DNA from: an uncultured Bacilli bacterium | GTDB lineage: Bacteria; Bacillota_I; Bacilli_A; RF39; UBA660 | Assembly: GCA_947589735.1 (NCBI GenBank) | Contig: CANQCR010000007.1 | Coordinates: forward strand, 988-64,987 | Length of the DNA stretch: 64,000 bases | Direction of reading: 5' to 3' | In this document: positions 1-64,000 of the stretch, piece after piece | How the letters are laid out: the number at the start of each line of letters is the position of its first letter | Numbering within the stretch: position 1 is the first letter of the stretch | Notes under the pieces: generated by a model | Told to the model about the DNA's origin: nothing | Databases searched by the model: none | The model's input: the letters and a program-made list of their open reading frames with translations, nothing else | Made by a program: the position numbers and the translations under genes

Positions 1-826
<826 letters not shown>

Positions 827-884
827 TTATTCTTAGATGAGATTACACATTATCATGTTTTCAGGGAATTATTTTCCCATAGTA

Positions 885-990
885 AATTTGTGACGATAGC
901 AAGAGTGATACACCTGTTCCCATCCCGAACACAGAAGTTAAGACTCTTAGCGCCGACGATAGTGTATGCGAAAATAGGGCGTTGCAAATT
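885..990 (+). rRNA. rrf: 5S rRNA (short, about 102-106 nt)
   Basis: Contains CCTGTTCCCATCCCGAACACAGAAGTTAAG, the universal 5S loop B/C region. Terminal helix TTTGTGACG...CGTTGCAAA is followed by a T-run (989-998). The minus-strand ORF 853-1131 overlapping it is spurious. Confidence 0.9.
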
Positions 991-1080
991 TTTTTTTGTC
1001 TTAAAATGGCTTTGCCATTTTTTTATTGTTAAATCACCCTTTTTATGATAGAATACATAATACGTATTTATGGGGGTGAG

Positions 1081-1833
1081 ATGATGAAAAATAACCGATG
1101 GGAACGGATGAAAAAATATAATTTTTGGCATCGTTTAGGTTTAATTATGCCAATAATTAGTGTGGGCTTTGTAATGGCTTTTGTATCGGAAATTACAGCC
1201 ATCATTATCTTTTTCACCCTCTTACCTCTTATGGCTATCTTGGGAACTGATTTTGTGGAAAGCGCCGTCGTTAAAAACTTTAAGAACACTTGCTTTTGTT
1301 TCTTCCATAATGATGATTATTATGAAGTAACCCAAAGGCTTACTAGTATGAAAGATTATGTCGATAGTAAAATTTTAAAAGACCGGGCGGCTTATTATAA
1401 AATGAGTGCGGTTAATTTAATTAATCAATTACCTATCTATGATGCTGAAGATAAAAGAATGCATTATTCTTTTGTCTCACACGCTTATACGATGTATCTT
1501 TTCCGTATTTTAGAACGTAAGCGTTATGTTCAAGATGTGGTTATAAATAGGGATAAGAGTAATGACGCCTTAAGTAGTTACGCTAAAGCTTTAGGCTATA
1601 AACCTCACTCTAGACGTTATAAGTTATACCAAGTTAGTTTTACTTTAACTGATGAAGTAGATAAGCCACATGTAGCTTTAGAATTAATTAATGAAGTAGG
1701 TCTTGATCAAGAACGATTTCGAATTGTTAAAGATGCCTCAACTTATTATTTGAAGATTCGCTATAGGCATCTTATTAAAAGTCGTATCTTTAAAAGTGAT
1801 GCCTTAAGTGCGTCATCAAAGATTAAAATATAA
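1081..1833 (+). CDS. Hypothetical membrane protein, tandem paralog 1 (two N-terminal TM helices plus a soluble domain of about 180 aa)
   Basis: ORF 1045-1833. The likely start is ATG 1081, after GGGGTGAG and downstream of the extended -10-like TGATAGAAT (1045-1053). It aligns along its whole length with the next ORF. No family recognised. Confidence 0.7.
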   Translation: MMKNNRWERMKKYNFWHRLGLIMPIISVGFVMAFVSEITAIIIFFTLLPLMAILGTDFVESAVVKNFKNTCFCFFHNDDYYEVTQRLTSMKDYVDSKILKDRAAYYKMSAVNLINQLPIYDAEDKRMHYSFVSHAYTMYLFRILERKRYVQDVVINRDKSNDALSSYAKALGYKPHSRRYKLYQVSFTLTDEVDKPHVALELINEVGLDQERFRIVKDASTYYLKIRYRHLIKSRIFKSDALSASSKIKI

Positions 1834-1851
1834 GTGAAGTGAGGATAAACT

Positions 1852-2613
1852 ATGAAATCTAGAAGTAAAAGAGAAGCGTTAAAACGTTATAATATTAAAC
1901 ATCGCCTAGCTTTAATCATTCCTGTCAGTATTTGGGCTTTAATGGCTACAATACCTAATATTCCTGCTATTTTAGGACTTTTCATGGCTGTTACTTTAGG
2001 GGTGTGGTTAGGTTCTTCCGTTGAAAGACTTTCAATGAAAAGTTTTCGCCATTCTTGCTTTAGCCTTTTCCTTGGTTTTGACATTATTCAACGTTCGACG
2101 TCCATTAGAAATTTTTTAGAAGCCCGTCTTTTAAAAGATCCAAGAGCTTATTATAAGATGAACGCGGTCAATTTTATCAATCAGTTACCCGTTTATAATA
2201 CGGATAATAAAAAGCAAGTTTATAATTTTTATTCTCAAGCTTATACGGTAAGACTTATTAGATGGGCTAAAAGACAAAATTATATTGATAAAATAGATAT
2301 TGTTGATACCCACAAATATCAAAATCTCCATGTTTACCGGATGGCTTTAGGCCTTGGCAAACAAAAAAGAAAATACCATATGTATAATGTTTATTTTACA
2401 TTAGCTGATTCAATGGATAAAACTAAAACTTCTTTACGTCTTATTAACGCTGCCGGCTTGGATAACCGTCGTTTTAAAATTGTTAAAGAAGGAAATACGT
2501 ATTATTTAAGAATGCGTTATGGTAATATTATCGCAGATAGACTAAAACGTGATGAAAGTAAAATCAAGCTAGAAGAACATGCCCGTATGAAAGTCTATCG
2601 TAAACATTGTTAA
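1852..2613 (+). CDS. Hypothetical membrane protein, tandem paralog 2
   Basis: Shares blocks with the upstream ORF: K+YN.(W/K)HRL.LI.P; LKD..AYYKM.AVN.INQLP.Y; Y..Y.V.FTL.D..DK....L.LIN..GLD..RF.IVK....YYL..RY. RBS GTGAGGA lies before the ATG. Confidence 0.7.
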   Translation: MKSRSKREALKRYNIKHRLALIIPVSIWALMATIPNIPAILGLFMAVTLGVWLGSSVERLSMKSFRHSCFSLFLGFDIIQRSTSIRNFLEARLLKDPRAYYKMNAVNFINQLPVYNTDNKKQVYNFYSQAYTVRLIRWAKRQNYIDKIDIVDTHKYQNLHVYRMALGLGKQKRKYHMYNVYFTLADSMDKTKTSLRLINAAGLDNRRFKIVKEGNTYYLRMRYGNIIADRLKRDESKIKLEEHARMKVYRKHC

Positions 2614-2651
2614 CAGATATTTAAAAAATGTTGTCTAACATATAAAAAGTT

Positions 2652-2660
2652 TGCTATAAT
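2652..2660 (+). promoter_or_regulatory. Extended -10 promoter element TGCTATAAT upstream of tsaE
   Basis: A TGnTATAAT match lies 15 nt upstream of the tsaE ATG (2676), followed by the GGTGAT RBS. The same module recurs across the window. Confidence 0.5.
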
Positions 2661-2675
2661 GATAGTGGTGATTTT

Positions 2676-3125
2676 ATGGAATATAAATATACATCTCATA
2701 GTGTAACAGAGACACTTGAGTTAGCCCAAAATTTTGAATCAGAGAAGTTCCCTAATATGGTAATTTGCCTAAATGGTGAATTAGGAAGTGGCAAAACGAT
2801 GTTTGTTAAAGGTATTGCCCAAGCTTTAGGCATTGAAGAAAGTATTACCTCACCAACATTTACAATTGTTAAAGAGTATGATGGCGAGCTACCTTTATAC
2901 CATTTTGATGTTTATCGTTTAGATGGTAAAACAGATGGTATTGGTATGGAAGAATATTTTACTAAAGGTGGCGTCGTTGCTATTGAATGGGCCGATACAA
3001 TTAAAGACGTCTTACCAGAAGAAAGATTAGAAATAAAATTTAAGGTTGTTGATGAAGATAAACGTGTTCTTATCATCACTCCTTATGGAACAAAATATGA
3101 AGAATTATGTGAGGCGGTATTGTGA
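2676..3125 (+). CDS. tsaE: tRNA t6A37 biosynthesis ATPase TsaE (YjeE)
   Basis: 149 aa with P-loop GELGSGKT. First gene of the conserved tsaE-tsaB-rimI-tsaD arrangement. Confidence 0.9.
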   Translation: MEYKYTSHSVTETLELAQNFESEKFPNMVICLNGELGSGKTMFVKGIAQALGIEESITSPTFTIVKEYDGELPLYHFDVYRLDGKTDGIGMEEYFTKGGVVAIEWADTIKDVLPEERLEIKFKVVDEDKRVLIITPYGTKYEELCEAVL

Positions 3126-3739
3126 AAATATTATTTTTAGATACGTCTTCTTTTTTTGCTACAGTGGCAATTATAGAAGATGGAAAGATTAAATACTTAT
3201 TTCAAGAAGAAATAAAGGACGATATGGCATCAAGGATGTTGCCTGTCATTCAAGAAGGCTTTAATCAAGTACCATTTACAGTTAATGACATTGATAAAAT
3301 AATGGTTGTCAATGGTCCGGGTTCTTTTACGGGTGTCCGCATTGGTGTGACTATCGCTAAAGTTTTAGCGTGGTCTATTAAAAAAGATATTATTCCGGTA
3401 TCAAGCCTTGCTTTTTTAGCGACAACGAAAACAGCTTCTAAATATATTATTCCGATGATTGATGCTAGAAGAGGATACGTTTATGCCGGTGTTTATGATC
3501 AAGAATTAAATAGTGTTTTAGCTGATCAATATATTGCCTATGATGCTTTAAAAGAATATTTTGAAGATGGTACAATTATCAGTCAAGACGATCTTCCTAT
3601 GGCAACTAAACCAGAGTTAGATGTCCTTAAAATGGTTACTAAATATCAAAATAATGAACCTGTTCCTTGTCATAGTGTTAACCCTAACTATTTGAAGAAA
3701 ACGGAAGCGGAAGAAAAATTAGAGGTAAAAAATGATTAG
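3122..3739 (+). CDS. tsaB: tRNA t6A37 biosynthesis protein TsaB (YeaZ)
   Basis: N-terminal LFLDTSS and NGPGSFTGVRIG motifs typical of YeaZ/TsaB. Its GTG start overlaps the tsaE stop. Confidence 0.9.
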   Translation: MKILFLDTSSFFATVAIIEDGKIKYLFQEEIKDDMASRMLPVIQEGFNQVPFTVNDIDKIMVVNGPGSFTGVRIGVTIAKVLAWSIKKDIIPVSSLAFLATTKTASKYIIPMIDARRGYVYAGVYDQELNSVLADQYIAYDALKEYFEDGTIISQDDLPMATKPELDVLKMVTKYQNNEPVPCHSVNPNYLKKTEAEEKLEVKND

Positions 3740-4157
3740 GAAAGTAGTAAAAAGTGATTATGAAAAGTTAATTAAATATTATCGTTTGTTTGATGATAGC
3801 CAAGTTGAACTATTTCCAACAGATCCTTTTGCCCATTTACTTGTCTACGAATTAGATAATCAGATTGTTGGCTTTGTTAACTACAGCATTATTTATGAGC
3901 GAGCGGAAATAAATTATATATATATTGAGGAAGAGTATCGTAATAAACATATTGCGAGCGAGTTTATGGAATTAATTATTACAGACGCTATTGATAGTGG
4001 CTGTGTCAATATTTCTTTAGAAGTTTCTGTTAATAACAAAGCGGGTCTTGCTTTATATGAAAAATATGGTTTTGAACGTAAAGCGATTCGCAAAAATTAT
4101 TACCCTGATGGTGATGGGGTCTTAATGGTGAAAGAGTTGGTAAAAGATGAAAAATGA
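3732..4157 (+). CDS. rimI: GNAT acetyltransferase, ribosomal-protein-alanine N-acetyltransferase RimI-like
   Basis: 141-aa GNAT-like protein (…EEEYRNKHIAS…, NNKAGLALYEKYGF). It sits at the canonical position between tsaB and tsaD, with overlapping stops and starts. Confidence 0.8.
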   Translation: MIRKVVKSDYEKLIKYYRLFDDSQVELFPTDPFAHLLVYELDNQIVGFVNYSIIYERAEINYIYIEEEYRNKHIASEFMELIITDAIDSGCVNISLEVSVNNKAGLALYEKYGFERKAIRKNYYPDGDGVLMVKELVKDEK

Positions 4158-5154
4158 TGTATATATTTTAGGTATAGAATCTAGTTGTGATGAAACGAGT
4201 GTATCAATTGTTAAAAATGGTGAGGAAGATATTGCTACAGTTGTTTTATCACAAATGGATACCCATGCTAATTATGGCGGCGTTGTTCCCGAGATTGCCA
4301 GTAGGATGCATGTTGAAAATATTACGATGGTCATTGAAGAATGCTTAAATAAGGCCAATATGACAATGGATGATATAACCGCCATTGCTGTAACTTATGG
4401 GCCAGGTTTAATTGGTTCTTTGCTTGTAGGAGTAACGGCAGCTAAAACTCTTGCCTATGTTTATAATAAACCACTTGTACCTGTTCATCATATTGCTGGT
4501 CATATTTATGCTAATAACTTAACAAAAAAGATGACCTTCCCCCTTATAGCTTTAGTTGTCAGTGGGGGACATACGGAACTTATTTATATGAAAGATAACT
4601 ATAGTTTTGAAAAAATTGGTGGAACCTTAGATGATGCTGTCGGTGAGGCTTATGATAAGGTAGCGCGCATTGTTAAAGTTCCATATCCAGGTGGACCTTT
4701 AGTTGATAAAATGTCTTATCAAGGAGAGGATAATTATGATCTTCCTTTACCACTTGATGACGATTCATACAATTTCAGCTTTAGTGGCTTAAAGAGTGCG
4801 GTTATTAACCTTGTTCATAATGAAGAACAAAGAGGACATACTATTAATAAGGAAGATTTAGCTTGTTCTTTCCAAAAACGCGTTGTGGATATTTTAACCA
4901 AGAAGACTATGCGAGCTTTAGAACATTACAATGTTAAGAATATGATTATCGCTGGTGGGGTGGCTGCTAATAGTGGCATTAGAACTAAATTTACAGAGCT
5001 ATGCGCTTCTAATGGCGTGGATCTTACGATACCAGAATTTAAATATTGTACGGATAATGCGACGATGATTGCAGCGGCAGGATTCTTTGCCTATGAAAAA
5101 GGTAAAAGAGCTGGCCTTGATTTAAAAGCTAAAGCTAATACAAAATTAGAATAG
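4147..5154 (+). CDS. tsaD: tRNA N6-adenosine threonylcarbamoyltransferase TsaD (Kae1/Gcp)
   Basis: Motifs ILGIESSCDETS, HHIAGH (metal-binding) and VSGGHTEL. 335 aa. Confidence 0.95.
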   Translation: MKNDVYILGIESSCDETSVSIVKNGEEDIATVVLSQMDTHANYGGVVPEIASRMHVENITMVIEECLNKANMTMDDITAIAVTYGPGLIGSLLVGVTAAKTLAYVYNKPLVPVHHIAGHIYANNLTKKMTFPLIALVVSGGHTELIYMKDNYSFEKIGGTLDDAVGEAYDKVARIVKVPYPGGPLVDKMSYQGEDNYDLPLPLDDDSYNFSFSGLKSAVINLVHNEEQRGHTINKEDLACSFQKRVVDILTKKTMRALEHYNVKNMIIAGGVAANSGIRTKFTELCASNGVDLTIPEFKYCTDNATMIAAAGFFAYEKGKRAGLDLKAKANTKLE

Positions 5155-5163
5155 AGGGAATAA

Positions 5164-5841
5164 ATGAAATGTCTTATCTTATGTGCTGATCATAATGATG
5201 ATTTAAATGCTGAACCTTATGCATTAATGGAAGTTGATGAAGGAATAAAAGCGTTAGATGTCTTAATTGATCAAGTTCATCAAATAGAAGAGATTGATCA
5301 AATATATGTTGTAACCAATGGTAAAAGTTATGATACCTTTCTAAATTGGTATGATAACCGCTACCCTGATGTTAAAATCATTAACGATAATACAACCTCA
5401 CCAGATGCTAAATTAGGAGCGATTGGTGATATTAAGTTCACTTTAAATTGTGAAAATATCAACGATGATTTACTTATTATCGCGGGCGATGCGGTATATG
5501 ACTTTGACTTATTGGATATTTATAACTATTATAAACTTAAATCTTCACCGGTTGTCGCTGTTAAGCAAGCTTTAAACTTATTAGATTTAAAACGCTATGG
5601 TGTTGTTAGATTTGACGATGATAATAAAATTATCGAAATGCATGAAAAAGTAACGGAACCAATTGGTAGCCATATCGCTTTAGCGCTTTACTTTTATCCA
5701 AAAGAGGTTATTAGAACATTTGATTATTACTTATCTGAAGGTAATAAAACGACCTCGCCAGGATATTTCCTTGAATATTTATATCCTAGTTGTGATAGCT
5801 ATGCTTATGTTATTGATGGGGAATATTATACATTAAAATAA
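5164..5841 (+). CDS. Nucleotidyltransferase-fold protein (sugar-phosphate nucleotidyltransferase-like) with a degenerate N-terminal signature
   Basis: Overall layout and blocks (IAGDAVYDFD, RYGVV.FD....I.E..EK) resemble the NTP_transferase family. The usual G-x-G-T-R-L loop is replaced by LILCADHNDDLN. Confidence 0.5.
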   Translation: MKCLILCADHNDDLNAEPYALMEVDEGIKALDVLIDQVHQIEEIDQIYVVTNGKSYDTFLNWYDNRYPDVKIINDNTTSPDAKLGAIGDIKFTLNCENINDDLLIIAGDAVYDFDLLDIYNYYKLKSSPVVAVKQALNLLDLKRYGVVRFDDDNKIIEMHEKVTEPIGSHIALALYFYPKEVIRTFDYYLSEGNKTTSPGYFLEYLYPSCDSYAYVIDGEYYTLK

Positions 5842-5848
5842 ATGTCAA

Positions 5849-5876
5849 AGGTTTGTCTAACAAGCCTTTTTAATTG
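5849..5876 (+). terminator. Rho-independent terminator after 5164-5841
   Basis: Hairpin AAAGGTTTG-tctaa-CAAGCCTTT (one G.U pair) followed by a T-run. Confidence 0.5.
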
Positions 5877-5926
5877 ACTTTCAAAATATTATATAGTAAA
5901 ATTGATTTAGAAATGGAGATGTATTT

Positions 5927-7330
5927 ATGGCTGAAACTGTTACTAGAAAATATAATCCACATTTTGTAAAAAAAGCATCTATGTTGTTTAAGGTTTCGGA
6001 AGGTTATGTTTTAGTAAAACGAAATGATATTTTTAAAGGAAGAATTAGAGCTATTGTAAAAAAACGCGAATATCCTGAAACGGAACCGGATGTAAGAGTG
6101 GTTCATATCCATGACCCCAAAGAAGTTAGTGATGAATTATTACAAAAATTAAAAAAGCAAAAAGATCCTAATAGCGTAATGGGAAAAATGATTGAACAAG
6201 AAATCGCTTATCGTGAGGGCCGTGCAAAAGAAACGCCTGAACTATTATCTTATGCCTTTAGACTAAGGGGTACTCGTACAGTAATGAGGAAAAAGATTGA
6301 GGCTAAGACCGGTTTACGTATTAAATGGCCTTGGGAGTCAGCTATTGTTTTATCTTTAGCTGAGATTGAGGTACAAACAGCGGCTATTCCTGTTGATACG
6401 AAAGATAAAGTCCATGTATTATTTGATACAGACTATCGTTATAAAATAGTTGATCCTCACGCCTATGCTCTTTTAATAAGCCAAAAGGGTAATGCTGCAA
6501 ACGTTGAAAGACTAATGGGTCGTGATTTGGACCAATTAGTAATTGATTATGTTAAAAAAGCTGGTATTGATGAGTTTATTGGTAAGTCTTCACCAGATCT
6601 TATGGACGTTTTTGGGGATCAATTAGCTGCTATTGGAGAACAATATGGAGTTGAAATAACACGCTTTTTAGTAGGTAAAGTTACTTGGCCTAAGGAGATA
6701 ACTGAAGCGGAAGCAGCTAAAAGAGCTGCAGTGTCTAAAGCTGAAGCTGATAGAATAAGAGCTCAAGGTCGTGCTGATGCTAGACGTCTTGAAAATGCTG
6801 CTGAACTTGAAAAAAAGCAGGCGGAAGCTGATATCGATGTAGGAAAAGCGTCTGGATTATCACAAGTACGTTCACAAACAATTGCGGATACAACTAGAGT
6901 CGTTGAAAGTGGAGCAACATTTAAGCATTTAGCGCCTCAGCATCAAGCCAGTGTTTTAGGTAGTGCTTACGGTGCTACGGCAGAAGGACCTAAAGTAATT
7001 GTTAATGGTACGGGTGCTGTTGCGGATCAAGTTGGTGCAGCTGTGGCAGCTGCGAAGATTAGTAGTACTGATGGACAAGAGAAACCTAGTAAAAAAGAAG
7101 AAGTTAGTGGCGAAGATATCAGTACAGCTCGTCAATTATGTGAAGAAGAAGGAGTATTATCTAGAAATGGATATTTTGATCCTGAAACATCACAAGAGTT
7201 GGCTGCGCAATTTGATTTCCAATTGCAAGAAGGTATGTCTCTTAAGTTTGATCAAGTTCCACCTGAAGTTGTTGTTGCTTTTGTTAAAGAGCGTCACAAA
7301 ACTAAAACTAAATCTGGCGGAGAAAATTAA
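5927..7330 (+). CDS. SPFH/Band-7 (flotillin/prohibitin-like) domain protein with a coiled-coil region and a C-terminal extension
   Basis: SPFH-like core (PVDTKDKVHVLFDTDYRYKIVDPHAY). This is followed by an A/E/K/R-rich coiled coil (AEAAKRAAVSKAEADRIRAQGRADARRLENAAELEKKQAEAD). No obvious N-terminal TM helix. Confidence 0.7.
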   Translation: MAETVTRKYNPHFVKKASMLFKVSEGYVLVKRNDIFKGRIRAIVKKREYPETEPDVRVVHIHDPKEVSDELLQKLKKQKDPNSVMGKMIEQEIAYREGRAKETPELLSYAFRLRGTRTVMRKKIEAKTGLRIKWPWESAIVLSLAEIEVQTAAIPVDTKDKVHVLFDTDYRYKIVDPHAYALLISQKGNAANVERLMGRDLDQLVIDYVKKAGIDEFIGKSSPDLMDVFGDQLAAIGEQYGVEITRFLVGKVTWPKEITEAEAAKRAAVSKAEADRIRAQGRADARRLENAAELEKKQAEADIDVGKASGLSQVRSQTIADTTRVVESGATFKHLAPQHQASVLGSAYGATAEGPKVIVNGTGAVADQVGAAVAAAKISSTDGQEKPSKKEEVSGEDISTARQLCEEEGVLSRNGYFDPETSQELAAQFDFQLQEGMSLKFDQVPPEVVVAFVKERHKTKTKSGGEN

Positions 7331-7335
7331 AAGTT

Positions 7336-7608
7336 ATGGATTTGCATGATTATAAATATTTATCATCTTTGGCTGAAAACATAAATGATCAAATGCCTTA
7401 TGCTAGTGTTTTAGAACAACAATTGTGTGATGAATATCATCTTGTTAATGATGAAGGCTATTTTAATCGCGACGATTCTTTGACTTTGGCAGAAATTAGG
7501 GGAGAAGAACTTGATGCTTTTACGGTATATCATCGAGCTTTTATCAAACCATCCGAAATACTTCAATTAGTTTTAAGAACAAGGGTTGAAAAAACCAAAG
7601 AAAAATAA
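7336..7608 (+). CDS. Small hypothetical protein, paralog of the C-terminal tail of the preceding SPFH protein
   Basis: 90 aa. QQLCDEYHLVNDEGYFNRDDS aligns with RQLCEEEGVLSRNGYFDPETS of the upstream protein. It starts 6 nt after the upstream stop. Confidence 0.6.
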   Translation: MDLHDYKYLSSLAENINDQMPYASVLEQQLCDEYHLVNDEGYFNRDDSLTLAEIRGEELDAFTVYHRAFIKPSEILQLVLRTRVEKTKEK

Positions 7609-7628
7609 ACTACGCTAATGCGTAGTTT
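7607..7628. repeat. Left copy of the 22-bp duplicated target hairpin (AAACTACGCTAATGCGTAGTTT)
   Basis: Identical to 7819-7840. It is a perfect stem-loop (AAACTACGC-taat-GCGTAGTTT) that overlaps the TAA stop of 7336-7608. Confidence 0.9.
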
Positions 7629-7818
7629 CTGGCCGTTGACAAAGTCGGTTTTTCAAACCGGCTTTGTCAATCGGCTTTTTTGGTTCCCCACTTTAGTATT
7701 AAAAAAAGAGTTAATTTGGGTTTTTAATATCAAATAACACTCATTTTTAAACTTTTGTCTCCACTTTTAAATTTTAAATTTTTGTTTTTTTCCAAGAATG
7801 TAGTTTGTCAACAGTCTG
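7629..7818. mobile_element. 190-bp non-coding MITE-like element, copy 1
   Basis: 100% identical to 54508-54697. Imperfect terminal inverted repeats: CTGGCCGTTGACAAAG at the left, reverse complement of the right end CAGACTGTTGACAAAC. Subterminal hairpin 7632-7675 plus T-run. No ORF. Flanked by a 22-bp direct duplication. Confidence 0.85.
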
Positions 7819-7840
7819 AAACTACGCTAATGCGTAGTTT
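7819..7840. repeat. Right copy of the 22-bp duplicated target hairpin
   Basis: Identical to 7607-7628. It encodes the last codons and the stop (…TTH*) of the minus-strand permease gene. Confidence 0.9.
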
Positions 7841-8624
7841 TTTCATACTTTTTTTCAATATAATAAATAAGATAATAGAGTGTTGTTGCAACAACACATA
7901 AAAGAACGATACCCGTCATAACAAGATCAAGGTTAAAAACTTGTGATCCATACATAATTAGATAACCAATTCCTTTTTTTGATACTAAAAACTCACCCAT
8001 AATAATCCCGATTAAAGACATACTAATACAGATTTTAAGATTACTTATAATGGTTGGAATATTTGATGGAAATATCAGATAATAATATAGTTTGAACTTA
8101 CTTTTGGTAAACGATTTAACAAGCTTAATTTTATTTTCATCAATGTTCATAAAACCATTATAAATGTTAATGGTTAGGACAATGGAACTAATTAAAATAG
8201 CCATAATAATAATTGATGTTGTCGTTGTTCCAAACCAAATTAAAATAATGGGCCCTAAGGCTACCTTTGGTAAACTATTTAAAATAGTTAAATAGGGTTC
8301 ACAAACTTTAGCTAGAACTTGTGATGACCATAAAATACTCGCGATAACAATACCAATAATCATACTAACAACAAAACTGATAATTGTTTCATAGATAGTT
8401 GTTTCAATGTGAATAAATAAATTGTTATTACTATATAAATTACTAATAGTCATAATTATTTTTTTAGGTGAAGAAACAATAAAAGCGTCAATTATTTTCA
8501 TATCGGTTAATAATTGCCATAAAATAATGAAGATAATGAAGATAGTTATTTGCCCAAGGAAGATTAATATTTTTTTCTTTCTTAACTCTTTTAGGTACTT
8601 TTGATGCTCTTTACTCATAGTCAA
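7827..8624 (-). CDS. ABC transporter permease (NitT/TauT - SsuC/ThiX-like family)
   Basis: 265 aa with about 6 TM helices. Typical binding-protein-dependent permease layout. Overlaps the upstream ATPase gene. Confidence 0.8.
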   Translation of the reverse strand: MTMSKEHQKYLKELRKKKILIFLGQITIFIIFIILWQLLTDMKIIDAFIVSSPKKIIMTISNLYSNNNLFIHIETTIYETIISFVVSMIIGIVIASILWSSQVLAKVCEPYLTILNSLPKVALGPIILIWFGTTTTSIIIMAILISSIVLTINIYNGFMNIDENKIKLVKSFTKSKFKLYYYLIFPSNIPTIISNLKICISMSLIGIIMGEFLVSKKGIGYLIMYGSQVFNLDLVMTGIVLLCVVATTLYYLIYYIEKKYEKTTH

Positions 8625-9351
8625 TTTCCCTCCATACTAATTGGTAATAGTCATTAAAAAGGGAAGTGTTACGACGCTTTGATGGTAAAATGTTTTCATC
8701 AAAGTTAATGTTATAAATATTTTTAATTTGGCTAGGCCGTTTAGATAAAACGACGACCTTATTACAAAGCGTTACTGCTTCTGATATATCATGGGTCACA
8801 ATGATTAAAGTTTTATGTTCGGCTTTTAAAATATTATAAACATCATTAGATATATTTAGCCTTGATTGAAAGTCGAGAGCACTAAAAGGTTCATCCATCA
8901 AAAGAATATCGGGTTTGATAGCTAAACTACGAATAAGAGCTACTCTTTGACGCATCCCACCAGATAAGTTTCTGGGATAACTATAAATGAAATCTTTAAG
9001 GCCATATTTATTTAAAAGATTAATGACATATTTTTTTCTTTCTTCATTTAGTTTTCCTTTAATTTTAAGGCCAATAAGGCAATTATCCAAAACGTTAAGC
9101 CAATCAAATAAGGCATCTTCTTGAAGCATATAGCCAATCGTTTTATGGTGGTAATCAATTTCACCATTAGACGCATCTTCTTGACCATTTAGAATTGATA
9201 AAAGAGTAGATTTACCACATCCACTAGGGCCTACAATAGCAATAAAGTCTCCTTCTTCAACATTAAGAGAAATATTTTTAATTGCTGTAATTTCTCCTTT
9301 AGGTGTGTGGTATACTTTAGAAACGTTTTTTATGGATAATAAATTATTCAT
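8611..9351 (-). CDS. ABC transporter ATP-binding protein (NitT/TauT family)
   Basis: Walker A GPSGCGKST, signature LSGGMRQR, Walker B LLMDEPFSALD. The ATG at 9351 overlaps the stop of the upstream binding-protein gene (ATGAATAA), which I prefer over the TTG at 9369. Confidence 0.9.
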   Translation of the reverse strand: MNNLLSIKNVSKVYHTPKGEITAIKNISLNVEEGDFIAIVGPSGCGKSTLLSILNGQEDASNGEIDYHHKTIGYMLQEDALFDWLNVLDNCLIGLKIKGKLNEERKKYVINLLNKYGLKDFIYSYPRNLSGGMRQRVALIRSLAIKPDILLMDEPFSALDFQSRLNISNDVYNILKAEHKTLIIVTHDISEAVTLCNKVVVLSKRPSQIKNIYNINFDENILPSKRRNTSLFNDYYQLVWREIDYE

Positions 9352-10327
9352 TGTTTTGATTTTTAACAAGCGTATTAAAGTCTACTCGTTTATCAAGAAA
9401 TCCATTTTCGGCAACAATATCTTGCATATGATTAAATCCTTCTTCATTAATTTTAGTAGTATCATACCAAGAATCAATTTCCCGGTAACGACCAATAACG
9501 GTTGTAATATCATCTAGACTTGTATCCGGAAAATAATCAACCAACAATTTAGCTAATTCTTCATCAGAATGTGTATTTGTGTAATCAATCCCTTTTTGAA
9601 TAGCTTGGGTAAACTTTTCAATTACTTGAGGATTTTCTTCAATATAGCTTTTTAAAGCATTAAAAGTTGTATAAGGAACTTCACCACCAATTTCTCCAAC
9701 GGAACTTATAACGTATCCTTTACCATCCTTTTCAAGCGCTAGAGCATTAGGTTCAAACAAAGTGACAAGATCCCCATTTCCGCCGATAAAAGCTCCTGAT
9801 AAACTAGCAAAATCAACACTAGTATCAACTGTTGCATTAATACCTTTTTCTTTTAAGGTATAGTTTAACGTCATAGCTGGCATACCGCCATTGCGTCCTC
9901 CTAAAATGGTTTTATTTTCTAAATAATCAAGATTAAAGTTATCAATTTTTTCTCTGGCAACAAGAAAACTACCATCCCTTTTAGTTAAACCAGCAAAGTT
10001 AATTAGATAGTCTTTTGCGCCCCGGTTATAGATATATAAAGTTTGTTCACTACCACAAAAGCCAATTTGAACATCACCAGACATAACGGCTGAAGCTACT
10101 TTATCAGCACCACTGGTTAAGATAATTTCTACATCTAATCCCGCGTCTTTAAAATAACCATTCGCATCAGCTACATACATTGGTGTATAGAACAAACTGT
10201 GAGTAACTTCGGCAACTTTAACTTTCGTAAGTTCTTCTTTCGTCTCATCTTTTTGGCTATTTTTAATAATAAGGTAAAAAGTTACGACGAAGGCGATACA
10301 AATTAATGTAATAATAAGTTTTTTCAT
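9344..10327 (-). CDS. ABC transporter substrate-binding protein (NMT1/THI5-like, SsuA/ThiY-like)
   Basis: 327 aa with an N-terminal signal anchor and a periplasmic-binding-protein-like sequence. First gene of a three-gene minus-strand operon. Confidence 0.7.
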   Translation of the reverse strand: MKKLIITLICIAFVVTFYLIIKNSQKDETKEELTKVKVAEVTHSLFYTPMYVADANGYFKDAGLDVEIILTSGADKVASAVMSGDVQIGFCGSEQTLYIYNRGAKDYLINFAGLTKRDGSFLVAREKIDNFNLDYLENKTILGGRNGGMPAMTLNYTLKEKGINATVDTSVDFASLSGAFIGGNGDLVTLFEPNALALEKDGKGYVISSVGEIGGEVPYTTFNALKSYIEENPQVIEKFTQAIQKGIDYTNTHSDEELAKLLVDYFPDTSLDDITTVIGRYREIDSWYDTTKINEEGFNHMQDIVAENGFLDKRVDFNTLVKNQNNE

Positions 10328-10587
10328 TTTCTTCTCCTTTCTTTAACTAGTATATTCATTATGCTTTATAATGTGTTATAATGTGAATGATATAATAATA
10401 GCTTTTTTGAAGTGTAAATAATTGACATTTTATTATGAAAATGAAAAACGATGCACTAATAAAGTTAATAATTTAAATATTTAAAAGTAATATTTTAATA
10501 AAATATATAAATTATCTGTCAAAAATAAATAATTGTCAATAGGAAATGTTAACGTGTTGTGATAAGATGTTAGTAATGGAGGATTTT

Positions 10588-11493
10588 ATGAGCATTTTAA
10601 AATGTGAAAAACTATGTAAAAGTTTTGGTAAAAAAGGAGTTTTAAAGAATGTAACCTTTGAAGTAAATGAGGGCGATATTTTAGGCTTTATCGGACCTAA
10701 TGGGGCTGGTAAAACAACAACAATTAAACTTATCTTAGGCCTTCAAAAAATTAGTTCTGGCAGTGTTACTATTAATGGACTTGATATAAAAAAAGATTTT
10801 GTTAAAGCTATTGAACGGGTTGGCGCTATTGTTGAGAATCCTGATCTTTATATGTATCTAACGGGTCGTGAGAATCTTAAGATGATTGCGCGTCTTTATC
10901 ATAATATTGACGCTAAAAGAATTGATGAAGTTATCGCTATTTCCGGATTAGGCAATCGTATTGATGATAATGTAAGCAAGTATTCTTTAGGAATGCGGCA
11001 ACGCCTAGGTATTGCGGCGGCAATCATTCATCGACCTAATCTTTTAATTTTAGATGAGCCAACCAATGGGCTTGACCCTGAGGGGATAAGGGAGTTGCGT
11101 GATTTACTCACAAAATTAGCTCGTGAAGAAAAGATGGCAATTTTAGTTTCAAGTCATAACTTATCCGAACTAGAAAGTTTTTGTAATCAAATATGCATTA
11201 TTAAAAATGGTGTGATTATTGATAAAACATCACTTACTGATTTAAAGAAGGAGGTATCTAATTCCCAATATATTTTAGAACTTGATCATATAGATGGTTT
11301 AAAAGATATCATTGACTATTCATATGAAGAAATATCATCAACGCAAATTTCTATCAATATCGAAAGAGAAAAAATACCGGATTTAATAAAAACACTTATC
11401 GCTAATGATTACCTTCTTTACCAAATTGTTGAAGATAAGGCTAGCTTAGAAGATGCTTTCTTAAGAAAGACGGGAGGTAATATCATTGATTAA
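10588..11493 (+). CDS. ABC-2-type transporter ATP-binding protein
   Basis: Walker A GPNGAGKTT, signature YSLGMRQR, Walker B LLILDEPTNGLD. ATG 10588 follows GGAGGA. The ORF-track start at 10546 lacks an RBS. Confidence 0.9.
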   Translation: MSILKCEKLCKSFGKKGVLKNVTFEVNEGDILGFIGPNGAGKTTTIKLILGLQKISSGSVTINGLDIKKDFVKAIERVGAIVENPDLYMYLTGRENLKMIARLYHNIDAKRIDEVIAISGLGNRIDDNVSKYSLGMRQRLGIAAAIIHRPNLLILDEPTNGLDPEGIRELRDLLTKLAREEKMAILVSSHNLSELESFCNQICIIKNGVIIDKTSLTDLKKEVSNSQYILELDHIDGLKDIIDYSYEEISSTQISINIEREKIPDLIKTLIANDYLLYQIVEDKASLEDAFLRKTGGNIID

Positions 11494-12865
11494 TTTACTA
11501 AAAAATGAGATTACAAAAGTTATCAAGAAAAAAAGTTTTTTAATTATGGTTATAGTCATGTTTGGCTATGCTCTTCTAACTAATATTATCTATTTATCTT
11601 TAAATAATGTCGATGAAGTGGAATTTGTTCAAAATGTAGCGAGCACGATTGACGATGACGATCTTGATCCAGAAACTAAAGCTTATAATGAAGCTTTAAA
11701 AGAAACTTATGATTTGGCTCAAAAGTATGAAAAGTCATCTTGGCAATATAATTACGTTATAACTTATGATTACGATAACTTAGAGACCATTCATCTTTAT
11801 GAAGCCTCTCAATTATTTGATTCTAAAATCTATAATGAGGCTAAAGAAAAACATGAAAAGATTGTTTCCTTATTAAAAGAAGATGATTGGAAAAGTGTTG
11901 TTAAAATTGAAATGGACGAGTTAAAAGAAGCATTTGAAGAGGGCGATTATACCAAAGAAGAGTATGATATTAAATTAGAATGTTTAAAGATGCGCTTAGA
12001 TAAAAATATTTCTTATGCTTATAGTTATCAAAATGACAATCTGATTAATTATGAAGAAAGTAAAATATCTTTATTGGGATATGATGATGTTGACAAGTTG
12101 CAACTTGATGAAAAAGAATTTTATCAAGAACGAAAAGAGACATATTTGACCAGTGAATATGCTTTAAAGCATAATCTTAATATTACATCAGAAATTAGTC
12201 TTCAATCGGTTCTAATGGATTTTTTTGATGAGTTTATGCTCATGATTATCATTATGGTATTTATGATAGCTGGATCAATTATGAGTAATGAGTATAATAA
12301 TGGTACAATTAAACTTTTACTTGTAAGACCATATAGTCGTATTAAAGTTTTGCTTAGTAAATATTTAACAGTACTGATTTGTATTTTAATAGCGATTTTA
12401 ATAATGGTTGTTGCCGAACTATTAATTGGTGGGGTGACATTGGGATTCTCTTCATTATCAAATCCAGCTTTATACTATAATGCTAAACTTGATACCCTCC
12501 AAGTATATAATATTTTTGCTTATTTAGGATTAAATATTATTGGTAAATTACCTAATTTAATTATTTTAGCTACATTAGTATTTGCTATTAGTACCATTTT
12601 CGCTAATACATCTTTGGCTATTATTATGGGATTTGTTGGACAATTCGTAGGAAGTTTGTTTAGTATTTTTACAACATCTAGTAAATGGTGGCTTAAATAT
12701 ATTATTTCACTCAATTGGGATTGGACTATATATTTACTTAAGTCTGCACCTAACATTGAAGGATTATCTTTCATCTTTTCGTTTGTTGTCTGTTTAGTTT
12801 TCCTTTTAGCGCTAATTATACCGACATTCTTAATTTTTAAACATAAAGACATTGTTAATGTTTAA
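11486..12865 (+). CDS. ABC-2 family transporter permease with a large N-terminal extracytoplasmic helical domain
   Basis: 459 aa. One N-terminal TM, an acidic soluble region of about 200 aa, then 5 TM helices. Overlaps the ATPase gene. Confidence 0.75.
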   Translation: MINLLKNEITKVIKKKSFLIMVIVMFGYALLTNIIYLSLNNVDEVEFVQNVASTIDDDDLDPETKAYNEALKETYDLAQKYEKSSWQYNYVITYDYDNLETIHLYEASQLFDSKIYNEAKEKHEKIVSLLKEDDWKSVVKIEMDELKEAFEEGDYTKEEYDIKLECLKMRLDKNISYAYSYQNDNLINYEESKISLLGYDDVDKLQLDEKEFYQERKETYLTSEYALKHNLNITSEISLQSVLMDFFDEFMLMIIIMVFMIAGSIMSNEYNNGTIKLLLVRPYSRIKVLLSKYLTVLICILIAILIMVVAELLIGGVTLGFSSLSNPALYYNAKLDTLQVYNIFAYLGLNIIGKLPNLIILATLVFAISTIFANTSLAIIMGFVGQFVGSLFSIFTTSSKWWLKYIISLNWDWTIYLLKSAPNIEGLSFIFSFVVCLVFLLALIIPTFLIFKHKDIVNV

Positions 12866-12868
12866 GTT

Positions 12869-12892
12869 AAACTATGCTATGCATAGTTTTTC
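12869..12892 (+). terminator. Rho-independent terminator
   Basis: AAACTATGC-tat-GCATAGTTT followed by TTT. Confidence 0.6.
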
Positions 12893-12980
12893 ATTACCTT
12901 AAAATAGTTTCCCTATTTTGCCCATTTTTTCATGATAAAATATGTTATAATGGTAATAGTGATGAGCATAGGAGGAAACT

Positions 12981-15071
12981 ATGATTGAAGGACTTAATAA
13001 AGAACAACTTGAAGCTGTAACAACGACCGAAGGGCCTTTGCTTGTCATTGCGGGAGCTGGCAGTGGAAAAACGAGAGTTTTAACAACTAGAATTGCTTAT
13101 CTGGTTAGTGAATTAGGCATTGATCCTAGTAATATTTTGGCTATTACCTTTACTAATAAAGCAGCTAAAGAAATGCAAGAGCGGGTAATTTCTTTGTTAG
13201 GATCTTCGGCTTATAAAATACAAATCTCAACCTTCCACTCTTTTGGTGTTAGTATTATTAGAGACAATTATAGTCTTTTAGGATATAAAAAGAATTTTAC
13301 AATCTTAGATAGTGATGATTCCCTCCTTACAATTAAAAGAATCCTAAAAGATTTAGGCTATGACCCAAAACAATATAATCCCAAAGCTGTTCGAAATCGC
13401 ATTAGTAGTGCGAAAAATGCGATGCAATCACCGGATGCTTTAAGTCGCTTTAATGCTTGTGATTTTGATGAAAAAGTCGTTGAGGTATACCGTGTATATC
13501 AAGATAAACTGGTGAGTAATAATTCCCTTGATTTTGATGATTTGCTTTTAAAACCGATTGAATTATTTAAACAAAATCCTGATGTTTTAGCGGAATATCA
13601 AGAACGTTTTAAGTATATTTTAATCGATGAATATCAGGATACTAATGAGGTTCAATATCGTCTTACGAAAATGCTTAGTCAAAAACATAAAAATATATGT
13701 GTTGTCGGTGATGAATCACAATCGATCTATGCCTTTAGGGGTGCTAATTACCGCAATATTTTAAACTTTGAAAAAGATTATAAAAAAGCTAAAATTATTT
13801 TACTAGAACAAAATTATCGCAGTACCGGGAATATCCTAAATGCGGCTAATGACGTTATTAAAAATAATAAACAGCGCAAAGATAAAAAACTTTGGACAAA
13901 GAACGGTATTGGTGATAAAATCATCTATCATAAAGCTCTTAATGAAAAAGATGAAGCTTTATATGTTACAAGAGAAATTAATAAATTATTAGGTGATGGC
14001 GCTAATTTAGATGATATCGTCATCTTATACCGCGCTAATGCGCAGTCACGAAATGTTGAAGAGGCCCTTTTAAAAGAAAGCATTCCTTATAAAGTAATCG
14101 GTAGCTTTTATTTCTATAATCGTAAAGAGATTAAAGATTTATTAGCTTACTTAAAGTTAATTTATAATAGTGATGATGATATAAGCCTCTTAAGAGTTAT
14201 TAATTCACCTAAAAGAGGTATCGGGGTTAAAACAATAGAATCATTAACAAGTAAATCTAATAATGGCCATATAAGCCTTTTTGAGGCTATTGAAGATGGT
14301 AAAGAAAAACAATTTAAAGATTTAATTTTAAAACTAAAAACGTTAGTTGATAATTGTTCTTTAACAGAATTAGTTGAAGCTGTTTTAAATGAAACGGGTC
14401 TTAAAAAAGAACTTCAGGATGAACAGTCTCTTGAAGCGGAGGCTAGACTAGAAAACTTAGAGGAGTTTAAGTCTATTACCAAAAATTTTGAGGAACGTAA
14501 TGGTATTGTTTCGCTTAGTGAGTTCTTAGAGGAGATAAGTTTAGTTTCAGATGTTGAAGAGCACAAGGATGAAACGAATGTTGTAACTTTGATGACGATG
14601 CATTCAGCGAAAGGTTTAGAGTTTAAATATGTCTTTGTGGTTGGGATGGAGGAAGGCGTTTTCCCACATAGCCGGGCGTTTGACTCAAATGATGAATTAG
14701 AAGAAGAACGAAGACTATGTTATGTTGCGATTACAAGAGCTAAGGAAAAACTTTGGCTAGTGGGCGCTAAAAGAAGAGTTCTATTCGGTCAAGATAATGC
14801 TAATCCTGTGAGTCGCTTTGTTAAAGAAATAAGCGATGAGTATCTTGAAAAAGATGAAGAAACAAGTCTATTTGAAAATCGTAGCAAAAAAAGTTATAAT
14901 AATAGTATTGATGATACGATAGAGTATAAAGTTGGCGAAAAAGTTATGCACACGACATTTGGTGAAGGCATTATTGTAAGCGTCACCAACACGGTTATTA
15001 ATGTGGCTTTCCCGCATCCTATTGGTATAAAAACGATAATGAAAGGACATAAGAGTATAAGAAAGGTATAG
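12981..15071 (+). CDS. pcrA: ATP-dependent DNA helicase PcrA (UvrD family)
   Basis: Motifs AGAGSGKT (Walker A), DEYQDTN (motif II), VGDESQSIYAFRGA, TMHSAKGLEF. 696 aa. Confidence 0.93.
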   Translation: MIEGLNKEQLEAVTTTEGPLLVIAGAGSGKTRVLTTRIAYLVSELGIDPSNILAITFTNKAAKEMQERVISLLGSSAYKIQISTFHSFGVSIIRDNYSLLGYKKNFTILDSDDSLLTIKRILKDLGYDPKQYNPKAVRNRISSAKNAMQSPDALSRFNACDFDEKVVEVYRVYQDKLVSNNSLDFDDLLLKPIELFKQNPDVLAEYQERFKYILIDEYQDTNEVQYRLTKMLSQKHKNICVVGDESQSIYAFRGANYRNILNFEKDYKKAKIILLEQNYRSTGNILNAANDVIKNNKQRKDKKLWTKNGIGDKIIYHKALNEKDEALYVTREINKLLGDGANLDDIVILYRANAQSRNVEEALLKESIPYKVIGSFYFYNRKEIKDLLAYLKLIYNSDDDISLLRVINSPKRGIGVKTIESLTSKSNNGHISLFEAIEDGKEKQFKDLILKLKTLVDNCSLTELVEAVLNETGLKKELQDEQSLEAEARLENLEEFKSITKNFEERNGIVSLSEFLEEISLVSDVEEHKDETNVVTLMTMHSAKGLEFKYVFVVGMEEGVFPHSRAFDSNDELEEERRLCYVAITRAKEKLWLVGAKRRVLFGQDNANPVSRFVKEISDEYLEKDEETSLFENRSKKSYNNSIDDTIEYKVGEKVMHTTFGEGIIVSVTNTVINVAFPHPIGIKTIMKGHKSIRKV

Positions 15072-15079
15072 GTGGTTCT

Positions 15080-15250
15080 ATGTTAAAATTAATGAATACA
15101 TTAACAATTATGTCAACGTTAGAAGAATGGTCAGATCGCTTACATGCATGGATTATTGATAATTATGCAAACCCTGTTTTATGGGTTGGAATCGTAGTTG
15201 TTGGTGTTCTTTTCTTTAAAATAGTTTTTGGCGCATTAAATAAAAACTGA
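15080..15250 (+). CDS. Small membrane protein (56 aa), not in the ORF track
   Basis: ATG at 15080, 9 nt after the pcrA stop and preceded by AGGTGG. Translation MLKLMNTLTIMSTLEEWSDRLHAWIIDNYANPVLWVGIVVVGVLFFKIVFGALNKN has one clear TM helix. A terminator hairpin follows directly. Confidence 0.5.
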   Translation: MLKLMNTLTIMSTLEEWSDRLHAWIIDNYANPVLWVGIVVVGVLFFKIVFGALNKN

Positions 15251-15275
15251 GGCTAGATTTATATCTAGTCTTTTT
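15251..15275 (+). terminator. Rho-independent terminator
   Basis: GGCTAGAT-ttat-ATCTAGTC followed by TTTTT. Confidence 0.6.
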
Positions 15276-15298
15276 GTTATAATGAAATGGGTGATGTT

Positions 15299-16189
15299 AT
15301 GATAACAATTGGATCACATGTTTCTTTTACGAAAGAAAAACAAATGTTAGGTAGTGTGATGGAAGCTTTAAGTTATGATGCTAATGCATTTATGTTTTAT
15401 ACTGGTGCGCCTCAAAACACAAATCGCTTGCCAATTAATGATGAATTAACCGAATTAGCTCATAATTTGATGTTAAATGAAAATATTAATATTGATAATG
15501 TTGTTGTTCACGCACCATATATTATCAATTTAGCCAATGATAAAAACGCTAAGTTTAATGTCGACTTTTTAAAAGAAGAAATTAACCGGGTTGAAAGAGT
15601 TGGTGTTCACTTATTAGTTCTACACCCTGGTAGTCACGTTGGCCTTGGCGTAGATAAGGGCATTGAAAATATTATCAAAGCTTTAAATGATGTTTTAACA
15701 CCATCAACTAAAGTTACAATATGTTTAGAAACAATGGCCGGTAAAGGTAGTGAATTAGGTAGTTCTTTTGAAGAATTAAAAAGAATTATTGATGGCGTTA
15801 AATGCCAAGATAAAGTTGCTGTTTGCCTTGATACGTGTCACATTAATGATGCTGGCTATGATCTTAATGATTTTGATGCTATCTTAGATGATTTCGATAA
15901 GATTATCGGCTTAGATAAATTATTAGTCTTACATATCAATGATAGTAAAAATGAACAAGGCTCTCATAAAGATCGTCATGAGAATTTTGGCTATGGTAAA
16001 ATCGGCTTTGATAAACTTATGAAAGTTATTTATCATCCTAAATTAAAAGATGTTCCTAAAATATTAGAAACACCTTATGTTGACACGGAACTTGGTAAAC
16101 TTGCGCCATATAAGTTTGAAATTAAAATGATTAGAGATAAAAAGTTTAATGATCATTTAACCAATGATATAGTTCAGGATAATAAATAG
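15299..16189 (+). CDS. nfo: Endonuclease IV (deoxyribonuclease IV)
   Basis: TIM-barrel AP endonuclease 2 motifs: VVHAPYIINL, LVLHPGSH, CLETMAGKGSE, LDTCH, LHINDSK. ATG 15299 follows GGGTGAT. Confidence 0.93.
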   Translation: MITIGSHVSFTKEKQMLGSVMEALSYDANAFMFYTGAPQNTNRLPINDELTELAHNLMLNENINIDNVVVHAPYIINLANDKNAKFNVDFLKEEINRVERVGVHLLVLHPGSHVGLGVDKGIENIIKALNDVLTPSTKVTICLETMAGKGSELGSSFEELKRIIDGVKCQDKVAVCLDTCHINDAGYDLNDFDAILDDFDKIIGLDKLLVLHINDSKNEQGSHKDRHENFGYGKIGFDKLMKVIYHPKLKDVPKILETPYVDTELGKLAPYKFEIKMIRDKKFNDHLTNDIVQDNK

Positions 16190-16415
16190 TATATAATTCA
16201 TATATTTTATTATAAGTAGTAGGCGTAAGCTTACTTTTTATATTATTTAAATAAAAAAGTGGGTCTTTAATTATTGACGAATAGTCCCTTTTTATCGTAT
16301 TATATAAAGTATTAATTTCAATATCGTTTAAGATGATGCCATTATCTTTGGCAAGACGAATAAGATCGTTTTTAGTTAAACGATTAATATACATTTGAAT
16401 AATTTTTTCCTTCAT
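16146..16415 (-). CDS. Small conserved hypothetical protein (possibly YqfT/DUF2624-like)
   Basis: 89 aa. It sits beside nfo, as yqfT does in Bacillus subtilis (from memory). Its 3' end overlaps the nfo 3' end by 44 nt. Confidence 0.45.
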   Translation of the reverse strand: MKEKIIQMYINRLTKNDLIRLAKDNGIILNDIEINTLYNTIKRDYSSIIKDPLFYLNNIKSKLTPTTYNKIYELYTIYYPELYHWLNDH

Positions 16416-16461
16416 ATAAAATAGTATATGTTTGAAGATATAAAAATTGACAGGAGGCCTT

Positions 16462-18537
16462 ATGCGTAAAAAAGATAGTTATTTAAAATATTATAAGAGA
16501 TTAACGCCTAAAGAAGATGGTTCCATTGTCAATCGCCGTTATAAAATATTAACGGTTATTATAGTAGGCCTTTTCATCACTTTAGCTAGTTCTTTATTCT
16601 ATGTTCAAATTGTAAAAAGCGATTATTACACTAATCAATTAGAAACGATGACACAAATTGTTATTGAGGGTGATAGTGCGCCACGGGGCCGTATCTATGA
16701 CCGTAATGGTCGGATTATTGTTGATAATAAAGCTGTTAAAACAATCTATTATAAAAAGCCTACCAATATATCAACTTCGAAAGAAGTCAAAATTGCTTAT
16801 CAAGCTGCTGAAGTATTAGCTGTTGATTTTTCTAGACTAAGTGATTATAACTTAAAATATTTCTGGGTTATTAATAATCCACATTTAGCTAATAAAAAAA
16901 TTACTGATGATGAATGGCAGCAACTAGAAGAACGCCGGATTAGTGCGAGTGACATTGAAAACTATAAAATTGAACGGGTAACTGATGATGATTTAAAAGA
17001 ATATCAAGATATTGATAGAGAAGCTGCTTACATCTATTATTTGATGAACAAAGGATACTACTATTCTGAAAAGACAATCAAGAATGTTGATGTAACGGAT
17101 GAAGAATATGCCTTAATTGCTTCTAATGATGCTGGTATTGAAGGTTTTGGAACAAAACTTGATTGGGAAAGATACTATCCTTATGGTGATGTTTTTAGAA
17201 CCTTACTAGGTAGTGTGTCATCTAGTAGTAGTGGCCTTCCAGCGGAATTAAAAGATGCCTATTTAACTGTTGGTTATAGTTTATCAGACCGAGTTGGTAC
17301 AAGTTATTTAGAGTATCAATATGAAAGTATTTTAAGAGGAACAAAAACTAAATACACGTTAGATGAAGATGGTAACTATGTTGTCTTAGAAGAAGGTAAA
17401 CGGGGTAATGATATTGTTATAAGTATTGATATTGAACTTCAAAAGGCGATTGAAAAGATTGTTGCTAAAGAACTAATCAATACGAAAAAGAAGGATAAAT
17501 ACACTAAGTATTTTGATAGAGCATTCGTTGTTATTAGTGACCCTAATACAGGTGAGATTTTAGCAATGGTGGGAAAGCAAGTTAAAAAAGAACATGGTGA
17601 ATATAAAGTGTATGATTATTCCGTTGGTGTCATTAACGCTTCTATCACACCGGGTTCAGCTGTTAAAGCTGCATCTCATATGGTTGGTTATACAACGGGA
17701 GCTTTAAAGATAGGTGAAGTTAGAAATGATGCTTGCATTAAAATAGTGGCAACGCCTATTAAGTGTTCTTATACAAGATATGGAAACATTAATGACTTAC
17801 AAGCTTTATCATATTCATCTAATACTTATCAGTTTCGAACAGCTATTAAAGTTGGTGGCGGTAAATACCAATACAATAAGCCATTAAAATTGAAGGCGTC
17901 AGCTTTTACAACATATCGCAATATGTTTGCTCAGTTTGGTTTAGGTGTTAAAACCGGCATTGATTTACCTAACGAAATGTTAGGATACCGGGGAACATCC
18001 ACACAATCAGGATTACTTTTAGATTTTGCTATCGGTCAGTATGATAACTATACTCCAATTCAAATGTCACAGTATATCAATACGGTAGCTACTGATGGTA
18101 ACCGGGTAAAACCAATGCTCCTAAAGAAAGTTTATGCTCCAACCAAAGATGGCTTAACCGATTTAATCTATACTAACACACCGACGATTTTAAACCATGT
18201 TCAAGCTGATCCAAAATATTTTAAACGTATTAAAAAAGGCTTACGAATGGTTTTTGCTAGTGGTACGGGATATGGATTCATTAGTAATAAATATAAGCCA
18301 GCTGGTAAGACAGGAACTAGTCAAAGTTTCGTTGATACCAATAATGATGGTGTAATCGATAAGGAGACATTATCAACATCCCTTGTCGCTTATGCCCCAT
18401 ACAATAAGCCAACGGTAACTTTTACCATTATCACACCTAATGTTGGAACAGGTAATATATCATTTGGACAAATGTCTAAGGTAAATAACCGCTTGTCCCA
18501 AAAAATTTCTAAAAAATACTTTGAAATTTATAAATAA
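16462..18537 (+). CDS. Class B penicillin-binding protein (PBP2/FtsI/SpoVD-type transpeptidase)
   Basis: N-terminal TM anchor. Motifs SAVK (SxxK), SSN and KTGTSQ. ATG 16462 follows AGGAGG. Confidence 0.9.
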   Translation: MRKKDSYLKYYKRLTPKEDGSIVNRRYKILTVIIVGLFITLASSLFYVQIVKSDYYTNQLETMTQIVIEGDSAPRGRIYDRNGRIIVDNKAVKTIYYKKPTNISTSKEVKIAYQAAEVLAVDFSRLSDYNLKYFWVINNPHLANKKITDDEWQQLEERRISASDIENYKIERVTDDDLKEYQDIDREAAYIYYLMNKGYYYSEKTIKNVDVTDEEYALIASNDAGIEGFGTKLDWERYYPYGDVFRTLLGSVSSSSSGLPAELKDAYLTVGYSLSDRVGTSYLEYQYESILRGTKTKYTLDEDGNYVVLEEGKRGNDIVISIDIELQKAIEKIVAKELINTKKKDKYTKYFDRAFVVISDPNTGEILAMVGKQVKKEHGEYKVYDYSVGVINASITPGSAVKAASHMVGYTTGALKIGEVRNDACIKIVATPIKCSYTRYGNINDLQALSYSSNTYQFRTAIKVGGGKYQYNKPLKLKASAFTTYRNMFAQFGLGVKTGIDLPNEMLGYRGTSTQSGLLLDFAIGQYDNYTPIQMSQYINTVATDGNRVKPMLLKKVYAPTKDGLTDLIYTNTPTILNHVQADPKYFKRIKKGLRMVFASGTGYGFISNKYKPAGKTGTSQSFVDTNNDGVIDKETLSTSLVAYAPYNKPTVTFTIITPNVGTGNISFGQMSKVNNRLSQKISKKYFEIYK

Positions 18538-18578
18538 TTTGCTATAATAGTAATGCGTAAAAAAAGGAGGGCAAGACT

Positions 18579-18746
18579 ATGGCCAAAAAAGGTGAAGCAA
18601 GACAAAGAATCACACTTCAATGTACCGTATGCAAATCTGAAAATAAGCGTACAGAAAAAAATAAGCGTAACACAACTGAACGTTTAGAATTAAATAAATA
18701 TTGTCCAAAATGTAAAAAGGTAACATTACACAAAGAGGAGAAGTAA
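18579..18746 (+). CDS. rpmG: 50S ribosomal protein L33 (55 aa), not in the ORF track
   Basis: Translation [55 protein letters not shown]. CxxC…CxxC zinc ribbon. RBS AAGGAGG. Promoter TGCTATAAT at 18539-18547. Confidence 0.9.
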
Positions 18747-18751
18747 TAATT

Positions 18752-18922
18752 ATGTTTCGACATCTACATACGACGATTAATTATCCTAAACTAATTGCTT
18801 GGCAAGCTCATCAAACAAAGTTTGGCGAAGCTATTAATAAAGGATATACATTAAAGAGTATGAAGAGTCAAAAGGGGTTTCACGGAAAACTTAAAGTTAA
18901 AGCCCGTAGTACTTTAAAATAA
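18752..18922 (+). CDS. Small basic hypothetical protein (56 aa) translationally coupled to rpmG
   Basis: ATG lies 5 nt after the rpmG stop, with GAGGAG inside the rpmG 3' end. Translation MFRHLHTTINYPKLIAWQAHQTKFGEAINKGYTLKSMKSQKGFHGKLKVKARSTLK. No family recognised. Confidence 0.4.
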   Translation: MFRHLHTTINYPKLIAWQAHQTKFGEAINKGYTLKSMKSQKGFHGKLKVKARSTLK

Positions 18923-18971
18923 GAGTAAATAATAAGGTTTATCCTTATTTTTTATGGAAAGGAGTGAGATT

Positions 18972-19529
18972 GTGATAAATATTAATGATATTAAGAATGG
19001 TATGACCATTTTGTTTGAAGATAATATCTACGTTGTTTTGGATTTCCAACACGTAAAACCAGGTAAAGGTGCAGCCTTTGTTCAAGCTAAGTTAAAAAAC
19101 TTAAGAACGGGATCTATTATTGAAAAACGTTTCAATAGTGGTGTTAAAGTTGAAAAGGCTATGATTGAAAAGAAGAATATGCAATACCTATATGAATCTG
19201 GTGGCGTATATACTTTTATGGATAACCAAACTTATGAACAATTAGAATTATCTGAAGAACATTTAGGTAATGATAAAAATTATTTAAAAGACGGTCTAGA
19301 AGTTATGGTTTCTATTTATCAAGGTGAGGTATTAGGTGTTATTTTACCTGAAAAAGTTGAATTAAAAATTACTTCAACGGAACCTGCTGTTAAGGGTAAT
19401 ACAACGAATAACGCCCAAAAAGATGCTTATGTTGAAACGGGATTATTAGTAAGAGTACCACTTTTCATAGAAGAAGGCGAAACAATCCTTGTTAATACAA
19501 AAGATGGTTCTTATGCATCACGTGCTTAA
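18972..19529 (+). CDS. efp: Elongation factor P
   Basis: NDIKNGMTI…HVKPGKGAAFV motif. GTG 18972 is 7 nt after AAAGGAG and gives the canonical N-terminus. The ORF-track ATG 18954 has no RBS. Confidence 0.92.
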   Translation: MININDIKNGMTILFEDNIYVVLDFQHVKPGKGAAFVQAKLKNLRTGSIIEKRFNSGVKVEKAMIEKKNMQYLYESGGVYTFMDNQTYEQLELSEEHLGNDKNYLKDGLEVMVSIYQGEVLGVILPEKVELKITSTEPAVKGNTTNNAQKDAYVETGLLVRVPLFIEEGETILVNTKDGSYASRA

Positions 19530-19550
19530 AAGAGGGTAACCTCTTTTTTT
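19528..19550 (+). terminator. Rho-independent terminator after efp
   Basis: AAAAGAGG-gtaa-CCTCTTTT followed by a T-run. Confidence 0.65.
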
Positions 19551-19610
19551 ATTGTATAAGTGTAAAAAATATAGTAAAATATAGTTATGTAATTATATAA
19601 TGGAGGGTAT

Positions 19611-20795
19611 ATGAAAAAGACAATTAGAGATTTTGATTTAGAAGATAAAAAAGTATTAATAAGGGTCGATTTTAATGTCCCAATTAAAGATGGTGTTATT
19701 ACTGATGATAACCGGATAAGAGAAAGTTTAAAAACCATTAATTATGCGATTGATAATGGCGCTAAAGTTATTTTATTATCACACTTAGGCCGTGTTAAAA
19801 CGGAAGAAGATAAACTAAAAAATACTTTAAGACCGGTCGCTAATCGTTTAAGTGAACTATTAGGTAAAGAAGTTAAATTTATTCCTGAAACCCGTGGTAC
19901 TGAACTAGAAGAAGCCGTTAATAACTTACAAAAAGGTGATGTTCTTTTAATGGAAAATACACGTTTTGAAGATTTAGATGGCAAAAAGGAAAGTGGCAAT
20001 GTTGAAGAGTTAGGTGCATATTGGGCATCTTTAGGTGATATTTATATCAATGATGCTTTTGGTACAGCTCACCGGGCTCATGCATCTAATGTTGGTATTG
20101 CTAGTCACTTACCTAATGGTATTGGCTTTTTGATTGAAAAAGAATTAGATAACTTAGATAAGGCTGTTAATAATCCTGAACGTCCTTTTACGGTTGTTTT
20201 AGGTGGAGCCAAAGTAAGTGATAAGATAGGTGTTATTAAAAACTTAGTTAATCGGGCTGACCATATTTTAATTGGTGGGGGTATGATGTTTACTTTCTTA
20301 AAGGCTAAGGGTTATGAAATAGGTACATCCTTACTTGATGAAGAAAGTATTGATTTTTGTAAAGAAATGCTTGCTAACTATACTGATAAATTAGTTTTAC
20401 CAGTCGATGTTTTATGTGCTTTAGAGATGAGTGAAGAAGCTAGTGTAAGACATACAGATGTTGCTTCCATTAATCCTGATGAAATGGGCTTAGATATTGG
20501 CGAAGAAACTGTAGCTTTATTTACAAAATATCTAAATGAGAGTAAGACAATTGTATGGAATGGACCGGTTGGTGCTTTTGAATATGCTAATTTCGCATCA
20601 GGGACAAAAGCTCTATGTGACGCTTTAGCAGGACTTGATGCCACTGTTATTGTTGGTGGCGGTGATAGTGCATCAGCGACTATTAAGTTTGGATATAAAG
20701 ATAAATACACGCATATTTCTACCGGTGGTGGAGCATCATTAGAATTATTAGAAGGTAAAGAGCTACCTGGTATAGCTATCATAGAAGAAATGTAA
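19611..20795 (+). CDS. pgk: Phosphoglycerate kinase
   Basis: [39 protein letters not shown]. Confidence 0.96.
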
Positions 20796-20797
20796 TT

Positions 20798-21817
20798 ATG
20801 AAAGCATTTATCAAAAAACATAAAGGAAAATTAAACATTGTCCTACTTATTATTATTACCGGCTTAGTTTTGTATTTTTCCTTAAAAGATGATTTTGATA
20901 ATATTGTTGATCGGATTGTTAATGTTAATGCTTGGTATTTGTTATTAGCGTTTATCCTTGTCATCTTGTACTGGTTATTACGGAGTTTAGCGCTTCATAA
21001 ATTTACTAAGAAAATGAAAAAAGATAATCGCTATTTAAGTTCTTTTCAGTTAATGCTTAGAACCCAGTTTTTTAATGCGATTACGCCTTTTTCAACCGGG
21101 GGACAACCTTACCAAATATATTATTTAGTCCAAGAAGGATTAAGTCCAACAATCGCAACAAGTGTTATTATTCAAAACTTTATTGTTTATCAAATTGCTC
21201 TAGTTATCCTTGGAATTATTGCGGTTGGATGTAATTATTTCTTCCATATTTTTGCTAAAGTTAGTTTACTTCAACATTTAGTTTTAATTGGCTTTCTTAC
21301 GAATACAGCCGTTATTATCATTATGTTTATCGTTTCTTTCAGTAAGAAGTTAAATAAGAAGTTAATTTCTTTAGGCATAACGATTTTGACAAAATTACAT
21401 ATTGTTAAGAATCGTGAGAAAAAATTAGCTGAGTGGGATGCGTATATTAATCGCTTTCACGGCGGGGCAAAAGTTTTATTAGAGAATAAATGGGAGTTTA
21501 TTAAAAATATTATTTATAATATTTTGGCTTTGGTATGCTTGTATTCTATTCCGGTCGCTCTTTTATATGCGATGGGTGATTTTACAAGTTATAATGTAGG
21601 TATTGCTATCATCACTAGTGCTTATGTTATGTTGATTGGATCATTCGTTCCTATTCCTGGCGCTAGTGGGGGATTAGAGTATGGATTCGTGTCCTTTTAT
21701 GGTAGTTTCATAACTGGTTCCACATTAACAGCCATTATGTTATTATGGCGTTTTGTAACATATTATTTCGGTATGCTTATTGGCGCTTTAGCTTTAAACT
21801 TAAAGAGGGTGAAATAA
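20798..21817 (+). CDS. Flippase-like / lysylphosphatidylglycerol-synthase TM-region family (UPF0104) membrane protein
   Basis: 339 aa with about 8 TM helices. Motif FFNAITPFSTGGQPYQIYYL is typical of UPF0104. It starts 2 nt after the pgk stop. Confidence 0.65.
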   Translation: MKAFIKKHKGKLNIVLLIIITGLVLYFSLKDDFDNIVDRIVNVNAWYLLLAFILVILYWLLRSLALHKFTKKMKKDNRYLSSFQLMLRTQFFNAITPFSTGGQPYQIYYLVQEGLSPTIATSVIIQNFIVYQIALVILGIIAVGCNYFFHIFAKVSLLQHLVLIGFLTNTAVIIIMFIVSFSKKLNKKLISLGITILTKLHIVKNREKKLAEWDAYINRFHGGAKVLLENKWEFIKNIIYNILALVCLYSIPVALLYAMGDFTSYNVGIAIITSAYVMLIGSFVPIPGASGGLEYGFVSFYGSFITGSTLTAIMLLWRFVTYYFGMLIGALALNLKRVK

Positions 21818-23061
21818 TGCGTATTGGTATTTTTGCAGATACTTATCCACCATTTATTAATGGTGTATCAACTAGTATAACAATGCTTCGTTCAGCGTTG
21901 ATGAAAATGGGTCACGAAGTATTTGTCGTAACGGTTAATCCTGATTCTATGCATTATGTTTTTGATGAAGATGAACATATTATTCGCTTACCAGGGATAC
22001 CGGTAGGTATATATGATTACCGACTAACGGGTATTTATCCTATTAAGGCAATTAATAAAGTAAAAGAGTGGAATCTTGATATTATTCACTCCCATACTGA
22101 GTTTGGCGTTGGTATGTTTGCGCGCATTATGGCTAAACAATTAGATATACCTATTGTTCATACTTATCATACAATGTATGAAGACTATGTTTACTATATT
22201 ACCAAAGGGCATTTTGATGCAGCTAGTAAAAAGATAGTGGAATATTTAACGAAGTTTTTCTGTGATAAAACAGTTACGGAATTAATCGTACCAACGAAAA
22301 AAGCTTATGATTTATTTAAGCAAAAGTATGAATATGATCGCAATATTCATATTGTTCCAACGGGTATTGATGTCGAACGCTTTTATATCGAAAATAACGA
22401 TGCGAAAGTAACGGCTAGTTTAAGACGTAAATATGGTCTTAAAAAGGATGACTTTGTCATTTTAACAGTCGGTCGTTTGGCTTTAGAAAAAAATGTCAGT
22501 TTTCTTATTAATAATCATAAGAAACTTGTTCAAAAATATCCTAATTGTAAATTACTAATTGTCGGTGATGGACCAGATGCGGATACTTATAAAGAATTAG
22601 CTTTAAAAAATGGTATCGCTTCATCCGTCATCTTTACGGGTAAAATACCATATGATGAAATACCTAAATATTATCAGTTAGGCACCATTTTTACGACGGC
22701 ATCTAACACTGAGACGCAAGGGTTAACTCCATTAGAAGCGATGGCCGCATCGATTCCCGTTATTGCTTTAGATGATGATGCCTTTAGAGATGTCGTTATT
22801 GATGATTTGAATGGGATTTTGTTCTCTAATGATAAAGAATATCAAAAGGCCGTTGAAAAAATGATTACTGATAAAAAATTATATAAAAGAATGTGTGATC
22901 AAGCTCGTATTAATGCAGAAGCACATTCATCTAAATACTATGCTGAAAAGGTATTAGATGTCTATAATAAAGCTATTTTAAATAGTGGATCTGCTAGTGG
23001 TGATCGCACCTTTGGTACAAGAATGAAAGATGTTATAAAGAAGGGATTACATGGCGAATAA
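21817..23061 (+). CDS. Family 4 glycosyltransferase (diacylglycerol glycosyltransferase-like)
   Basis: MRIGIFADTYPPFINGVS N-terminus and ETQGLTPLEAMA (E-x7-E) motif. ATG 21817 overlaps the upstream stop. The ORF-track start 21745 is an upstream extension. Confidence 0.8.
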   Translation: MRIGIFADTYPPFINGVSTSITMLRSALMKMGHEVFVVTVNPDSMHYVFDEDEHIIRLPGIPVGIYDYRLTGIYPIKAINKVKEWNLDIIHSHTEFGVGMFARIMAKQLDIPIVHTYHTMYEDYVYYITKGHFDAASKKIVEYLTKFFCDKTVTELIVPTKKAYDLFKQKYEYDRNIHIVPTGIDVERFYIENNDAKVTASLRRKYGLKKDDFVILTVGRLALEKNVSFLINNHKKLVQKYPNCKLLIVGDGPDADTYKELALKNGIASSVIFTGKIPYDEIPKYYQLGTIFTTASNTETQGLTPLEAMAASIPVIALDDDAFRDVVIDDLNGILFSNDKEYQKAVEKMITDKKLYKRMCDQARINAEAHSSKYYAEKVLDVYNKAILNSGSASGDRTFGTRMKDVIKKGLHGE

Positions 23062-23764
23062 ATTAGTTGTTGGAAATATGAAAATGAACTTGTCATATGA
23101 TGAGATAGAAGAATATATTGACCGGATGCAAGGTTATCAAGACTGCATTATATGCCCAAGTTATATCTATGTTCCTTATTTTATCGATAGTGGTTTTACG
23201 ACGGGTGTCCAAGATGTGGCTAGTTATGATAATGGGTCCTATACAGGTGAAGTATCAGCTAAGCAATTAGCATCTTTAGGAGTTAAATACACTATCATTG
23301 GTCATAGTGAAAGAAGAGAACTTTTTAATGATACAGATGCTTTAATCAAAGAAAAAATTATTAAAGCTCTAACAAACAATTTAAAAGTTATCTTATGTGT
23401 TGGCGAGACACTAACGGAACGGGAAAATGATCAAGCTAAAAAGAAAATAGCGGATCAACTCCTTACGGATTTAAAAGACATCGATAATATTAATGATGAT
23501 AACTTAATCATTGCCTATGAACCAATTTGGGCTATTGGAACAGGTAAGGTACCAAGTAATGATGATATCGATGAAATTATTTCTTATATTAAAGAGTTAA
23601 CTAATAAAGAATATCATATAAATCCAAAAGTGTTATATGGTGGCAGTACCAATGATGCCAATATTAAAGAATTAGCCCAAATAAAAAGTGTCGATGGTTT
23701 CTTAGTTGGCGGTGCGTGTCTTGTACCTGATAAGTTTATAAAAATAATTGAGGCCGTTAGATAG
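23051..23764 (+). CDS. tpiA: Triosephosphate isomerase
   Basis: GNMKMN, IIGHSERR, AYEPIWAIGTG, YGGS. Overlaps the glycosyltransferase gene by 11 nt. Confidence 0.95.
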   Translation: MANKLVVGNMKMNLSYDEIEEYIDRMQGYQDCIICPSYIYVPYFIDSGFTTGVQDVASYDNGSYTGEVSAKQLASLGVKYTIIGHSERRELFNDTDALIKEKIIKALTNNLKVILCVGETLTERENDQAKKKIADQLLTDLKDIDNINDDNLIIAYEPIWAIGTGKVPSNDDIDEIISYIKELTNKEYHINPKVLYGGSTNDANIKELAQIKSVDGFLVGGACLVPDKFIKIIEAVR

Positions 23765-23789
23765 GTCTCTTTTTTTGTTAGATGATTTA

Positions 23790-23806
23790 TTCGACATTTT
23801 TCGATA
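23790..23806 (-). promoter_or_regulatory. Candidate Spo0A boxes upstream of spo0A
   Basis: The reverse complement of TTCGACA (23790-23796) is TGTCGAA, a perfect 0A-box core. An adjacent TTCGATA (23800-23806) is TATCGAA, with one mismatch. Both lie 60-80 nt upstream of the spo0A ATG. Confidence 0.35.
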
Positions 23807-23867
23807 ACAATCGCAATTGTGTGATAGTAATATATAAAGTATGCTTATAGAAAATTGGAGGAAATAA

Positions 23868-24629
23868 ATGAAAGATATAAGAATATTAATGATTGATGAC
23901 AATGAAAATCTCATCCTTGCTGTTAAGGAATATTTTGCTAATAGAGATGGCATCAAAGTTGTTTTAACAGCAAATGATGGTAAAGAAGGAATGGAATTAA
24001 TCAGAAATCGTAGTAAAGACTTTGACGTTATTATTCTTGATTTAATAATGCCAGGTAAAGATGGTATGTATGTTTTAGAGTGTATGAAAAATGAAAATAT
24101 TAACAAAGAAGTTATTGTGGCAACAAGTTATAATTCGATGGAGGTAATAAGAGAAGTATCAGAATATGGTGTTAATTACTATGTCTTAAAACCATTTGAT
24201 CTTATTGACTTAGAAAAACGGATTTTAGATCTTACTAACAAAGAATATGATAATAAGATTATTGATATGGAACATAATAATATTCAGTCATCTATTTCAA
24301 AGATTTTACACGAATTAGGTATTCCTTCACATATTAAAGGATATCAATATATAAGAGAAGGTATCAATATTTTGTATGACCGTCCTGAAACCGTTGGTGG
24401 GATAACGAAAGAGTTATATCCCGAACTAGCTAGTAAGTTTGATACAACTGTTTCGCGGGTTGAACGCGCTATTCGTCATGCGATTGAAGTTAGCTGGAAT
24501 CGTGGTAGTTGGGATTTAATGGAAGAAATATTTGGACATAGTGTAGATGTTGATAAAGCTAAACCTACGAATAGTGAGTTTATTGTTACTATTGCCGATA
24601 AATTAAGATTAGACTATCATCGCATATGA
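23868..24629 (+). CDS. spo0A: Sporulation master regulator Spo0A
   Basis: Receiver domain (DD…D…K). The Spo0A-specific C-terminal domain carries HIKGYQYIREGI, SRVERAIRHAIEVSWNRG and KPTNSEFI. Confidence 0.93.
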   Translation: MKDIRILMIDDNENLILAVKEYFANRDGIKVVLTANDGKEGMELIRNRSKDFDVIILDLIMPGKDGMYVLECMKNENINKEVIVATSYNSMEVIREVSEYGVNYYVLKPFDLIDLEKRILDLTNKEYDNKIIDMEHNNIQSSISKILHELGIPSHIKGYQYIREGINILYDRPETVGGITKELYPELASKFDTTVSRVERAIRHAIEVSWNRGSWDLMEEIFGHSVDVDKAKPTNSEFIVTIADKLRLDYHRI

Positions 24630-24662
24630 AAAAACCAATTAAACTATTTTAATTGGTTTTTT
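24629..24662. terminator. Bidirectional terminator between spo0A and the convergent gene
   Basis: AAAACCAATTAAA-ctat-TTTAATTGGTTTT, with A-run and T-run flanks. The right arm contains the stop and last codons of the minus-strand gene. Confidence 0.7.
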
Positions 24663-25563
24663 GATGGGTATGTGTAATACCTAATGTATCATAACTAAAA
24701 ATAATTAGTTCCTCTCTAGGAATATCTTTTTTATAATATGTATTCCTAATATCATTACCTATAGAATTAATAACAAAACTAACGACATCACCTTCAGGAT
24801 AAGGAGGTACGTCCGTTTTATCTCTTTTTTTCATTAGAATACTAGGAAGTTTATCACTTGTAAATATTAGCCAATATTTTTTAAAAAAGGCCATAACAAC
24901 TTCACTATCTTCTTTACTTAGATTATTTTTAAGACATAGCTTTTGGATACTTTCATAAGCTCTAGGATAATCCCTATTTAAAAAGACATTTAAATAGGCG
25001 TGATCATTTTCGACGAATTTTCTAAAGAAAGTTGGCGAGGTTAGACCATAATAAGGGGAAACACTTAAATTAGGGGCAAAAAAGATACCTTCATTCTCCC
25101 CATTGAATAAACCAAAAACACTATGGTCAAATAATTTCATAATTCCTTTTACTTCTGCAAGATCCCAAGGCTTGTCATCAATCTTTAAGCCGTTTTCATT
25201 AATATGTTCGGCATAACTAGCATTTAAGGTATGAAATAAATAGCCGTTAAACCAATTGTTCATTAACTTTAAATAAGTATCTTCATTAATACCATATTTT
25301 TGAAAATAATTTTTAACAATATGCGCGACACTAGCTTTAAAAACAGCATTATTATCATTAACAATCTTTTGTCCACGAACCGATTTAATTAACATTATAA
25401 AATAGTTAATATCATCATTACTGACCTCTTCTTTCGTTAGAAGATAATCATTTAAGATAAGGGCAACTAAATTTAAATATTCGTAACAAGATAAACCTTC
25501 TTTTTCTTTGATTAATCCTAAGTAATCTTTTAATTGTTCATTAAATAATTCATCAAAACTCAT
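24649..25563 (-). CDS. Hypothetical protein (304 aa)
   Basis: Long ORF with normal codon usage, 7 nt downstream of the metallophosphoesterase gene. No motif recognised. Confidence 0.6.
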   Translation of the reverse strand: MSFDELFNEQLKDYLGLIKEKEGLSCYEYLNLVALILNDYLLTKEEVSNDDINYFIMLIKSVRGQKIVNDNNAVFKASVAHIVKNYFQKYGINEDTYLKLMNNWFNGYLFHTLNASYAEHINENGLKIDDKPWDLAEVKGIMKLFDHSVFGLFNGENEGIFFAPNLSVSPYYGLTSPTFFRKFVENDHAYLNVFLNRDYPRAYESIQKLCLKNNLSKEDSEVVMAFFKKYWLIFTSDKLPSILMKKRDKTDVPPYPEGDVVSFVINSIGNDIRNTYYKKDIPREELIIFSYDTLGITHTHQKTN

Positions 25564-25570
25564 AAATCAC

Positions 25571-26425
25571 CTATTTATTTAATAATCGATATAAATTGAA
25601 TGATGGCTTGTTAAAGATTCTCGCTTTAATATTAGTTGTACCAATACCTGATGAGATATACATAACAGAATCACCATACTGATATTTTAATTCCGTATAG
25701 GAACTATCTTTTCTTGGAATAATAAACTTTTTAAAATAAGGTATATTCAATTCTCCATTATGGGTATGGCCAGCTAAGATTAGTTGGAAATTATCCTTAT
25801 TGATATCTTCAACATTGTTAGGCTCATGCATAATGAGAATATTATATTTAGTATCATTAGTCTTAATAGCATCTTCAATCGTACTTACTTTATTTAAGAC
25901 ATCAATATGTTCTCTTTGCGTAGATATACCGCCAATCAGCATAGCATCATTTGTTTTATCATAGATGATGTCATAGGTATTATCAAGTAGTTTAAAAGAT
26001 GTTTTGTTAATGACGTCTTTAAATGTTTTTTGATTAAAGTCATGGTCACCAGTGATGACATATTGATATTTAGCTTCAATAGTATTCAAAGCATCAACTA
26101 GATCATTAACATCATCACTAGTATATTTAACTTTTTTATCTAGTATATCACCACTAATAATAACAATATTAGGTTTAATTTTATTAACTTTTTTAATAAT
26201 TTTCTTTAAATCACTTTTATCTACAGTTGTTTTATAGTGGATATCACTTAGTTGGACAATTTTATAGCCATAAAAAGAGGTAGGAATCTTTTCATTGATA
26301 ACATTAATTTCTTTCACATTAATTCCTTTAGGACCATAGTAAAAGGCATAAAAAACGATTGCTGATATGATAATTAATATAAGGATTAATATTTTAAGCC
26401 AAGTAAAATGTCTTTTCTCTTCCAT
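25571..26425 (-). CDS. Membrane-anchored metallophosphoesterase (calcineurin-like, YkuE-type)
   Basis: N-terminal TM. Motifs QLSDIHY, SGDILD, GDHD, GHTHNG. ATG 26425 follows TGTTATAAT…GGTGGT on the minus strand. Confidence 0.85.
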   Translation of the reverse strand: MEEKRHFTWLKILILILIIISAIVFYAFYYGPKGINVKEINVINEKIPTSFYGYKIVQLSDIHYKTTVDKSDLKKIIKKVNKIKPNIVIISGDILDKKVKYTSDDVNDLVDALNTIEAKYQYVITGDHDFNQKTFKDVINKTSFKLLDNTYDIIYDKTNDAMLIGGISTQREHIDVLNKVSTIEDAIKTNDTKYNILIMHEPNNVEDINKDNFQLILAGHTHNGELNIPYFKKFIIPRKDSSYTELKYQYGDSVMYISSGIGTTNIKARIFNKPSFNLYRLLNK

Positions 26426-26513
26426 GTTACCACCTAGTATCATTATAACAAAAAAATGCTGATTAATAAATGCTTAACTTTTGCATATTTCTCTTTAAAA
26501 AACAACGTTATTA

Positions 26514-26522
26514 TGTTATAAT
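26514..26522 (+). promoter_or_regulatory. Extended -10 promoter element TGTTATAAT for the T-box leader
   Basis: An exact TGnTATAAT match immediately upstream of the leader. Confidence 0.5.
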
Positions 26523-26539
26523 GTACGTAATGTGATTAT

Positions 26540-26763
26540 TAAAGACATTGAACAAGAGGAGTAAAATAACTAGTACTTATTAGAGATGAAAAGTCATAGG
26601 CTGAAAGCTTTTCTTAAAGAAGATTATTTGAAGGTAGCTTGGGAGTTTCATATCTAGATAATAGATATGACGTTTACGGCGTTAACGATAAAGATAAACA
26701 GTTGTTTATGAATAAAGGTGGTACCACGGCTTTTCGTCCTTTTAGGATGAAGCCGTGTTTTTT
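26540..26763 (+). promoter_or_regulatory. T-box riboswitch leader (tRNA-sensing transcription attenuator)
   Basis: AGAGGAGTA and AGAGA stem I elements and a GCTGAAAG distal loop. Specifier region GAAGGTAG (26630-26637). T-box core AAAGGTGGTACCACGG (26714-26729). Terminator CACGGCTT-tt-CGTCCT-ttt-AGGATG-AAGCCGTG plus TTTTTT (26725-26763) overlaps the T-box. Confidence 0.85.
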
Positions 26764-26775
26764 GTAGGTGATAAA

Positions 26776-27498
26776 ATGGACATAAAAAAAGCAAAGGCGA
26801 TATTTAATGATTATGCTAAACAATTTGATTTTAATGATGCAAGTGTTCAAAGGAAATATGCACATACTTACCGAGTTATCGAATATGCGATGGCGATTTC
26901 TTCTTCTTTGAATCTTGATGATCAAATGAAAGAACTTATTTATGTTGCATCTTTGTATCATGATATTGGTCGTTTTAAACAAGCTAGTATATATCATACT
27001 TTTGATGATAGTAAATCACTTGATCACGCTAAGCTAGGTTATGATTTACTAAAAGATGGAATGATTGATTCCTTCGCTAAAAAAGAGGATGCCGAAGTTA
27101 TTCTCTTTGCTGTTTTAAATCATAGTCGTAAAGAAATACCTCAAGGTAGTGAAGATCAAATACTATGCGCCAAAGTCGTCCGGGATGCGGATAAGATGGA
27201 TATTATGAAAGAACAGGGTAATAGTCTTAGTAATGATGTCATCCTTTCTAAAGAATTACTTACATCTTTGAAAAGTAAAGAAGTTTGTGATAATAAAAAT
27301 GTTCATAATGCTGGAGACCATATATTAAGGCTTTTAGGTTTCATCTATGATATTAATTTTAAATACACGTATAAATTCATCTTAAAGGAAGAAATTATTG
27401 ATCAAAAAATACAATTATTAGAACATGCTACACATCAGAATTTAGATGATGTCGCTACCATTTTAAAACAATATATTGAAGGAGTGATAAAATGTTAG
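26776..27498 (+). CDS. HD-domain phosphohydrolase-family protein
   Basis: HTYRV…[10 protein letters not shown] motif. ATG 26776 follows AGGTGA directly after the T-box terminator. The 3' end overlaps the valS start by 7 nt. Confidence 0.75.
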
Positions 27499-30020
27499 AT
27501 ACGAAATATAACCATTTAGAAGTTGAAAAAGGCAAATACGAAGATTGGAAAGAAAAGGGCTACTTTGAAAGTGGTGATTTAAGTAAAAAACCATATTGTA
27601 TTGTTATCCCACCACCTAATGTAACCGGTAAACTTCACCTAGGCCATGCTTGGGACACAACTCTTCAAGATATCCTTATTCGTTATAAAAGAATGGATGG
27701 CTATGATGCTTTATGGGTTCCTGGTATGGATCACGCCGCTATTGCGACAGAAGCTAAAGTTGTTCAAAAGCTTCGCCAAAATGGTGTTGACAAATATGAA
27801 TTAGGACGCGATGGCTTTTTGGATGCTTGCTGGGATTGGACCCATGAATACGCTAAAAATATAAGAGAGCAATGGGCTAAACTAGGTCTTAGTCTCGATT
27901 ACCGCAAGGAAGCTTTTACCCTTGATGAAAACTTGACGAGAGCTGTTAAAAAGGTCTTTGTTGATCTTTATAACGAGGGACTAATTTATCGTGGCGAGCG
28001 GATTATTAACTGGGATCCCGTTGCTAAAACAGCATTATCAAATGAGGAAGTTATTTATAAAGATGATGAGGGAGCATTCTATCATTTAAAATATTTTATT
28101 GAAGGAACTGATGAATACTTGGATGTTGCGACAACTCGTCCTGAAACTTTATTTGGTGATACCGCTGTTGCTGTTAATCCTGATGATGAACGTTATAAAC
28201 ATCTTATCGGTAAAAAAGCTATTTTACCAGTTGTCAATAAAGCTATACCTATTGTTGGTGATGAACATGCTGATCCTACCTTTGGAACTGGTGTTGTTAA
28301 AATAACGCCAGCTCATGATCCTAACGATTTTGAAGTTGGTAATAGACACAATTTAGAGCGTATTGTCGTTATGAATGAGGATGCGACAATGAATGCGAAT
28401 GCCTTAAAGTATGAGGGTATGACAAGAGAAGAATGTAGGGAAGCTCTCCTTAAAGACTTAGAAGAAGCAGGCCTTTTAATCAGTGTTGAAAAAATGGTTC
28501 ATAGTGTTGGTCATAGTGAAAGAACTGACGCTGTGGTTGAACCATATTTATCAAAGCAATGGTTTGTTAAGATGCGGCCACTCGCTGATCGTGTTTTAGA
28601 AAATCAAAAAAATAAGAAGACGAAAGTAAACTTTGTCCCACCACACTATGAAAAGACGATGAATCACTGGATGGAGATAACTTATGATTGGTGTATTTCC
28701 CGCCAATTATGGTGGGGTCACCGGATTCCTGCTTGGTATAAAGGGGACGAAGTATACGTTGGCGTTGATGCGCCATCTGGTGATGGTTGGGTTCAAGATA
28801 ATGATGTTTTAGATACCTGGTTTAGTAGTGCTTTATGGCCATTTGCTACTTTAGGTTGGCCAAATGAAACAGATGATTATAAAAGATATTATCCTAACAG
28901 TGTTTTAGTTACGGGTTATGATATCATTCCTTTTTGGGTTAATAGAATGACTTTCCAAGGCTTGAAGTTTACGGATTCTCGTCCTTTTAAAGATTGCTTA
29001 ATTCACGGTCTTATTCGTGATAAAGAGGGACGCAAGATGAGTAAGTCTTTAGGTAATGGTGTCGATCCTATGGATGTCATTGATGAATATGGTTGTGATG
29101 CCTTAAGATTTTTCTTAACAACTAATTCCGCTCCGGGAGCTGATTTAAGATATGATGAAGAAAAAGTTAAATCATCTTGGAACTTCCTTAATAAGTTATG
29201 GAATGCCTCACGTTTTGTTTTAATGAATCTTGAAGACTTTAAGGAAGAAGATTATACTTTGGATAATTTATCACTTGCCGATAAATGGATTTTAAATCGT
29301 TTAAATAATGTTATTAAAGAAGTAAGAAAAAATATGGATACATATGATTTCCACAACGTTGGTAATACTTTATATGCCTTTATTTGGAATGATTTTTGTG
29401 ATTGGTATATTGAGCTATCAAAAAGTGATATGTCCAAAACAAATAAGAGTGTTTTGCTTTTAGTTTTAACAGATATTATGAAGATGCTACATCCATTCAC
29501 GCCTTATATAACAGAAGAAATCTATCAAATGTTACCAATTAAGGAACAACCATCTATTATGATATCTTCATATCCTAGCATTCGTGATTTTGATTATCAA
29601 AAAGAAGAAGACAAGTTAAATAAGATTTTAGAAGATATTATCGCTATTCGTAATTTAAAAGCGACAAACAATATTACCAAACAAGCTAAGGTAAAATATG
29701 TAACTGATGCTAGTATTGAAAATATTTACCGTTCGCAGTTAAAAATCAAAGATGAAAATATTTTAACGGATAGCGGTGATAACTATTTAACGAGCAATTA
29801 TAAATCTAAAAATATTGATATTACATATTACTATGAAGGAACTAAAGAAGATGATAGTAAGAAAGATGATGAAATCAAGAAGTTAGAAGAGTCTATCGCT
29901 CGCAGGGAGAAACTTTTAAGTAATGAAAATTACGTTTCTAAAGCACCAGCGCAAATTGTCGATGCTGATAGAAAAAAACTAGCTGAAGAAAAAGAGCGTT
30001 TAGCGCTTCTTAAGGGTTAA
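27492..30020 (+). CDS. valS: Valyl-tRNA synthetase
   Basis: [14 protein letters not shown] (HIGH), KMSKSLGN (KMSKS) and a C-terminal coiled coil. 842 aa. Confidence 0.96.
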
Positions 30021-30021
30021 G

Positions 30022-30378
30022 ATGTTATTTCTTTATTATCCGAAATGTTCAACTTGTAAGCGCGCTAAAGCGTGGCTAGATAATCATCATCTTTCTTATG
30101 ATTCTCGTGATATCATTTTAGATAATCCTAAATATGCAGAATTAGAAAAATGGATAAAAGATAGTGGCGTAGATGTAAAACGTTTCTTTAATACCAGTGG
30201 TCTAAAATATAAAGAATTAGGCTTAAAAGATAAGTTAAGTGGGTTATCTTTGGAAGAGAAGATTAAACTTTTGTCAAGTGATGGTATGCTTGTCAAAAGA
30301 CCTCTTATAATTGGCGATAATATTACCTTAGTGGGTTTTAATGAAAAGGAGTGGGAGAAAGCATTATGCAAGAATTAA
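30022..30378 (+). CDS. ArsC/Spx/MgsR-family protein (YffB-like)
   Basis: 118 aa. N-terminal YYPKCSTCKRAKAWL and C-terminal LVKRPLI, typical of the ArsC family. Confidence 0.75.
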   Translation: MLFLYYPKCSTCKRAKAWLDNHHLSYDSRDIILDNPKYAELEKWIKDSGVDVKRFFNTSGLKYKELGLKDKLSGLSLEEKIKLLSSDGMLVKRPLIIGDNITLVGFNEKEWEKALCKN

Positions 30379-30731
30379 AATTGAAAAAATGTTTAAAATG
30401 TCATAGAATTGTCAAGATAATAAATGGTAGTTGCCCTATTATGTGTTGCAAAGAAGAAATGGTTGACGTTATAGCTAATAGTGTCGATGCTGCTTTTGAA
30501 AAGCATATTCCCCAATATGAAGTTATTGACGGAGAAATGCATATTAGTGTTAATCATGTTATGGAAGATGATCACTATATTGAATGGATTTTAGTTAAGT
30601 ATGCAGGTGGCAGTATTGAAAAATATTATCAGCCTGGTGATGAACCTACTTTAGTCGCTCCATATGAAAAAGGTGCTACTATCTATAGTTATTGTAATAA
30701 ACATGAATTATGGCAAAAAGAAGTAGAATAA
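30366..30731 (+). CDS. dfx: Desulfoferrodoxin (superoxide reductase)
   Basis: N-terminal CxxC…CC desulforedoxin-like centre (CLKCHRIV…IMCC). The EKHIP, H..ED.HYIEWI and CNKHELW motifs match the neelaredoxin iron site. Confidence 0.85.
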   Translation: MQELKLKKCLKCHRIVKIINGSCPIMCCKEEMVDVIANSVDAAFEKHIPQYEVIDGEMHISVNHVMEDDHYIEWILVKYAGGSIEKYYQPGDEPTLVAPYEKGATIYSYCNKHELWQKEVE

Positions 30732-30795
30732 AAAAGTTAAAAATCCTTTTTTATTCTTTTTTTTGACTGGCAATAAATGGTATAATAATAATTGA

Positions 30796-32787
<1,992 letters not shown>

Positions 32788-32818
32788 TATATTATATGTA
32801 GTATTTGGATGTGATTTA

Positions 32819-35014
32819 ATGCAAGAATGGAATGGTTTTAAAGGAACCAAATGGCAACAAGTAATTGATGTTGAGGATTTTATTTTAAATAATTATCAAG
32901 AATATACCGGTAGTTCGGATTTCTTAAAGGGAATTAGCAAGAAAACGACAAGATTATTGAGCCGTGTCTCTAAAATTCTTGGCAAGGAAGAAATTACGGG
33001 TATTTTGGATGTTGAAACATCAGCTTTAACGAGCATTGATGCTTTTGATCTTGGATATATTGATAAAAAAAATGAAGTTATCAGTGGTATTCAGACTGAT
33101 GATCCTTTAAAACAGGCTGTTAATACTCTTACATTGGATACCTCTCTTAATGTACTTAAAAATAATGGCTATCGTTTTGACCGTGAAGTGTTAGAACATT
33201 ATCGAGATTTTAATGATACGTACGAAGCAAGTCTTAATGAGGCCTACACTAAAGAAATTGCAAAGTTTAAAGAGGTTCACTTATTAGAGGGAATGCCTGA
33301 TACTTATGGTCGTGGTTTTATGATTGGCGATTATCGCCGGTTACCATTATATGGCCTTGATTATTTAATTGCTAAAAAAGAGCATGATTTAAATCGTTTA
33401 AGAAAAGATATCAATTATTCAATGATTCGAGCTCGTGAAGAGGTTATTAAACAGATAAAGTCCTTAAAAAAATTAAAATTGTTAGCATCAAGATATGGCT
33501 TTGATATCTCACGTCCAGCAAGTAATGCGAAAGAAGCTTTTCAATGGCTATATTTTGCTTATCTTGCCGTTAGTAAAGAAACGTGTGGAGCTTCTATGCC
33601 TATTGGCAATAATAGTGCATTTTTAGATATATACATTGCTAGAGATTTAGAATTAGGCATTTTAAATGAAGAAGAAGCCCAAGAATTAGTTGATCAATTT
33701 ATGTTAAAACTACGTTTAATCAGATGTGTTCGTAGTGATGATTTTAAAACAATTTTTATGGGTCAAAATACACTTGTTACTGAGACGATTGGTGGCGTTA
33801 ATAAGGAGCACTCAATTATAACTAAAACAGCTTATCGTTTCTTAAATACCATTGAGACATTAGGTGTTTATCCTACTCCAGCTTTTGCTATTTTATGGTC
33901 TGTTAAGATGCCTAATAATTTTAAAAGATATTTAGCTAAAGTAATGATGAAACATAATTGTTTACGATTTATTAATGCGGATAATCTAGGCAGTAGCAAT
34001 TATGCTACAAATGGTTTAGTAAGTACTTCAAAAATAGGTAAACAAATCGATTATTATGGCGGTAGTTTTAATCTTCCTAAGGCTTTGCTTTATGCCATTA
34101 ATGGGGGATGTGATGAGTTAACAGGCGAACTTGTTATCGATGGTGTAGAAAAATTAGATGGTGATGTTTTAGTTTATTCTAAGGTTGTTCGTAATTTCGC
34201 TATCGTCTTAAAAAAATTAATCACTATTTATGCGGATAATTTGAATATGATTCATTATATGCATGATAAATATGGCTATGAAAGTTCACTTATGGCATTT
34301 AATGATACTGTTGTTGAACGTTATATGACATTTAATATTGCTGGTTTTGCTACCCTTGTGGATTCTTTGTCAGCTATCCGGTTTGCTAAAGTAAAAGTTA
34401 ATCGTGATGAGAATGGTTTAAGCACCGATTTTACCATCACTGGTGATTTTCCACATTATGGAAATAATCTTGATGATGTCGATAAATTGGCTAGTGATAT
34501 TGCTAAACTTATCAATAGGGAATTATCCGGTCATCATTTGTATCGTAATGCTAATATTAAGCTTGGTTTTCAAAGCCTTGGCATGAGTATTAAGTATGGG
34601 TCAAATACCGGTTCAACACCAGATGGCCGTTTTAGGGGTAGTGCATATCCTTTTAACGCTGATCCTGTTGGTAATAAAAATACAAGGGGATTGCTTCGGA
34701 CTTTAAAAAGTGTAATGAAAATACCAAGTAAATTATGTAGTGGCGGTATTGCTACGACAGTCAATATTACCGCTTTAGCGCTTGGTAGTAAAAGAACGGA
34801 ACGTGCTGAAAATCTAATCAGTCTTTTAGATGGCTATTTTAAACAAAACGGTAGTGAACTTGAAATTAATATCATTGATAAAAAGACTATCCAGGATAAT
34901 GATAAGACAAAGGATATAGTGTTATGCGTTGGAGGAATTGTTACGCGTCAGAATGCTTTACCAGATACTTCAAAAGAATATTTACTTGACCTAACATATA
35001 ATACAAAATTATGA
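32819..35014 (+). CDS. Pyruvate formate-lyase (glycyl radical enzyme) homolog lacking the catalytic Cys-Cys; probable pseudoenzyme
   Basis: Collinear with PflB over the full length (YGRGFMIGDYRR, GKQIDYYGGSFNLPKALLYAINGG, HYMHDKYGYE, TGSTPDGR). ACCVSP is replaced by NGLVST, and RVSGY by CVGGI. Confidence 0.8.
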   Translation: MQEWNGFKGTKWQQVIDVEDFILNNYQEYTGSSDFLKGISKKTTRLLSRVSKILGKEEITGILDVETSALTSIDAFDLGYIDKKNEVISGIQTDDPLKQAVNTLTLDTSLNVLKNNGYRFDREVLEHYRDFNDTYEASLNEAYTKEIAKFKEVHLLEGMPDTYGRGFMIGDYRRLPLYGLDYLIAKKEHDLNRLRKDINYSMIRAREEVIKQIKSLKKLKLLASRYGFDISRPASNAKEAFQWLYFAYLAVSKETCGASMPIGNNSAFLDIYIARDLELGILNEEEAQELVDQFMLKLRLIRCVRSDDFKTIFMGQNTLVTETIGGVNKEHSIITKTAYRFLNTIETLGVYPTPAFAILWSVKMPNNFKRYLAKVMMKHNCLRFINADNLGSSNYATNGLVSTSKIGKQIDYYGGSFNLPKALLYAINGGCDELTGELVIDGVEKLDGDVLVYSKVVRNFAIVLKKLITIYADNLNMIHYMHDKYGYESSLMAFNDTVVERYMTFNIAGFATLVDSLSAIRFAKVKVNRDENGLSTDFTITGDFPHYGNNLDDVDKLASDIAKLINRELSGHHLYRNANIKLGFQSLGMSIKYGSNTGSTPDGRFRGSAYPFNADPVGNKNTRGLLRTLKSVMKIPSKLCSGGIATTVNITALALGSKRTERAENLISLLDGYFKQNGSELEINIIDKKTIQDNDKTKDIVLCVGGIVTRQNALPDTSKEYLLDLTYNTKL

Positions 35015-35556
35015 TAGGAAAAATTAGTTCAATTGATCCTATGTCTTTTAATAGTGGCCCAGGTATTAGATTTGTCATCATGGTGGATGAGGTTGAGAAT
35101 ATTACACTAACGCCACAAAATACGATTGATAGAATTAGAAAGTTTCGACCATATTTTGGGCCAGATGATGGAGGATTAACATTTAAAGGTAAAAATATTT
35201 TTCAAGAGATAGATTATATCAATGAGACTTGCCATATTGCTCATAAAGCTGGCATTACGACTTGTCTTATGACGAATGGACATAATTATGAGAAAAATCG
35301 TGTCCAATTTAGAGATATTGACTTTGTTATACTAGAAATTTCTAGTATACCGTTATATAATTATGGTAAGTTAGATGATAAAACATTTGACCGAATGGAA
35401 ATGTTAATTATGGACACATTAGCTAATGGTAAGAAAGTCTTTTTCTATCCTAGTCTTGATGGTGGTATCATTGATAAAGATGATTACGTTAGAAAATTAA
35501 AAAAATATGCCCATAGTTTTAGTTCAGAAATTGAAGTTAAAATAAGTGATACATAA
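35011..35556 (+). CDS. PFL-activating-enzyme homolog lacking the radical-SAM CX3CX2C motif; probable pseudoenzyme
   Basis: GPGIRF, GGLTFKG and GITTCLMTNG align to PflA. The cluster-binding segment (…GCLMRCLYCHN…) is replaced by IMVDEVENITLTPQN, with no Cys. The protein is only 181 aa. Its ATG overlaps the upstream TGA (ATGA). Confidence 0.75.
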   Translation: MIGKISSIDPMSFNSGPGIRFVIMVDEVENITLTPQNTIDRIRKFRPYFGPDDGGLTFKGKNIFQEIDYINETCHIAHKAGITTCLMTNGHNYEKNRVQFRDIDFVILEISSIPLYNYGKLDDKTFDRMEMLIMDTLANGKKVFFYPSLDGGIIDKDDYVRKLKKYAHSFSSEIEVKISDT

Positions 35557-35566
35557 AAAGGAGGAT

Positions 35567-36652
35567 ATGATGAAAAGGAAATATAAAATAATGGCTGCCA
35601 TTTATTTTGTTATTATGGCTCTTGTTCTTTTTCAAAGTGATAATGTTAAAATGTTTGCAACAGCCTTAGATTATATCGCTTGTGGTAGCGCTACAGGCAT
35701 ACCTAAACCTATTCCTCAAGTAATAACAATTGCTTATACACTTCTTATGGTTGGAGCACCGATCGTTTTGGTTGTATCATCAATTATGACTTTAATTAAG
35801 TCAATTGCTGATAGTGATCAAGAAAAAACAGTAAAAGCTAGGAATAATTTGTTTCGAAAAGCAGCTCTAGCGGTTTTAATATTTCTAACAGCGTCAATTG
35901 TACGTTTTGCTCTTGACAAAGTAGCTAGTACAGCCAGTGATAAAAGCACGCTTGCTAAATGTCTTAATTGCTTTGTTGCCTTTAATGGACGCGATTGCAA
36001 AAAATCTAGCAGTGGATCAGAAACAGAACAAGGAACGTATAATGAAACATATAGTAATGTTGCTCAAGCAGGTTTAGGAACAGGAAAACCTAAAGGAACG
36101 AGAACTATTTTGATAGGTGATTCAAGAACAGTTGGAATTTGTGGTATAGACTCATCTGCTGAAACATCTGTACAAAAATGCCGAGATGTTTTGGCAATTA
36201 GAAAAGGCGCAATGGGTTATTATTGGTTTAGAGATACTGCCGTACCAGCCGTTACCAAACAGCTTAATGAGCATCCGCAAACAGTTTATAATATTGTTAT
36301 TTTAATGGGAGCAAATGATTGTGGAAAAATTAAACATCATATGGCGGAAAGTAGAGCAAATTCATACATAGATAAATTAGAAGAATTGGCCGATGGTGAT
36401 TGGAAGAATCATAGTATTGTGTTTGTGTCAGTTGGTCCAATAAAAGTTGAAGCTACTGAATATATGGATAGGACTAGTCTCAACAAATTTAATTCAACAA
36501 TCGAAAAAAGAATAAAAGATAGTAAAAAAAGAAATCTTTTCTGGTGTGATATTCGTGATAAAGTTAATTGGGAATATGGTGACACAGTACACTACTCTAT
36601 ACCAAATGGTGTAAAGGCTCATTATGACGGAGTTATGAACTATTGTTTATAA
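35567..36652 (+). CDS. Paralog A: signal peptide plus two-helix membrane module plus Cys motif, fused to an SGNH/GDSL hydrolase domain
   Basis: AGGAGG at 35559-35564, ATG at 35567 or 35570. The N-module is shared with 36720-37169 and 37262-38341. C-terminal SGNH blocks: LIGDSRT (I), KGAMGY (II), LMGANDCG (III), GDTVHY (V). Confidence 0.8.
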   Translation: MMKRKYKIMAAIYFVIMALVLFQSDNVKMFATALDYIACGSATGIPKPIPQVITIAYTLLMVGAPIVLVVSSIMTLIKSIADSDQEKTVKARNNLFRKAALAVLIFLTASIVRFALDKVASTASDKSTLAKCLNCFVAFNGRDCKKSSSGSETEQGTYNETYSNVAQAGLGTGKPKGTRTILIGDSRTVGICGIDSSAETSVQKCRDVLAIRKGAMGYYWFRDTAVPAVTKQLNEHPQTVYNIVILMGANDCGKIKHHMAESRANSYIDKLEELADGDWKNHSIVFVSVGPIKVEATEYMDRTSLNKFNSTIEKRIKDSKKRNLFWCDIRDKVNWEYGDTVHYSIPNGVKAHYDGVMNYCL

Positions 36653-36676
36653 AAAGGTATATAATTATACCTTTTT
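36653..36676 (+). terminator. Rho-independent terminator after paralog A
   Basis: AAAGGTATA-taat-TATACCTTT followed by TT. A close copy of the module occurs after paralog C. Confidence 0.65.
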
Positions 36677-36677
36677 G

Positions 36678-36686
36678 TGTTATAAT
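36678..36686 (+). promoter_or_regulatory. Extended -10 promoter element TGTTATAAT for paralog B
   Basis: An exact TGnTATAAT match immediately after the terminator. It belongs to a terminator-promoter module also found at 38343-38378. Confidence 0.5.
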
Positions 36687-36719
36687 TGTATTAAGATATA
36701 GAATATGGTTGTGATTTAT

Positions 36720-37169
36720 ATGAAATATAATAGACTAACAAAAGTTGCCTTTATGCTATTTGCATTATTCATTTTATTAGCAGTAAAATCGAATGTTTAT
36801 GCACTTGATTATGTCGCTTGTGGTAGTGCAACAGGAATTCCTAAACCCCTTCCTCAAATGACAACGATTGCGTATACTTTCTTAATTGTTGGAGCTCCAG
36901 TTGTTCTTATCATATCGGCAGTGATAACTTTAATAAAAGCTAATGCTAGTGGAAATCCTGATAATATCTTAAAAGCTAAAGACAAATTGTTTAAGAAATT
37001 TATTCTAACAGGTTTTATTTTCCTAATTGCCGGTGTTGTACAATTTGCCATAACTAGAGTTACTAGTACAAATTCTGATAAAGCAACTGTTGGAAAATGT
37101 ATGAGTTGTTTTTTATATTTTTCTAATTGCAATGATTCAGATTCTGGTAATGATGTTTTTGATGGGTAA
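36720..37169 (+). CDS. Paralog B: N-terminal membrane module only (headless copy)
   Basis: VYALDYVACGSATGIPKPLPQ, two hydrophobic helices separated by KAKDKLFKKF, and CMSCFLYFSNC. It ends shortly after the Cys motif. Confidence 0.75.
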   Translation: MKYNRLTKVAFMLFALFILLAVKSNVYALDYVACGSATGIPKPLPQMTTIAYTFLIVGAPVVLIISAVITLIKANASGNPDNILKAKDKLFKKFILTGFIFLIAGVVQFAITRVTSTNSDKATVGKCMSCFLYFSNCNDSDSGNDVFDG

Positions 37170-37261
37170 TTTACAAAACTTTTTACTTATGATTATTATT
37201 TTTTTCATGATATTTAATTTGTATATTTTACAATTAGTTTTAATTATATAGTGTGGTGAAT

Positions 37262-38341
37262 ATGAGAAAAAAGAAAAATTTAACGTTTGGGGCATTTTTA
37301 GTTATATGTAGTGCTTTATTGATTTGTAATATTGATAACGTTTATGCTATTGACTATGTCGCTTGTGGTAGTGCAACAGGAATTCCAAAGCCTGTTCCAC
37401 AATTAATAACAATTTTATATACCATCCTTATGGTAGGAACACCTATTGTTCTTATCGTGTTTTCAATAATTACTTTGATAAAAGCAGTCTTAAGTGATAA
37501 TCCTGATAATGTTCTTAAAGCTAGAGGGAAATTGTTTAAAAAGTTTATTATTGCGGCAGTTATCTTTTTAACTTCTGGTCTTGTAAGGTTTGTTATAACA
37601 CGTGTAACAAGCAATAGTAAAGATACTAATACCGTTGGAGAATGTTTAAGTTGCTTCTTATATTTTGAAAATTGCGGAAAGTCAAACAGTGGAATTGAAG
37701 TTGAACAGGGAACTTATGGCGAAGCATATAGTAATGTAGCTTATGCAGGTGATGGTAGCGGTAATGCCTTAACACCAGAGCAAGTTGAGGAAGAACTTCG
37801 AAAAATGAAAAAAGCTCCAACTTATAGTGAATTGTTAGAGCTTGCTAAAAAGAATTATAAAATGGATGAATCTGTTTTTAAAATAGTATTTGGTTGGGCT
37901 ATTAATGAAGGTTATGATAGCGCAGTGAATCTTGAAGGTAAAGTTGATCATTATCTAGGATATTTGTGTGATTGTATAGGTATAAACTTATATATGGGTT
38001 TAGATAGTGTAAACTCTGCTTATACACTTGTTGAAGAAATCCGTGGTGGTGGCCCTAGAGACTTATATAATGTAGATCGTATATCAGCAAAGGCCGATGC
38101 TGCAATAAGTAATCCAAGTGATTATGCAGCACAATATAAAGGAATGTATTTGGCATTAAAATATCCTGATGAAAATGTACATAATTGTTACGGTCCAACG
38201 CAAAGCGAACAAAACTTCTATGCCAAAATGGGAGGAAAAGTATATTACCAAGGTAAGGCATATCCATCTGCTCCACATTATCCAATTCAAATATGGACAC
38301 AATGGTACACGGGAATAAAAAACTGGAAAAAAGACAAATAA
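37262..38341 (+). CDS. Paralog C: the same membrane module fused to an unrecognised C-terminal domain of about 190 aa
   Basis: VYAIDYVACGSATGIPKPVPQ, KARGKLFKKF loop, CLSCFLYFENC. The linker EQGTYGEAYSNVAYAG is shared with paralog A. I recognise no motif in the C-terminal domain. Confidence 0.75.
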   Translation: MRKKKNLTFGAFLVICSALLICNIDNVYAIDYVACGSATGIPKPVPQLITILYTILMVGTPIVLIVFSIITLIKAVLSDNPDNVLKARGKLFKKFIIAAVIFLTSGLVRFVITRVTSNSKDTNTVGECLSCFLYFENCGKSNSGIEVEQGTYGEAYSNVAYAGDGSGNALTPEQVEEELRKMKKAPTYSELLELAKKNYKMDESVFKIVFGWAINEGYDSAVNLEGKVDHYLGYLCDCIGINLYMGLDSVNSAYTLVEEIRGGGPRDLYNVDRISAKADAAISNPSDYAAQYKGMYLALKYPDENVHNCYGPTQSEQNFYAKMGGKVYYQGKAYPSAPHYPIQIWTQWYTGIKNWKKDK

Positions 38342-38342
38342 A

Positions 38343-38368
38343 AAAGGTATATTTTATATCTTTTTTTT
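38343..38368 (+). terminator. Terminator after paralog C (weaker copy of the 36653 hairpin)
   Basis: AGGTATA-ttt-TATATCT (one G.U pair) followed by T8. Confidence 0.5.
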
Positions 38369-38369
38369 A

Positions 38370-38378
38370 TGTTATAAT
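38370..38378 (+). promoter_or_regulatory. Extended -10 promoter element TGTTATAAT for nifJ
   Basis: An exact TGnTATAAT match, followed by GTGGTGAT and the ATG at 38394. Confidence 0.55.
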
Positions 38379-38393
38379 TGATGTGGTGATAAC

Positions 38394-41300
38394 ATGAAAA
38401 AGAAAATGACAGTTGATGGTAATGAAGCCTGCAGTTATACCGCATATATGTTTACAGAAGTAGCCGGTATTTACCCTATAACACCATCTAGTCCGATGGC
38501 TGAACACGTTGATGAGATGAGTGACCAAAGATTAAATCTTTTCAATAGTCATGTCAAAGTCGTTGAGATGCAAAGTGAAGCAGGTGCAGCAGGATTTGTT
38601 CATGGCTCTTTAAAAGCAGGATGTTTAACAACGACATTTACGGCTAGTCAAGGTCTTCTTTTAATGATTCCTAATATGTATAAAATAGCTGGGGAAATGT
38701 TACCTTGTGTTATCCATGTAGCAGCAAGAAGTCTATCGACGCATGCTCTAAGTATTTTTGGCGATCATCAAGATATATATGCATGCCGGGCAACAGGTTT
38801 TGCTATGTTAGCTTCTTCATCTGTTCAAGATGCTGCTTATTTAAGTGCGGTTGCCCACTTATCAAGTATTAAAGCAAGTCTACCTTTTATGCATTTCTTT
38901 GATGGCTTTAGAACAAGTCATGAGATTCAAAAGATAGATGTGTTACAAGCTTCCGATTATGCTGATATGCTAGATTATGATGCTTTAAATAAATTCCGTA
39001 ATCGAGCTTTAAATCCGCATCACCCTCTAACTTATGGAACAGCTCAAAATGAAGATATTTACTTTCAAGTAACAGAAGCACGAAATAAGTATTATGATGC
39101 TCTACCTGATATCGTTAATGATTATATGGAAAAAATTAATGCTAAAGCAGAAACATCCTATAAGCCATTTAATTATTATGGTGGCGTTAATGCTACCAAG
39201 GTTATTGTAGCGATGGGATCTGTTTGTGAAACAATTAAAGAAGTTATTAAAGATAATAATAATCTAGGTCTTATTGAAGTTCATTTATATCGCCCATTTA
39301 GTACTAAATACTTACTAAATGTATTACCAAAGACGGTTAAGAATATCGCTGTTTTAGATCGAACAAAAGAAGCAGGTAGTAATGGTGAACCACTATATCT
39401 AGATATTGTTAATGCCTTAAAAGGAAAAGATATAAACATTGTTGGTGGCCGTTATGGATTATCAAGTAAAAATACAACCCCAGCTGATATCAATGCCGTA
39501 TATCATATGCTAGATAATCCTGTTAATAATTTTACAATTGGTATTGTTGATGATGTAACTAATTTAAGTCTAAAACCTATCCCAATTGAAACAGAAAAAA
39601 GTAGTGAATGGCTATTATATGGTTATGGTAGTGACGGTATGGTTGGTGCTTCTAAATCAATTATTAAATTAATTGGCGATAATACCGATGATTATGTTCA
39701 AGGATATTTCCAATATGATTCGAAAAAAAGTGGCGGTGTTACATGTAGTCATTTACGGTTTAGTCCTAATCCTATTCATTCGGCTTATTATGTTTCTAAA
39801 CCATCATTAGTTGTTATTTCTAAAGATAGTTATTTAGAGGAATACGATTTATTAGAGGATTTAGATGAAGGTGCTAAAGTCATTATCAATTCGATTCATA
39901 GTGCTGATGAAGTTGATGCGATGTTAAATCATCATTTAAGGAAGTTATTTATTGATAAGAAAGCTAAAGTATATTTGATCAATGCCTATGATTTAGCTGA
40001 TCAAGTAGGATTAAAGGGTAAAATTAGTACCATTATGGAAAGCGCTATTATGCGACTAACGGATATTTTACCTTATGATGTCGCTTTAGATAAAATGAAA
40101 GATGGCATTGATAAGAAATTTGCTCGTAAGGGTGATAGTGTTGTTAAAGCTAATTATGAAGCTATTACTTTAGTTAGTGAAAATCTATTGCCAGTAACTA
40201 TCAGTTCATATGATGCTACTTCTAACGATGAAGCATTATCACTTGTTAAAACGATTATGAAACGTAAAGGTGATACTTTAAAGACATCTGATTTTGTTAA
40301 TCGGGCTGATGGTGCTTTTGAAAGTGGAACAAGCGCTACTGAGAAAAGATATATCACTTCTTTAACGCCATCATGGATTAAGGAAAATTGTTCTAATTGT
40401 AATCAATGTTCTTTATATTGTCCACATGGTGTGATTAGACCTTTCTTATTAGATGAAGAAGAGTATAAGCAGGCTCCAGAAGAGATTCAAAAGCGATGCG
40501 TTAAAGCTATCGGTATGAATTATTATTATATTGTTAGTGTATGTGTAGCTAATTGTACTGGCTGTGGGGTATGTGTTAATAATTGCCCAGGTATGCGTTC
40601 TAATAAGGCTCTTATTATGGATAAGATAAATCCTAAAGAACAAGATATATTTGAATATCTAGATAACAATATTAAGCCAAAACCAATTGATAATATTTAT
40701 ACGACGAAAAATAGTCAATTTGTTAAGCCTAAATTTGCCTTTTCAGGGGCTTGCGCTGGATGTGGAGAACCAGCTTATATCAAGTTATTAACCCAATTAT
40801 TTGGTGAACACTTGATTATTGCTAATGCGACTGGCTGTTCATCAATCTATGGTGGTAGTGCGCCTTCAACTCCTTATACTGTTCCTTGGGCTAGTAGTTT
40901 ATTTGAAGATAATGCTGAATATGGTTATGGTATGCTTGTTGCTAATAATATTATGCGGAAGCGTATTGCTAGCTTGATGGAACAAAATATGGATAATGAA
41001 AATAGTGCCTTATTTAAAAAATGGTTAGACAATCCTGAAAGTTATGAAAATACTAAAGAAGTTTATGACAATCTAACCGATAATCTACCACAAGAATTAT
41101 TAGAATTAAAAGATTATATAACCACTCGTAATATTTGGTGTATCGGTGGGGATGGTTGGGCTTATGATATCGGCTTTAGTGGTATTGACCATGTCCTTGC
41201 AAGTTCTGATAATATCAAAATTTTAGTTTTAGATAGTCAAGTATATTCTAATACGGGTGGCCAATCATCTAAAGCTAGTCCAAAAGGCGCTATCGCATCA

Positions 41301-41759
41301 TTCGCATCAACCGGTAAGAAAACAAATAAAAAGGATTTAGCTCGTATTGCGATGGCTTATCCACACGTTTATGTAGCGCAAGTATCTTTAGGAGCTAATC
41401 CAATGCAAGTTGTTAAAGCTTTTAAAGAAGCTAATGAATATAATGGACCAGCTATTATAATTGCCTATACGCCATGTATTTCACACGGTATTAAAGGTGG
41501 TATGGAACATAGTGTTGATATGGAAAAATTAGCTACTAATTCGGGTTATTTCCTAACTTTTAGAAGGCATCCGGAAATGGGCTTTACGCTTGATAGCAAG
41601 AATGTTGACTTTGATTTATATGAAGAGTTTTTAAATAGTCAAACAAGATTCAATATGTTAAAAGTTATCAATCCTAATAAAGCCAAAGACTTATTAGAGG
41701 CTAATAAAGATAACGCTATTAAAACATTTAATTACTATGAAAAATTAGATAAAGAGTAA
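38394..41759 (+). CDS. nifJ: Pyruvate:ferredoxin (flavodoxin) oxidoreductase
   Basis: 1121 aa. Two ferredoxin-type clusters (CSNCNQCSLYCP, CTGCGVCVNNCP). TPP-binding region GCSSIYGG…GGDGWAYDIG. Confidence 0.95.
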   Translation: MKKKMTVDGNEACSYTAYMFTEVAGIYPITPSSPMAEHVDEMSDQRLNLFNSHVKVVEMQSEAGAAGFVHGSLKAGCLTTTFTASQGLLLMIPNMYKIAGEMLPCVIHVAARSLSTHALSIFGDHQDIYACRATGFAMLASSSVQDAAYLSAVAHLSSIKASLPFMHFFDGFRTSHEIQKIDVLQASDYADMLDYDALNKFRNRALNPHHPLTYGTAQNEDIYFQVTEARNKYYDALPDIVNDYMEKINAKAETSYKPFNYYGGVNATKVIVAMGSVCETIKEVIKDNNNLGLIEVHLYRPFSTKYLLNVLPKTVKNIAVLDRTKEAGSNGEPLYLDIVNALKGKDINIVGGRYGLSSKNTTPADINAVYHMLDNPVNNFTIGIVDDVTNLSLKPIPIETEKSSEWLLYGYGSDGMVGASKSIIKLIGDNTDDYVQGYFQYDSKKSGGVTCSHLRFSPNPIHSAYYVSKPSLVVISKDSYLEEYDLLEDLDEGAKVIINSIHSADEVDAMLNHHLRKLFIDKKAKVYLINAYDLADQVGLKGKISTIMESAIMRLTDILPYDVALDKMKDGIDKKFARKGDSVVKANYEAITLVSENLLPVTISSYDATSNDEALSLVKTIMKRKGDTLKTSDFVNRADGAFESGTSATEKRYITSLTPSWIKENCSNCNQCSLYCPHGVIRPFLLDEEEYKQAPEEIQKRCVKAIGMNYYYIVSVCVANCTGCGVCVNNCPGMRSNKALIMDKINPKEQDIFEYLDNNIKPKPIDNIYTTKNSQFVKPKFAFSGACAGCGEPAYIKLLTQLFGEHLIIANATGCSSIYGGSAPSTPYTVPWASSLFEDNAEYGYGMLVANNIMRKRIASLMEQNMDNENSALFKKWLDNPESYENTKEVYDNLTDNLPQELLELKDYITTRNIWCIGGDGWAYDIGFSGIDHVLASSDNIKILVLDSQVYSNTGGQSSKASPKGAIASFASTGKKTNKKDLARIAMAYPHVYVAQVSLGANPMQVVKAFKEANEYNGPAIIIAYTPCISHGIKGGMEHSVDMEKLATNSGYFLTFRRHPEMGFTLDSKNVDFDLYEEFLNSQTRFNMLKVINPNKAKDLLEANKDNAIKTFNYYEKLDKE

Positions 41760-41761
41760 CA

Positions 41762-41786
41762 AAAAAGGGATTAAATATCCCTTTTA
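41762..41786. terminator. Bidirectional terminator between nifJ and sigK
   Basis: AAAAGGGAT-taaat-ATCCCTTTT. The right arm contains the sigK stop codon. Confidence 0.7.
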
Positions 41787-42476
41787 ATTGTCTTTATTTT
41801 TAATATATTCCTTTAACATTTTCGTTAAAGCTCTTTTTTCAATTCTTGATACATAACTACGAGAGATGTTAAACATTTTAGCAATTTCTTTTTGGGTCAT
41901 TTTATCTTCATCATTTAAACCATACCTTTTAGTAATTATTTCTTTTTCCCTTGTTGTTAAAACTTTAAAGTATTTATCTAATAATTTAATATTATTTTGG
42001 TTATGAATATCAAGGGCAAAATCAGGATTAGGTGTTTTTAAAATATCAAGGAGGGTAATTTCATCGCCTTCTTTATCATAACCAATAGCTTCATTAAGAC
42101 TAATATTGCGGTTGTTACGCTTATTTGAACGATAATACATAAGAATTTCATTTTCAATACATTTAGCAATATAGGTTGTGAGTTTAGCGTTATGTTTCGT
42201 ATTAAAAGAGTCAATACCTTTAATAAGTCCAATGGTTCCAATACTGATAAGATCATCGATATCTTCATTTTTATTATCGTATTTTTTAACAATGTGGGCG
42301 ACTAAACGCAGGTTGTGTTCAATCAAAGTGTTGCGGGCATTTGCGTCACCATTTTTCATTTTCTCTAAAAGGTCTTCTTCTTCTTCCTTTGATAGCGGAT
42401 CAGGGAAAACATTGTTAGAGTAGGCTGCACAAAAAAGATGAAAATCTTTGAATAGCCACTTTAAGAGTTTAAACAT
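41784..42476 (-). CDS. sigK: Sporulation sigma factor pro-sigma-K (uninterrupted)
   Basis: The pro-sequence followed by YSNNVFPDPLS, IEHNLRLVAHIVKKY and SRSYVSRIEKRAL matches B. subtilis SigK (from memory) better than SigE. Confidence 0.85.
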   Translation of the reverse strand: MFKLLKWLFKDFHLFCAAYSNNVFPDPLSKEEEEDLLEKMKNGDANARNTLIEHNLRLVAHIVKKYDNKNEDIDDLISIGTIGLIKGIDSFNTKHNAKLTTYIAKCIENEILMYYRSNKRNNRNISLNEAIGYDKEGDEITLLDILKTPNPDFALDIHNQNNIKLLDKYFKVLTTREKEIITKRYGLNDEDKMTQKEIAKMFNISRSYVSRIEKRALTKMLKEYIKNKDN

Positions 42477-42493
42477 AAATCACTTCCTAACGA

Positions 42494-42501
42494 AGTATAT
42501 G
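42494..42501 (-). promoter_or_regulatory. Possible sigma-E/sigma-K-type -10 element upstream of sigK
   Basis: The minus strand reads CATATACT about 18 nt upstream of the sigK ATG. It resembles mother-cell -10 consensus elements (CATACA-T / CATA---TA) only approximately. Confidence 0.25.
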
Positions 42502-42540
42502 TCGATTATGATAAAATTATTGCAAAAACATTTGTTCGTA

Positions 42541-42549
42541 TGTTATAAT
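42541..42549 (+). promoter_or_regulatory. Extended -10 promoter element TGTTATAAT for recD2
   Basis: An exact TGnTATAAT match, then GTGGTGAT, then the ATG at 42566. Confidence 0.55.
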
Positions 42550-42565
42550 GGGTGTGGTGATTAAA

Positions 42566-44797
42566 ATGGAAAATTATATAATGGGTAGTTTTAGACAAAA
42601 AATTTTCGCATCTGATAAAGGTTATATAATTGGCCTTTTTAAGATTAAAAGTACGGATATGGAATCAATGAAAGATTATGTCAATAAAACCATAACCATC
42701 ACAGGCTATTTTCACGAATTAAATGAAAATGAAAACTATTATTTTAAGGGCGAAGAAGTGATTCATCCTAAATATGGTTTTCAGTTTAATGTTAAAGAAT
42801 ATGAACGCGTTAAACCCGAAGATAAAGATGGTATTGTCGAGTTTTTATCAAGCGATTTATTCCCAGGTATTGGTGAGAAAATGGCTAGCCAAATTGTTGA
42901 TACTCTAGGTGATAAAGCATTAGACCGCATTCTAGAAGATGAAAGTGTATTAATGCTGGTACCTAAACTAAGTGCTAAAAAAGCTAAACTAATCTATAAT
43001 ACATTAGTTAAATATGAAGAAAGTCATAAAATGATTGTCTATCTTACAGAGTTAGGATTTACGATGCGGGATGCTCTTCTTATTTATAATACCTATAAAG
43101 GTAATACCATAAATGTTATTGAGCATAATATATATAGTCTTATTGATGATATTGAAGAATTAAGTTTTGTTAAGGTTGATCGGATTGCTTGCGCTATGCA
43201 TGATGAATATGATTCCATTGAAAGAATCAAAGCTTGTATTTATTATGTTATGAAAGACTTAACTTTTAAAACAGGTGACACATACTTATATTTAGAAGAT
43301 ATTTATAATTATACATCTAAATATTTAGGATTTAGTGTTGATGATAACTATTTTAATGAATTATTAAATGAGTTAAAACAAGAATTAAAAATAGAAATAA
43401 AAGATAATAAATATTATTTAGAAGATATATATACAGCTATCGATAATATTGTCTATAAAATCAATTATTTAGTTCATAAACAAAAAAGTAAGTATTCTAA
43501 TTTGGACGAGTTAATTAGTGAGTTAGAAACTTCTAGCGGAATTAAATATAATGATAAGCAATTATTAGCTATTAGATCAGCTATGGAAAACAATATAACC
43601 ATTATTACAGGTGGACCCGGAACAGGAAAAACCATGATTATTAAAGCCATTGTTGATTTATACAAAGCTTTAAATAATTATTCGCAAAAAGAATTATGTG
43701 AGGAAGTTGCCTTACTTGCACCAACAGGTCGTGCTAGTAAAAGATTAAGTGAAGCAACGTTAATGCCAGCAAGTACGATTCATCGTTTCTTAAAATGGAA
43801 TAAAGAAGATAACCTTTTTACGGTTAATGAATATAACCCTGATTTTAGTAATCTCATTATTGTTGATGAGGTTAGTATGATAGATATCCCACTTATGGAT
43901 AATTTACTTCGTGGCCTTACTAATAATATTAAGATTGTTCTAGTAGGGGATTATAATCAATTACCGAGTGTTGGCCCCGGAACACTTCTTAAAGATTTAA
44001 TTGATAGTGAAATTGTTGACACTATCCACCTTGACATTTTGTATCGGCAAAAAGAAAATAGCTATATTCCTATCTTGGCTGATGAAATAAGGACAGACAA
44101 TTTAGGAAACTTTTTAGAGAAAAAAGATGATTATGCTTTTATAAAGTGTATCGAAAGTAATATAATCAAAAAATTACAGGAAGTCTGTCAAATGATTGTC
44201 GAAACTGGAAAAGAGTATAAACAATTTCAGGTTATGGCCCCAATGTATGCAGGAGTTAATGGAATTGACAATTTAAATAAAGTGTTACAAAAGATATTCA
44301 ATCCTCCATCATCTGATAAAAAAGAAATTAAATATGGCGATATTACATATCGTGAAGGTGATAAAGTTTTACAATTAGTAAATGATCCTGATAATAATGT
44401 TTATAATGGTGATATCGGAATTATTACAGCTATTAAAAGTGGTGTCCAAACTAAATCAGGTAAAGTCGAAGTCGTTATTGATTTTGATGGTAATTTAGTT
44501 AACTATCAAGTAAAAGATTTAAATAATATTACGCATGGTTTTATTATAAGTATTCATAAAGCCCAGGGGAGTGAGTTTGATATTGTCGTTATGCCAATTA
44601 CGCATAGTTATCATAGAATGTTATATCGTAAACTCGTATATACAGGTATTACGAGAGCTAAGAAAAAATTAATTATTATCGGCGATGCAGATGCTTTTGA
44701 AATGAGTGTTCATAGTAATTTTGAACAAGCACGTAAAAGTGATATGCTCGATCGCTTATGTGAAGTTAATGGTACAAAAGACGAAGACTTATTTTAA
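42566..44797 (+). CDS. recD2: RecD2-type (YrrC-like) ATP-dependent 5'-3' DNA helicase
   Basis: Walker A GGPGTGKT, Walker B IIVDEVSM, VGDYNQLPSVGPG, SIHKAQGSEF, and an N-terminal HhH region. Confidence 0.88.
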   Translation: MENYIMGSFRQKIFASDKGYIIGLFKIKSTDMESMKDYVNKTITITGYFHELNENENYYFKGEEVIHPKYGFQFNVKEYERVKPEDKDGIVEFLSSDLFPGIGEKMASQIVDTLGDKALDRILEDESVLMLVPKLSAKKAKLIYNTLVKYEESHKMIVYLTELGFTMRDALLIYNTYKGNTINVIEHNIYSLIDDIEELSFVKVDRIACAMHDEYDSIERIKACIYYVMKDLTFKTGDTYLYLEDIYNYTSKYLGFSVDDNYFNELLNELKQELKIEIKDNKYYLEDIYTAIDNIVYKINYLVHKQKSKYSNLDELISELETSSGIKYNDKQLLAIRSAMENNITIITGGPGTGKTMIIKAIVDLYKALNNYSQKELCEEVALLAPTGRASKRLSEATLMPASTIHRFLKWNKEDNLFTVNEYNPDFSNLIIVDEVSMIDIPLMDNLLRGLTNNIKIVLVGDYNQLPSVGPGTLLKDLIDSEIVDTIHLDILYRQKENSYIPILADEIRTDNLGNFLEKKDDYAFIKCIESNIIKKLQEVCQMIVETGKEYKQFQVMAPMYAGVNGIDNLNKVLQKIFNPPSSDKKEIKYGDITYREGDKVLQLVNDPDNNVYNGDIGIITAIKSGVQTKSGKVEVVIDFDGNLVNYQVKDLNNITHGFIISIHKAQGSEFDIVVMPITHSYHRMLYRKLVYTGITRAKKKLIIIGDADAFEMSVHSNFEQARKSDMLDRLCEVNGTKDEDLF

Positions 44798-44803
44798 GAA
44801 TTT

Positions 44804-44836
44804 AAAAGGGATTAATTTCTTCAATTAATCCCTTAT
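44804..44836. terminator. Bidirectional terminator
   Basis: GGGATTAATT-tcttc-AATTAATCCC, a perfect 10-bp stem between convergent genes. Confidence 0.65.
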
Positions 44837-44843
44837 CATTTTA

Positions 44844-45116
44844 TTACTCATAGAAATCTTGTGATATTTTTTCAGCAAACATTTCAACTTGTTCAGTTAA
44901 GATATGTAGCAATTCATAAATGGCATCTAAACTATTTTCAATTTCAACATTGCCAATTTCAGTTATATCCTGGGAACTTAAATTATTACCAATATCATTA
45001 TTCATTTGCTGTAAAGCCATAACATCGTTTTTTAAGAAGTTAATTATAGCAAGTTTTTTTTCATTATCATTTAAATTCTTAAAGGCTTCAAACACTTCCT
45101 TGAACTCTGGCTTCAT
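44844..45116 (-). CDS. Hypothetical acidic protein (90 aa)
   Basis: The ORF overlaps the upstream gene stop by 4 nt (ATGA). No motif recognised. Confidence 0.55.
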   Translation of the reverse strand: MKPEFKEVFEAFKNLNDNEKKLAIINFLKNDVMALQQMNNDIGNNLSSQDITEIGNVEIENSLDAIYELLHILTEQVEMFAEKISQDFYE

Positions 45117-45670
45117 CTTTGCCGACCTTGCTCTTTCATAGTATTATAGATTTGATCATAATAATCTTTGGCTTGACTATATTTATCACTATAAAATTTT
45201 TCGATTTGTTGAATAGTTTTTGCAAGTTCTTCAGGGTTATTAGCAAATTCTTTCTTAGCTTTTTCTATCTGATAAGCTTTTTCAGCTTCATGCTTTTCAA
45301 CACCCGGTTGTAATATTCTATCAATAGCCTCGCTACCATATTGGTCAACCAGTTGCTGTTGTGTTACCTTTTTTTTAGGCTTTTTTCCACTGAGCATTGC
45401 TTTTGCTTTACCCCAGAAGTTGCGATTCATATACTCATCAACTGTTTTCTCATATATGACCATAGCATTATGTATAATATCTTCTTTTGCTTGTTCTCTA
45501 TCTTCACTTTCCTTACGTTCTCGAACATATCTTACTGTCTCGGCATCTTGGGAATAAGAATCAATTTGCCTTTTTAAACTGTCAATTTGTCTCATTAGAT
45601 ATCTTGCTCTGGATTCATCAGTATATGATGTTACTGTATAACTTTCAGATTTTCCATCTAAAGCATGCAA
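45113..45670 (-). CDS. Hypothetical coiled-coil protein; the reading frame continues upstream through an in-frame TGA to a promoter-proximal ATG at 45766
   Basis: The ORF track begins at TTG 45670. In the same frame, 45766-45701 reads MSPLNDLKRELANYESELASIT, then TGA (45700-45698), then NVQKDTPFAL. TGTTATAAT (reverse complement of 45786-45794) and GTGATGG precede ATG 45766. Confidence 0.55.
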   Translation of the reverse strand: MHALDGKSESYTVTSYTDESRARYLMRQIDSLKRQIDSYSQDAETVRYVRERKESEDREQAKEDIIHNAMVIYEKTVDEYMNRNFWGKAKAMLSGKKPKKKVTQQQLVDQYGSEAIDRILQPGVEKHEAEKAYQIEKAKKEFANNPEELAKTIQQIEKFYSDKYSQAKDYYDQIYNTMKEQGRQR

Positions 45671-45974
45671 AGCAAATGGGGTGTCTTTTTGAACATTTCA
45701 CGTTATGCTAGCTAATTCGCTTTCATAATTAGCCAATTCTCTCTTTAAATCATTTAATGGGCTCATACCATCACTTCTATAATACATTATAACATATTGA
45801 AAATTACTAAGACAAATTTAATTAATACGTAAAAATAAATTTTAATGTTTTAAAAATATTAATTATTTTAATCAATTACTTTTAAATTGTATAATATTTT
45901 ATTATTCGTTCATTTTAATAATGTATATATGGATTAATATATACAATTTTCTAGTGTGAGGTGATATTGTGCAA

Positions 45975-46121
45975 ATGGGTAGAGATATGGCTATGATAGC
46001 TTTAGGTGCGCTAGGTGTATTAGCCTATCAAAAATATAAGCAACCAATAAAAGAAAAAATGGATTGCTTGATGGATACAGCAATTGACACAGCTACAGAA
46101 AAACTAGAAAAAATGAAGTAG
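45975..46121 (+). CDS. Small membrane protein (48 aa), not in the ORF track
   Basis: RBS GAGGTGAT. Translation MGRDMAMIALGALGVLAYQKYKQPIKEKMDCLMDTAIDTATEKLEKMK. A strong terminator follows directly. Confidence 0.45.
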   Translation: MGRDMAMIALGALGVLAYQKYKQPIKEKMDCLMDTAIDTATEKLEKMK

Positions 46122-46146
46122 AAAGCTTAATGCTTTCTATTTTTTG
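46119..46146 (+). terminator. Rho-independent terminator
   Basis: TAGAAAGC-ttaat-GCTTTCTA followed by TTTTTT. Confidence 0.7.
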
Positions 46147-46194
46147 TTTCTTAACATATATACTTAGATGTGATATAATAGAGATGGTGATAAG

Positions 46195-46683
46195 ATGAAA
46201 AAGAGATTATTGATTTTTACAACTTTGTTTTTGGCTTTAGATCAAATATTAAAAGTCGTTATAAGACATTTTATTAGTTATGGTACAAGTCTTAAAGTTA
46301 TAAACAATTTTTTCTACATTTCCAATGTTCATAATGATGGTGCTGCTTTTTCTTCATTTAGTGGCAATACTGTTTTTTTAATTGGTATGACTTTATTTTC
46401 ACTTGTAATTGTTTATTATTGCTTTGTTAAAGACAAATCTCTTAAAAGTGTTGAAGTATTTTTTATCGGTATGCTTTTGGGAGGTATTTTAGGCAATTTA
46501 GTAGATCGCGTTATTTTTCAATATGTAACTGATTATTTAGAATTTATTATTTTCGGTTATCATTTTCCAATCTTTAACTTTGCCGATATATGTATTGTTG
46601 TATCCGTTATTACATTACTAATCCTAAATCTTAAGGAGGATGTATGGAAGAATACGAAATCCAAGAAGAAAGCGGTCGCATAG
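46195..46683 (+). CDS. lspA: Lipoprotein signal peptidase (signal peptidase II)
   Basis: 162 aa with 4 TM helices. NDGAAFS and FNFADICI motifs with the catalytic Asp residues. Confidence 0.9.
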   Translation: MKKRLLIFTTLFLALDQILKVVIRHFISYGTSLKVINNFFYISNVHNDGAAFSSFSGNTVFLIGMTLFSLVIVYYCFVKDKSLKSVEVFFIGMLLGGILGNLVDRVIFQYVTDYLEFIIFGYHFPIFNFADICIVVSVITLLILNLKEDVWKNTKSKKKAVA

Positions 46684-47543
46684 ACGTATATCTTTCTAAT
46701 CTTTTAACATTTAGTCGAAGCAAGATTAATAAAATGTTAAAAGATGAAAAAATCCTTGTCAATGATAACCCAGTTAAGGCAAGTTATCAATTAAAAATAG
46801 GCGATAAAGTTAAGGTTTTTCCTTACGAAGAAGAGGTGATGTCATCATCTCCCGAAAAAATGGATTTAGATATCGTCTATGAAGATGATGACCTTATGGT
46901 TATTAATAAAGCTAATGGTGTGGTGGTTCATCCAGCCGTCGGTAATAACGAACATACCCTTGTTAATGGCCTTTTATATCATTCCAAAAACTTAAGCGAT
47001 ATGAATGGTGAGTTTCGCCCTGGTATTGTCCATCGTATTGATGCCTATACAACCGGCCTTTTGGTTGTCGCTAAAAATAATGAAGCACATGCTTTTTTAG
47101 CTAATGAGCTAAGTGCGAAAAAGACGGTTCGTAAATACTGGGCGTTAGTGTGGGGCGTGATTAGACATGATACCGGCACAATCGATGCCCCAATTGGTAG
47201 AGATACAAAAAATCGTAAAAAAATGGCGGTAACAGCTATCAATAGTAAACCAGCTATTACGCATTTTAAAGTTTTAGAACGTTATAAAAATGCTACACTA
47301 TTAGAACTTAGTCTAGAGACCGGTCGAACCCATCAAATTAGAGTTCATCTCGATTATATTGGCTATCCGATTGTTAATGACCCTGTTTATGGGCATCATA
47401 AACTAATTGATGATACTGGACAATGTTTGCACGCTAAAACATTAGGTTTTACACATCCAAGAACAAAAGAATATATGGAGTTTGATAGCGAACTACCAGA
47501 ATGTTTTACAAGAATAATGTCGCTCTTTAAAGAAGATAATTAG
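46644..47543 (+). CDS. rluD: RluA/RluD-family 23S rRNA pseudouridine synthase
   Basis: N-terminal S4 domain, HRIDAYTTGLLV catalytic motif, TGRTHQIRVH. It follows lspA, as in many Firmicutes. Confidence 0.9.
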   Translation: MEEYEIQEESGRIDVYLSNLLTFSRSKINKMLKDEKILVNDNPVKASYQLKIGDKVKVFPYEEEVMSSSPEKMDLDIVYEDDDLMVINKANGVVVHPAVGNNEHTLVNGLLYHSKNLSDMNGEFRPGIVHRIDAYTTGLLVVAKNNEAHAFLANELSAKKTVRKYWALVWGVIRHDTGTIDAPIGRDTKNRKKMAVTAINSKPAITHFKVLERYKNATLLELSLETGRTHQIRVHLDYIGYPIVNDPVYGHHKLIDDTGQCLHAKTLGFTHPRTKEYMEFDSELPECFTRIMSLFKEDN

Positions 47544-47588
47544 TTTACTTAAAAGGAAAAATATATTACAATATTGGGAGGTGAGAAA

Positions 47589-48755
47589 ATGAATATTACC
47601 CTTGATAAAAATGATGAAATTGTGATGAAACTCTTACATTATTTTATAACGGAACAAGGTTATAATCCGATTATTCTGCATGGCGCTAAAGATGAGATTT
47701 GGCTTGAAAACACGGAACAGGATTATAAAATTGTGCGGATTGTCACAAATTATATTCACAATGATGAACAATTTGATTGGGACATTTATCGTACTAAACA
47801 AATTATTCGAACTATTAAACGTAAGACTTTTAGCTTTAATATGAATGCATTAAGTATTTTTGTTAATCTAGGTGATAATGTTCATTTAAAAGAAATTAAT
47901 CACAACAATATTGATTGTATTGAATTAAAAAATATTTCCGATATAACTAAATATGACTTTGTTACGGAAAGCTTCCCAACAATAAATAAAATTGATAAAG
48001 TAACCGAACAAGGGCTTGAGTTATTTATGAAATTGACGGAGGAAATTAATCAAAAAAATCGTGACGATGCGATTAAAGCAGATGAAATATTTAGTAAAAA
48101 AAGACCAATTATTACATATGCTTTAATTATTAGTAACATTATTATGTTTTTAATGGTTGTTTTAGCTGGTGGTAATCCTTTTAACGTCGATGCTAATTTG
48201 TTATATGATTTTGGCGCTTTAGTAAATCATCGTATGATGGAAGGACCATTAAGTTATCTAACTTTAATATCAAGTATGTTTTTGCACGCTAATATCCTTC
48301 ATTTACTTTTAAATCTTTATGCCTTATATATTTTAGGCCCCCAATTAGAGAGTTTCTTTGGTAAGGCTAAGTATTTGTTTATCTATTTAGTGAGTGGTAT
48401 TGTCGGGGGATTAACATCAATGCTATTCTTGCCAGATAATATTGTAACTGTTGGTGCTAGTGGATGTATCTTTGGCCTTATTGGTGCTTTCCTTTATTTC
48501 GGATACCATTATCGTGTTTACTTTGGAGGCATCATTAAATCGCAAATTATTCCTTTGATTATTTTAAATCTTATTTTAGGAATATGTATATCTGGCATTG
48601 ATATTGGTGCGCATATTGGAGGTATTATCGGTGGCTTTTTAGTTGCTAAAGTGGTTGGTGTTAAATATAAGACGACTACTTCAGATCGCGTTAATGGTGG
48701 TGTGATGTTAACCATACTTATTGGTTTTCTTATCTATTTAGGAATGGTTATTTAA
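47589..48755 (+). CDS. Rhomboid-family intramembrane serine protease (GluP/YqgP-like) with an N-terminal cytosolic domain
   Basis: HANILHLLLN (H…H…N) and GASGCIFG (GxSG), with a later H in AHIGG. About 6 TM helices. Confidence 0.85.
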   Translation: MNITLDKNDEIVMKLLHYFITEQGYNPIILHGAKDEIWLENTEQDYKIVRIVTNYIHNDEQFDWDIYRTKQIIRTIKRKTFSFNMNALSIFVNLGDNVHLKEINHNNIDCIELKNISDITKYDFVTESFPTINKIDKVTEQGLELFMKLTEEINQKNRDDAIKADEIFSKKRPIITYALIISNIIMFLMVVLAGGNPFNVDANLLYDFGALVNHRMMEGPLSYLTLISSMFLHANILHLLLNLYALYILGPQLESFFGKAKYLFIYLVSGIVGGLTSMLFLPDNIVTVGASGCIFGLIGAFLYFGYHYRVYFGGIIKSQIIPLIILNLILGICISGIDIGAHIGGIIGGFLVAKVVGVKYKTTTSDRVNGGVMLTILIGFLIYLGMVI

Positions 48756-48760
48756 ATTAA

Positions 48761-48792
48761 AAAATAAGAATTAAGCATATTCTTATTTTTTT
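48761..48792 (+). terminator. Rho-independent terminator
   Basis: AATAAGAAT-taagcat-ATTCTTATT followed by TTTTT. Confidence 0.65.
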
Positions 48793-48892
48793 AGTTGATA
48801 TTAAAAGTGTAAAGTAAGCAAAATTATGAAAGAAAAATCATAAAAAAGGTTTTAAGGTGTGTTACAATGAACTTGAAAATAGGAGTGATAAT

Positions 48893-49954
48893 ATGCCGGG
48901 AGGACAAACACAATATCTTGATCCCATGCAACAACAAAAAGTAGAAGAAGAAAAGAAGAAAAAAAGTAAGGAAAAGACTGAAGAAGAAAAAAAAGCGGAA
49001 ATTGCTAAAGCCTATGGCGTTAATTTAAGTGATATTGAACATGTTAAACTTACTGATAAAAATGGTGCTTCTAATGGTCAAGAATTATTTAAATTCTATA
49101 ATCCTAAAGATCGTAGTCTAAAGATAGTTGAAGTACCAGATAGTACAACGACAGCAGAGCAAGAGTTTAAAGCTGATCAATCTAGCCTTTCTTTTGCGCA
49201 AGGCGCTGATAAAAGAGCTAATGCAGAAGCTATTTACGAATATAATGCTAAACATAAAAATGTAGAACTTGATTTAATTCCTATTGTTGATATTAGTAAG
49301 TATTCACTTAAAAGTAAATATAGGGAATATTTAAGACCAGAATATTCTAAACAACGGGCGTTATTTAAACTTTTAGATACATATTTAAAATCTAAAGAAA
49401 CGGTTGAAGCTTCTTTAAAAATCCGTTATGTTAATTTTAAACACTCTTTCATTGTTGACGAAAATAATAATGTTATTGAAGCTAATCTCGATAACCAAGG
49501 CAAGCTTACGATTCAAAGTGCTAGAGTAATAAGTCATCAAAATCGTAATGAATTATCTAATGATGATGAAGATTTAGCTGATATTAATGATGCTGAATTA
49601 GCTGATATTGCTAATAAAATTGCGGAAGAACTTAGTGCTAATATGGAAATTAGTGAAAACGAAGCTAAACTTGACGAGGCTGGAGCTAGAGTTGATAAGA
49701 CAATTAGCTTCAAAGGTGAAGAATATACGGCTGATGAGATTCGTACTGTTGTAAATGATGCTAGTACTTTAGCAGGGCGTCAGGATCGACATAGTCGAAT
49801 TCTTGCTAGAATCGCAAGAACTATTGCTATGTTAGGACTTACCAATAGAATATTCCCAGATAATGGCTTGACAAATAGTAATACAAACACTAAAGACCAT
49901 CAACTAACTTACAAAAGAAAATATCCCCCAAATAACCCAAATAATTGGCAATAA
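48893..49954 (+). CDS. Hypothetical protein with a K/E-rich N-terminus (353 aa)
   Basis: ATG 48893 follows TGTTACAAT (48862-48870) and AGGAGTGAT. No motif recognised. Confidence 0.6.
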   Translation: MPGGQTQYLDPMQQQKVEEEKKKKSKEKTEEEKKAEIAKAYGVNLSDIEHVKLTDKNGASNGQELFKFYNPKDRSLKIVEVPDSTTTAEQEFKADQSSLSFAQGADKRANAEAIYEYNAKHKNVELDLIPIVDISKYSLKSKYREYLRPEYSKQRALFKLLDTYLKSKETVEASLKIRYVNFKHSFIVDENNNVIEANLDNQGKLTIQSARVISHQNRNELSNDDEDLADINDAELADIANKIAEELSANMEISENEAKLDEAGARVDKTISFKGEEYTADEIRTVVNDASTLAGRQDRHSRILARIARTIAMLGLTNRIFPDNGLTNSNTNTKDHQLTYKRKYPPNNPNNWQ

Positions 49955-49981
49955 GGATGCTACGTAAGCATCCTTTTTTTG
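49954..49981 (+). terminator. Rho-independent terminator
   Basis: AGGATGCT-acgta-AGCATCCT followed by T7. Confidence 0.75.
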
Positions 49982-50099
49982 TTAAATAAATGTCAAAATC
50001 AGGTAATAATTCTTTAAAATACACCTCTATTTGTTGAAAAATATGGATAGTAATTTCTTTTTTACCTAGTTTTTGATATAATTATTAATAGGTGTAGAT

Positions 50100-51122
50100 A
50101 TGAAAAATATATATGGGGTAACGATTAAGGAACTGGAAGACTACTTTACTGCTAAGGGTGAAGGTAAGTTTAAAGCTACCCAAGTATTTGAATGGTTATA
50201 TAAAAAAAGAATCACTTCTTTTTCTAATATGCGCAATGTAAGTAAAAAAACGATGCAAGATTTAGCTAATGATTTTGTTATAGAACCTTTAGAAATAATT
50301 ACAAAAAAAAGTGATGTTGACGTTGTTAAATATCTTTTTCATTTAAGTGATGATAATAAAATTGAAGCAGTTTTAATGAAACATGATTATGGCAATAGTT
50401 TATGTATTTCAACCCAAGTTGGTTGCAATATGGGATGTCACTTTTGTGAAAGTGGTCGTTTAAAAAAGGTTCGTAATCTTGAAGTGTCCGAAATGGTAAG
50501 ACAAATATTAGCTGTTGAAGCTGATTTAAACATTCGTATCTCGCATCTTGTTTTAATGGGCATTGGCGAACCTTTTGACAATTATGATAATGTTATATCA
50601 TTCATTGATATCATTAATACACCTAAAGGACTTGATTTGGGAAGCCGTCACATTACTATATCAACGTGTGGCATTGTCCCAAAGATTGAAACTTTTATGA
50701 AGTATGATAAACAAGTTAACTTAGCCATTTCTCTTCATGCTCCTAATAATGAAATACGTTCAAGCATCATGGAGATTAATAAGGCTTATCCTTTAGAAAA
50801 ACTAATTCCTACTATAAAAAAGTATGTTGAGGTAACTAAAAGACGTGTAACTTTTGAATATATAATGTTAAAAGGAGTTAACGATAGTGTTCAAGATGCT
50901 AATGAATTAAGTGATTTATTAAGGGGCATTAATTGTTACGTCAATTTAATACCTTATAATGAAACAAGTCATATTGAGTATAAAAAGAGCAGTCAAGAAC
51001 AAATTATGAAGTTTTTTGACACATTGAAAAAAAGGGGCATAAACGTTACGATTCGTCGTGAATTTGGCAGCAAAGTTAATGCTGCTTGTGGACAATTAAG
51101 ATCAAATTACGAGGAGGCTTAA
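50100..51122 (+). CDS. rlmN: 23S rRNA/tRNA (adenine-C2)-methyltransferase RlmN (radical SAM)
   Basis: CNMGCHFCESG (CX3CX2C), MGIGEP, and the C-terminal catalytic Cys context AACGQL. Confidence 0.93.
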   Translation: MKNIYGVTIKELEDYFTAKGEGKFKATQVFEWLYKKRITSFSNMRNVSKKTMQDLANDFVIEPLEIITKKSDVDVVKYLFHLSDDNKIEAVLMKHDYGNSLCISTQVGCNMGCHFCESGRLKKVRNLEVSEMVRQILAVEADLNIRISHLVLMGIGEPFDNYDNVISFIDIINTPKGLDLGSRHITISTCGIVPKIETFMKYDKQVNLAISLHAPNNEIRSSIMEINKAYPLEKLIPTIKKYVEVTKRRVTFEYIMLKGVNDSVQDANELSDLLRGINCYVNLIPYNETSHIEYKKSSQEQIMKFFDTLKKRGINVTIRREFGSKVNAACGQLRSNYEEA

Positions 51123-51123
51123 G

Positions 51124-51861
51124 ATGAAATATAGCTATTTAACAGATCCAGGAAAGATAAGAGAACGTAATGAAGATTGCGTAACTATTGTAGAAAACGC
51201 AGCTAAGGAAGTACTTATGGTTGTTGCTGATGGCATGGGTGGTCATAAAGATGGTGAGATTGCTTCTAACATAGCCATTAATCATATCAGTCAAAGATTT
51301 CAAGAAATTAGTAGTGTTGGCAATAAGGAAGACGCCATTAATTGGATGCAAAGCATTATTAGTGAAGCTAATGCCTTAATCTTTAAATATGTTGGTGAAC
51401 ATCCTGAAAGTATGGGAATGGGAACAACCTTAGTTATGGCTATTTTAACAGACACATTTTTACTATTTGGTAACATTGGTGACTCTTCTGGTTATGTTAT
51501 AAAAAATAATAAATTACATAAGATAACAGTTGATCATACATTAGTTAATTTATTAGTTAAAAGTGGGGATTTAACAGCTGAAGAAGCTAAGGATCATCCT
51601 CGTAAAAATGTACTTATGAAAGCATTGGGTGCTAATACTAATGTGGAAGCTGATATTTTTAATGTTGAACTTAATGTTCAAGGTATTATGCTTTGTAGTG
51701 ATGGCTTAACTAATATGTTAACAGAAGAACAAATAAGCCGTGTCTTAAATGGTGAAGGTACTTTAGATGATAAACTTAAAAAATTAGTTTTTAAAGCTAA
51801 TAATCGTGGGGGAAATGATAATATATCGGTTGCGTTATTATATAAGGAGGAAAGTAAATGA
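51124..51861 (+). CDS. prpC: PP2C-family Ser/Thr protein phosphatase (PrpC/Stp)
   Basis: NEDC…VADGMGGH…, LCSDGL, GGNDNISV. Confidence 0.92.
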   Translation: MKYSYLTDPGKIRERNEDCVTIVENAAKEVLMVVADGMGGHKDGEIASNIAINHISQRFQEISSVGNKEDAINWMQSIISEANALIFKYVGEHPESMGMGTTLVMAILTDTFLLFGNIGDSSGYVIKNNKLHKITVDHTLVNLLVKSGDLTAEEAKDHPRKNVLMKALGANTNVEADIFNVELNVQGIMLCSDGLTNMLTEEQISRVLNGEGTLDDKLKKLVFKANNRGGNDNISVALLYKEESK

Positions 51862-53648
51862 TTGTTAAAGGTCAAAAAATAGATGGTCGTTATCAAATCA
51901 TTCGAACGATTGGTGAAGGTGGTATGGCCAATGTCTATCTTGCTTATGATACCATTCTAGAACGCGAAGTAGCCGTTAAAATTTTAAGAGGCGACTTAGC
52001 TAGCGATGAGAAGTTTGTTAAAAGATTTCAACGCGAAGCTAAAGCAGCTAGTTCTTTGAATCATCCTAACATTGTTGAGATGTATGATGTTGGTGAAGAT
52101 GATGGCAACTACTTTATCGTTATGGAATATGTTAATGGAAAGACTCTAAAAAGTTTAATTAAAAAAAGAGGCGCTCTATCATTATCGGAAACAATTGATA
52201 TTATGCTTCAATTAACAAGTGGCATTGCCTGTGCTCATGAACGTTTTATCATTCACCGTGATATTAAACCTCAAAATGTTTTAATCTTAGAAGATGGCCG
52301 CGTTAAAATAACTGATTTTGGTATTGCGGTAGCGTTAAATAGTACGGAGTTAACGCAAACTAATTCCGTTATGGGATCAGTTCATTATCTTCCACCAGAA
52401 CAAGCTAATGGCAATGTGGCAACAGTCAAAAGTGATATTTATTCATTAGGTATTCTAATGTATGAATTATTAACCGGTAAGTTACCATTTAAAGGTGACA
52501 ATGCTGTTGAAATAGCTATTAAGCAGATGAAAGACCCGCTACCTAGTATTGTGGCTGAAAATGCTAGTATTCCCCAGAGTGTTGAAAACGTTGTGTTAAG
52601 AGCCTGTGCTAAAAACCCTAAGAATCGATATGATTCTGTTAGTGAAATGCATGAAGACTTAAAAACAGTTCTATCAGAATCTCGCCGTGATGAAGAAAAA
52701 TTAATTTATAAATATCCTGATACAGAAGTAGAAGCTGCTAAGTTAAAAGAACGTCTTAAGGAAGAAAAAGAGGAAGAACAAGACGTTCAAGATAAAGAAA
52801 TAGAAAAAGATGAAGAACGTGATGATAAGGAAGGAAAAGTTGGCGTGAAGAAGTTTAAAATTATAGTTACGCTTGTTGGTGTAATTGCAACAATTGTCGT
52901 TATTGGTTTATTAGTTGCTTTCTTTGGTTTACTAAAGTCTAGTGAGACAAAGACGGTTATTTTACCTGATGTTGCCGGTAAAAGTGAAGAATATGCTCAA
53001 GAAGCTTTAAATGAGATAGGCGTTTATTATCAAAAAGAAGATACGGCAAGTGAATCTATTGAAGAAGGATTAGTTGTTGGATATAAATCACGTAAGGAAG
53101 GCTCAAAAGTAAAATCAGGTACGACGGTAACCCTTTTGATATCAAGTGGAGCTTCTGGTGTTAAGCTAGATAATTATGTTGGCCGAAATGTTAATGCTGT
53201 TCAAATTGAACTAGAGACATTAGGACTAAAAGTTGTTAAGACAGCTAAAAAAGTATCCACAGAAGAAGACGATTATAAAGATGCTTTCGAAGGTATGATT
53301 TTAAGTCAAAGTAAAGCTGAAGGTGAAAGACTTGATGAAGGTGGCGTTTTAGAGCTTACTTATGCTACTTTAATTACGGTATATCCAGATTTCACTGATG
53401 GTACTTATGATAGAGATAAAATCCAAACTTTCTGTGATGATAATGGTATAAAATGTACTTTTGAAGAAACTTATAAACCAGAAAAGAAAAATGGTACGAT
53501 TTTATCACAGAGTAGAGCTGTCGGTGTTGAAGTTAAGCCAGGTGTTACTTTAAAAATAGAAATCGCTACAAATAAAAATCCAAATGCGACGGAAGAGCCA
53601 GCGACAGATACATCTAACGATGCGTCTAATCAAGCTCCAACCGAATAG
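51858..53648 (+). CDS. prkC: Ser/Thr protein kinase PrkC/PknB with extracellular PASTA repeats
   Basis: GEGGMANVY, AVK, HRDIKPQN, DFG, a central TM helix, and three PASTA-like repeats at the C-terminus. Confidence 0.93.
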   Translation: MIVKGQKIDGRYQIIRTIGEGGMANVYLAYDTILEREVAVKILRGDLASDEKFVKRFQREAKAASSLNHPNIVEMYDVGEDDGNYFIVMEYVNGKTLKSLIKKRGALSLSETIDIMLQLTSGIACAHERFIIHRDIKPQNVLILEDGRVKITDFGIAVALNSTELTQTNSVMGSVHYLPPEQANGNVATVKSDIYSLGILMYELLTGKLPFKGDNAVEIAIKQMKDPLPSIVAENASIPQSVENVVLRACAKNPKNRYDSVSEMHEDLKTVLSESRRDEEKLIYKYPDTEVEAAKLKERLKEEKEEEQDVQDKEIEKDEERDDKEGKVGVKKFKIIVTLVGVIATIVVIGLLVAFFGLLKSSETKTVILPDVAGKSEEYAQEALNEIGVYYQKEDTASESIEEGLVVGYKSRKEGSKVKSGTTVTLLISSGASGVKLDNYVGRNVNAVQIELETLGLKVVKTAKKVSTEEDDYKDAFEGMILSQSKAEGERLDEGGVLELTYATLITVYPDFTDGTYDRDKIQTFCDDNGIKCTFEETYKPEKKNGTILSQSRAVGVEVKPGVTLKIEIATNKNPNATEEPATDTSNDASNQAPTE

Positions 53649-53650
53649 TT

Positions 53651-54499
53651 ATGCAAGGAACAATAGTTAAACAAATCAGTAATGATTATACTGTTAAACT
53701 TGATGATAATACATTAGTTGTTTGCAAAGCTCGTGGTAAGTTTCGTAATCTTCATCTCATCCCTTTAGTAGGTGATAAAGTCATTATCGATTACCAAAAT
53801 AAATATATTATGGAAATATTACCCCGCACAAATGAACTAATTAGACCTAGTATTGCTAATGTTGATCAAGCTGTTATTATTACAAGTGTTCATATTCCTA
53901 ACTTTTCATCAAATCTTTTAGATAAACTTTTAACCATTATTGAATATAACAATATTAAGCCAATTATTTGTTTTACTAAATTAGATTTAATTGATGATGA
54001 ATATCGTAAGGAAATAGATATTTATATCAATTATTACAGGCGTATTGGTTATGATGTTTATCTAAATACGGATGAAAAAATAAAAGATATTTTTAAGGAT
54101 AAAGTCACGGTTTTTGCCGGTCAAAGTGGAGCCGGTAAAAGTACTTTACTAAATCATTTGGATGAGACACTAAATATTGCGACAGCTGATGTATCCGCTA
54201 AGTTAGGTAGAGGCCGTCATACAACGCGTCATGTCGAATTATTACCGGTATTAGGAGGATTAATTGCAGATACACCAGGTTTTTCCTCACTCGATTTTAT
54301 CGGTATGAAAAATAGTGATATTAGAGATAGTTTTATAGAGTTTAATCAATATCGTGATAAGTGTGAATACCAAGATTGTATGCATAAAAGTGAAGCTGAT
54401 TGTGAAATTAAAAGACAAGTAGAAAGTGGCAATATTCTTTCCTCACGTTATGAAAATTACTTAAAATTTATTGATCGCAAAGAAAATGTAGATTATTAA
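53651..54499 (+). CDS. rsgA: Ribosome small subunit-dependent GTPase A (RsgA/YloQ)
   Basis: OB-fold N-terminus, circularly permuted GTPase (TKLDL, GQSGAGKST), and a C-terminal zinc finger C..C.H….C. Confidence 0.93.
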   Translation: MQGTIVKQISNDYTVKLDDNTLVVCKARGKFRNLHLIPLVGDKVIIDYQNKYIMEILPRTNELIRPSIANVDQAVIITSVHIPNFSSNLLDKLLTIIEYNNIKPIICFTKLDLIDDEYRKEIDIYINYYRRIGYDVYLNTDEKIKDIFKDKVTVFAGQSGAGKSTLLNHLDETLNIATADVSAKLGRGRHTTRHVELLPVLGGLIADTPGFSSLDFIGMKNSDIRDSFIEFNQYRDKCEYQDCMHKSEADCEIKRQVESGNILSSRYENYLKFIDRKENVDY

Positions 54500-54507
54500 T
54501 CTACATT
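54485..54507. repeat. Left copy of the 23-bp duplicated target hairpin (AATGTAGATTATTAATCTACATT)
   Basis: Identical to 54698-54720. The stem-loop AATGTAGAT-tatta-ATCTACATT encodes the last codons and stop of rsgA (…NVDY*). Confidence 0.9.
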
Positions 54508-54697
54508 CTGGCCGTTGACAAAGTCGGTTTTTCAAACCGGCTTTGTCAATCGGCTTTTTTGGTTCCCCACTTTAGTATTAAAAAAAGAGTTAATTTGGGT
54601 TTTTAATATCAAATAACACTCATTTTTAAACTTTTGTCTCCACTTTTAAATTTTAAATTTTTGTTTTTTTCCAAGAATGTAGTTTGTCAACAGTCTG
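54508..54697. mobile_element. 190-bp non-coding MITE-like element, copy 2
   Basis: Identical base for base to 7629-7818 and in the same orientation. It lies between rsgA and rpe and is flanked by a 23-bp direct duplication. Confidence 0.85.
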
Positions 54698-54720
54698 AAT
54701 GTAGATTATTAATCTACATT
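54698..54720. repeat. Right copy of the 23-bp duplicated target hairpin
   Basis: Identical to 54485-54507 and followed by TTTT. Confidence 0.9.
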
Positions 54721-54770
54721 TTTGTTTGCTTTTAAAAGTAATGTTTTGTATACTTATTATAGGTGATGTT

Positions 54771-55382
54771 ATGATATCTGTAACTCTATTAAGCATAAAA
54801 GATGATATAGAGAAAATAAAAGAATTGGATAACCAAAATGTCGACTACTTACATATTGATGTTATGGATGGAAAGTTTGTCAACAATAAAGTAGACCTTC
54901 TTTCTTTACCACCTTTAAAAAATAAGGTTGAAGTTCATTTAATGGTTAATAATGTTAAAGAGTATGTTGATATGTATAAAAAATATCAACCAGAATGGAT
55001 TACATTTCATATCGAAGCTACTGATGATGTTATTGGTAATATTAACTACACTAAAGAACAAAATATGAAAGTTGGTTTAGCTATCAGTCCGGATACACCT
55101 ATTCAAAAACTTTTACCATACTTAGATAAAGTTGATGTTGTATTAGTAATGTCGGTCGTACCAGGTAAGGGTGGTCAAGCATTTATTGAAACTAGTCCAA
55201 ATAAGATTCAAGAGCTTGTGCGTCTTCGTGAGGAATATGGCTATAACTATTTAATTGAGGTTGATGGTGGTATTAACGATAAGACTAAAGATAAGTGCGT
55301 AGGAGCCGATATTTTAGCCGTTGGAAGTTATGTGACACTAAGTGATAATTATGCTGAAACAATCGGTAAGATATTGGGATAA
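54771..55382 (+). CDS. rpe: Ribulose-phosphate 3-epimerase
   Basis: LHIDVMDG, MSVVPGKGGQ, VDGGIN. ATG 54771 follows AGGTGAT. The ORF-track TTG 54726 is an extension. Confidence 0.9.
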   Translation: MISVTLLSIKDDIEKIKELDNQNVDYLHIDVMDGKFVNNKVDLLSLPPLKNKVEVHLMVNNVKEYVDMYKKYQPEWITFHIEATDDVIGNINYTKEQNMKVGLAISPDTPIQKLLPYLDKVDVVLVMSVVPGKGGQAFIETSPNKIQELVRLREEYGYNYLIEVDGGINDKTKDKCVGADILAVGSYVTLSDNYAETIGKILG

Positions 55383-55445
55383 ATGTCTTAATTTCCTTGC
55401 TTAAAAAAGATTTTTATTATATACTATATATCGTGGTGATGAATT

Positions 55446-56705
55446 ATGGAAAAAAAGAACGAAAAAGAAATTTTAATTAAAATTGAAGGTGAAGAATGGG
55501 AAAAACTATTAGATGATGCCTTCAAAAAAGCTAATCGTAAAGCTAAAATAGCTGGTTTCCGTCCTGGTAAAGCTCCAAAGAATGTCTATATTAAACATTA
55601 TGGCAAAGAAAGTCTTTATTATGAAGCATCAAATAAAGCTATTGAAGTAGCTTATGATCGCTTATTAGAAGAAAACGAAAACTTAGAAGTTGTTGCTGAA
55701 CCAGACGTTAGTATTAATAGTTTAGATGAAAATGGTATTGAATATAAATTTGTTTTAACGTTAAAACCAGATGTTAAACTAGGTAAATATAAAGATTTAA
55801 AGGCTAAAAAAGAAAAAGTTACGGTAACCAAAGAAGAGATTGAAGATTCTATCAATCATATGCGTGAACATTATAAAGAAAATGTTACTAAGGAAGCACC
55901 TATTGAAAATGGTGATATCGCTGTTATTGATTTTGAAGGATTTAAAGATGGTGTTGCTTTTAAAGGTGGTAAAGGCGAAAACTATTCATTAGAAATCGGT
56001 AGTAATACCTTCATTCCTGGCTTTGAAGAACAATTAATTGGCCTTAAAGCTGGCGATGAAAAAGATATCAATCTTACTTTCCCAGAAGATTACCATGCTG
56101 AAGAGTTAAAAGGACAAGCTGTTACTTTCAAAGTTAAAGTTAATGAAGTAAAGCAAGTTGTTATTCCTGAATTAGATAAAGATTTCTTCGATGATTTAGG
56201 TATGGAAGGAATTGATTCAAAAGAATCATTAGAAAAACAAGTTAAGGAAAACATTAAAGCTCAAAAAGAAAAAGAAGCTGAAGACAAATGGACTGATGCC
56301 TTGTTAGATGAGGTATCTAAGACAACTAAAATAGATATTCCTGACGCTATGGTAAAAGCTGAATTAGATCGAATGATCAAAGAATATGGTCAAAATCTTC
56401 AAATGCAAGGTATCAGCCTAGAACAATTCTATCAATTTACGGGTATGAGCGAAGATAAATTAAGAGAAGAATATAAAGAACAAGCTACAAAGAGAATTAC
56501 ATACCGCTTAATTTTAGATGAAATTATTAAGAAAGAAAAAATTGAAGCTGACGAAAAAGAAGTTGATAAAGAATTAGAAGATTTAGCTCAAAAATATAAT
56601 ATGAGCAAAGAAGAGTTCACTAATAATTTTGGTAGCGAAATGATTCGTTATGAATTAAAAGTTCGCAAAGTATTTGATATTTTAAAAGGTGAAAATAAAA
56701 AGTAA
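55446..56705 (+). CDS. tig: Trigger factor
   Basis: GFRPGKAP ribosome-binding loop, FKBP-type PPIase domain (DFEGF.DG..F), and a helical C-terminal domain. Confidence 0.95.
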   Translation: MEKKNEKEILIKIEGEEWEKLLDDAFKKANRKAKIAGFRPGKAPKNVYIKHYGKESLYYEASNKAIEVAYDRLLEENENLEVVAEPDVSINSLDENGIEYKFVLTLKPDVKLGKYKDLKAKKEKVTVTKEEIEDSINHMREHYKENVTKEAPIENGDIAVIDFEGFKDGVAFKGGKGENYSLEIGSNTFIPGFEEQLIGLKAGDEKDINLTFPEDYHAEELKGQAVTFKVKVNEVKQVVIPELDKDFFDDLGMEGIDSKESLEKQVKENIKAQKEKEAEDKWTDALLDEVSKTTKIDIPDAMVKAELDRMIKEYGQNLQMQGISLEQFYQFTGMSEDKLREEYKEQATKRITYRLILDEIIKKEKIEADEKEVDKELEDLAQKYNMSKEEFTNNFGSEMIRYELKVRKVFDILKGENKK

Positions 56706-56731
56706 AAGATTGTTCAAAACAATCTTTCTCT
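56706..56731 (+). terminator. Terminator after tig
   Basis: AAAGATTGTT-caaa-ACAATCTTT followed by a T-rich tract. Confidence 0.6.
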
Positions 56732-56825
56732 TTTTCTAGTAATAGTGTATCATATTATATATGAGTCCTCCTTGCTGGGTGGGACTCTTTTTATTGCATT
56801 AAAAAACCACACAACTAGTGCGGTT

Positions 56826-57776
56826 TTAATTAGCTTCTAAATAGAACTTTTTATTATAATTATGTTTTTCGCTATCTAGTTTAAATAGCGTTGGTGTATC
56901 AATTAAGAAATATTCATCGATAAGAATTTGCGCACCAGTATTTGTAACTGGATCATCCCAAGTAGCGTCCAAATGCAACCACTGCTTATTTGTATAGGCA
57001 AGATTCCAAACGTGCTTATCAGCAGATATTCGAATATTTGGAACCCCCAACTTGGTCATATAAATAGACATAATATCACTGTATCCGCCACATAAAGCAA
57101 GATGATTTTTGAGTAACCCTACAGCTGTATGACTTTCACTTACTTCATAATCATAGTTATCCATATTAGCGGCTGTTTCTTTATCATACATCGTATTATT
57201 GATAATATAGTCATGGAAGGCTTTGATTTTATCCGTCGTTGATAAATCATCTTTGATAGCGGTCTTTTCAATTTCAGATATTTTATCATTAACATATTCT
57301 ATTTCATCAGCATCATACTGCTTCTCAACTTTGATAATAATTTTACCATAATTGTTGATAGCAGCCGTTAGACGATGATACGAATTGTATGGATGAACTA
57401 AATTATTGATATCATCTAAAACATCATATGTGTCATTTTTATCACTGCTAGGAATAAGCGCATCAATATCATTTAGACAGCTCTTATATTTACGATCACA
57501 GAAGAAATAAAACTCATCCTCACCACTATCTAGAATGGTATAAATGATATTTAATAGTTGTTGATAATCTTTAGCAACAAAATCATCGGTAATTTGAACA
57601 TACTCATAATTAGTATTTAAAGAATATGCATTTTTAGTAATTTCAATCGTTGCATCTTCATTATAAATAAACTTTTCAACAATAAAAGTTGAGATTTCCT
57701 TATTATAGATGACAATTAGGATAATTAAAGCAAAAAAGATAACGTTAGCTAATATTTTAAGGATTTTATGCTTCAT
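56826..57776 (-). CDS. Membrane-anchored transglutaminase-like (Cys protease fold) protein
   Basis: N-terminal TM. LCGGYSDIM (catalytic Cys), a later HVWN (His), and WLHLDATWD (Asp) match the transglutaminase-core triad order. Confidence 0.75.
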   Translation of the reverse strand: MKHKILKILANVIFFALIILIVIYNKEISTFIVEKFIYNEDATIEITKNAYSLNTNYEYVQITDDFVAKDYQQLLNIIYTILDSGEDEFYFFCDRKYKSCLNDIDALIPSSDKNDTYDVLDDINNLVHPYNSYHRLTAAINNYGKIIIKVEKQYDADEIEYVNDKISEIEKTAIKDDLSTTDKIKAFHDYIINNTMYDKETAANMDNYDYEVSESHTAVGLLKNHLALCGGYSDIMSIYMTKLGVPNIRISADKHVWNLAYTNKQWLHLDATWDDPVTNTGAQILIDEYFLIDTPTLFKLDSEKHNYNKKFYLEAN

Positions 57777-57827
57777 AAATTATCACCATTTTAATTGTAT
57801 CATATTGGGACAAAAAAAAGGAGTATT

Positions 57828-58091
57828 TTACTCCATTTCACTAACTTTTTTTGTAAGACGAGATTTATTACGAGCGGCTGTATTTTTACTTGTAACTCCA
57901 GCTTCACAAGCTTTATCAATAGCTTTGGTAGCAACTTTTAAAGCTTCAGCAGCCTCTTCTTTATTTTTATTAGCAACAGCTTTGTCAACTTTCTTAATAG
58001 CGTTTTTCATCGTTGCTGCATAACGATTATTATTTTCTTCTTTTTTGATATTTACTAAAATTCTCTTTTCAGCGTTTTTTAAATTTGGCAT
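57828..58091 (-). CDS. rpsT: 30S ribosomal protein S20
   Basis: MPNLKNAEKR… N-terminus and basic helical protein. ATG 58091 follows GGAGGTG. The ORF-track start 58121 is an extension. Confidence 0.93.
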   Translation of the reverse strand: MPNLKNAEKRILVNIKKEENNNRYAATMKNAIKKVDKAVANKNKEEAAEALKVATKAIDKACEAGVTSKNTAARNKSRLTKKVSEME

Positions 58092-58191
58092 AATTTTCAC
58101 CTCCAAGTCACATACATACATATTTTAGCAAAACTTTTCTTAAATTGCAAATAAAATAAGCTATTTTGTAAAAAATATTAAGGGTGATTAG

Positions 58192-59193
58192 ATGAAGCAT
58201 GAAGTAGACTTAGCTAATTATAATTTGCGGAGTGATTTATTAATTGAAGCTACGGAAAATGTTGATGGATTAATTTCGAAAAAAAGAAGTATCGGTAATG
58301 TTAGTGTGACAGAGATAGTAGTTGATGAAGAAAGTAGTAAATTAATTGATAAAAAAGTTGGAAAATACGTGACTATTGAGTTTGAAGATGTGACGGATAC
58401 GACGAATAAAAATAAAGTTTTAAAAGTTCTCACTGATGAGTTAAAGACATTTATTAAATTAGATAGTAAGGAAGATTTGGTTCTTGTTATTGGTCTTGGT
58501 AATGATACATCGACTCCTGATTCCTTAGGCCCTCTTACTATTGATGCTGTAGAAGTAACTAACCACTTATATGAATTAGGGGTTGTGGATAGAAATTACC
58601 AACGGGTTGCCGCCATCACACCTAGTGTAATGGGAAAAACGGGTCTTGAGACTAGTATGATTATTAAAAGTATTGCAGATAGTATCAAGCCTAAACTAAT
58701 TATTGTGATTGATTCACTAGCTAGTAATGCCTTAGAACGATTAAATAAAACTATTCAAATAACCGATAGTGGTATCTTCCCAGGCAGTGGCATTGGTAAT
58801 CGGCGTAAGGAAATAAGCATCGATACTTTAAATATTCCCGTTATTGCGATTGGTATTCCTACCGTTGTTGATGCGATAACAATTGTAAGTGATACGATCA
58901 ACTATATGATTAAACATTATGTCTATGCGAAAGAAAATATAGATAAACCCAAATATAAGTTAATGATTAATCATAATTACTTAAAAGAAGATATTCATAT
59001 TAAGGAAGAAGATAAAGAATCTTTATTAGGACTGGTGGGCAAATTAAATGGTTCTGAATTAAAAGCATTACTTAATGATGTTTTAACACCTATCGGCTAT
59101 AATCTTATCGTGACGCCCAATGAAATTGACTATATTATTTCTTTGTTATCCCATCTTTTAGGGCAAGCTCTTAATACTATTTTTTCTGGCTAG
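58192..59193 (+). CDS. gpr: Germination protease Gpr (spore SASP endopeptidase)
   Basis: The N-terminus …NLRSDLLIEA… and the GLGN…TPD.LGP and IAIGIPTVVDA blocks match GPR endopeptidase (from memory). It sits next to rpsT, as in Bacillus. Confidence 0.85.
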   Translation: MKHEVDLANYNLRSDLLIEATENVDGLISKKRSIGNVSVTEIVVDEESSKLIDKKVGKYVTIEFEDVTDTTNKNKVLKVLTDELKTFIKLDSKEDLVLVIGLGNDTSTPDSLGPLTIDAVEVTNHLYELGVVDRNYQRVAAITPSVMGKTGLETSMIIKSIADSIKPKLIIVIDSLASNALERLNKTIQITDSGIFPGSGIGNRRKEISIDTLNIPVIAIGIPTVVDAITIVSDTINYMIKHYVYAKENIDKPKYKLMINHNYLKEDIHIKEEDKESLLGLVGKLNGSELKALLNDVLTPIGYNLIVTPNEIDYIISLLSHLLGQALNTIFSG

Positions 59194-59243
59194 AATAATA
59201 AAGAAAACTATGATATAATACTCCCAGAAAGAGGGATGATGGT

Positions 59244-60551
59244 ATGAAAAAACCAGTTGTCGCTTTACTAGGACGTCCGAATGTTGGTAAAAGTACAATC
59301 TTTAATCGATTGGTTGGTAAGAAAATGGCCATCATCGAGGATACGCCCGGTATAACAAGAGATCGTTTGTATGGAAGTGTTGAATATAAAGATTATAATT
59401 TCCACTTGATTGATACAGGGGGAATTGATTTAGAAAATGCCACTTTTAATGATGAAATTAAAGTTCAAGCTGAACTTGCCATTGATGAAGCGGATGTTAT
59501 CATCTTTGTTGTTGATGCGAAAGAAGGCTTAACCGCTAATGATTTTGCTGTCCGTGATATGCTTATGAAAGCCAATAAAAAAGTCATTGTCGCTATTAAT
59601 AAGTGTGATAACAGTAAAATTAATGAAACGGAATACGAGTTTTATGAACTAGGATTTGAAAAGTATTTTAAAGTTAGTGGTGAACATAATATTGGCATTA
59701 TTGATCTTCTTGAAGAAGTGGTTAAAGAGTTCGAACCTGTCAGTGAAGAATACAAAAATATGCTTAAGTTTTCTATTATAGGCCGCCCGAATGTTGGTAA
59801 AAGCAGTTTAGTAAATGCCTTACTTAATGAAGAACGTGTTATTGTAAGTGAAGTAGCGGGAACAACAAGAGATGCGATTGATACCACGTTTACTTATCAT
59901 GGTGAGGAATGTGTTGTTATTGATACCGCTGGTATGCGTAAAAAAGGTAAAGTATATGAAAGTATTGAACGTTACAGCCTTCTTCGAAGTATGAAAGCTA
60001 TTGATCGCTCCGATGTATGCTGCCTTGTTATTAATGCTGAAGAAGGTATTATTGAACACGATAAACATATTGCCGGATATGCGATTGAAGCCGGTAAAGC
60101 CCTTGTTATTGTTGTTAATAAATGGGATACGATAAATGATAAAGATAGCGCTATGCGAAAATGGAAAAATGATATCGAAGCGCAGTTTCAATTTGTAAGT
60201 TATGCTCCAATTGTCTTTTTATCAGCTAAAACGAGAAAACGGATTCATACCCTTATGCCCGAAGTTTTAAAAGCTTATGAAAATAGTAAAAAAGAAATTA
60301 AGACAAGTCTTTTAAATGATGTTATAACGGATGCTTATGATCTTAATTTACCACCTAGTTATAAAGGTAAAAGACTTAAAATATATTTTGCTAACCAAGT
60401 TAGTGTCCAACCCCCAACATTTAATATTCAAGTTAATAGTAAGGGTTTAGTTCATTTTTCTTATGAGCGTTATTTAGAAAATAAGATTAGAGAGGCTTTT
60501 GATTTTACGGGTACGCCAATCGTTTTACAATTTAAAAATAAAGGAGAATAG
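59244..60551 (+). CDS. der: Ribosome-associated GTPase Der (EngA)
   Basis: Two tandem GTPase domains (GRPNVGKST…DTGG; GRPNVGKSS…DTAG…NKWD) plus a KH-like C-terminus. Confidence 0.95.
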   Translation: MKKPVVALLGRPNVGKSTIFNRLVGKKMAIIEDTPGITRDRLYGSVEYKDYNFHLIDTGGIDLENATFNDEIKVQAELAIDEADVIIFVVDAKEGLTANDFAVRDMLMKANKKVIVAINKCDNSKINETEYEFYELGFEKYFKVSGEHNIGIIDLLEEVVKEFEPVSEEYKNMLKFSIIGRPNVGKSSLVNALLNEERVIVSEVAGTTRDAIDTTFTYHGEECVVIDTAGMRKKGKVYESIERYSLLRSMKAIDRSDVCCLVINAEEGIIEHDKHIAGYAIEAGKALVIVVNKWDTINDKDSAMRKWKNDIEAQFQFVSYAPIVFLSAKTRKRIHTLMPEVLKAYENSKKEIKTSLLNDVITDAYDLNLPPSYKGKRLKIYFANQVSVQPPTFNIQVNSKGLVHFSYERYLENKIREAFDFTGTPIVLQFKNKGE

Positions 60552-60553
60552 TT

Positions 60554-61126
60554 GTGCGAAATAAAAGACATTTTCAAGGTAATATCATTTTAATAATCAT
60601 AATTATTACTTTGACGATTATCTTTGGTGTAGTTTTTTTATCTAGTAATAAAGATGATAATAAATTATCTTTAACTCAACTTGATGATGATCGAGTTATA
60701 TTAGATAAAGATGAAGTATCACAAAAAAATGCTGATGTTGATACTTCTTCCAAAACTAAAGATGATGATTTACCAAGTGTAAGGCCAGCTGATGTGTCAA
60801 AAAATAGTAATGTATCTAGTAATACAAACACGCCTGTAACAATTCCTAATATTCCAGATGAAGATAATGAAATTATTACGACGACTAAAATTAAAATAGT
60901 AAATAAATGTGGTACTAATAGTTTACAAGCATTGGATGAGTTTTACCAAGATAGTGAATATATCTACTATTTTAAATCAATGCAGAGCAATTGTATTTAT
61001 GTTCAGATTAATGGTAGCGAGTATACCGTTAAGTTTGCTTTAAATAGTCATCTAGTAACAATTAAAGAGTTAGAAAATGCGGGCTTTAAATGTTTAAAGA
61101 AACCGCTTCATTTAGCAACAAAATAA
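60554..61126 (+). CDS. Hypothetical membrane-anchored protein (190 aa)
   Basis: GTG start 3 nt after the der stop. One N-terminal TM, an S/D/N-rich linker, and a C-terminal domain of about 80 aa with 3 Cys. No family recognised. Confidence 0.55.
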   Translation: MRNKRHFQGNIILIIIIITLTIIFGVVFLSSNKDDNKLSLTQLDDDRVILDKDEVSQKNADVDTSSKTKDDDLPSVRPADVSKNSNVSSNTNTPVTIPNIPDEDNEIITTTKIKIVNKCGTNSLQALDEFYQDSEYIYYFKSMQSNCIYVQINGSEYTVKFALNSHLVTIKELENAGFKCLKKPLHLATK

Positions 61127-61172
61127 TTGTTGCTTTTTTCTTTTTTGCATATACTATTCTTAGGAGGTAGGT

Positions 61173-61415
61173 ATGGCTTTTTCTGATGGATTGTTTAATC
61201 GTATTGAAAAACGAACCAAGGTTGATAAAAATACAATTTTAGAACTAGCTAAAGAGTTGCAGGATAATGATTTAAAAAATGAACATACTTTGCGTAATGT
61301 TATTCATAAATTAAGTGCGATGACGGGTAAGTCGGTATCAACAGAACAAGAAAATAAAATTGTTAATGCAGTTATGAATGATAATGTTCCTAAAGATGTT
61401 GATAAAATGTTTTAA
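61173..61415 (+). CDS. Stage VI sporulation protein F-like (SpoVIF/YjcC family)
   Basis: 80 aa. FNRIEKRTKV…LAKELQDNDLKNEHTLRNVIHKLSAMTGK…E.KIV resembles B. subtilis SpoVIF (from memory). RBS AGGAGGT. Confidence 0.55.
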   Translation: MAFSDGLFNRIEKRTKVDKNTILELAKELQDNDLKNEHTLRNVIHKLSAMTGKSVSTEQENKIVNAVMNDNVPKDVDKMF

Positions 61416-61479
61416 TGAAGAGATTATTCTCTTTTTTTTTGTTTTCTTTTCTTGTATACTATTACTAGAGGTAATAAAG

Positions 61480-62469
61480 ATGTGGAAGATTGGTAATGTT
61501 GAAATTCAAAATCAAATCGTTTTAGCGCCAATGGCGGGCATTTGTAATAATGCTTACCGGAGGATTATTAAAGAAATGGGTTGTGGCTTGATGGTCGCTG
61601 AGATGGTTAGTGATAAAGCCTTAATGTATGAAAATAAAAAGACCCAAGAACTTCTTTATATGACTGAGGATGAAAGACCAATCGCCCAACAGATATTTGG
61701 TAGTGATGTCAAATCTTTTGTTATTGCCGCTAAATATGTTGAAAAGGTTATGCATCCTGATATTATCGATATCAATATGGGGTGTCCTGTTCCCAAAGTT
61801 GCCTTAAGAGCGCAAGCCGGGAGTGCCTTATTAAAAGATCCTGATAAAGTCTATGAAATTGTTAAGGCAGTTGTATCTAGTGTATCGATTCCGGTAACAG
61901 TTAAAATAAGAAGTGGCTGGGATGAAAATAGTATTAATGCCGTTCAAATAGCTAAACAAATCGAGGCGGCTGGTGCTAGTGCCATTAGTGTTCATCCCAG
62001 AACGAGAAAGCAAGGATATGCTGGTAAAGCTGATTGGAATATTATAAGAGAAGTAAAGGAAAATGTATCGATACCCGTTATTGGTAATGGTGATGTTAAA
62101 AGCTGTTATGATGCTTCAAGAATGTTAAAAGAAACCGGTTGTGATGCGGTGATGATTGGAAGAGGTGTATTAGGTAATCCTTGGCTTATTAAAGAATGCA
62201 TTGACTATATTGAAAATGGTATTATTCCTAAAGAAGTATCAATTCAAGATAAAATAAATATGATTAAACACCATTTAAATAATTTATTAGAAACGAAGCC
62301 TTATAAAGTAGCTATGTTAGAAATTAGAACGCACGCGGCATATTACTTAAAAGGTTTACCTAAAGGTAAAGAGCTTAAAATGGCTATTTTTAAGACGCAA
62401 ACTAAAGAAGAGTTATTATCATTATTAGATAATTATATGGAGGATTATTATGCGCATCAAACGATTTAG
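61480..62469 (+). CDS. dusB: tRNA-dihydrouridine synthase DusB
   Basis: LAPMAG, IDINMGCP, …HPRTR… and GNGD motifs. ATG 61480 follows GAGGT. The ORF-track start 61378 is an extension that overlaps the upstream gene. Confidence 0.92.
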   Translation: MWKIGNVEIQNQIVLAPMAGICNNAYRRIIKEMGCGLMVAEMVSDKALMYENKKTQELLYMTEDERPIAQQIFGSDVKSFVIAAKYVEKVMHPDIIDINMGCPVPKVALRAQAGSALLKDPDKVYEIVKAVVSSVSIPVTVKIRSGWDENSINAVQIAKQIEAAGASAISVHPRTRKQGYAGKADWNIIREVKENVSIPVIGNGDVKSCYDASRMLKETGCDAVMIGRGVLGNPWLIKECIDYIENGIIPKEVSIQDKINMIKHHLNNLLETKPYKVAMLEIRTHAAYYLKGLPKGKELKMAIFKTQTKEELLSLLDNYMEDYYAHQTI

Positions 62470-63049
62470 AGCTTTTATCATTGATTTTATTGTTATGGCT
62501 CTAGCTTTTTATCTTATTAATGTAGCTGTTCCTAAAACGAGAAGTGTGAAAGCTTTAGAAGCTGAACAAAATGAAATAACCGAAAACTATATGCAAAGAA
62601 ATATAACTTTTGAAGACTATTTTACAGAATATGGTGAGGTTGTCTATAATTTAGATAAAGAGCAAAAAATTGTTAACATTATATATTTAATTTTTATCTT
62701 ATGTTATTTCGTGTTACTGCCTTTTTTATGGAAGGGAAGAACTATTGGAACTTATATTAATGGTATTCAAGTTGAGCGGTTTGATAAAGGATATCTTTTC
62801 TTACATCAACTATTTATCCGCAATTTTATTGTCATCGGTCTTGGTTACTTATTAATTAGGACATTAGGTATATATATATTACCTAGCAAATACTATTTTT
62901 TAGTTATCTCAATCGTCGGTCTTCTTCAAATTGTGTTAGCGGTTTTTTCAGCTAATATGATTATGTTTACTAAAAATAAAAGAGGACTTCAAGATATCCT
63001 TAGCAACACGGAAATGGCAAAAATTATTAAGGTAAAAAATCATCAATAA
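62450..63049 (+). CDS. RDD-family membrane protein
   Basis: 199 aa. N-terminal KRFRAFIIDFIV and three TM helices, consistent with the RDD domain. Confidence 0.6.
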   Translation: MRIKRFRAFIIDFIVMALAFYLINVAVPKTRSVKALEAEQNEITENYMQRNITFEDYFTEYGEVVYNLDKEQKIVNIIYLIFILCYFVLLPFLWKGRTIGTYINGIQVERFDKGYLFLHQLFIRNFIVIGLGYLLIRTLGIYILPSKYYFLVISIVGLLQIVLAVFSANMIMFTKNKRGLQDILSNTEMAKIIKVKNHQ

Positions 63050-63121
63050 CACTAGTATTTATAGTGTTTTTTTGATATTATATAAGAGTAAAAAACGCAA
63101 TTAAGAAAAGGAAGTGAGAAA

Positions 63122-64000
63122 ATGCGCGAACTTACAGAACAAGAGTTAGTCAGACGTGAAAAAGCGAATGCTATCGCCTCAGCTGGTATGGATCCTTTTG
63201 GACATCGTTTTGATCGGACGCACACATCAGGTGAGATCATCAAAGAATACGCTACTAAAACTAATGAAGAATTAGAAGAGATGGGTGTTAATGTCAAAGT
63301 AGCGGGACGGATTATGACTAAACGTGGTAAGGGTAAAGCCGGATTTATGCACATCCAAGACCGTGATGGTCAAATTCAAATATATATGAAACTGGATAAT
63401 GTTGGTGAAGAAAACTATGAATTATTTAATAAAGCTGACATCGGTGATATCGTTGGAATCGAAGGAACATTGTTTGTAACGCATACTGGCGAATTATCTG
63501 TTAAAGCTTTTAAATATGTTCATTTAGTTAAAGCCTTAAGACCATTACCAGAGAAATTCCATGGTCTAACAGACATTGAGGAGCGTTATCGTCGTCGTTA
63601 TGTTGACTTAATTATGAATGAAGACGCTAAAAGGGTCGCTTTCTTAAGGCCAAAAATTATTCGTTGTATTCAACAATTTATGGATAATTTAGGTTATACG
63701 GAAGTTGAAACACCCGTTTTAACAACTCTTTTAACCGGAGCTGCTGCGCGTCCTTTTGTAACGCATCACAATACGCAAGATTTGGATATGTATTTAAGGA
63801 TTGCTTTAGAGTTACCACTAAAAAGATTATTAGTTGGTGGTATGGAAGCTGTCTATGAAATAGGTCGTGTTTTTAGAAACGAAGGAATGGATCCTAAACA
63901 TAATCCCGAGTTCACTTTAATGGAAGCTTATCTTGCTTATTCTGATTTAGATGGAATGATGGATCAAACGGAAGCTATGTTCCAAGAAATCGCTCGTAAA
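63122..64000 (+). CDS. lysS: Lysyl-tRNA synthetase, class II (3' end outside the window)
   Basis: Read manually: [34 protein letters not shown]…[24 protein letters not shown]…[10 protein letters not shown]…FRNEGMD. The frame stays open to the window end, and the ORF is absent from the track because it has no stop. Confidence 0.93.

Follow-up and report, generated by a model that had tools for sequence, protein, structure and literature searches.

A miniature element of gut Firmicutes related to IS1182-family insertion sequences is flanked by duplications of whole terminator hairpins

The 64-kb stretch of DNA analyzed here (the window), which comes from an uncultured Bacilli bacterium of the rabbit gut, carries two copies of a 190-bp element, and each copy lies between two complete copies of a hairpin that is present only once in uninterrupted alleles of the same site. 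The element is a new MITE family of gut Firmicutes among the known hairpin-targeting IS1182 elements. As part of the explanation as a whole, it is very probably a non-autonomous MITE, descended from an IS1182-family insertion sequence (IS) that mobilises it in trans and whose transposase has DUF772 and DDE_Tnp_1_6 domains.

The two copies are 100% identical (7629-7818 and 54508-54697), as the initial annotation of the window had reported and as we confirmed by reading the window and with a repeat finder. Full identity extends to 7627-7820 and 54506-54699, i.e. 2 nt past the element on each side, because both flanking repeats start with AA and end with TT; the element boundary is therefore ambiguous by 2 nt from the window alone. 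Copies elsewhere whose target duplication does not start with A or does not end with T, such as the one at locus L049 (duplication CGCAAATTACAAGTAATTTGCT), fix the termini as CAG...CTG, and the left end of the window element reads CTG, giving termini CTG...CTG. The terminal inverted repeats are imperfect, as first described: CTGGCCGTTGACAAAG and CAGACTGTTGACAAAC match at 12 of 16 positions, and the repeats are kept in 18/18 distinct sequence variants of the MITE. The initial annotation was also right that the element lacks coding capacity, in that no ORF longer than 48 aa overlaps it; the longest overlapping ORFs (39-48 aa) reach into the flanks, and the ORFs that overlap the 190 bp gave no family match. 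The element had no match in Rfam, and this blank result, the presence of inverted repeats and duplications and the absence of strand bias led us to reject a group II intron, an integron attC-like site and a known RNA as its identity. Within its 150-bp body the sequence (C)CCACTTT occurs twice in direct orientation (7685-7692 and 7770-7777 in the window) and occupies the same columns in all subfamilies, including the 66%-identical Clostridia one, and in the tail of the full-length IS at locus L021; it may be a second protein-binding site.

Table 1. Coordinates of the element, its ends and its flanking duplications in the window, and duplications flanking related IS on plasmids.
Feature	Position	Strand	Basis or remark
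MITE copy 1, 190 bp, non-coding	7629..7818	+	window identity, ORF scan, 66-89% identical gut-MAG copies
MITE copy 2, 190 bp, identical to copy 1	54508..54697	+	between rsgA and rpe
Left terminal inverted repeat, CTGGCCGTTGACAAAG	7629..7644	+	
Right terminal inverted repeat	7803..7818	-	reverse complement = CAGACTGTTGACAAAC
Subterminal hairpin + T6, intrinsic-terminator-like	7632..7681	+	terminator scan, folding vs shuffles
Target-site duplication, copy 1, left: 22-bp hairpin AAACTACGCTAATGCGTAGTTT	7607..7628	.	
Target-site duplication, copy 1, right: AAACTACGCTAATGCGTAGTTT	7819..7840	.	original T-run kept
Target-site duplication, copy 2, left: 23-bp hairpin AATGTAGATTATTAATCTACATT	54485..54507	.	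contains rsgA stop
Target-site duplication, copy 2, right: AATGTAGATTATTAATCTACATT	54698..54720	.	original T-run next
B. pumilus pBP-T2 IS			flanking duplication, 28-bp hairpin
B. subtilis plasmid IS			flanking duplication, 19 bp
A. pseudofirmus ISBspe1			flanking duplication, 20 bp
Listeria pLIS32 IS			flanking duplication, 21 bp
C. estertheticum pCF009-b IS			flanking duplication, ~20 bp, one indel

The left end of the element forms a hairpin at 7632-7675 whose arms are the left repeat and an inverted GTTGACAAAG copy. It has 20 pairs, including one G.T pair, and is followed by T6 at 7676-7681; it folds with a z-score of -6 relative to shuffles and was detected by the terminator scan. The hairpin, the G.T pair and the T6 thus agree with the initial description, and only the bulge needs correcting, as it is T7671 on the plus strand rather than an A. 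The inner stem covaries across subfamilies (CGGTTT/AAACCG, CGATTT/AAATCG, CCACTTTT/AAAAGTGA and CCCTC/GAGGG), indicating that the structure is conserved.

Both flanking repeats, AAACTACGCTAATGCGTAGTTT at copy 1 and AATGTAGATTATTAATCTACATT at copy 2, fold end to end as hairpins, so the initial claim of perfect direct repeats that are each a complete stem-loop holds for the 22-bp and the 23-bp repeat alike. Reading the window also confirmed what had been said about the genes on the two sides of copy 1: the left AAACTACGCTAATGCGTAGTTT overlaps the TAA (7606-7608) of the gene at 7336-7608, and the right one supplies the final codons and the stop (7827-7829) to the permease gene, which lies at 7827-8624 on the minus strand. 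Both genes retain their codons, stops and stems after the insertion because the whole hairpin has been regenerated on each side. The left hairpin copy is left without a T-run, and the element's own strong hairpin and T6 start within 4 nt of it and would compensate for the missing T-run. Judging from this arrangement, the insertion would be nearly silent for the host, with unchanged termination predicted.

Alleles without the element were found for both insertions when contigs of other gut metagenomes were aligned to the window. At copy 1, a contig of run X5 joins 7606 to 7819 and skips 212 letters (190 + 22), with 22 letters that fit both sides. At copy 2, contigs of runs X5, X6 and X7 join 54484 to 54698 and skip 213 letters (190 + 23), with 23 letters that fit both sides. 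A contig of another run (L081), which was found through the 90-aa upstream protein, has the same two genes with a single AAACTACGCTAATGCGTAGTTT and no element between them. Since the empty sites of both copies contain a single hairpin, the flanking repeats are true target-site duplications, which is what the initial annotation had proposed when it read them as a duplication of the whole hairpin at the target; it had also raised the possibility that empty sites might already contain two hairpins, and those seen hold exactly one. Both insertions are polymorphic among close strains, and this polymorphism together with the 100% identity of the two copies indicates that transposition was recent. 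The initial suggestion of a MITE-like mobile element is thereby upheld by two identical copies, inverted repeats, empty sites and a multicopy distribution.

In the empty allele of copy 1, a single 22-bp hairpin is common to the 90-aa gene and the convergent permease gene; it constitutes the entire intergenic space and includes both stop codons (7606-7829 in the window). This hairpin is an extreme case of a terminator built into last codons.

A pattern scan for the left-end hairpin, using one genome per species, yielded 78 loci, and BLAST with the element identified ~45 further copies, 66-89% identical to it, distributed over about 12 MAGs of Bacilli and Clostridia from the gut. Copies with 80-89% identity occurred in uncultured Bacilli MAGs from rabbit and other guts, at up to ~20 per MAG, and one Clostridia MAG harbored a subfamily of 189 bp that is 66% identical. 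In the source sample (run X1), the word depth of the element core was ~10x that of the flanks, and the depth of the element ends (7631-7656 and 7800-7812) was 250-400 compared with 93 for the core, i.e. 2-4x higher, where all depths are assembler word depths summed over organisms. This pattern hints at more copies and suggests that the source metagenome contains other elements with the same ends, possibly an autonomous IS.

The flanks of these copies, which the initial annotation had recommended tabulating along with their orientation, revealed the same type of duplication at unrelated sites. Perfect flanking repeats of 17-32 bp were present in 33 of 38 complete copies with readable flanks, and all of the repeats were different. 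Nearly all were hairpins whose stem starts at, or next to, the first and last base. Their mean folding energy was -6.8 kcal/mol, whereas random windows matched in length and drawn from the loci themselves averaged -0.54 kcal/mol; 94% of the duplications fell under the 1st percentile of this control, and only 0.06% of the random windows were as well folded as the median duplication. Duplications began with A in 35/39 cases and ended with T in 34/39, and no target sequence consensus was found beyond these A/T edges. The palindrome extended 1-6 bp (mostly A:T) past the duplication in 22/39 cases, indicating that the cut is made near the base of the stem and not always at the outermost possible pair. 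At most sites an ORF ended within 40 nt of the element, on one side or on both, and the targets are thus intrinsic terminators. The orientation of the element showed no preference relative to flanking genes and was split 17:20 relative to local GC skew; this randomness follows from the symmetry of the target. Short matches between the right end of the element and both target hairpins in the window, for which the initial annotation had allowed coincidence, are indeed coincidental, as ~40 other copies share the right end and their target hairpins are unrelated; we accordingly rejected a functional link between this end sequence and the targets.

The remaining five of the 38 complete copies had no matching duplication. 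The initial annotation had named copies of this kind as evidence against its reading, which applies to these five and not to the other 33. A hairpin adjoins at least one side of the element in each of the five and both sides in four. The best explanation may be that copies recombined or were wrongly joined in assembly, as seen for a full-length IS contig (L098, below). Of all sites without a matching duplication, MITE copies and full-length ISs taken together, most have different hairpins on their two sides, and one, at L070, duplicates only 8 bp.

A contig of run X5 that aligns to window positions 7626-7818 carries two MITEs in tandem with a single GGAGAAGATAATATTAAAATGTTATCTTC hairpin between them, and the same hairpin is the one duplicated at locus L032. 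Because each insertion regenerates two targets, a tandem MITE-hairpin-MITE arrangement can arise, and its occurrence indicates that a regenerated target was used repeatedly.

The 64-kb window showed no transposase, nor did the 8-kb loci from the Bacilli MAGs, and tblastn of the loci returned the transposase at L021 only. L021 holds a longer element with the same kind of ends, of the sort that the initial annotation had proposed looking for, but it comes from another MAG, a Clostridia one, whose own MITE shares only 66% identity with that of the window. The full-length element is 1.8 kb long, has the left end CAGAGTGTTGACAAAG and encodes a 452-aa ORF (4947-6305) that matches the NCBIfam model NF033551 (IS1182 family transposase) with 404.7 bits against a cut-off of 270 (E = 6e-121) and the Pfam domains DUF772, DDE_Tnp_1_6 and DDE_Tnp_1. 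Thousands of relatives of this type of transposase exist. The right ~150 bp of the L021 element, together with its right end, aligns with the MITE found in that MAG. The full-length ISs have the left end CAGAGTGTTGACAAAG, which matches the MITE left end CTGGCCGTTGACAAAG at 13 of 16 positions and was also compared with the MITE end CAGGCCGTTGACAAAG. The full-length ISs share the architecture of the MITE ends, i.e. a terminal repeat with an inverted subterminal copy that forms a hairpin. Since these ends are themselves hairpins, we infer that the transposase may recognize its target by means similar to those used for its own ends.

Several other families were rejected. An IS1634/IS1549 or IS1202-type parent was rejected because the parent transposase belongs to the IS1182 family, and the IS6 family, considered because the element end resembles GGTTCTGTTGCAAAG, was rejected for the same reason. 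An IS200/IS605-PATE origin was rejected because inverted repeats and long duplications are present and strand bias is absent (17:20).

A transposase 98% identical to that of L021 (P0012) lies in a 1.66-kb sister IS that has perfect 16-bp ends, CAGAGTGTTGACAAAG, and occurs at many sites. Whole-hairpin duplications of 29-32 bp flanked this sister IS at 3 of 9 sites (L090, identical to L092; L093; and L099), and the other 6 had a different hairpin on each side. For one of these discordant contigs, L098, empty alleles (L108 and L112) reveal two flanks that do not adjoin in the uninterrupted genome; the contig spans two IS copies, either as a join or as a recombinant, as is plausible for a 1.7-kb repeat in short-read metagenomes. 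Landing of the element between two adjacent, different hairpins without duplication is thus not supported at L098, and MITE copies like that at L015 are compatible with it.

The L021 element (4700-6565) is itself a hybrid of an IS body and a 150-bp MITE-type tail, with different hairpins on its two sides. An additional solo GTTGACAAAG end-like remnant lies 60 bp upstream of it, and a MITE that shares its right-hand hairpin follows directly after it. The extra end remnant is reminiscent of the tandem left-end duplications that have been reported for IS1272 (PMC5678879).

We extended the analysis to complete plasmids, in which tblastn with the gut transposase returned 373 records; none of them reached 60% identity, and every one carried an IS1182 family annotation. 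Five of the 373 were examined, with transposases that have 43-46% amino acid identity to that of the gut IS. A duplicated whole hairpin of 19-28 bp flanked 5/5 of these IS1182-family elements (Table 1), and all five have ends of the form CAGRCTGT.GA.AAA with an end hairpin and T-run. The C. estertheticum pCF009-b IS has the left end CAGACTGTTGACAAAC, exactly as the right end of the window element reads in reverse complement. The right ends of IS1182-like elements of Alicyclobacillus also adjoin hairpins. Taken together, the duplications flanking plasmid and gut ISs show whole-hairpin duplication to be a trait of a broad IS1182 clade rather than a peculiarity of the MITE. The long hairpin duplication noted in the initial annotation is thus not unprecedented, as full-length plasmid elements do likewise and hairpin targeting in this family is published (PMC5678879, PMC4923244).

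The data require that the joints on the two strands be spaced by the whole palindrome and that this spacing follow palindrome length. Structure-directed insertion, with breaks at both bases of a hairpin as first suggested, is supported by the empty sites and by the 33 of 38 copies that are flanked by unrelated hairpins. In the mechanism we propose, the transposase of this clade would select a palindrome able to extrude as a hairpin or cruciform while reading no target sequence, and in practice the palindromes chosen would be the intrinsic terminators at gene ends. Each transposon end would most likely be joined at the foot of the extruded hairpin or cruciform, presumably at its 5' foot, in a form in which the two feet would be spatially adjacent. 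The joints would then lie on two strands a whole palindrome apart, and re-absorption of the extruded DNA followed by gap repair would copy the complete hairpin on both sides, such that the length of the duplication (17-32 bp) would be set by the hairpin and not by the enzyme. We favor an extruded cruciform in duplex DNA over a single-stranded hairpin as the probable target; cruciform recognition in the IS1182 family is putative. The general form of this proposal, namely that across a whole clade of IS1182-family transposons the spacing of the joints is set by the secondary structure of the target rather than by transposase geometry, so that the duplication equals the palindrome in length, is one that we advance tentatively and hold with somewhat less than even confidence.

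The principal competing explanation keeps the same element and family and has the transposase attack a hairpin in single-stranded DNA, such as the lagging-strand template, a transcription bubble or a conjugative strand, with the duplication arising upon second-strand synthesis or repair. Stems of 7-14 bp that are AT-rich extrude poorly as cruciforms and fold readily in single-stranded DNA, and the hairpin ends of the element recall those of IS200/IS605, both of which would fit a single-stranded target. However, IS608-like single-strand transposons are strongly strand-biased and make no duplication, and the present copies show no orientation bias relative to GC skew (17:20) or gene direction. 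Moreover, the transposase is of the DDE type and belongs to the IS4/IS5-like superfamily, and joints must be made on both strands for the duplication to appear on both sides. Given this DDE chemistry and the lack of strand bias, a single-stranded hairpin is less likely than a cruciform as the target, and we regard it as an improbable account of the data.

Long or variable duplications occur in other IS families, including IS1634/IS1549 and the IS1202 group, and the duplications described here could in principle result from an ordinary long staggered cut, with the hairpins merely reflecting a preference for AT-rich intergenic DNA. Against this account, the length of the duplication tracks the hairpin over a range of 17-32 bp, with the stem usually running from the first to the last base; only 0.06% of random windows fold like the median duplication; and the parent transposase belongs to IS1182 rather than to IS1634 or IS1202. 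We therefore consider a simple staggered cut highly improbable. That the element is a host terminator cassette, carried by recombination or gene conversion from one pre-existing double hairpin to another with no target duplication at all, is scarcely credible despite its strong terminator-like hairpin and T6 and its invariable location at gene 3' ends, as this account is refuted by empty sites in which exactly one hairpin is present and the 190 bp are missing, and is further opposed by flanking hairpins that are all different and by inverted repeats that are common to transposase-encoding ISs.

The cruciform-based reading can be placed among systems that use stem-loops as landing sites. IS1397 and ISKpn1 of the IS3 family insert in the loops of REP/BIME palindromes, with a 3-4-bp duplication for IS1397, and bacterial class C group II introns insert after terminator stems without duplication. 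Like the MITE, both use extragenic stem-loops as safe landing sites, but their enzymes are different and the whole hairpin is not copied. IS200/IS605 elements have HUH single-strand transposases, no terminal inverted repeats, no duplication and a strong strand bias. They and the PATE derivatives resemble the present element in having subterminal hairpins that are essential in the ends and small non-autonomous derivatives, whereas none of the HUH, no-repeat and strand-bias traits fits here. Within the IS1182 family itself, direct repeats reportedly range from 0 to 60 bp in ISfinder.

The closest known relatives in behavior are IS1272 and TnSha1, IS1182-family elements that target terminator hairpins without sequence specificity and remove part or all of the target hairpin without duplicating it, a process termed "stem-loop replacing" (PMC4923244, PMC5678879). 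They share with the MITE the transposase family, varied inverted-repeat or hairpin targets without a primary-sequence consensus, insertion immediately downstream of genes, stem-loop ends, and repeated use of the same hairpin in both orientations. In contrast with IS1272 and TnSha1, which delete the hairpin, the 190-bp non-coding derivative described here keeps and duplicates it. This outcome corresponds to a hypothetical pathway, pathway b in Fig. 13 of PMC5678879, in which attack at the 5' feet leads to the entire stem-loop being duplicated. That some IS1182 members target palindromes is attributed to Siguier et al. 2015 where that work is cited in PMC4923244 and PMC5678879. IS1182-derived MITEs have been described in Methanosarcina as partners of ISMac2; these are 160-169 bp long, multicopy and flanked by direct repeats of 4 or 0 bp, and are thus likewise miniature IS1182 derivatives, but no hairpin duplication was reported for them (PMC3852290). 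The plasmid elements, including ISBspe1 of Alkalihalophilus pseudofirmus OF4 and those of pBP-T2 and pLIS32, resemble the MITE in having a subterminal inverted copy and a hairpin with T-run, and differ from it in being autonomous, 1.6-1.8 kb long and equipped with their own transposase. Relative to them, the window MITE has lost the gene and has a 150-bp tail with two conserved CCCACTTT motifs.

In the papers that we searched, duplication of an entire hairpin by an IS1182 element or its MITEs was described only as the hypothetical pathway of PMC5678879, and no MITE of this type was reported. Structure-measured duplication is thus under-documented rather than new. The insertions assembled here constitute a natural data set of ~40 independent events with precise empty sites and with parent ISs in finished plasmids, and they show one clade of DDE transposons choosing its targets by DNA shape and duplicating an entire terminator hairpin. 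To our knowledge, a rule in which spacing is set by structure has been neither demonstrated experimentally nor surveyed systematically. If it is true, these elements would be natural insertion devices that seek out terminators, spare genes, and renew and multiply the target they use. Hairpin duplication explains how the element can be present in the 0-6-bp gaps between convergent genes with neither gene harmed, and it explains why the elements break short-read assemblies at terminators. For annotation, it carries the warning that doubled terminators around ~190 bp in gut Firmicutes are transposon scars and not regulatory designs. The family is suited to tests of structure-directed transposition and is a possible gene-sparing insertion tool.

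Three minor observations concern hairpins at individual loci. A divergent 192-bp copy in a Bulleidia MAG (L070, 6236-6427) duplicates only 8 bp, AAAACTAT, which form the left arm of its right-hand hairpin and reflect either a different cut position or a later deletion. At L015, the MITE-abutting hairpin that ends a 487-aa gene recurs in nearly identical form just upstream (4522-4543 and 6245-6268), so that a 1.7-kb gene is bracketed by one hairpin type; this arrangement may be the scar of another hairpin-duplicating event. Finally, a 38-bp palindrome, CGTTGACAAAGTCAAC..GTTGACTTTGTCAAC, which is unrelated to the MITE body, is present at at least four loci (L019, L035, L043 and L064) of one Solibacteraceae (Acidobacteria) MAG and may be an operator or belong to another repeat family.

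Follow-up and report, generated by a model that had tools for sequence, protein, structure and literature searches.

The 64-kb stretch of DNA analysed here (the window; GC content ~31%) contains an intact ORF at 32819..35014 on the + strand, which encodes a protein of 731 aa, as the preliminary description of this DNA had stated. We designated the product PFL-psi, a full-length homolog of pyruvate formate-lyase (PFL) without the catalytic and substrate-binding residues of the enzyme. The left neighbour is ligA (30805..32787, +), which also precedes the canonical pflB of relatives. The stop codon of PFL-psi overlaps (ATGA) the start codon of a second gene (35011..35556, +), and this gene encodes a 181-aa degenerate homolog of the PFL-activating enzyme without the CX3CX2C and GGE motifs, designated PflA-psi from its TIGR02493 and phmmer matches, alignments and an AF2 model. 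Three further genes follow. Mem1 (35546..36652, +) encodes a membrane-anchored protein that is restricted to the lineage and has an SGNH/GDSL hydrolase domain at its C-terminus, its paralog Mem2 (36705..37169, +) consists of the shared N-terminal membrane module alone, and the paralog Mem3 (37253..38341, +) joins the same N-terminal module to a different C-terminal domain. The right neighbour that is conserved in the Cys-less clade of PFL-psi, described below, is the gene for a NifJ-type pyruvate:ferredoxin oxidoreductase (PFOR; 38394..41759, +). A terminator-like hairpin was seen solely past PFOR (41763-41785), and scans for promoters and terminators stayed at the background level and did not define an operon. 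Elsewhere in the 64-kb window, no canonical pflB, pflA or focA was found.

A phmmer search against the PDB aligned PFL-psi end-to-end with E. coli PflB (1h16/1cm5, E ~1e-161), to which it is 38% identical, and 38lb was a closer canonical PFL match (E 2e-175). The collinearity claimed earlier was thereby confirmed, and all five of the conserved blocks that had been quoted, including TGSTPDGR, were located (aa 163, 231, 407, 479 and 597). The domain architecture is that of a PFL over the full length, with the PF02901 barrel (E 9e-127) followed by the C-terminal PF01228 domain (E 5e-11). The score against the TIGR01255 equivalog model was 711 bits, which is under the cutoff of 994.2, and PFL-psi is not assigned to this equivalog. 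The AF2 model (pLDDT 89.6) was superimposed on 2pfl with a TM-score of 0.97 and an rmsd of 1.7 A. Because the identical protein was encoded on nine contigs from at least four independent samples, PFL-psi is not an assembly artefact.

The active-site columns were read from a MAFFT alignment of 120 homologs with E. coli PflB, which agreed with the phmmer alignments to PDB entries. In both, A-C-C-V-S of PflB was aligned to N-G-L-V-S (NGLVST begins at aa 398), so that Gly399-Leu400 occupies the Cys418-Cys419 position (34013..34018, +; C418 to G399 at nt 34013-34015 and C419 to L400 at nt 34016-34018). No active-site cysteine emerged from these rigorous alignments, and the Cys-loop of a glycyl radical enzyme (GRE) is absent, with Leu at a position 419 that is variable across the clade. 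As for the former glycyl-radical loop, R731-Y735 of PflB corresponds to C703-I707 (34925..34939, +), which reads CVGGI in place of RVSGY. This reading had been given before, but Gly734 itself is kept as G706 and its flanks alone are altered; the context of the RVSG[YF] motif is gone and the segment evolves near-neutrally. Five other losses had not been recognized earlier. Phe167 lies at the position of Arg176 (33317..33319, +), Ser416 at that of Arg435 (34064..34066, +) and Glu136 at that of Asn145 (33224..33226, +), and E400 and W333 are replaced by I385 and L319. Arg176 and Arg435 bind pyruvate, and Asn145 is located in the CoA adenine pocket (PMC13450708). This Asn was found in every one of 61 canonical homologs and in none of the 54 members of the Cys-less clade. 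In this respect PFL-psi fits the operational definition of a pseudoenzyme, as a clear homolog of an enzyme without the residues essential for catalysis. The E. coli PflB variant C418A/C419A (1CM5) is similar to PFL-psi in that it has the full-length fold without the Cys pair; it shows no pyruvate cleavage in vivo, yet the glycyl radical is inserted (PMC12338860). Unlike PFL-psi, this variant keeps the substrate sites, RVSGY and a working activase.

The adjacent PflA-psi gave 57 bits against TIGR02493, under the cutoff of 231.75, and its phmmer match was 3c8f. It belongs to a conserved family of degenerate PflA proteins of its own (~198 aa), of which 24 members were aligned with the canonical P0206. 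A deletion of 16 aa, common to all 24, removes the CX3CX2C iron-sulfur motif, and the SAM motif GGE is likewise replaced in every member (F-[KT]-G). As compared with PflA (TIGR02493; 3CB8), ~21 C-terminal residues are also missing, and the family has the new motifs IRKFRPYFGP and SLPLYNYNN. PflA-psi thus lacks the motifs with which a radical-SAM activase binds a [4Fe-4S] cluster and SAM. What it shares with PflA is the N-terminal DGxGxR-type loop (GPGIR, invariant in the family), the gene position directly after PFL with the overlapping stop and start codons, and a partial TIM-barrel fold; the AF2 model (pLDDT 86.4) had PFL-AE 3cb8 as its best structural match (TM 0.80, E 1e-10). The dN/dS of PflA-psi was 0.16-0.19. 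Its length differs by sublineage (198, 181, 145, 127 or 0 aa), with truncation or loss in several, and at the loci L091, L003 and L179 PFL-psi is present without it. The role of PFL-psi is accordingly independent of PflA-psi, since PFL-psi persists in sublineages that do not have the latter. No other candidate for a GRE activase was found in the window; a weak match at 50649-51077 falls in the ORF 50100-51122, which is probably RlmN, as an RlmN-type gene is syntenic with it in L003. The preliminary description had passed over the dead adjacent activase, and also the lost substrate-binding residues and a strain-variable block at this locus.

PFL-psi belongs to a Cys-less clade of 54 protein clusters, which was monophyletic (NJ bootstrap 40/40) and evolved at a faster rate. 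All of the clusters have the full length (730-751 aa) and the same class of substitutions, and the orthologs are neither frameshifted nor sporadically lost. At least one protein of this clade is annotated automatically as "Pyruvate-formate lyase" in its source database. When genome contigs were searched with the clade alignment, and metagenome contigs with P0001, canonical PFLs dominated, and one clade locus was present among the matches listed (L006, MAG UBA5578). The alignment contained 156 columns that are conserved in the canonical and the Cys-less groups alike, and 73 canonical-invariant columns that are relaxed in the clade, among which are several positions known from the active site or the CoA pocket. 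Of the 59 homologs that lack the Cys-Cys pair, 51 kept Gly at the 734 position, and one whole subclade has Glu there (RYAEC). A link between the retention of this Gly and the presence of PflA-psi was considered and rejected, as L179 and L091 keep the Gly without PflA-psi.

The dN/dS of PFL-psi was 0.14 for the window against L093/L176 and 0.16 for L090 against L178. The contigs of the same species with the identical protein had four synonymous differences, a divergence too small to inform. Within the gene, dN/dS was 0.88 in the last 31 codons and 0.08-0.18 elsewhere; since the value is near 1 at this end only, the rest of the gene is under selection. PFL-psi was 62% identical where housekeeping neighbours were 79-89% identical, and its faster evolution in most comparisons indicates that the constraint is partly relaxed. 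As judged from these rates and from the 54 intact full-length clusters, PFL-psi is maintained by purifying selection across species and is not a pseudogene. The earlier proposal that the gene is no decaying pseudogene but encodes a conserved pseudoenzyme or a repurposed scaffold is supported by the clade of 54 clusters, the low dN/dS (0.14-0.16) and the predicted fold, which is near-superimposable on that of E. coli PFL.

The gene order around PFL-psi was compared with that in relatives. The order ligA-pflB-pflA, with the Cys pair in pflB and CX3CX2C in pflA, was found at L007, L008, L035 and L175, and ligA stands upstream of PFL-psi at every clade locus that was read. Because the canonical relatives carry ligA-pflB-pflA at the same locus, pflB and pflA died in place. 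PFOR was located downstream of PFL-psi at each of the nine clade loci with enough downstream sequence (the window, L093, L002, L006, L090, L091, L092, L003 and L179; L176 and L178 end sooner), directly or past PflA-psi and the Mem genes, and variable genes separate the two in most loci. At L007 and L035, no PFOR was found within 10 kb downstream of the canonical pflBA. The closest known system is PflB itself (EC 2.3.1.54; TIGR01255; 2PFL/1H16), with which PFL-psi shares the length, the domain order, the fold, the 156 structural columns and, in related Bacilli, the chromosomal position downstream of ligA. PFL-psi is different from PflB in the loss of Cys418/Cys419, Arg176, Arg435, Asn145, Glu400, Trp333 and RVSGY, in its TIGR01255 score, and in a cognate activase without the Fe-S motif.

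We consider it probable that PFL-psi descends from the ancestral pflB of this locus, is catalytically dead and is kept by purifying selection, and that it makes up, with PflA-psi, a pair of pseudoenzymes within one uncultured low-GC gut Bacilli lineage. From the lost residues, radical cleavage of pyruvate would be impossible for PFL-psi. The conversion of pyruvate to acetyl-CoA may have been taken over by the downstream PFOR, as the synteny suggests, and PFL-psi would now be a non-catalytic folded scaffold or a binding protein, to judge from its conservation. As a specific mechanism we favour, tentatively, a protein-protein interaction of PFL-psi at the pyruvate/PFOR node. Equally tentatively, PflA-psi might be an optional accessory, whose retained GPGIR loop would dock on the C-terminal finger domain of PFL-psi.

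A comparison of the window with L093 and L176 revealed a strain-variable haplotype block (32860..38360) that comprises PFL-psi, PflA-psi and Mem1-3. The flanks were 96-99.5% identical in nucleotides, whereas the block was 47-86% identical, and dS was 0.94 in PFL-psi versus 0.12 in ligA. Most loci of clade A have Mem genes in the interval from PFL-psi to PFOR, and these are exchanged with PFL-psi as one block. It is conceivable, though doubtful, that the dead PFL and the dead activase were co-opted as a non-catalytic complex in a recombining strain-variable cassette with membrane-anchored hydrolases. Such a cassette might, for instance, be a module of the cell envelope or of phage interaction that was inserted into the ligA-PFOR interval. 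For PFL-psi, PflA-psi and Mem1-3, no informative match came out of the PADLOC and PHROGs scans, which lend no support to a phage origin or to a known defence system. If such co-option were true, a former radical enzyme of central metabolism would now serve in recognition or as a structural component, and balancing or diversifying selection would act on it. Independent degeneration was also found in other PFL lineages (P0050/P0087, P0207 and P0210), and inactivation of PFL is thus recurrent. Full-length Cys-less PFLs arose at least four times, which on the same doubtful reading would imply a general and so far unrecognised moonlighting function of PFL that outlives its catalysis.

We regard as unlikely that the PFL barrel has been neofunctionalised as an enzyme, i.e., that it now catalyses a different, non-radical reaction or binds a new small ligand in a remodelled pocket. 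The full fold with a closed barrel is retained in the predicted structure, purifying selection extends throughout the barrel, and two conserved substitutions, C418 to Gly in 94% of the clade and F431 to Tyr in 100%, adjoin the old active site; these clade-specific residues (G at 418 and Y at 431) might form a new ligand site. However, the remaining former active-site positions vary within the clade (L/I/V/S/C/G/T/M/F at 419, S/T/N/V/I at 435, F/K/Y/M at 176 and I/V/L at 400), and a new catalytic site is disfavoured because a conserved one would not vary in this way. The replacements are mostly uncharged or hydrophobic (R176 to F, E400 to I/V, W333 to I and C419 to L/I/V), and just three columns, N199, N459 and D560, gained constraint in the clade. 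The remodelling looks like the filling of a cavity and not like a new catalytic constellation.

The reading of PFL-psi as a functionless relic, an inactivated pflB that has yet to decay or an ORF that is kept open only indirectly, e.g., through translational coupling to downstream genes, is already disfavoured, and we consider it improbable. Its faster evolution than that of the neighbours, the truncation or loss of PflA-psi in several sublineages and the recurrent inactivation of PFL are compatible with it. Against these stands the full length of the 54 clusters, which was kept in genomes of low GC content, as measured in the window, and in spite of a divergence of their LigA proteins to 65-82% identity. 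In addition, dN/dS is low in two independent pairs and rises only in the last 31 codons, and 156 columns are conserved as in active PFLs. Coupling constraints do not explain conservation at the amino-acid level over 2.2 kb.

A function with a membrane partner, in which PFL-psi would dock in the manner of PflB on FocA and gate or anchor FocA or the adjacent Mem proteins, seems very improbable. This docking is the only described non-catalytic role of PflB, and the modelled FocA interface on PflB uses the CoA-site face (PMC12559229). The position and joint exchange of the Mem genes in clade A fit such a partnership, but the group B loci retain PFL-psi without Mem genes, and the domain content of the Mem proteins is suggestive of extracellular hydrolases. 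Gating of FocA was down-weighted, as no focA is present in the 64-kb window and the region of the CoA-site face (E. coli 141-150) is no longer constrained in the clade.

To our knowledge, every characterised GRE requires the thiyl radical of the Cys-loop. This mechanism has been described (PMC13450708), and a PFL-psi that is still a radical enzyme, with a radical placed on Gly706 by an activase from elsewhere in the genome and a reaction that either needs no Cys pair or draws on a radical donor in trans, is scarcely credible: the Gly734 position is mostly kept and PflB C418A/C419A accepts the glycyl radical (PMC12338860), and the search covered the 64-kb window of this genome, but that variant is catalytically dead, the flanks of Gly706 are variable and near-neutral, a whole subclade has Glu in place of the Gly, the substrate-binding residues are lost and the cognate activase has no cluster motif. 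Outside the window, the genome could still encode another activase, a radical donor of the grcA type or a canonical pflB/pflA.

A dead enzyme put to other use on a related barrel has a precedent. The R1 homologs of beta-herpesviruses, e.g., MCMV M45, are catalytically inactive ribonucleotide reductases (RNR) that inhibit cell death by protein interaction. M45 is a pseudoenzyme on the related 10-stranded alpha/beta barrel of the RNR/PFL fold; it is viral, stands on another branch of the fold superfamily and has a known function, and we claim no homology with PFL-psi beyond the fold. GrcA, a spare glycyl-radical domain, is another case of a non-canonical use of part of PFL. Unlike PFL-psi, which is a whole barrel without the chemistry, GrcA is small, has a functional radical glycine and needs Cys419 of PflB.

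In our literature searches, including a 2026 review that was searched by keyword, no Cys-less clade of GREs was found, nor any conserved GRE in which the cysteine, the substrate site and the activase chemistry were lost together. GREs have so far been treated as purely catalytic. If the probable reading of PFL-psi and PflA-psi is true, they would be the first lineage-wide pseudoenzyme pair of an enzyme and its activase in the GRE superfamily, and their existence would suggest that the PFL scaffold has a function apart from catalysis. In practice, the automatic annotation as "Pyruvate-formate lyase" would lead metabolic models of these gut Bacilli to a false prediction of formate production, whereas pyruvate is probably oxidised by the adjacent PFOR.

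The intact ORF at 32819-35014 on the forward strand encodes a 731-aa homolog of pyruvate formate-lyase (PFL), here called PFL-psi, which matched PF02901 (E = 9e-127) and PF01228 (E = 5e-11). HMMER aligned the entire protein collinearly with E. coli PflB in its structures 1h16/1cm5 (E ~1e-161); 38lb, a closer and likewise canonical PFL, aligned in the same way (E = 2e-175). A full-length PflB homolog had been proposed in the preliminary description, and this was borne out; all of the sequence blocks quoted there were found in the protein. The score against TIGR01255 was 711 bits, below the equivalog cutoff of 994. Both the HMMER alignments and a MAFFT alignment of 120 homologs with E. coli PflB from NC_000913 placed Gly399-Leu400 in the columns of Cys418-Cys419 (E. 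coli PflB numbering), and C-V-G-G706-I in those of R-V-S-G734-Y, in agreement with the replacements first read by eye. Because G706 lies in the radical-glycine column, the glycine position is kept and its flanking context is lost. The pyruvate ligands Arg176 and Arg435 and the CoA-adenine pocket residues Asn145/Gln146 (PMC13450708) are replaced by Phe167, Ser416 and Glu136/Ala137, respectively. In addition, Glu400 is changed to Ile and Trp333 to Leu. An assembly artefact is excluded because nine contigs, derived from no fewer than four independent samples, encode the identical protein. An AlphaFold2 model built from the clade alignment (pLDDT 89.6, pTM 0.90) superimposed on E. coli PFL with a TM-score of 0.97 and an rmsd of 1.7 Å. 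In membership tests, PFL-psi possessed the fold of PFL and of the superfamily of glycyl radical enzymes (GREs) and lacked every chemical feature examined for them.

The next ORF, PflA-psi (35011-35556, forward strand), starts within the PFL-psi stop codon (ATGA) and encodes a homolog of the PFL activase. It matched 3c8f by phmmer and TIGR02493 with an E-value of 2e-15, but its TIGR02493 score of 57 bits is well below the cutoff of 232. When aligned with E. coli PflA and the canonical activases of related genomes, it proved to have lost the CX3CX2C cluster motif through a 16-residue deletion; the GGE SAM motif is replaced, and one C-terminal segment is absent. A database search gave a PflA-psi family of 33 clusters, mostly of 195-200 aa, and the cluster motif was absent from every aligned member. 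GPGIR, IRKFRPYFGP-GGGVTF and CHKAGI are invariant in the family, as is the family-specific SLPLYNYNN. The model (pLDDT 86.4) was structurally most similar to PFL-AE 3CB8 (TM 0.80). In the 3CB8 complex, the glycyl-loop peptide is contacted by the DGxGxR loop, and the retention of a loop of this type suggests that PflA-psi may still dock on PFL-psi. Its dN/dS was 0.16-0.19 when the window was compared with a second allele of the locus, and 0.44 in an independent pair of loci (L090 and L178). Some lineages have a PflA-psi cut down to 181, 145 or 127 aa, and full-length PFL-psi is present without any PflA-psi at loci L091, L003 and L179; the function of PFL-psi is therefore independent of PflA-psi. 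The PflB C418A/C419A variant does not cleave pyruvate in vivo (PMC12338860). Together with the residue losses in PFL-psi and the motif loss in PflA-psi, this excludes canonical PFL chemistry on several independent grounds, as the preliminary description had argued from far fewer losses.

The Cys pair was missing in 59 of the 120 best database homologs. After removal of three fragments and two independent outliers, the remaining 54 formed a single clade (NJ bootstrap 40/40) with two subclades, each supported by 40/40: A (n = 38), with the loop R-N-x-G-[YC], and B (n = 16), with RLSGC, GLSGC or RYAEC, the last of which changes Gly734 itself to Glu. All 54 members are 730-751 aa long. Root-to-tip distances were 0.93-1.13 in this clade versus 0.66 in canonical relatives. 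The clade conserves 156 columns as strongly as active PFLs do, and constraint is gone at 73 canonical-invariant columns, including 419, Arg435, Glu400 and much of the CoA-pocket segment 141-150. Windowed conservation relative to canonical PFLs was lowest at the Cys loop (390-419) and in the glycyl-radical domain (720-749). Since uncharged or hydrophobic residues predominate among the active-site replacements, which vary within the clade (L/I/V/S/C/G/T at 419, S/T/N at 435, F/K/Y at 176 and I/V at 400), the former active site looks, from its sequence, like a filled cavity and not a new catalytic site. The dN/dS of PFL-psi between the window and the second allele was 0.14, and stayed at 0.08-0.18 evenly along the gene; only the final 31 codons, covering the glycyl loop and the C-terminus, departed from this (0.88). 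The independent pair, L090 and L178, gave 0.16. This selection, the full-length clade and the preserved fold support the earlier view that the gene is not a decaying pseudogene. The enzyme and the activase at this locus are thus both dead, while the fold is retained and purifying selection acts.

From these properties, we infer that PFL-psi serves as a non-catalytic scaffold or binding protein. Alternatively, PFL-psi could be a new non-radical enzyme, still a radical enzyme whose activase is encoded far away, a protein with a FocA-like membrane docking role, or a functionless relic. All four alternatives agree less well with how variable the former active site is, how close to neutral the glycyl loop evolves, how relaxed the CoA face has become and how deep the conservation runs. 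No second PFL, other activase or focA was found within the window.

MAGs of related uncultured Bacilli, Erysipelotrichaceae and Mycoplasmatota whose enzymes are canonical (L007, L008, L035 and L175) have the order ligA-pflB(CC)-pflA(CX3CX2C), which indicates that PFL-psi and PflA-psi are positional orthologs inactivated in place; origin as diverged duplicates was rejected by this shared position. ligA (30805-32787, forward strand) lies 5' of PFL-psi at all 11 loci read (the window, L093, L176, L002, L006, L090, L091, L092, L003, L179 and L178). A NifJ-type PFOR gene (38394-41759, forward strand) lies 3' at 9 of the 9 loci reaching far enough, L176 and L178 stopping short of its position; between it and PFL-psi there is either no gene or PflA-psi plus one to three genes for membrane-anchored proteins. 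In L007 and L035, the 10 kb downstream of canonical pflBA contain no PFOR gene. From this contrast, we infer that PFOR took over the pyruvate-to-acetyl-CoA step from PFL in this lineage. Between PFOR and a convergent sigma-70-family gene (41784-42476), a bidirectional terminator-like hairpin (41763-41785) is the sole convincing intergenic site of its kind from valS to PFOR.

The second allele occurs in two independent assemblies, Logan contig L093 and NCBI MAG GCA_947588685.1 (L176), which are 98.6% identical to each other. The flanks (valS to ligA, 7.8 kb upstream, and the PFOR 5' end) are 96-99.5% identical between the window and these loci, and LigA shows 99.4% amino acid identity with a dS of 0.12. 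Identity breaks abruptly in the first ~100 nt of PFL-psi and recovers at the PFOR start. Within this variable block (32860-38360; L093 4050-10400, L176 7850-13979), identity is 72-86% for PFL-psi (dS 0.94), 77-85% for PflA-psi and 47-75% for the Mem genes, and the dN/dS of PFL-psi is still low between alleles so divergent. The pattern is inverted between L090 5985-11793 and L178 2234-8070 (PFL-psi 87.7%, adjoining LigA 76.8%), indicating a mosaic ligA-PFOR interval that undergoes recombination among related lineages. The locus combines vertical in-place origin and conserved ligA/PFOR flanks with a recombining variable block. The membrane-anchored Mem1 (35546-36652), Mem2 (36705-37169) and Mem3 (37253-38341), all on the forward strand, are tandem paralogs sharing an N-terminal membrane module with the motif ALDYVACGSATGIPKP and differing in their C-terminal domains: SGNH/GDSL in Mem1, none in Mem2, and one without a family match in Mem3. 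Only 22 homologs of this lineage-restricted family were found, and the family diverges strongly between strains. Its domains include SGNH/GDSL hydrolase and, in one homolog, M23 peptidase; one paralog at L093 and L176 had a weak GDPD match. Diversifying selection may plausibly act on the Mem proteins, and PFL-psi is perhaps hitch-hiking with them.

Elsewhere in the window, the HD-domain gene at 26755-27498, whose coding region overlaps that of valS (27492-30020), is preceded by a T-box leader (26539-26744, 106 bits), and a terminator-like hairpin (26732-26752) fits a T-box attenuator. Two further genes overlap each other, one of the ArsC/Spx family (30022-30378) and a small one with a desulfoferrodoxin domain (30351/30366-30731). 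In tblastn searches of six clade loci at a greater distance (L002, L006, L090, L091, L092 and L003), no ArsC-family gene was detected, and the desulfoferrodoxin-like gene was present at L002 only. The window edge cuts a 23S rRNA gene, whose 3' end occupies 1-826, followed by a 5S rRNA gene (886-990); no tRNA gene was found across the 64 kb.

Further full-length PFLs with partial or complete motif loss were found outside the main clade. The clusters P0050 (SC/GIGGY), P0087 (CS/RTEGY) and P0111 were placed within a canonical clade; at the P0087 locus L174, ligA and the PFL are followed by a P-type ATPase, without pflA. A profile search over 1.84 billion representatives, where the main clade is one 50%-identity representative, gave two more independent cases: P0207 (CC to TP, R435 to S) and P0210 (CC to YD), which is extended N-terminally by ~70 aa and is possibly of eukaryotic or organellar source. 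The chemistry has thus been lost with the full ORF retained on at least four separate occasions.

No characterised GRE is known to work like PFL-psi. The closest analogies are the engineered PflB C418A/C419A and those herpesvirus RNR R1 homologs that are inactive, built on a related barrel fold. A 2026 GRE-diversity review searched by keyword and targeted full-text searches yielded no Cys-less or pseudoenzyme GRE clade. Tentatively, the favoured partner of the PFL-psi scaffold would be the pyruvate/PFOR node, and PflA-psi would play an accessory, optional part. For annotation, at least one of these proteins has been automatically named pyruvate formate-lyase.

What the first reader, a model, noticed from the sequence alone, without database searches (positions are those of the whole stretch)
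35011..35556. PFL-activase homolog that has lost the radical-SAM iron-sulfur motif
The 181-aa product aligns to PflA at GPGIRF, GG.T..G and GI.TCL.TNG. In PflA the segment following GPGIRF carries C29-x3-C33-x2-C36. Here that segment reads VIMVDEVENITLTPQN and has no cysteine. The protein is also about 60 aa shorter than PflA. A glycyl radical enzyme and its activase that have both lost catalytic residues, yet remain an intact overlapping gene pair (ATGA at 35011-35014), looks like co-evolution toward a non-catalytic function.
Basis: partly seen in the sequence, partly recalled or inferred. Interest (0 to 1): 0.65.

Follow-up and report, generated by a model that had tools for sequence, protein, structure and literature searches.

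The report
Dead pyruvate formate-lyase and activase pair
In a group of uncultured gut Bacilli, the oxygen-sensitive radical enzyme pyruvate formate-lyase and its activating enzyme have both lost every part needed for radical chemistry, yet selection keeps them as an intact, tightly coupled gene pair, so they must now do something else that is still unknown.

Summary
ORF 35011-35556 encodes a 181-aa PflA homologue with the PflA fold. A clean 16-residue deletion has removed the CX3CX2C iron-sulfur loop. Only two cysteines remain and the GGE SAM motif reads GKN.

The upstream 731-aa PFL homologue has lost the Cys-Cys pair, both pyruvate-binding arginines and the RVxG[FWY] fingerprint. It keeps the radical glycine itself.

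The dead pair sits at the same ligA-...-nifJ locus where sister lineages carry a fully canonical pflB-pflA pair. It forms one monophyletic clade: 37 PFL-like and about 33 activase-like 90%-identity clusters, from rabbit, ruminant and other gut metagenomes. It evolves about 4 times faster than its live sister clade. Even so, every ORF examined in 13 lineages is open, and dN/dS is about 0.14-0.15.

Every dead locus with downstream sequence carries a pilin-like membrane-anchor gene immediately after the pair. Its ribosome-binding site is often embedded in the activase-like gene's last codons.

The activase-like protein is progressively shortened (198, 181, 171, 127, 105 aa), and some lineages keep an N-terminal stump without any PFL-like gene.

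The function is unknown. I found no description in the literature. Whole-genome tools were shut, and neither expression nor complex formation could be tested.

The parts
32819..35014 (+). PFL-like pseudoenzyme gene (731 aa), an orthologous replacement of pflB
   Evidence: Pfam PFL-like 8.6e-127 plus Gly_radical 4.7e-11. TIGR01255 scores 711 bits, below its 994.2 cutoff. It is collinear with solved PFLs. The AF2 model has pLDDT 84.7 and pTM 0.88.
34013..34018 (+). Codons G399-L400, at the position of catalytic Cys418-Cys419 of PFL
   Evidence: Alignment to canonical relatives: YAISCCVSAM against YATNGLVSTS. All 37 dead-clade clusters lack the Cys-Cys pair.
34925..34939 (+). Degenerate glycine finger C703-V-G-G706-I707, which is RVSGY in live PFL. 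G706 is the Gly734 equivalent and is retained.
   Evidence: G706 is invariant in 26 of 26 clade members. The model shows a beta-hairpin, E701-704 and E707-710, with GG at the turn.
35011..35556 (+). Cluster-less PflA-like gene (181 aa)
   Evidence: TIGR02493 scores 57 bits against a 231.75 cutoff, with no Radical_SAM hit. The AF2 model has pLDDT 88.1, and the best PDB match is PflA 3cb8 at TM 0.79.
35011..35014 (+). ATGA stop/start overlap of the two genes
   Evidence: The overlap or near-overlap is conserved in other loci, with a Shine-Dalgarno sequence (GAGGT) inside the PFL C-terminal codons HEV.
35053..35070 (+). Codons S15-G-P-G-I-R20, the retained loop A motif of GRE activases (DGPGIR in PflA)
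   Evidence: G16, P17, G18, I19 and R20 are invariant in the family. Loop A is the element that closes on the PFL peptide in 3CB8 (PMC10267522, read).
35071..35118 (+). Residues 21-36 (FVIMVDEVENITLTPQ), spanning the scar of the 16-residue deletion that removed CX3CX2C
   Evidence: Alignments with canonical PflAs from the same locus in sister lineages.
35188..35196 (+). Codons G60-K61-N62 at the position of the GGE SAM-binding motif
   Evidence: The canonical sisters read SGGE, while the family reads [KT]G.. at these positions.
35559..36652 (+). RBS AGGAGG (35559-35564) and pilin-like membrane-anchor gene (paralog A, SGNH-type head), the third gene of the conserved unit
   Evidence: An anchor gene lies directly downstream of the activase-like gene in all 12 dead loci that have downstream sequence. 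The gap is mostly 1-12 nt (34 and 52 nt in two loci). The Pfam Lipase_GDSL_2 match is weak.
32900..32920 (.). Approximate recombination breakpoint relative to the near-identical genome L001
   Evidence: Nucleotide identity to L001 is 92-100% (mostly 95-99%) per 150-nt bin up to about 32910 and about 79% after it. dS jumps from 0.11 in ligA to 0.94-1.18 in the pair.

Best explanation
SHOWN:
- The 181-aa protein is a descendant of the PFL-activating enzyme PflA that can no longer bind a [4Fe-4S] cluster. The loop was deleted and only two Cys are left. It has also lost the GGE SAM motif and about 40 C-terminal residues.
- Its partner is a full-length PFL that has lost the thiyl-radical cysteines, both pyruvate-binding arginines and the activase-recognition fingerprint. 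Radical catalysis by this pair is therefore impossible.
- The pair is the ortholog, not a spare paralog, of a canonical pflB-pflA pair that sister lineages still carry between ligA and nifJ.
- The loss happened once. Since then both genes have evolved about 4 times faster, but still under purifying selection.

INFERRED (my best mechanism, about 40% for this step):
- The activase-like protein survives as a cofactor-less binding subunit. Its most conserved parts are loop A (GPGIR), which in PflA closes over the PFL glycine loop, and the following beta1-alpha1-beta2 segment (RIRKFRPYFG..GG.TF).
- The PFL-like protein keeps a glycine finger with a new clade-specific consensus, RN[SG]G[YC]. The two proteins probably still dock as activase and substrate do, forming a stable non-radical complex. 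The remodelled, arginine-free barrel pocket then serves a binding, regulatory or new non-radical role.
- The complex is made together with, and possibly works with, the pilin-like membrane protein whose gene is translationally coupled to the 3' end of the pair.
For: Loss of catalytic parts. Only 4 of 22 family members give even a weak Radical_SAM hit.

Fold kept: TM 0.79-0.80 to PflA 3cb8/3c8f; PFL-like pLDDT 84.7, with both finger hairpins modelled.

Orthologous locus: ligA-PFL-AE-(anchor)-nifJ synteny in window, L001-L015 and L022, with canonical pairs in L008, L009, L013 and L022.

Single origin and acceleration: the dead clade is monophyletic with support 0.999. Tip depth is 1.11 against 0.25 for the canonical sister. 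Canonical PFL is more conserved than ligA (0.72 against 0.57), whereas dead PFL is less conserved than ligA (0.55-0.67 against 0.75-0.83).

Selection: omega is 0.14 (PFL-like) and 0.15 (AE-like) for window against L001 at dS about 1. The live L008-L013 pair gives 0.10 and 0.18. All ORFs are open in 13 lineages.

No mixed states: 37 dead clusters lose both Cys-Cys and RVxG[FWY], and 82 live clusters keep both.

Docking elements kept: GPGIR is invariant, and residues 41-60 show 0.93 mean conservation. G706 is invariant, and the RN[SG]G[YC] consensus is visible. The role of loop A comes from PMC10267522.

Coupling to the anchor gene.

The organism still makes ordinary radical-SAM enzymes: RlmN at 50100-51122 hits Radical_SAM at 2.5e-20.
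Against: - No experiment or complex model supports docking. AlphaFold-Multimer was not available.
- The glycine-finger flanks are much more variable than in live GREs. In the window and L001 the finger reads C/N-V-G-G-I, which argues that activase-type recognition has relaxed.
- The activase-like protein shrinks stepwise (198, 181, 171, 127-131 aa). In L019/L020, L021 and L018 it exists without an adjacent PFL-like gene, so it either has a PFL-independent role or is on its way out.
- The co-evolution signal is weak and confounded by linkage.
- Expression is unproven. No RNA runs were found, and the two runs labelled 'RNA?' have flat, DNA-like depth.
- I could not check whether the same genomes hold a second, live pfl/pflA elsewhere, because the genome tools were shut.
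Confidence: 0.6

Rival explanations
1. Neo-enzyme. The PFL-like barrel has evolved a new, non-radical catalytic activity in its remodelled pocket. The activase-like protein is only an accessory or structural subunit.
For: The former active site is not merely degraded but re-fixed to new residues that are conserved across the clade: GRGF, T[NT]G[LMI], IGKQIDYYGG with a new Asp and two Tyr, and PDGRF. omega is as low as in live PFL.
Against: I know of no precedent for non-radical catalysis in the GRE fold. No obvious catalytic dyad or triad is conserved. The fourfold rate acceleration suggests looser constraint than is typical for a central enzyme.
Confidence: 0.15
2. Slowly decaying relics. The two ORFs are kept open mainly because the downstream pilin-like anchor gene depends on their promoter and on translational coupling, not because the proteins themselves do anything.
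For: - The anchor gene follows within 1-12 nt in most loci, and its Shine-Dalgarno sequence lies inside the last codons (KEV-stop) of the activase-like gene.
- The activase-like protein is progressively truncated, and PFL-like has been deleted in L019/L020.
- The rate is about 4 times faster.
Against: Coupling alone would protect reading frames but not amino-acid sequences. Yet omega is 0.14-0.15, 20 AE-like and more than 130 PFL-like positions are invariant, and no stop or frameshift appears in 13 lineages at saturated dS.
Confidence: 0.15
3. The activase-like protein works independently of the PFL-like protein. Its N-terminal module of about 105 residues (loop A, beta1-alpha1-beta2-alpha2-beta3) would be a small stand-alone protein, and adjacency to PFL-like would be only historical.
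For: - Stumps of 105-131 aa keep exactly this module.
- Orphans sit next to ligA without PFL (L019/L020), or in unrelated contexts (L021 beside an ATP-grasp gene, L018 beside ThiF).
- Residues 1-118 are more conserved than 119-181 (0.72 against 0.57).
Against: In the main clade the pairing is found in all 13 lineages and the two genes overlap. The orphans are few, lie on short contigs, and may be late stages of loss.
Confidence: 0.07
4. Still a radical system. G706 would be activated in trans by another radical-SAM activase, with the 181-aa protein acting as an adaptor, and the PFL-like would act like a spare-part glycyl-radical carrier.
For: The radical glycine is invariant. Cys-less PFL variants can still receive a glycyl radical in vivo (PMC12338860 abstract, listed). 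Non-glycine radical enzymes show that the family is more flexible than once thought (PMC11528403).
Against: - The RVxG[FWY] recognition fingerprint is gone.
- No thiyl cysteine exists to use a radical.
- The substrate arginines are gone.
- No live activase is at the locus.
- The known aminoacyl-radical enzymes keep the Cys and a live activase.
Confidence: 0.03

Closest known systems
Pyruvate formate-lyase activating enzyme PflA (E. coli; PDB 3C8F/3CB8; NCBIfam TIGR02493)
   Same: It has the same partial TIM-barrel fold (Foldseek TM 0.79-0.80) and the same N-terminal loop A motif GPGIR. The GG.T and GI.TC..T.G blocks match. The gene lies immediately after, and overlaps, the GRE gene.
   Different: It has no CX3CX2C loop (a 16-residue deletion) and only two Cys. 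GGE is replaced by GKN, and about 40 C-terminal residues are missing. It scores 57 bits against a 231.75 cutoff and gives no Radical_SAM Pfam hit.
Pyruvate formate-lyase PflB (E. coli 1H16 and others; TIGR01255)
   Same: The partner protein is collinear over its whole length with E 1e-161 to 1e-175. It has the PFL-like and Gly_radical domains, both finger hairpins are predicted, and the radical glycine is kept.
   Different: Cys418/Cys419 become Gly/Leu, Arg176 becomes Phe, Arg435 becomes Ser, and RVSGY becomes CVGGI. It scores below the equivalog cutoff (711 against 994.2).
Canonical pflB-pflA pairs of sister uncultured Bacilli at the same ligA-nifJ locus (loci L008, L009, L013, L022)
   Same: They are orthologous by synteny. 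They share the lineage-specific DRIRKFRPYF block, and the Shine-Dalgarno sequence lies inside the PFL C-terminal codons in the same way.
   Different: These keep CC, RVSGYAV, CPLRCxFCHNPD and GGE. In L008 the activase gene is followed directly by nifJ, with no pilin-like anchor gene in between.
Aminoacyl radical enzymes (Ala/Ser/Thr in place of the radical Gly; PMC11528403)
   Same: They are non-canonical members of the GRE family that were found in metagenome-assembled genomes.
   Different: Those lose the Gly but keep the catalytic Cys and a live activase, and they are active radical enzymes. Here it is the reverse: the Gly is kept, and the Cys and the activase cofactor sites are lost.
Catalytically dead NrdD (class III RNR) paralogues noted elsewhere in this scan
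   Same: They are another GRE family in which radical-dead but selected copies recur in gut anaerobes. These are AI notes, unchecked here.
   Different: Those keep a known ligand-sensing domain (the ATP-cone), are mostly extra paralogues, and sit beside live activases. Here the only copy at the locus and its activase are both dead, and no sensing domain is evident.

Membership tests
Radical SAM superfamily / GRE-activating enzymes (PF04055, TIGR02493 PflA) | CX3CX2C motif ligating the [4Fe-4S] cluster | tested here: not met
   A 16-residue deletion covers the motif. Only C74 and C85 remain in the protein. The same deletion is present in all family members.
Radical SAM superfamily / GRE-activating enzymes (PF04055, TIGR02493 PflA) | GGE motif binding the amino group of SAM | tested here: not met
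   The aligned positions read G60-K61-N62, while the canonical sisters read GGE. The role of the motif comes from PMC10267522.
Radical SAM superfamily / GRE-activating enzymes (PF04055, TIGR02493 PflA) | Score above the curated family cutoffs | tested here: not met
   TIGR02493 scores 57 bits against 231.75. PF04055 gives no hit for the window protein and weak hits for 4 of 22 members.
Radical SAM superfamily / GRE-activating enzymes (PF04055, TIGR02493 PflA) | Partial (beta/alpha)6 TIM-barrel fold of PflA | tested here: met
   The AF2 model has pLDDT 88.1. Foldseek gives 3cb8 at E 1.2e-9 with TMq 0.79. The C-terminal part of the barrel is shortened.
Radical SAM superfamily / GRE-activating enzymes (PF04055, TIGR02493 PflA) | GRE-activase-specific N-terminal loop A motif (DGxGxR) and a gene adjacent to a GRE gene | tested here: met
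   SGPGIR is present, with G, P, G, I and R invariant. The gene overlaps the PFL-like gene in ATGA.
Radical SAM superfamily / GRE-activating enzymes (PF04055, TIGR02493 PflA) | Reductive cleavage of SAM and glycyl-radical installation | not testable with these tools
   This needs purified protein, EPR and a SAM-cleavage assay. From the sequence it is predicted to be impossible.
Glycyl radical enzymes / formate C-acetyltransferase (PF02901+PF01228, TIGR01255) | C-terminal fingerprint RVxG[FWY] with the radical glycine | tested here: not met
   The motif reads CVGGI. The glycine itself (G706) is kept and is invariant in the clade.
Glycyl radical enzymes / formate C-acetyltransferase (PF02901+PF01228, TIGR01255) | Thiyl-radical cysteine(s) on the Cys loop (C418/C419 in PFL) | tested here: not met
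   The positions are G399-L400. All 37 dead-clade clusters lack the Cys-Cys pair.
Glycyl radical enzymes / formate C-acetyltransferase (PF02901+PF01228, TIGR01255) | Pyruvate-binding Arg176 and Arg435 | tested here: not met
   The aligned residues are F167 and S416. The residue roles come from my knowledge of the PFL structures, not from a tool.
Glycyl radical enzymes / formate C-acetyltransferase (PF02901+PF01228, TIGR01255) | Ten-stranded barrel fold with Gly and Cys finger loops; domain-level Pfam hits | tested here: met
   PF02901 hits at 8.6e-127 and PF01228 at 4.7e-11. PDB PFLs match at E 1e-161 to 1e-175. The AF2 model has pTM 0.88. The equivalog cutoff is not reached (711 against 994.2).

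The most novel reading that the evidence does not exclude
The dead PFL, the dead activase and the pilin-like membrane anchor would form one exapted three-gene cassette. The two former enzymes would serve as the cytoplasmic partner of the surface-displayed anchor proteins, as scaffold, chaperone or gate. The cassette would spread among related gut Bacilli by homologous recombination between the conserved ligA and nifJ flanks, replacing the live pflB-pflA pair. That would be the first radical-SAM/GRE pair recruited, without its cofactors, into a cell-envelope function.
Probability: 0.15. Interest if true: 0.8.

Novelty: new variant of a known kind. Interest (0 to 1): 0.58.

Why it matters
Glycyl radical enzymes and their radical-SAM activases are treated as obligate catalytic pairs. 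Genome pipelines and metabolic reconstructions call any PFL homologue 'formate C-acetyltransferase'.

Here a whole clade of gut Bacilli carries, at the orthologous locus, a pair in which both proteins have lost their chemistry but are still kept by selection. This has three consequences:

1. Formate and acetyl-CoA production by PFL should not be inferred for these organisms. Pyruvate is presumably handled by the adjacent PFOR.
2. I found no description of a cluster-less radical-SAM activase retained together with its dead substrate protein. It offers a natural experiment on what activase-GRE recognition can be reused for.
3. The live and dead versions sit at the same locus in sister lineages. 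This gives a clean comparative system for testing how pseudoenzymes arise and what constrains them.

Tried and rejected
- Whole-genome search for a second, live pfl/pflA, focA or other GREs: the genome search and the fetch from genomes were shut, so this was not done.
- Expression: no RNA run holds the window pair. For the relative L004, two runs guessed to be RNA gave flat depth of about 14x over 10 kb and contigs up to 105 kb, which is DNA-like, so they give no evidence of transcription.
- Promoter and terminator scan of 30000-38600: no more sites than in shuffles, so it was uninformative.
- Alternative Cys triad: many family members have C74-x2-C77-x7-C85. However, C77 is Ala in the window and L001, and C74/C77 are missing in L003. 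The second and third positions are also Cys in the canonical sister PflAs. I rejected it as a cluster site.
- Relic-only reading: rejected as the main explanation because of omega 0.14-0.15 and open frames in all lineages.
- dN/dS for most other pairs is unreliable because dS is saturated (pS 0.5-0.6). I used only window-L001 and L008-L013.
- Mirror-tree co-evolution: weak (partial r 0.32, p about 0.05) and confounded by linkage.
- The ligA tree as a species proxy is incongruent with the PFL and AE trees. L011, L015 and L019 fall near lineages that carry the canonical pair. ligA borders a recombining segment, so vertical versus horizontal spread of the cassette stays unresolved.
- Literature: searches for pseudoenzyme PFL, cluster-less radical SAM and PFL in RF39/RFN20 Bacilli found nothing describing this pair. 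Vey et al. 2008 is not held.
- Database names: the clusters carry no names in any source.
Full report
**1. The observation**

The window has an ORF at 35011-35556 (181 aa). Its ATG overlaps the TGA of a 731-aa ORF at 32819-35014. The 181-aa protein is a true but very divergent PflA homologue:
- NCBIfam TIGR02493 (PFLA) scores 57 bits (E 1.8e-15) against a cutoff of 231.75. The match is in two stretches that skip the cluster-loop positions.
- Pfam Radical_SAM gives no hit.
- phmmer against the PDB finds only E. coli PflA (3c8f, 8fo0). Residues 2-23 align to PflA 3-24 (IGKISS...GPGIRF) and residues 34-113 to PflA 51-133, so PflA residues 25-50, which carry C29/C33/C36, have no counterpart.
- The protein has two cysteines in all, C74 and C85. 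From memory of the PflA mutagenesis literature, they fall at or near the two non-ligand cysteines C94 and C102 of E. coli PflA.
- An AlphaFold2 model built on 22 family members is confident (pLDDT 88.1, pTM 0.85). Its best structural matches are PflA 3cb8/3c8f (TM 0.79-0.80, E 1e-9).

**2. The partner**

The 731-aa protein is collinear with solved PFLs (E 1e-161 to 1e-175) and has the PFL-like and Gly_radical Pfam domains. It falls below the formate C-acetyltransferase equivalog cutoff (711 against 994.2 bits). I aligned it to canonical relatives from the same locus in sister lineages, which gave these changes:
- YAISCCVSAM becomes YATNGLVSTS, so Cys418/419 become G399/L400.
- GRGR becomes GRGF, so the Arg176 equivalent becomes F167.
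- FFGARCN becomes YYGGSFN, so Arg435 becomes S416.
- IRVSGYAV becomes LCVGGIVT.

The radical glycine itself (G706) is kept and is invariant in 26 of 26 clade members. A model (pLDDT 84.7, pTM 0.88) still shows both finger hairpins.

**3. How widespread it is and where it comes from**

A search of 5.8 billion proteins found 33 activase-like clusters of 170-200 aa, all without the Cys loop. A profile search of 1.8 billion representatives shows that the family is narrow: 5 representatives score below 1e-30, and canonical PflAs begin at about 1e-25.

Among the 120 best relatives of the PFL-like C-terminal half, 37 clusters lack both Cys-Cys and RVxG[FWY], 82 have both, and none is mixed. The only exception is one probable error (RVSVY).

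Loci fetched from genome and metagenome collections come from uncultured Bacilli MAGs of rabbit gut, sheep rumen and other guts. In every case the genes lie between ligA and the PFOR gene nifJ. Four loci at this same position carry a fully canonical pair with RVSGYAV, CC, CPLRCxFCHNPD and GGE: L008, L009, L013 and L022. The dead pair is therefore the ortholog of a live pair.

In a maximum-likelihood tree the dead PFL-likes form one clade (support 0.999). Its sister is the canonical L008/L013 group. Mean tip depth is 1.11 against 0.25 substitutions per site, a 4.4-fold acceleration. The activase-like proteins share the same deletion boundaries and also form one clade. The exception is L018, which groups with a canonical PflA and may be an independent loss.

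**4. Selection**

- Live PFL is more conserved than ligA (0.72 against 0.57 identity for L008-L009). Dead PFL is less conserved than ligA (0.55-0.67 against 0.75-0.83), and the activase-like protein less still (0.38-0.61).
- All PFL-like and activase-like frames are open in 13 lineages, even though synonymous sites are saturated.
- For the one unsaturated dead pair (window against L001), omega is 0.14 for PFL-like and 0.15 for activase-like. For the live pair L008-L013 it is 0.10 and 0.18.
- Twenty activase-like and more than 130 PFL-like positions are invariant.

These are working proteins, not pseudogenes.

**5. Anatomy of what is kept**

In the activase-like family the N-terminal 118 residues are more conserved than the rest (0.72 against 0.57). 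The peak is at residues 41-60, RIRKFRPYFG..GG.TF (0.93), and GPGIR is invariant. GPGIR belongs to loop A, the element that closes over the PFL peptide in the PflA-peptide structure (PMC10267522).

The C-terminal part is being lost stepwise:
- 198 aa in most lineages
- 181 aa here
- 171 aa in L007
- 127-131 aa in the early-branching L014/L015 lineage, which still has a 735-aa dead PFL-like
- 105-108 aa in L019/L020 and L021

In L019/L020 the stump directly follows ligA and the PFL-like gene is gone. L021 and L018 are in unrelated contexts.

On the PFL-like side, the glycine finger has a new consensus, RN[SG]G[YC]. The pocket residues are re-fixed rather than random: GRGF, T[NT]G[LMI], IGKQIDYYGG.

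**6. A third gene**

All 12 dead loci that have downstream sequence carry a gene for a small two-helix, pilin-like membrane anchor directly after the activase-like gene. The anchor often bears an extracellular head. In six loci the gap is 1-2 nt, and the Shine-Dalgarno sequence (AAAGAGGTG, AAGGAGG) is formed by the activase-like protein's last codons (...KEV-stop). In the window the gap is 10 nt and contains AGGAGG. In canonical L008 the activase gene is followed directly by nifJ. In canonical L022 it is followed, after 178 nt, by a type-IV-pilin-like gene.

**7. Recombination**

The window and L001 are 92-100% (mostly 95-99%) identical per 150-nt bin from valS to about 90 nt inside the PFL-like gene. 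They are about 79% identical from about position 32910 through the pair, and lower still in the anchor genes. dS rises from 0.11 in ligA to 0.94-1.18 in the pair. The pair-plus-anchor segment has therefore been exchanged between strains by homologous recombination. Trees of the flanking ligA are not congruent with the PFL and activase trees. Whether the cassette spread vertically or horizontally is open.

**8. Interpretation**

Shown:
- Radical chemistry is impossible for this pair.
- The pair is orthologous to a live pair.
- The loss happened once.
- Both genes remain under purifying selection.
- Both genes are tightly coupled to a membrane-anchor gene.
- The organism has not given up radical-SAM biochemistry in general, because RlmN at 50100-51122 is normal.

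Inferred: the activase-like protein persists as a cofactor-less binding subunit that still docks on the glycine finger through loop A. The complex would have a binding, regulatory or new non-radical role, possibly connected with the anchor. I give the overall reading 0.6 and the docking step about 0.4.

Rivals are a neo-enzyme (0.15), relics held by operon coupling (0.15), a PFL-independent role for the N-terminal module (0.07) and a trans-activated radical carrier (0.03).

**9. Comparison with what is known**

The 2026 GRE review and the aminoacyl-radical-enzyme paper mention no Cys-less GRE paired with a cluster-less activase. Full-text searches for pseudoenzyme PFL or cluster-less radical SAM found nothing relevant. 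Other AI notes of this scan report radical-dead NrdD paralogues. Those are a parallel in another GRE family, unchecked here. I class this pair as a new variant of a known kind.

**10. Limits**

- The genome-wide tools were shut.
- There is no evidence of expression.
- No multimer modelling was possible.
- The roles assigned to Arg176 and Arg435 and to PflA C94 and C102 come from my own knowledge of the literature.

Noticed in passing
window 32900-36700 compared with L001: There is a sharp recombination breakpoint. Nucleotide identity to the near-identical genome L001 falls from 92-100% (mostly 95-99%) per 150-nt bin to about 79% roughly 90 nt inside the PFL-like gene, and to 50-60% in the anchor genes. 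dS is 0.11 in ligA and 0.94-1.18 in the pair.
   Followed up: partly
L019:4925-5242, L020:1146-1463, L021:245-571, L018:2064-2543: These are orphan cluster-less activase-like stumps (105-159 aa) with no PFL-like gene. In L019/L020 the stump overlaps the end of ligA and is followed by a type-IV-pilin-like LamG protein. L018 groups with a canonical PflA in the tree and may be an independent loss of the Cys loop.
   Followed up: partly
L003, L004, L005, L010, L011, L012: last 12 nt of the activase-like gene; window 35559-35564: The Shine-Dalgarno sequence of the downstream pilin-like anchor gene is built from the activase-like protein's conserved final codons (K-E-V-stop, AAAGAGGTG). Only 1-2 nt separate the stop from the ATG. 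Part of the C-terminal conservation may therefore be at the nucleotide level.
   Followed up: partly
L022:9126-9662 and L019:5284-6030: Type-IV-pilin-like proteins (N-terminal KGFTL[IV]E motif) lie downstream of a canonical pair (L022) and of an orphan stump (L019). The slot after the activase gene seems to attract surface or pilin-like genes of two unrelated kinds.
   Followed up: no
window 30022-30378 and 30351-30731: An ArsC/Spx-family gene overlaps by 28 nt a 126-aa desulfoferrodoxin-family gene with an N-terminal Cys-rich segment. The second gene is 98-99% identical in L001 but only 48% identical in L003.
   Followed up: no
window 50100-51122: This is an ordinary RlmN-type radical SAM enzyme (Radical_SAM 2.5e-20). 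Fe-S and radical-SAM biochemistry are therefore intact in this organism.
   Followed up: no
protein P0301: An otherwise canonical PFL has RVSVY in place of RVSGY, a Gly-to-Val change at the radical position. It is a single-contig cluster and may be a sequencing error or a recent knockout.
   Followed up: no
runs X11, X12 laid on L004:1700-12534: These runs were guessed to be RNA, but depth is flat at about 14x across ligA, the pair, the anchor and nifJ, and contigs reach 105 kb. They behave like DNA metagenomes and should not be used as expression evidence.
   Followed up: yes

Follow-up and report, generated by a model that had tools for sequence, protein, structure and literature searches.

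The genes A, B and C, three consecutive genes in the 64-kb stretch of DNA analyzed here (the window), are best explained as chromosomal, vertically inherited paralogues within a large T4SS-pilin-like family. On balance, we favor the interpretation that they are domesticated hairpins of this kind, which would display envelope-active hydrolases on the cell surface. Profile and BLASTP comparisons showed that their common module is homologous to small tandem-array proteins heading Gram-positive T4SS clusters of the Mycoplasma-ICE type, and in the lineage of the window this module occupies housekeeping loci and is C-terminally fused to interchangeable extracytoplasmic hydrolase domains. It appears to have been recruited to the chromosome, where it anchors at least eight kinds of such hydrolase. 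The finding is of interest since pilin-like proteins are commonly described as missing from Gram-positive conjugation systems; recent reviews describe the Gram-positive T4SS as devoid of VirB2-like pilins, with the Patescibacteria as a striking exception (PMC12102498; PMC12857230). Our analyses indicated that tandem genes for pilin-like hairpins, placed at the head of T4SS clusters of the Mycoplasma-ICE type, are widespread among gut Firmicutes, which provides a testable handle on the role of VirB2-like proteins in monoderms.

The ORF list placed the three genes on the + strand, where the initial annotation had put them, and alignment bore out its proposal of a shared N-terminal module, with a signal peptide and a two-helix hairpin in all three proteins and differing C-terminal parts. 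Gene A (35567..36652, 361 aa; gene callers' start at 35570; module HMM E=1.8e-52) encodes a signal peptide (aa 1-33, 35567-35665), the hairpin module (aa 34-150, 35666-36016), a conserved linker EQGTYNETYSNVAQAG (about 36017-36076) and an SGNH hydrolase head (aa 173-361, 36083-36649). Gene B (36705..37169, 154 aa) is headless and comprises only a signal peptide (aa 1-33, 36705-36803) and the module (aa 34-154, 36804-37166), its stop lying at the point where the linker starts in A and C. Gene C (37253..38341) is an ORF of 362 aa, or 359 aa from the gene callers' start at 37262, with a signal peptide up to ..NVYA (37253-37348), the module (37349-37693), the linker EQGTYGEAYSNVAYAG (about 37694-37753) and a head without recognised fold or function (37754-38338). 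The signal-peptide ends FATA|LDY, VYA|LDY and VYA|IDY, the invariant string DY[IV]ACGSATGIPKPxPQ, the two hydrophobic helices separated by a K/R-rich loop and the linker pattern EQGTY.E.YSNVA.AG common to A and C were all present as first described, and so was the division into an SGNH head in A, a B protein that ends after the module and a C head of no recognised family. The cysteine motif needed correction: CxxCF is followed by a further Cys as claimed, but at a spacing of x7 in A and x5 in B and C rather than x5-6.

A 32-nt run encoding YVACGSATGIP is identical on the + strand of B (36810..36841) and C (37355..37386). The identity is real, yet its earlier reading as a sign of recent duplication was rejected, since DNA identity between the modules reaches no more than 62-70% and each of the three genes has its positional orthologue in a related chromosomal locus (L001). 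Judging from these orthologues, the three-gene array predates the split from the related lineage. In addition, AT-rich hairpins followed by a U-run lie on the + strand directly after gene A (36650..36677; -11.6 kcal/mol, z -4.3) and directly after gene C (38340..38368; -7.3 kcal/mol, z -3.9). The former resembles an intrinsic terminator and the latter also looks terminator-like, and no comparable hairpin follows gene B. A consensus scan for promoters and terminators did not rise above shuffled controls; the hairpin after gene A was not called by it because its stem is low in G+C.

Restriction of the module to one strain, which the initial annotation would have counted against its novelty, was not observed. 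Specifically, an HMM built from the window clade matched 2,157 cluster representatives at E<=1e-3, of which 604 remained at E<=1e-10, in a library of 1.84 billion proteins, and these representatives fall into two architectures. An exhaustive HMM search was required for this result, as a word-indexed search with B returned only itself and one relative. Among 260 aligned members, the four cysteines are conserved at 96-99%, a proline in helix 1 at 100% and a lysine of the loop at 99%. These searches define a family with over 2,000 clusters, which largely escapes current Pfam and NCBIfam thresholds. Searches of plasmids and phages with tblastn and a scan of IMG/VR gave no match, so that there is no evidence in these collections for a phage- or plasmid-borne family.

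The guess that the module has the topology of VirB2/TrbC-type pilins, a signal peptide and a two-helix hairpin with a basic loop, agreed with the sequence, the charge count and an AF2 model, and is now backed by homology to T4SS-linked small two-helix proteins. The loop carries charges of +6/-2 (net +4), the N tail +1/-1 and the segment after helix 2 +3/-5; together with the placement of the cysteines, this is in line with the claim that the heads and the Cys motif face outward. The AF2 model of the gene B module (pLDDT 82) consists of a beta-hairpin, two long helices (48-82 and 85-119), a CxxC helix and a strand. In the structural check proposed in the initial annotation, Foldseek of the model against the PDB retrieved only generic helical hairpins (E>0.3), small hairpins being poor discriminators. 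The T4SS-linked homologues start right at LDYVxCG, which fits the predicted cleavage site.

Profile searches located the family at the border of named ones. The TrbC/VirB2 profile PF04956, suggested at the outset, matched neither the relatives nor A, B and C in any Pfam scan, for the latter three even at E<=1. Against PF18895 (T4SS_pilin; gathering score 26.6 bits), B scored 10.5 bits (E=0.67) and A and C gave no match at E<=1, so none of them reached the gathering score. Other members came closer: 34/40 short family members matched at E<=0.01, a relative (P0055) scored 25.9 bits, and a 343-aa chromosomal member (L012) exceeded the gathering score with 28.2 bits; only 2/10 of the T4SS-linked small members matched at E<=0.01. 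These Pfam E-values are inflated for the hydrophobic segment, since the hairpins also match 7TM receptor families spuriously (best E 1.3e-7). For NF045849 (cut-off 40 bits), B scored 11.7 bits (E=0.16), and 7/40 module proteins matched at E<=0.01. Kinship with PF18895 at the family level is likely, and by their scores A, B and C fall short of formal membership. The earlier remark that the module was not recognised as a named family therefore holds for A, B and C, which lie under both cut-offs, but not wholly for the family, which borders PF18895 and NF045849.

Comparison with T4SS clusters was independent of Pfam. The window-clade HMM, built from the A2 alignment only, matched T4SS-linked small two-helix proteins at E 1e-10 to 1e-15 (Z=1.8e9), and composition-corrected BLASTP of the module against them gave 1e-12 to 6e-16, the similarity taking in the non-membrane motifs LDYVxCG and CxxCF. 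These small relatives (100-180 aa) are encoded in groups of 2-4 tandem genes immediately ahead of the T4SS genes, and the T4SS-linked arrays contain small members together with larger ones that bear extra domains. The order of the clusters is pilin-like array, VirB6-like, VirB3-like, TraC-like, VirB4, CHAP/SpoIID hydrolase and T4CP. At 20/33 evaluable metagenome loci, a VirB6-like gene lay downstream of the array at a distance of at most 2.5 kb, and VirB3, VirB4, the hydrolase and T4CP came after it; such contexts were seen, for example, in loci L018 and L014. The VirB4 of the cluster matched the Mbov_0397 family (NF045975; E 3.5e-106, 356 bits against a cut-off of 590), and the VirB6-like protein matched the Mbov_0396/MMCAP2_0566 families (NF045889/NF045848).

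The genomic setting of A, B and C is different. No T4SS gene was found within the 64-kb window, as the initial annotation had remarked for its neighborhood, nor in six related chromosomal loci; the adjacency to VirB4/VirB6 associated with PF18895 was seen instead in distant relatives, at 20/33 evaluable loci, and the NF045849 gene order (pilin-like, Mbov_0396-like, Mbov_0397-like VirB4) is absent from the window and present in L018 and similar loci. The array sits in a housekeeping slot, ligA-PFL-PflA-like-[array]-PFOR, with three array genes in the window, three in L001 and one in L004. This slot is kept across genomes that share only 62-80% identity in PFL, and its persistence speaks for a function that does not depend on a mobile element. 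Relative to a conspecific MAG, DNA identity drops from 97-99% to 74-80% from the PFL gene onward. The host encodes PBP, Spo0A, Gpr and PASTA kinase, and on this gene content it is a producer of peptidoglycan and spores. It is an uncultured gut bacterium, a spore-forming low-GC Firmicute recorded as 'Bacilli' in MAG records.

The heads support the idea of a constant anchor with swappable heads. The head of A contains the catalytic blocks ILIGDSRTVG, LMGANDCG and GDTVHY, with the Ser of GDS, the Gly, the Asn and DxxH in place; G-D-S and H are invariant in nine homologues. It matched Pfam Lipase_GDSL_2 at E=0.0086 as a single sequence, under the gathering score, and a profile of the nine homologues matched PDB 3p94 at E=1.8e-4. 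From these motifs and matches, the head of A is an SGNH hydrolase with intact catalytic residues and predicted activity. The head of C gave nothing significant in Pfam, NCBIfam or PHROGs, no PDB sequence match with single-sequence or profile queries, no Foldseek match of its AF2 model in PDB or BFVD, and no relatives in a word-indexed search; only four homologues are known, each fused to the same module. An assignment to SleB/CwlJ- or lysozyme-like enzymes, guessed from ExxFxxVxGxxxxEGY...IN, was dropped as unsupported. At least two head domains without recognised fold are flagged here, namely the C head and the L003-type head. The survey of heads proposed at the outset revealed many unrelated hydrolases on the same module in relatives, including SGNH, M23 (5e-35), Beta-lactamase2 (1.6e-40), GDPD, M15_4, C39-like and alpha/beta hydrolases/esterases. 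The positional orthologue of headless gene B in L001 bears a GDPD head, and in one relative (L057) the module is fused to a PT-HINT (Pretoxin-HINT) domain (E 4e-22).

According to the domesticated-anchor interpretation that we favor, the proteins would be exported via Sec and cut by signal peptidase at ..[VT][YA]A|[LI]DY, leaving an N-out/C-out hairpin with its basic loop (net +4) on the cytoplasmic side. On the outer face, the N-terminal beta-hairpin (YVACGSATGIP) would meet the CxxCF..C segment after helix 2, and the four near-invariant cysteines probably join the two. The C-terminal head, an SGNH esterase in A and an unassigned domain in C, would be kept at the membrane-wall interface and may act on envelope polymers, e.g., O-acetylated peptidoglycan. 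For headless B, co-assembly with A and C by way of the strongly conserved hairpin is probable. So high a degree of conservation suggests that the hairpin is more than a passive anchor, and its role may extend beyond display.

This conservation far beyond the needs of an anchor also favors a different reading, which we consider unlikely, that A, B and C are true pilin subunits extracted and polymerised by a T4SS elsewhere in the genome (e.g., in an ICE). B would then be the major subunit, and A and C minor ones placing enzymes outside a VirB2-type fibre, perhaps for breaching the recipient or donor wall. Consistent with it, the homologous arrays occupy exactly the pilin-gene position in T4SS clusters and likewise combine small and extra-domain members, and many heads are of peptidoglycan hydrolase types, comparable to VirB1-like T4SS components. 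Both termini point outward in VirB2/TraA pili, so C-terminal cargo is sterically possible. However, T4SS genes are missing from the window and the six related loci, the slot between housekeeping genes is conserved despite the divergence of PFL, no pilus is known for T4SS of the Mycoplasma-ICE type, and globular heads of 200 aa on all subunits would impede helical packing.

A related and rather unlikely possibility is that, in this lineage of monoderm Firmicutes, the T4SS pilin fold came to serve as an all-purpose scaffold for surface display, a kind of 'enzyme pilus'. Modular and strain-variable, it would arise by oligomerisation or polymerisation of the hairpins into a fibre or raft rooted in the membrane, whether or not a T4SS takes part. 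Structural subunits would be provided by headless B, and A and C would be the subunits that bear enzymes. If true, this would be a first both for VirB2-type polymers in classical Gram-positive bacteria and for such polymers with catalytic cargo.

The likeness to polymorphic surface effectors noted in the initial annotation raises a further reading, that the module is a trafficking or anchoring domain and the heads are toxins (cell-wall hydrolases, esterases) delivered to neighboring bacteria. A constant N-terminal module with many unrelated hydrolase heads behind a conserved linker junction, the relative fused to Pretoxin-HINT and the strain-variable locus all fit such antagonistic effectors, and periplasm-acting effectors have a similar range of head types (peptidoglycan hydrolases, esterases). 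Against this, there is no immunity-like small ORF between or after A, B and C: the gaps between A, B, C and PFOR measure only 52, 83 and 52 nt and hold no + strand ORF of at least 50 aa, and the window contains no immunity-like gene. Furthermore, the heads are tethered to the producer's own membrane and A and C have no release mechanism, B is headless, Beta-lactamase2 and GDPD heads are atypical for toxins, and the divergent segment, which takes in PFL and the PflA-like gene as well, may be no more than a recombination tract. Support for the analogy is thin, and we regard an effector role as improbable.

It is very improbable, and largely refuted by these comparisons, that the module is an unrelated, lineage-specific anchor whose Pfam/NCBIfam similarity is an artefact of transmembrane composition, because, although the window proteins lie under the PF18895 threshold, spurious 7TM receptor matches of similar E-value accompany the PF18895 matches and Foldseek was uninformative for the module, the HMM and BLASTP homology to T4SS-linked proteins is independent of Pfam and covers non-membrane motifs, and the conserved gene order with VirB6/VirB3/VirB4 recurs at 20 independent loci.

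The domesticated hairpins can be compared with several known systems. First, like PF18895 proteins and the VirB2-like arrays of Patescibacteria, the module relatives are small, with two hydrophobic helices and a basic loop, and occur as tandem divergent paralogues adjoining monoderm-type T4SS (PMC12102498; PMC12857230). Unlike them, the host here is a spore-forming low-GC Firmicute; the family also has four conserved extracytoplasmic cysteines, and the window copies lie outside T4SS loci and carry C-terminal enzyme domains, neither of which we found described for PF18895 in the literature. Second, the clusters of the module relatives run pilin-like protein, multi-pass membrane protein and VirB4, as do Mbov_0395/Mbov_0396/Mbov_0397 of the Mycoplasma ICE, whereas all scores are under the NCBIfam cut-offs, indicating a related rather than the same ICE type, and the window proteins are not ICE-borne, two of the three being fused to extra heads. 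Third, the module shares with TrbC/VirB2/TraA the signal peptide, the hairpin with basic loop and the predicted N-out/C-out topology, and its relatives stand at the start of a mating-pair-formation operon. It differs from them in having no PF04956 match and in its beta-hairpin, cysteine-rich ectodomain, enzyme fusions and monoderm host; Foldseek against the PDB gave generic hairpins, which discriminate poorly, and no match to solved pilins (TraA, VirB2, TrwL).

Polymorphic toxin systems, reportedly described by Zhang, Aravind and colleagues in 2012, resemble the array in their constant N-terminal module, with C-terminal catalytic domains exchanged at a conserved junction, in the strain-variable locus and in the PT-HINT fusion of one relative. 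In contrast, A, B and C have no immunity genes downstream and, in the Pfam scan, no pre-toxin processing or release domain, one member is headless, and the heads are mostly housekeeping-type envelope hydrolases. Finally, the VirB1-like hydrolases of Gram-positive T4SS, PrgK, TraG (pIP501) and CwlT, are encoded in T4SS operons and have a simple N-terminal transmembrane helix. They share with the window proteins a putative peptidoglycan-active enzyme tethered to the membrane's outer face and an evolutionary tie to conjugation machinery, whereas the anchor here is a pilin-like hairpin and the genes are chromosomal.

Three consecutive genes on the + strand, A (35546/35567-36652), B (36705-37169) and C (37253-38341), were delimited by ORF listing; in public assemblies, gene callers place the start of A at 35570, which gives 360 aa, and that of C at 37262, which gives 359 aa. 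Alignment of the three proteins bore out the shared features in the initial annotation: signal-peptide-like N-termini before [LI]DY, ending in FATA in A and VYA in B and C; an invariant DY[IV]ACGSATGIPKPxPQ string; a pair of hydrophobic helices with a K/R-rich loop between them; and an EQGTY.E.YSNVA.AG linker common to A and C, at the exact start point of which B ends. CxxCF followed by a further Cys is also present in all three, but the spacing, first given as x5-6, is x5-7 (7 residues in A, 5 in B and C). The 32-nt identical run exists as well, at 36810 and 37355; however, the recent duplication read from it was rejected, since the modules show just 62-70% DNA identity and the run encodes the most constrained peptide, YVACGSATGIP. 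Terminator-like hairpins were found 3' of A and of C, and none after B.

The AF2 model of B, based on a 40-sequence alignment (mean pLDDT 82), comprises a signal-peptide helix (residues 3-26), a beta-hairpin covering YVACGSATGIP (36-46), two long helices (48-82 and 85-119), a third helix bearing the CxxC (123-138) and a short strand (143-145). In B, charges are +6/-2 for the inter-helix loop, +1/-1 for the mature N-terminal tail and +3/-5 for the segment behind helix 2, and thus by the positive-inside rule the loop would be cytoplasmic and both termini outside, in agreement with the outward placement of the Cys motif and heads proposed at the outset. With the termini facing out, all four conserved Cys would lie on the oxidising side and could tie the N-terminal hairpin to the segment after helix 2. 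Foldseek matched the B model in the PDB to generic helical hairpins alone (E>0.3), and comparison of this predicted structure speaks neither for nor against kinship with solved pilins.

An exhaustive HMM search with a profile of the three window modules and one relative (A2) recovered, counted as representatives of 50%-identity clusters, 2,157 sequences at E<=1e-3, 604 at E<=1e-10 and 46 at E<=1e-30; a word-indexed search gave 2 matches and nearly overlooked the family. No source checked gives its members a protein name. Many members consist of the module alone, and two architectures occur: N-type, as in the window genes, with signal peptide, module and C-terminal head (140-480 aa), and C-type, with signal peptide, a variable, often Cys-rich N-terminal domain, module and a short Cys/Tyr-rich tail. 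In the HMM alignment of 260 members, four Cys are kept in 96-99% (the first, within xCG, ahead of helix 1 and the other three, as C..C and C, behind helix 2), one Pro and one Leu of helix 1 are conserved at 100% and the loop Lys in 99%. Such conservation far exceeds the need of a passive membrane anchor.

The identity of the module is decided by gene neighbourhoods. In locus L018, the 124-aa relative P0255 and a 126-aa paralogue form a tandem pair that opens a gene cluster, followed by a 664-aa multi-pass protein, a 106-aa VirB3-like protein, a TraC-like protein and a 594-aa VirB4, and farther along by a 992-aa SpoIID/CHAP hydrolase and a VirD4-type coupling protein. The latter is apparently split at 9958-11098 into a 218-aa ORF and the next ORF, which could be a frameshift or an assembly error; in L043 and L075 it is a single ORF of ~740 aa. 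A similar type IV secretion system (T4SS) cluster accompanies P0253, with four further module genes. A metagenome scan yielded 72 loci with module genes, mostly of 100-180 aa and often in tandem (two copies in 23 loci, three in 9 and four in 4), and among the 33 evaluable loci, those with at least 1.5 kb of downstream sequence, 20 had a VirB6-like gene within 2.5 kb downstream, succeeded by VirB3, TraC-like, VirB4, hydrolase and coupling-protein genes in the L018 series. In L014 (1-10000) and L015, a T2SSE/VirB11-type ATPase (PF00437), a DUF5411 protein and about ten ORFs without Pfam match lie upstream of the pilin-like array, and an M23 peptidase replaces the CHAP hydrolase at the cluster end.

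The A2 HMM, built from the window clade only, matched the T4SS-linked small proteins at E 3e-10 to 2e-15 (Z=1.8e9), and B matched them at 5e-12 to 6e-16 in composition-corrected BLASTP, with alignments taking in the non-membrane motifs LDYVxCG and CxxCF. These matches show, independently of Pfam, that the window module is homologous to the T4SS-linked proteins, which begin directly at LDYVxCG and thereby support the predicted signal-peptidase site of A, B and C. The label "pilin-like" rests mainly on this homology and on synteny, not on Pfam. T4SS_pilin (PF18895) was matched at E<=0.01 by 34 of 40 short family members (best 2e-6), 10 of 44 N-type proteins and 2 of 10 T4SS-linked small proteins; against its gathering score of 26.6, gene B reached 10.5 bits and a 343-aa chromosomal protein (L012:1789-2817) 28.2 bits, and A and C gave no match. 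Pfam E-values for the hairpin segment are inflated, because module hairpins also produced spurious matches to 7TM receptor models (best E 1.3e-7). Canonical TrbC/VirB2 (PF04956) was not matched in any scan. The 343-aa protein is one of two in L012 (1789-4598), equal in length and HMM score with the module C-terminal, that flank a TMEM164-family (PF14808) membrane-protein gene beside rnr; similar module genes of ~400 aa adjoin rnr in L005, L006, L010 and L020.

The head of A is a predicted SGNH hydrolase: the GDS, GxND and DxxH blocks can be recognised, all homologues keep GDS and H, and a nine-sequence profile matched GDSL-like lipase 3p94 (E 1.8e-4) and, more weakly, the peptidoglycan O-acetyltransferase PatB. 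The C head has only four homologues, every one fused to the same module, and no match in Pfam, NCBIfam, PHROGs or PDB sequences; its AF2 model (mean pLDDT 73.5; parts of the head 82-96) had no Foldseek match in PDB or BFVD. N-type heads across the family include SGNH/GDSL (at least 14 proteins), Peptidase_M23 (up to 5e-35), Beta-lactamase2 (1.6e-40), Peptidase_C39_2/C10-like, Peptidase_M15_4, GDPD (over gathering score), alpha/beta-hydrolase esterases, DUF4886 and at least one more unrecognised domain. Most of these belong to enzyme classes whose substrates are peptidoglycan, teichoic acids or lipids. In the closest relatives, a linker motif, [GE][TS][YH]xxx[YH]SN[VILM], is retained ahead of SGNH, M23, C39-like and C-type heads, which marks the linker as a head-exchange junction. 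L003 (9917-11101) and P0011, P0015, P0021, P0027 and P0048 join the module to the further unrecognised head, which shows the motif ..M[YF]A[AV]E[TS]GG.. and has no Pfam match at E<=0.01. A 290-aa chromosomal relative (L057 2047-2919) joins a module without signal peptide to Pretoxin-HINT (E 4e-22); it stops 6 residues past the HINT "HN" motif, which leaves no space for a toxin domain after it, and two small ORFs lie downstream.

The window host is a low-GC (~31%), spore-forming Firmicute with peptidoglycan (PBP, Spo0A, Gpr, SpoVIF and PASTA kinase genes were seen), and related MAGs labelled "uncultured Bacilli bacterium" come from rabbit and mouse gut. Upstream, the array is bounded by ligA, a PFL-like and a PflA-like gene and downstream by PFOR, and T4SS genes are absent from the whole 64-kb window, as the initial annotation had held for the array's surroundings. 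The PflA-like gene (35011-35556, +) encodes a 181-aa homologue of pyruvate formate-lyase activating enzyme (PDB 3C8F, E 6.5e-5) without Pfam match, in which query residues 24-33 replace chain residues 25-50, the stretch bearing the radical-SAM CxxxCxxC in E. coli PflA; it may be an inactive or repurposed activase. Elsewhere, the window opens with a truncated 23S rRNA gene (its 3' 825 nt) and a 5S rRNA gene (1-990), and a T-box leader (26539-26744, 106 bits) precedes an operon of an HD-domain gene and valS.

The slot that the array occupies in the window contains, in L001, a conspecific MAG contig, three genes with SGNH, GDPD and C-type heads and, in L004, a single gene with an SGNH head. DNA matches link A to the first L001 gene, B to the second and C to the third, which indicates that the three-gene array is old; either B has lost a head or its partner in L001 has acquired one. 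Upstream, to ~32.7 kb, L001 and the window share 97-99% DNA identity (ligA protein 99.4%); the figure is ~80% from the start of the PFL-like gene (~32.7 kb) and ~74% over the PflA-like gene and array. This comparison, of L001 1-10321 with window 32650-35977, reaches downstream to the end of the contig after the array. The PFL-to-array segment is therefore strain-variable, and the abrupt drop near 32.7 kb marks a sharp recombination or replacement boundary. Other chromosomal module subfamilies keep conserved positions in related genomes, beside rnr and between lemA/gerQ and U32 peptidases.

With modest confidence, we favour reading A, B and C as domesticated T4SS-pilin-like hairpins: after Sec export and cleavage they would insert N-out/C-out, with disulfide staples on the outer face, and keep hydrolase heads at the membrane-wall interface, headless B probably co-assembling with A and C. 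As an alternative, a T4SS encoded elsewhere might assemble the three proteins as subunits of a true pilus, which would explain the extreme hairpin conservation and the arrays mixing small and large members, yet this seems unlikely given the stable housekeeping location and the lack of T4SS genes nearby. It is quite improbable that the three are polymorphic antagonistic effectors, for which there are no immunity genes and no release domain and with which headless B agrees poorly, even if the swapping of heads, the variation between strains and a PT-HINT fusion in one relative speak for it. An unrelated anchor with artefactual similarity is highly improbable, being largely excluded by the HMM/BLASTP homology and the VirB6/VirB3/VirB4 gene order.

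The literature searched contained no description of derivatives of this kind, chromosomal and enzyme-fused in housekeeping loci, or of the conserved four-cysteine ectodomain, and PF18895 is reported solely for VirB2-like pilin arrays of Patescibacteria (PMC12102498; PMC12857230). The nearest NCBIfam families of the L018 proteins are those of Mycoplasma ICEs, Mbov_0397 for VirB4 (E 3.5e-106) and Mbov_0396/MMCAP2_0566 for the multi-pass protein. In Mycoplasma ICEs, the gene directly upstream is the NCBI "Mbov_0395 family pilin-like conjugal transfer protein" (NF045849), which 7 of 40 members match, all under its cut-off. Pilin-like proteins are known from monoderm and Mycoplasma-ICE-type T4SS, and the T4SS-linked arrays add to them a new branch that has gone largely unannotated.
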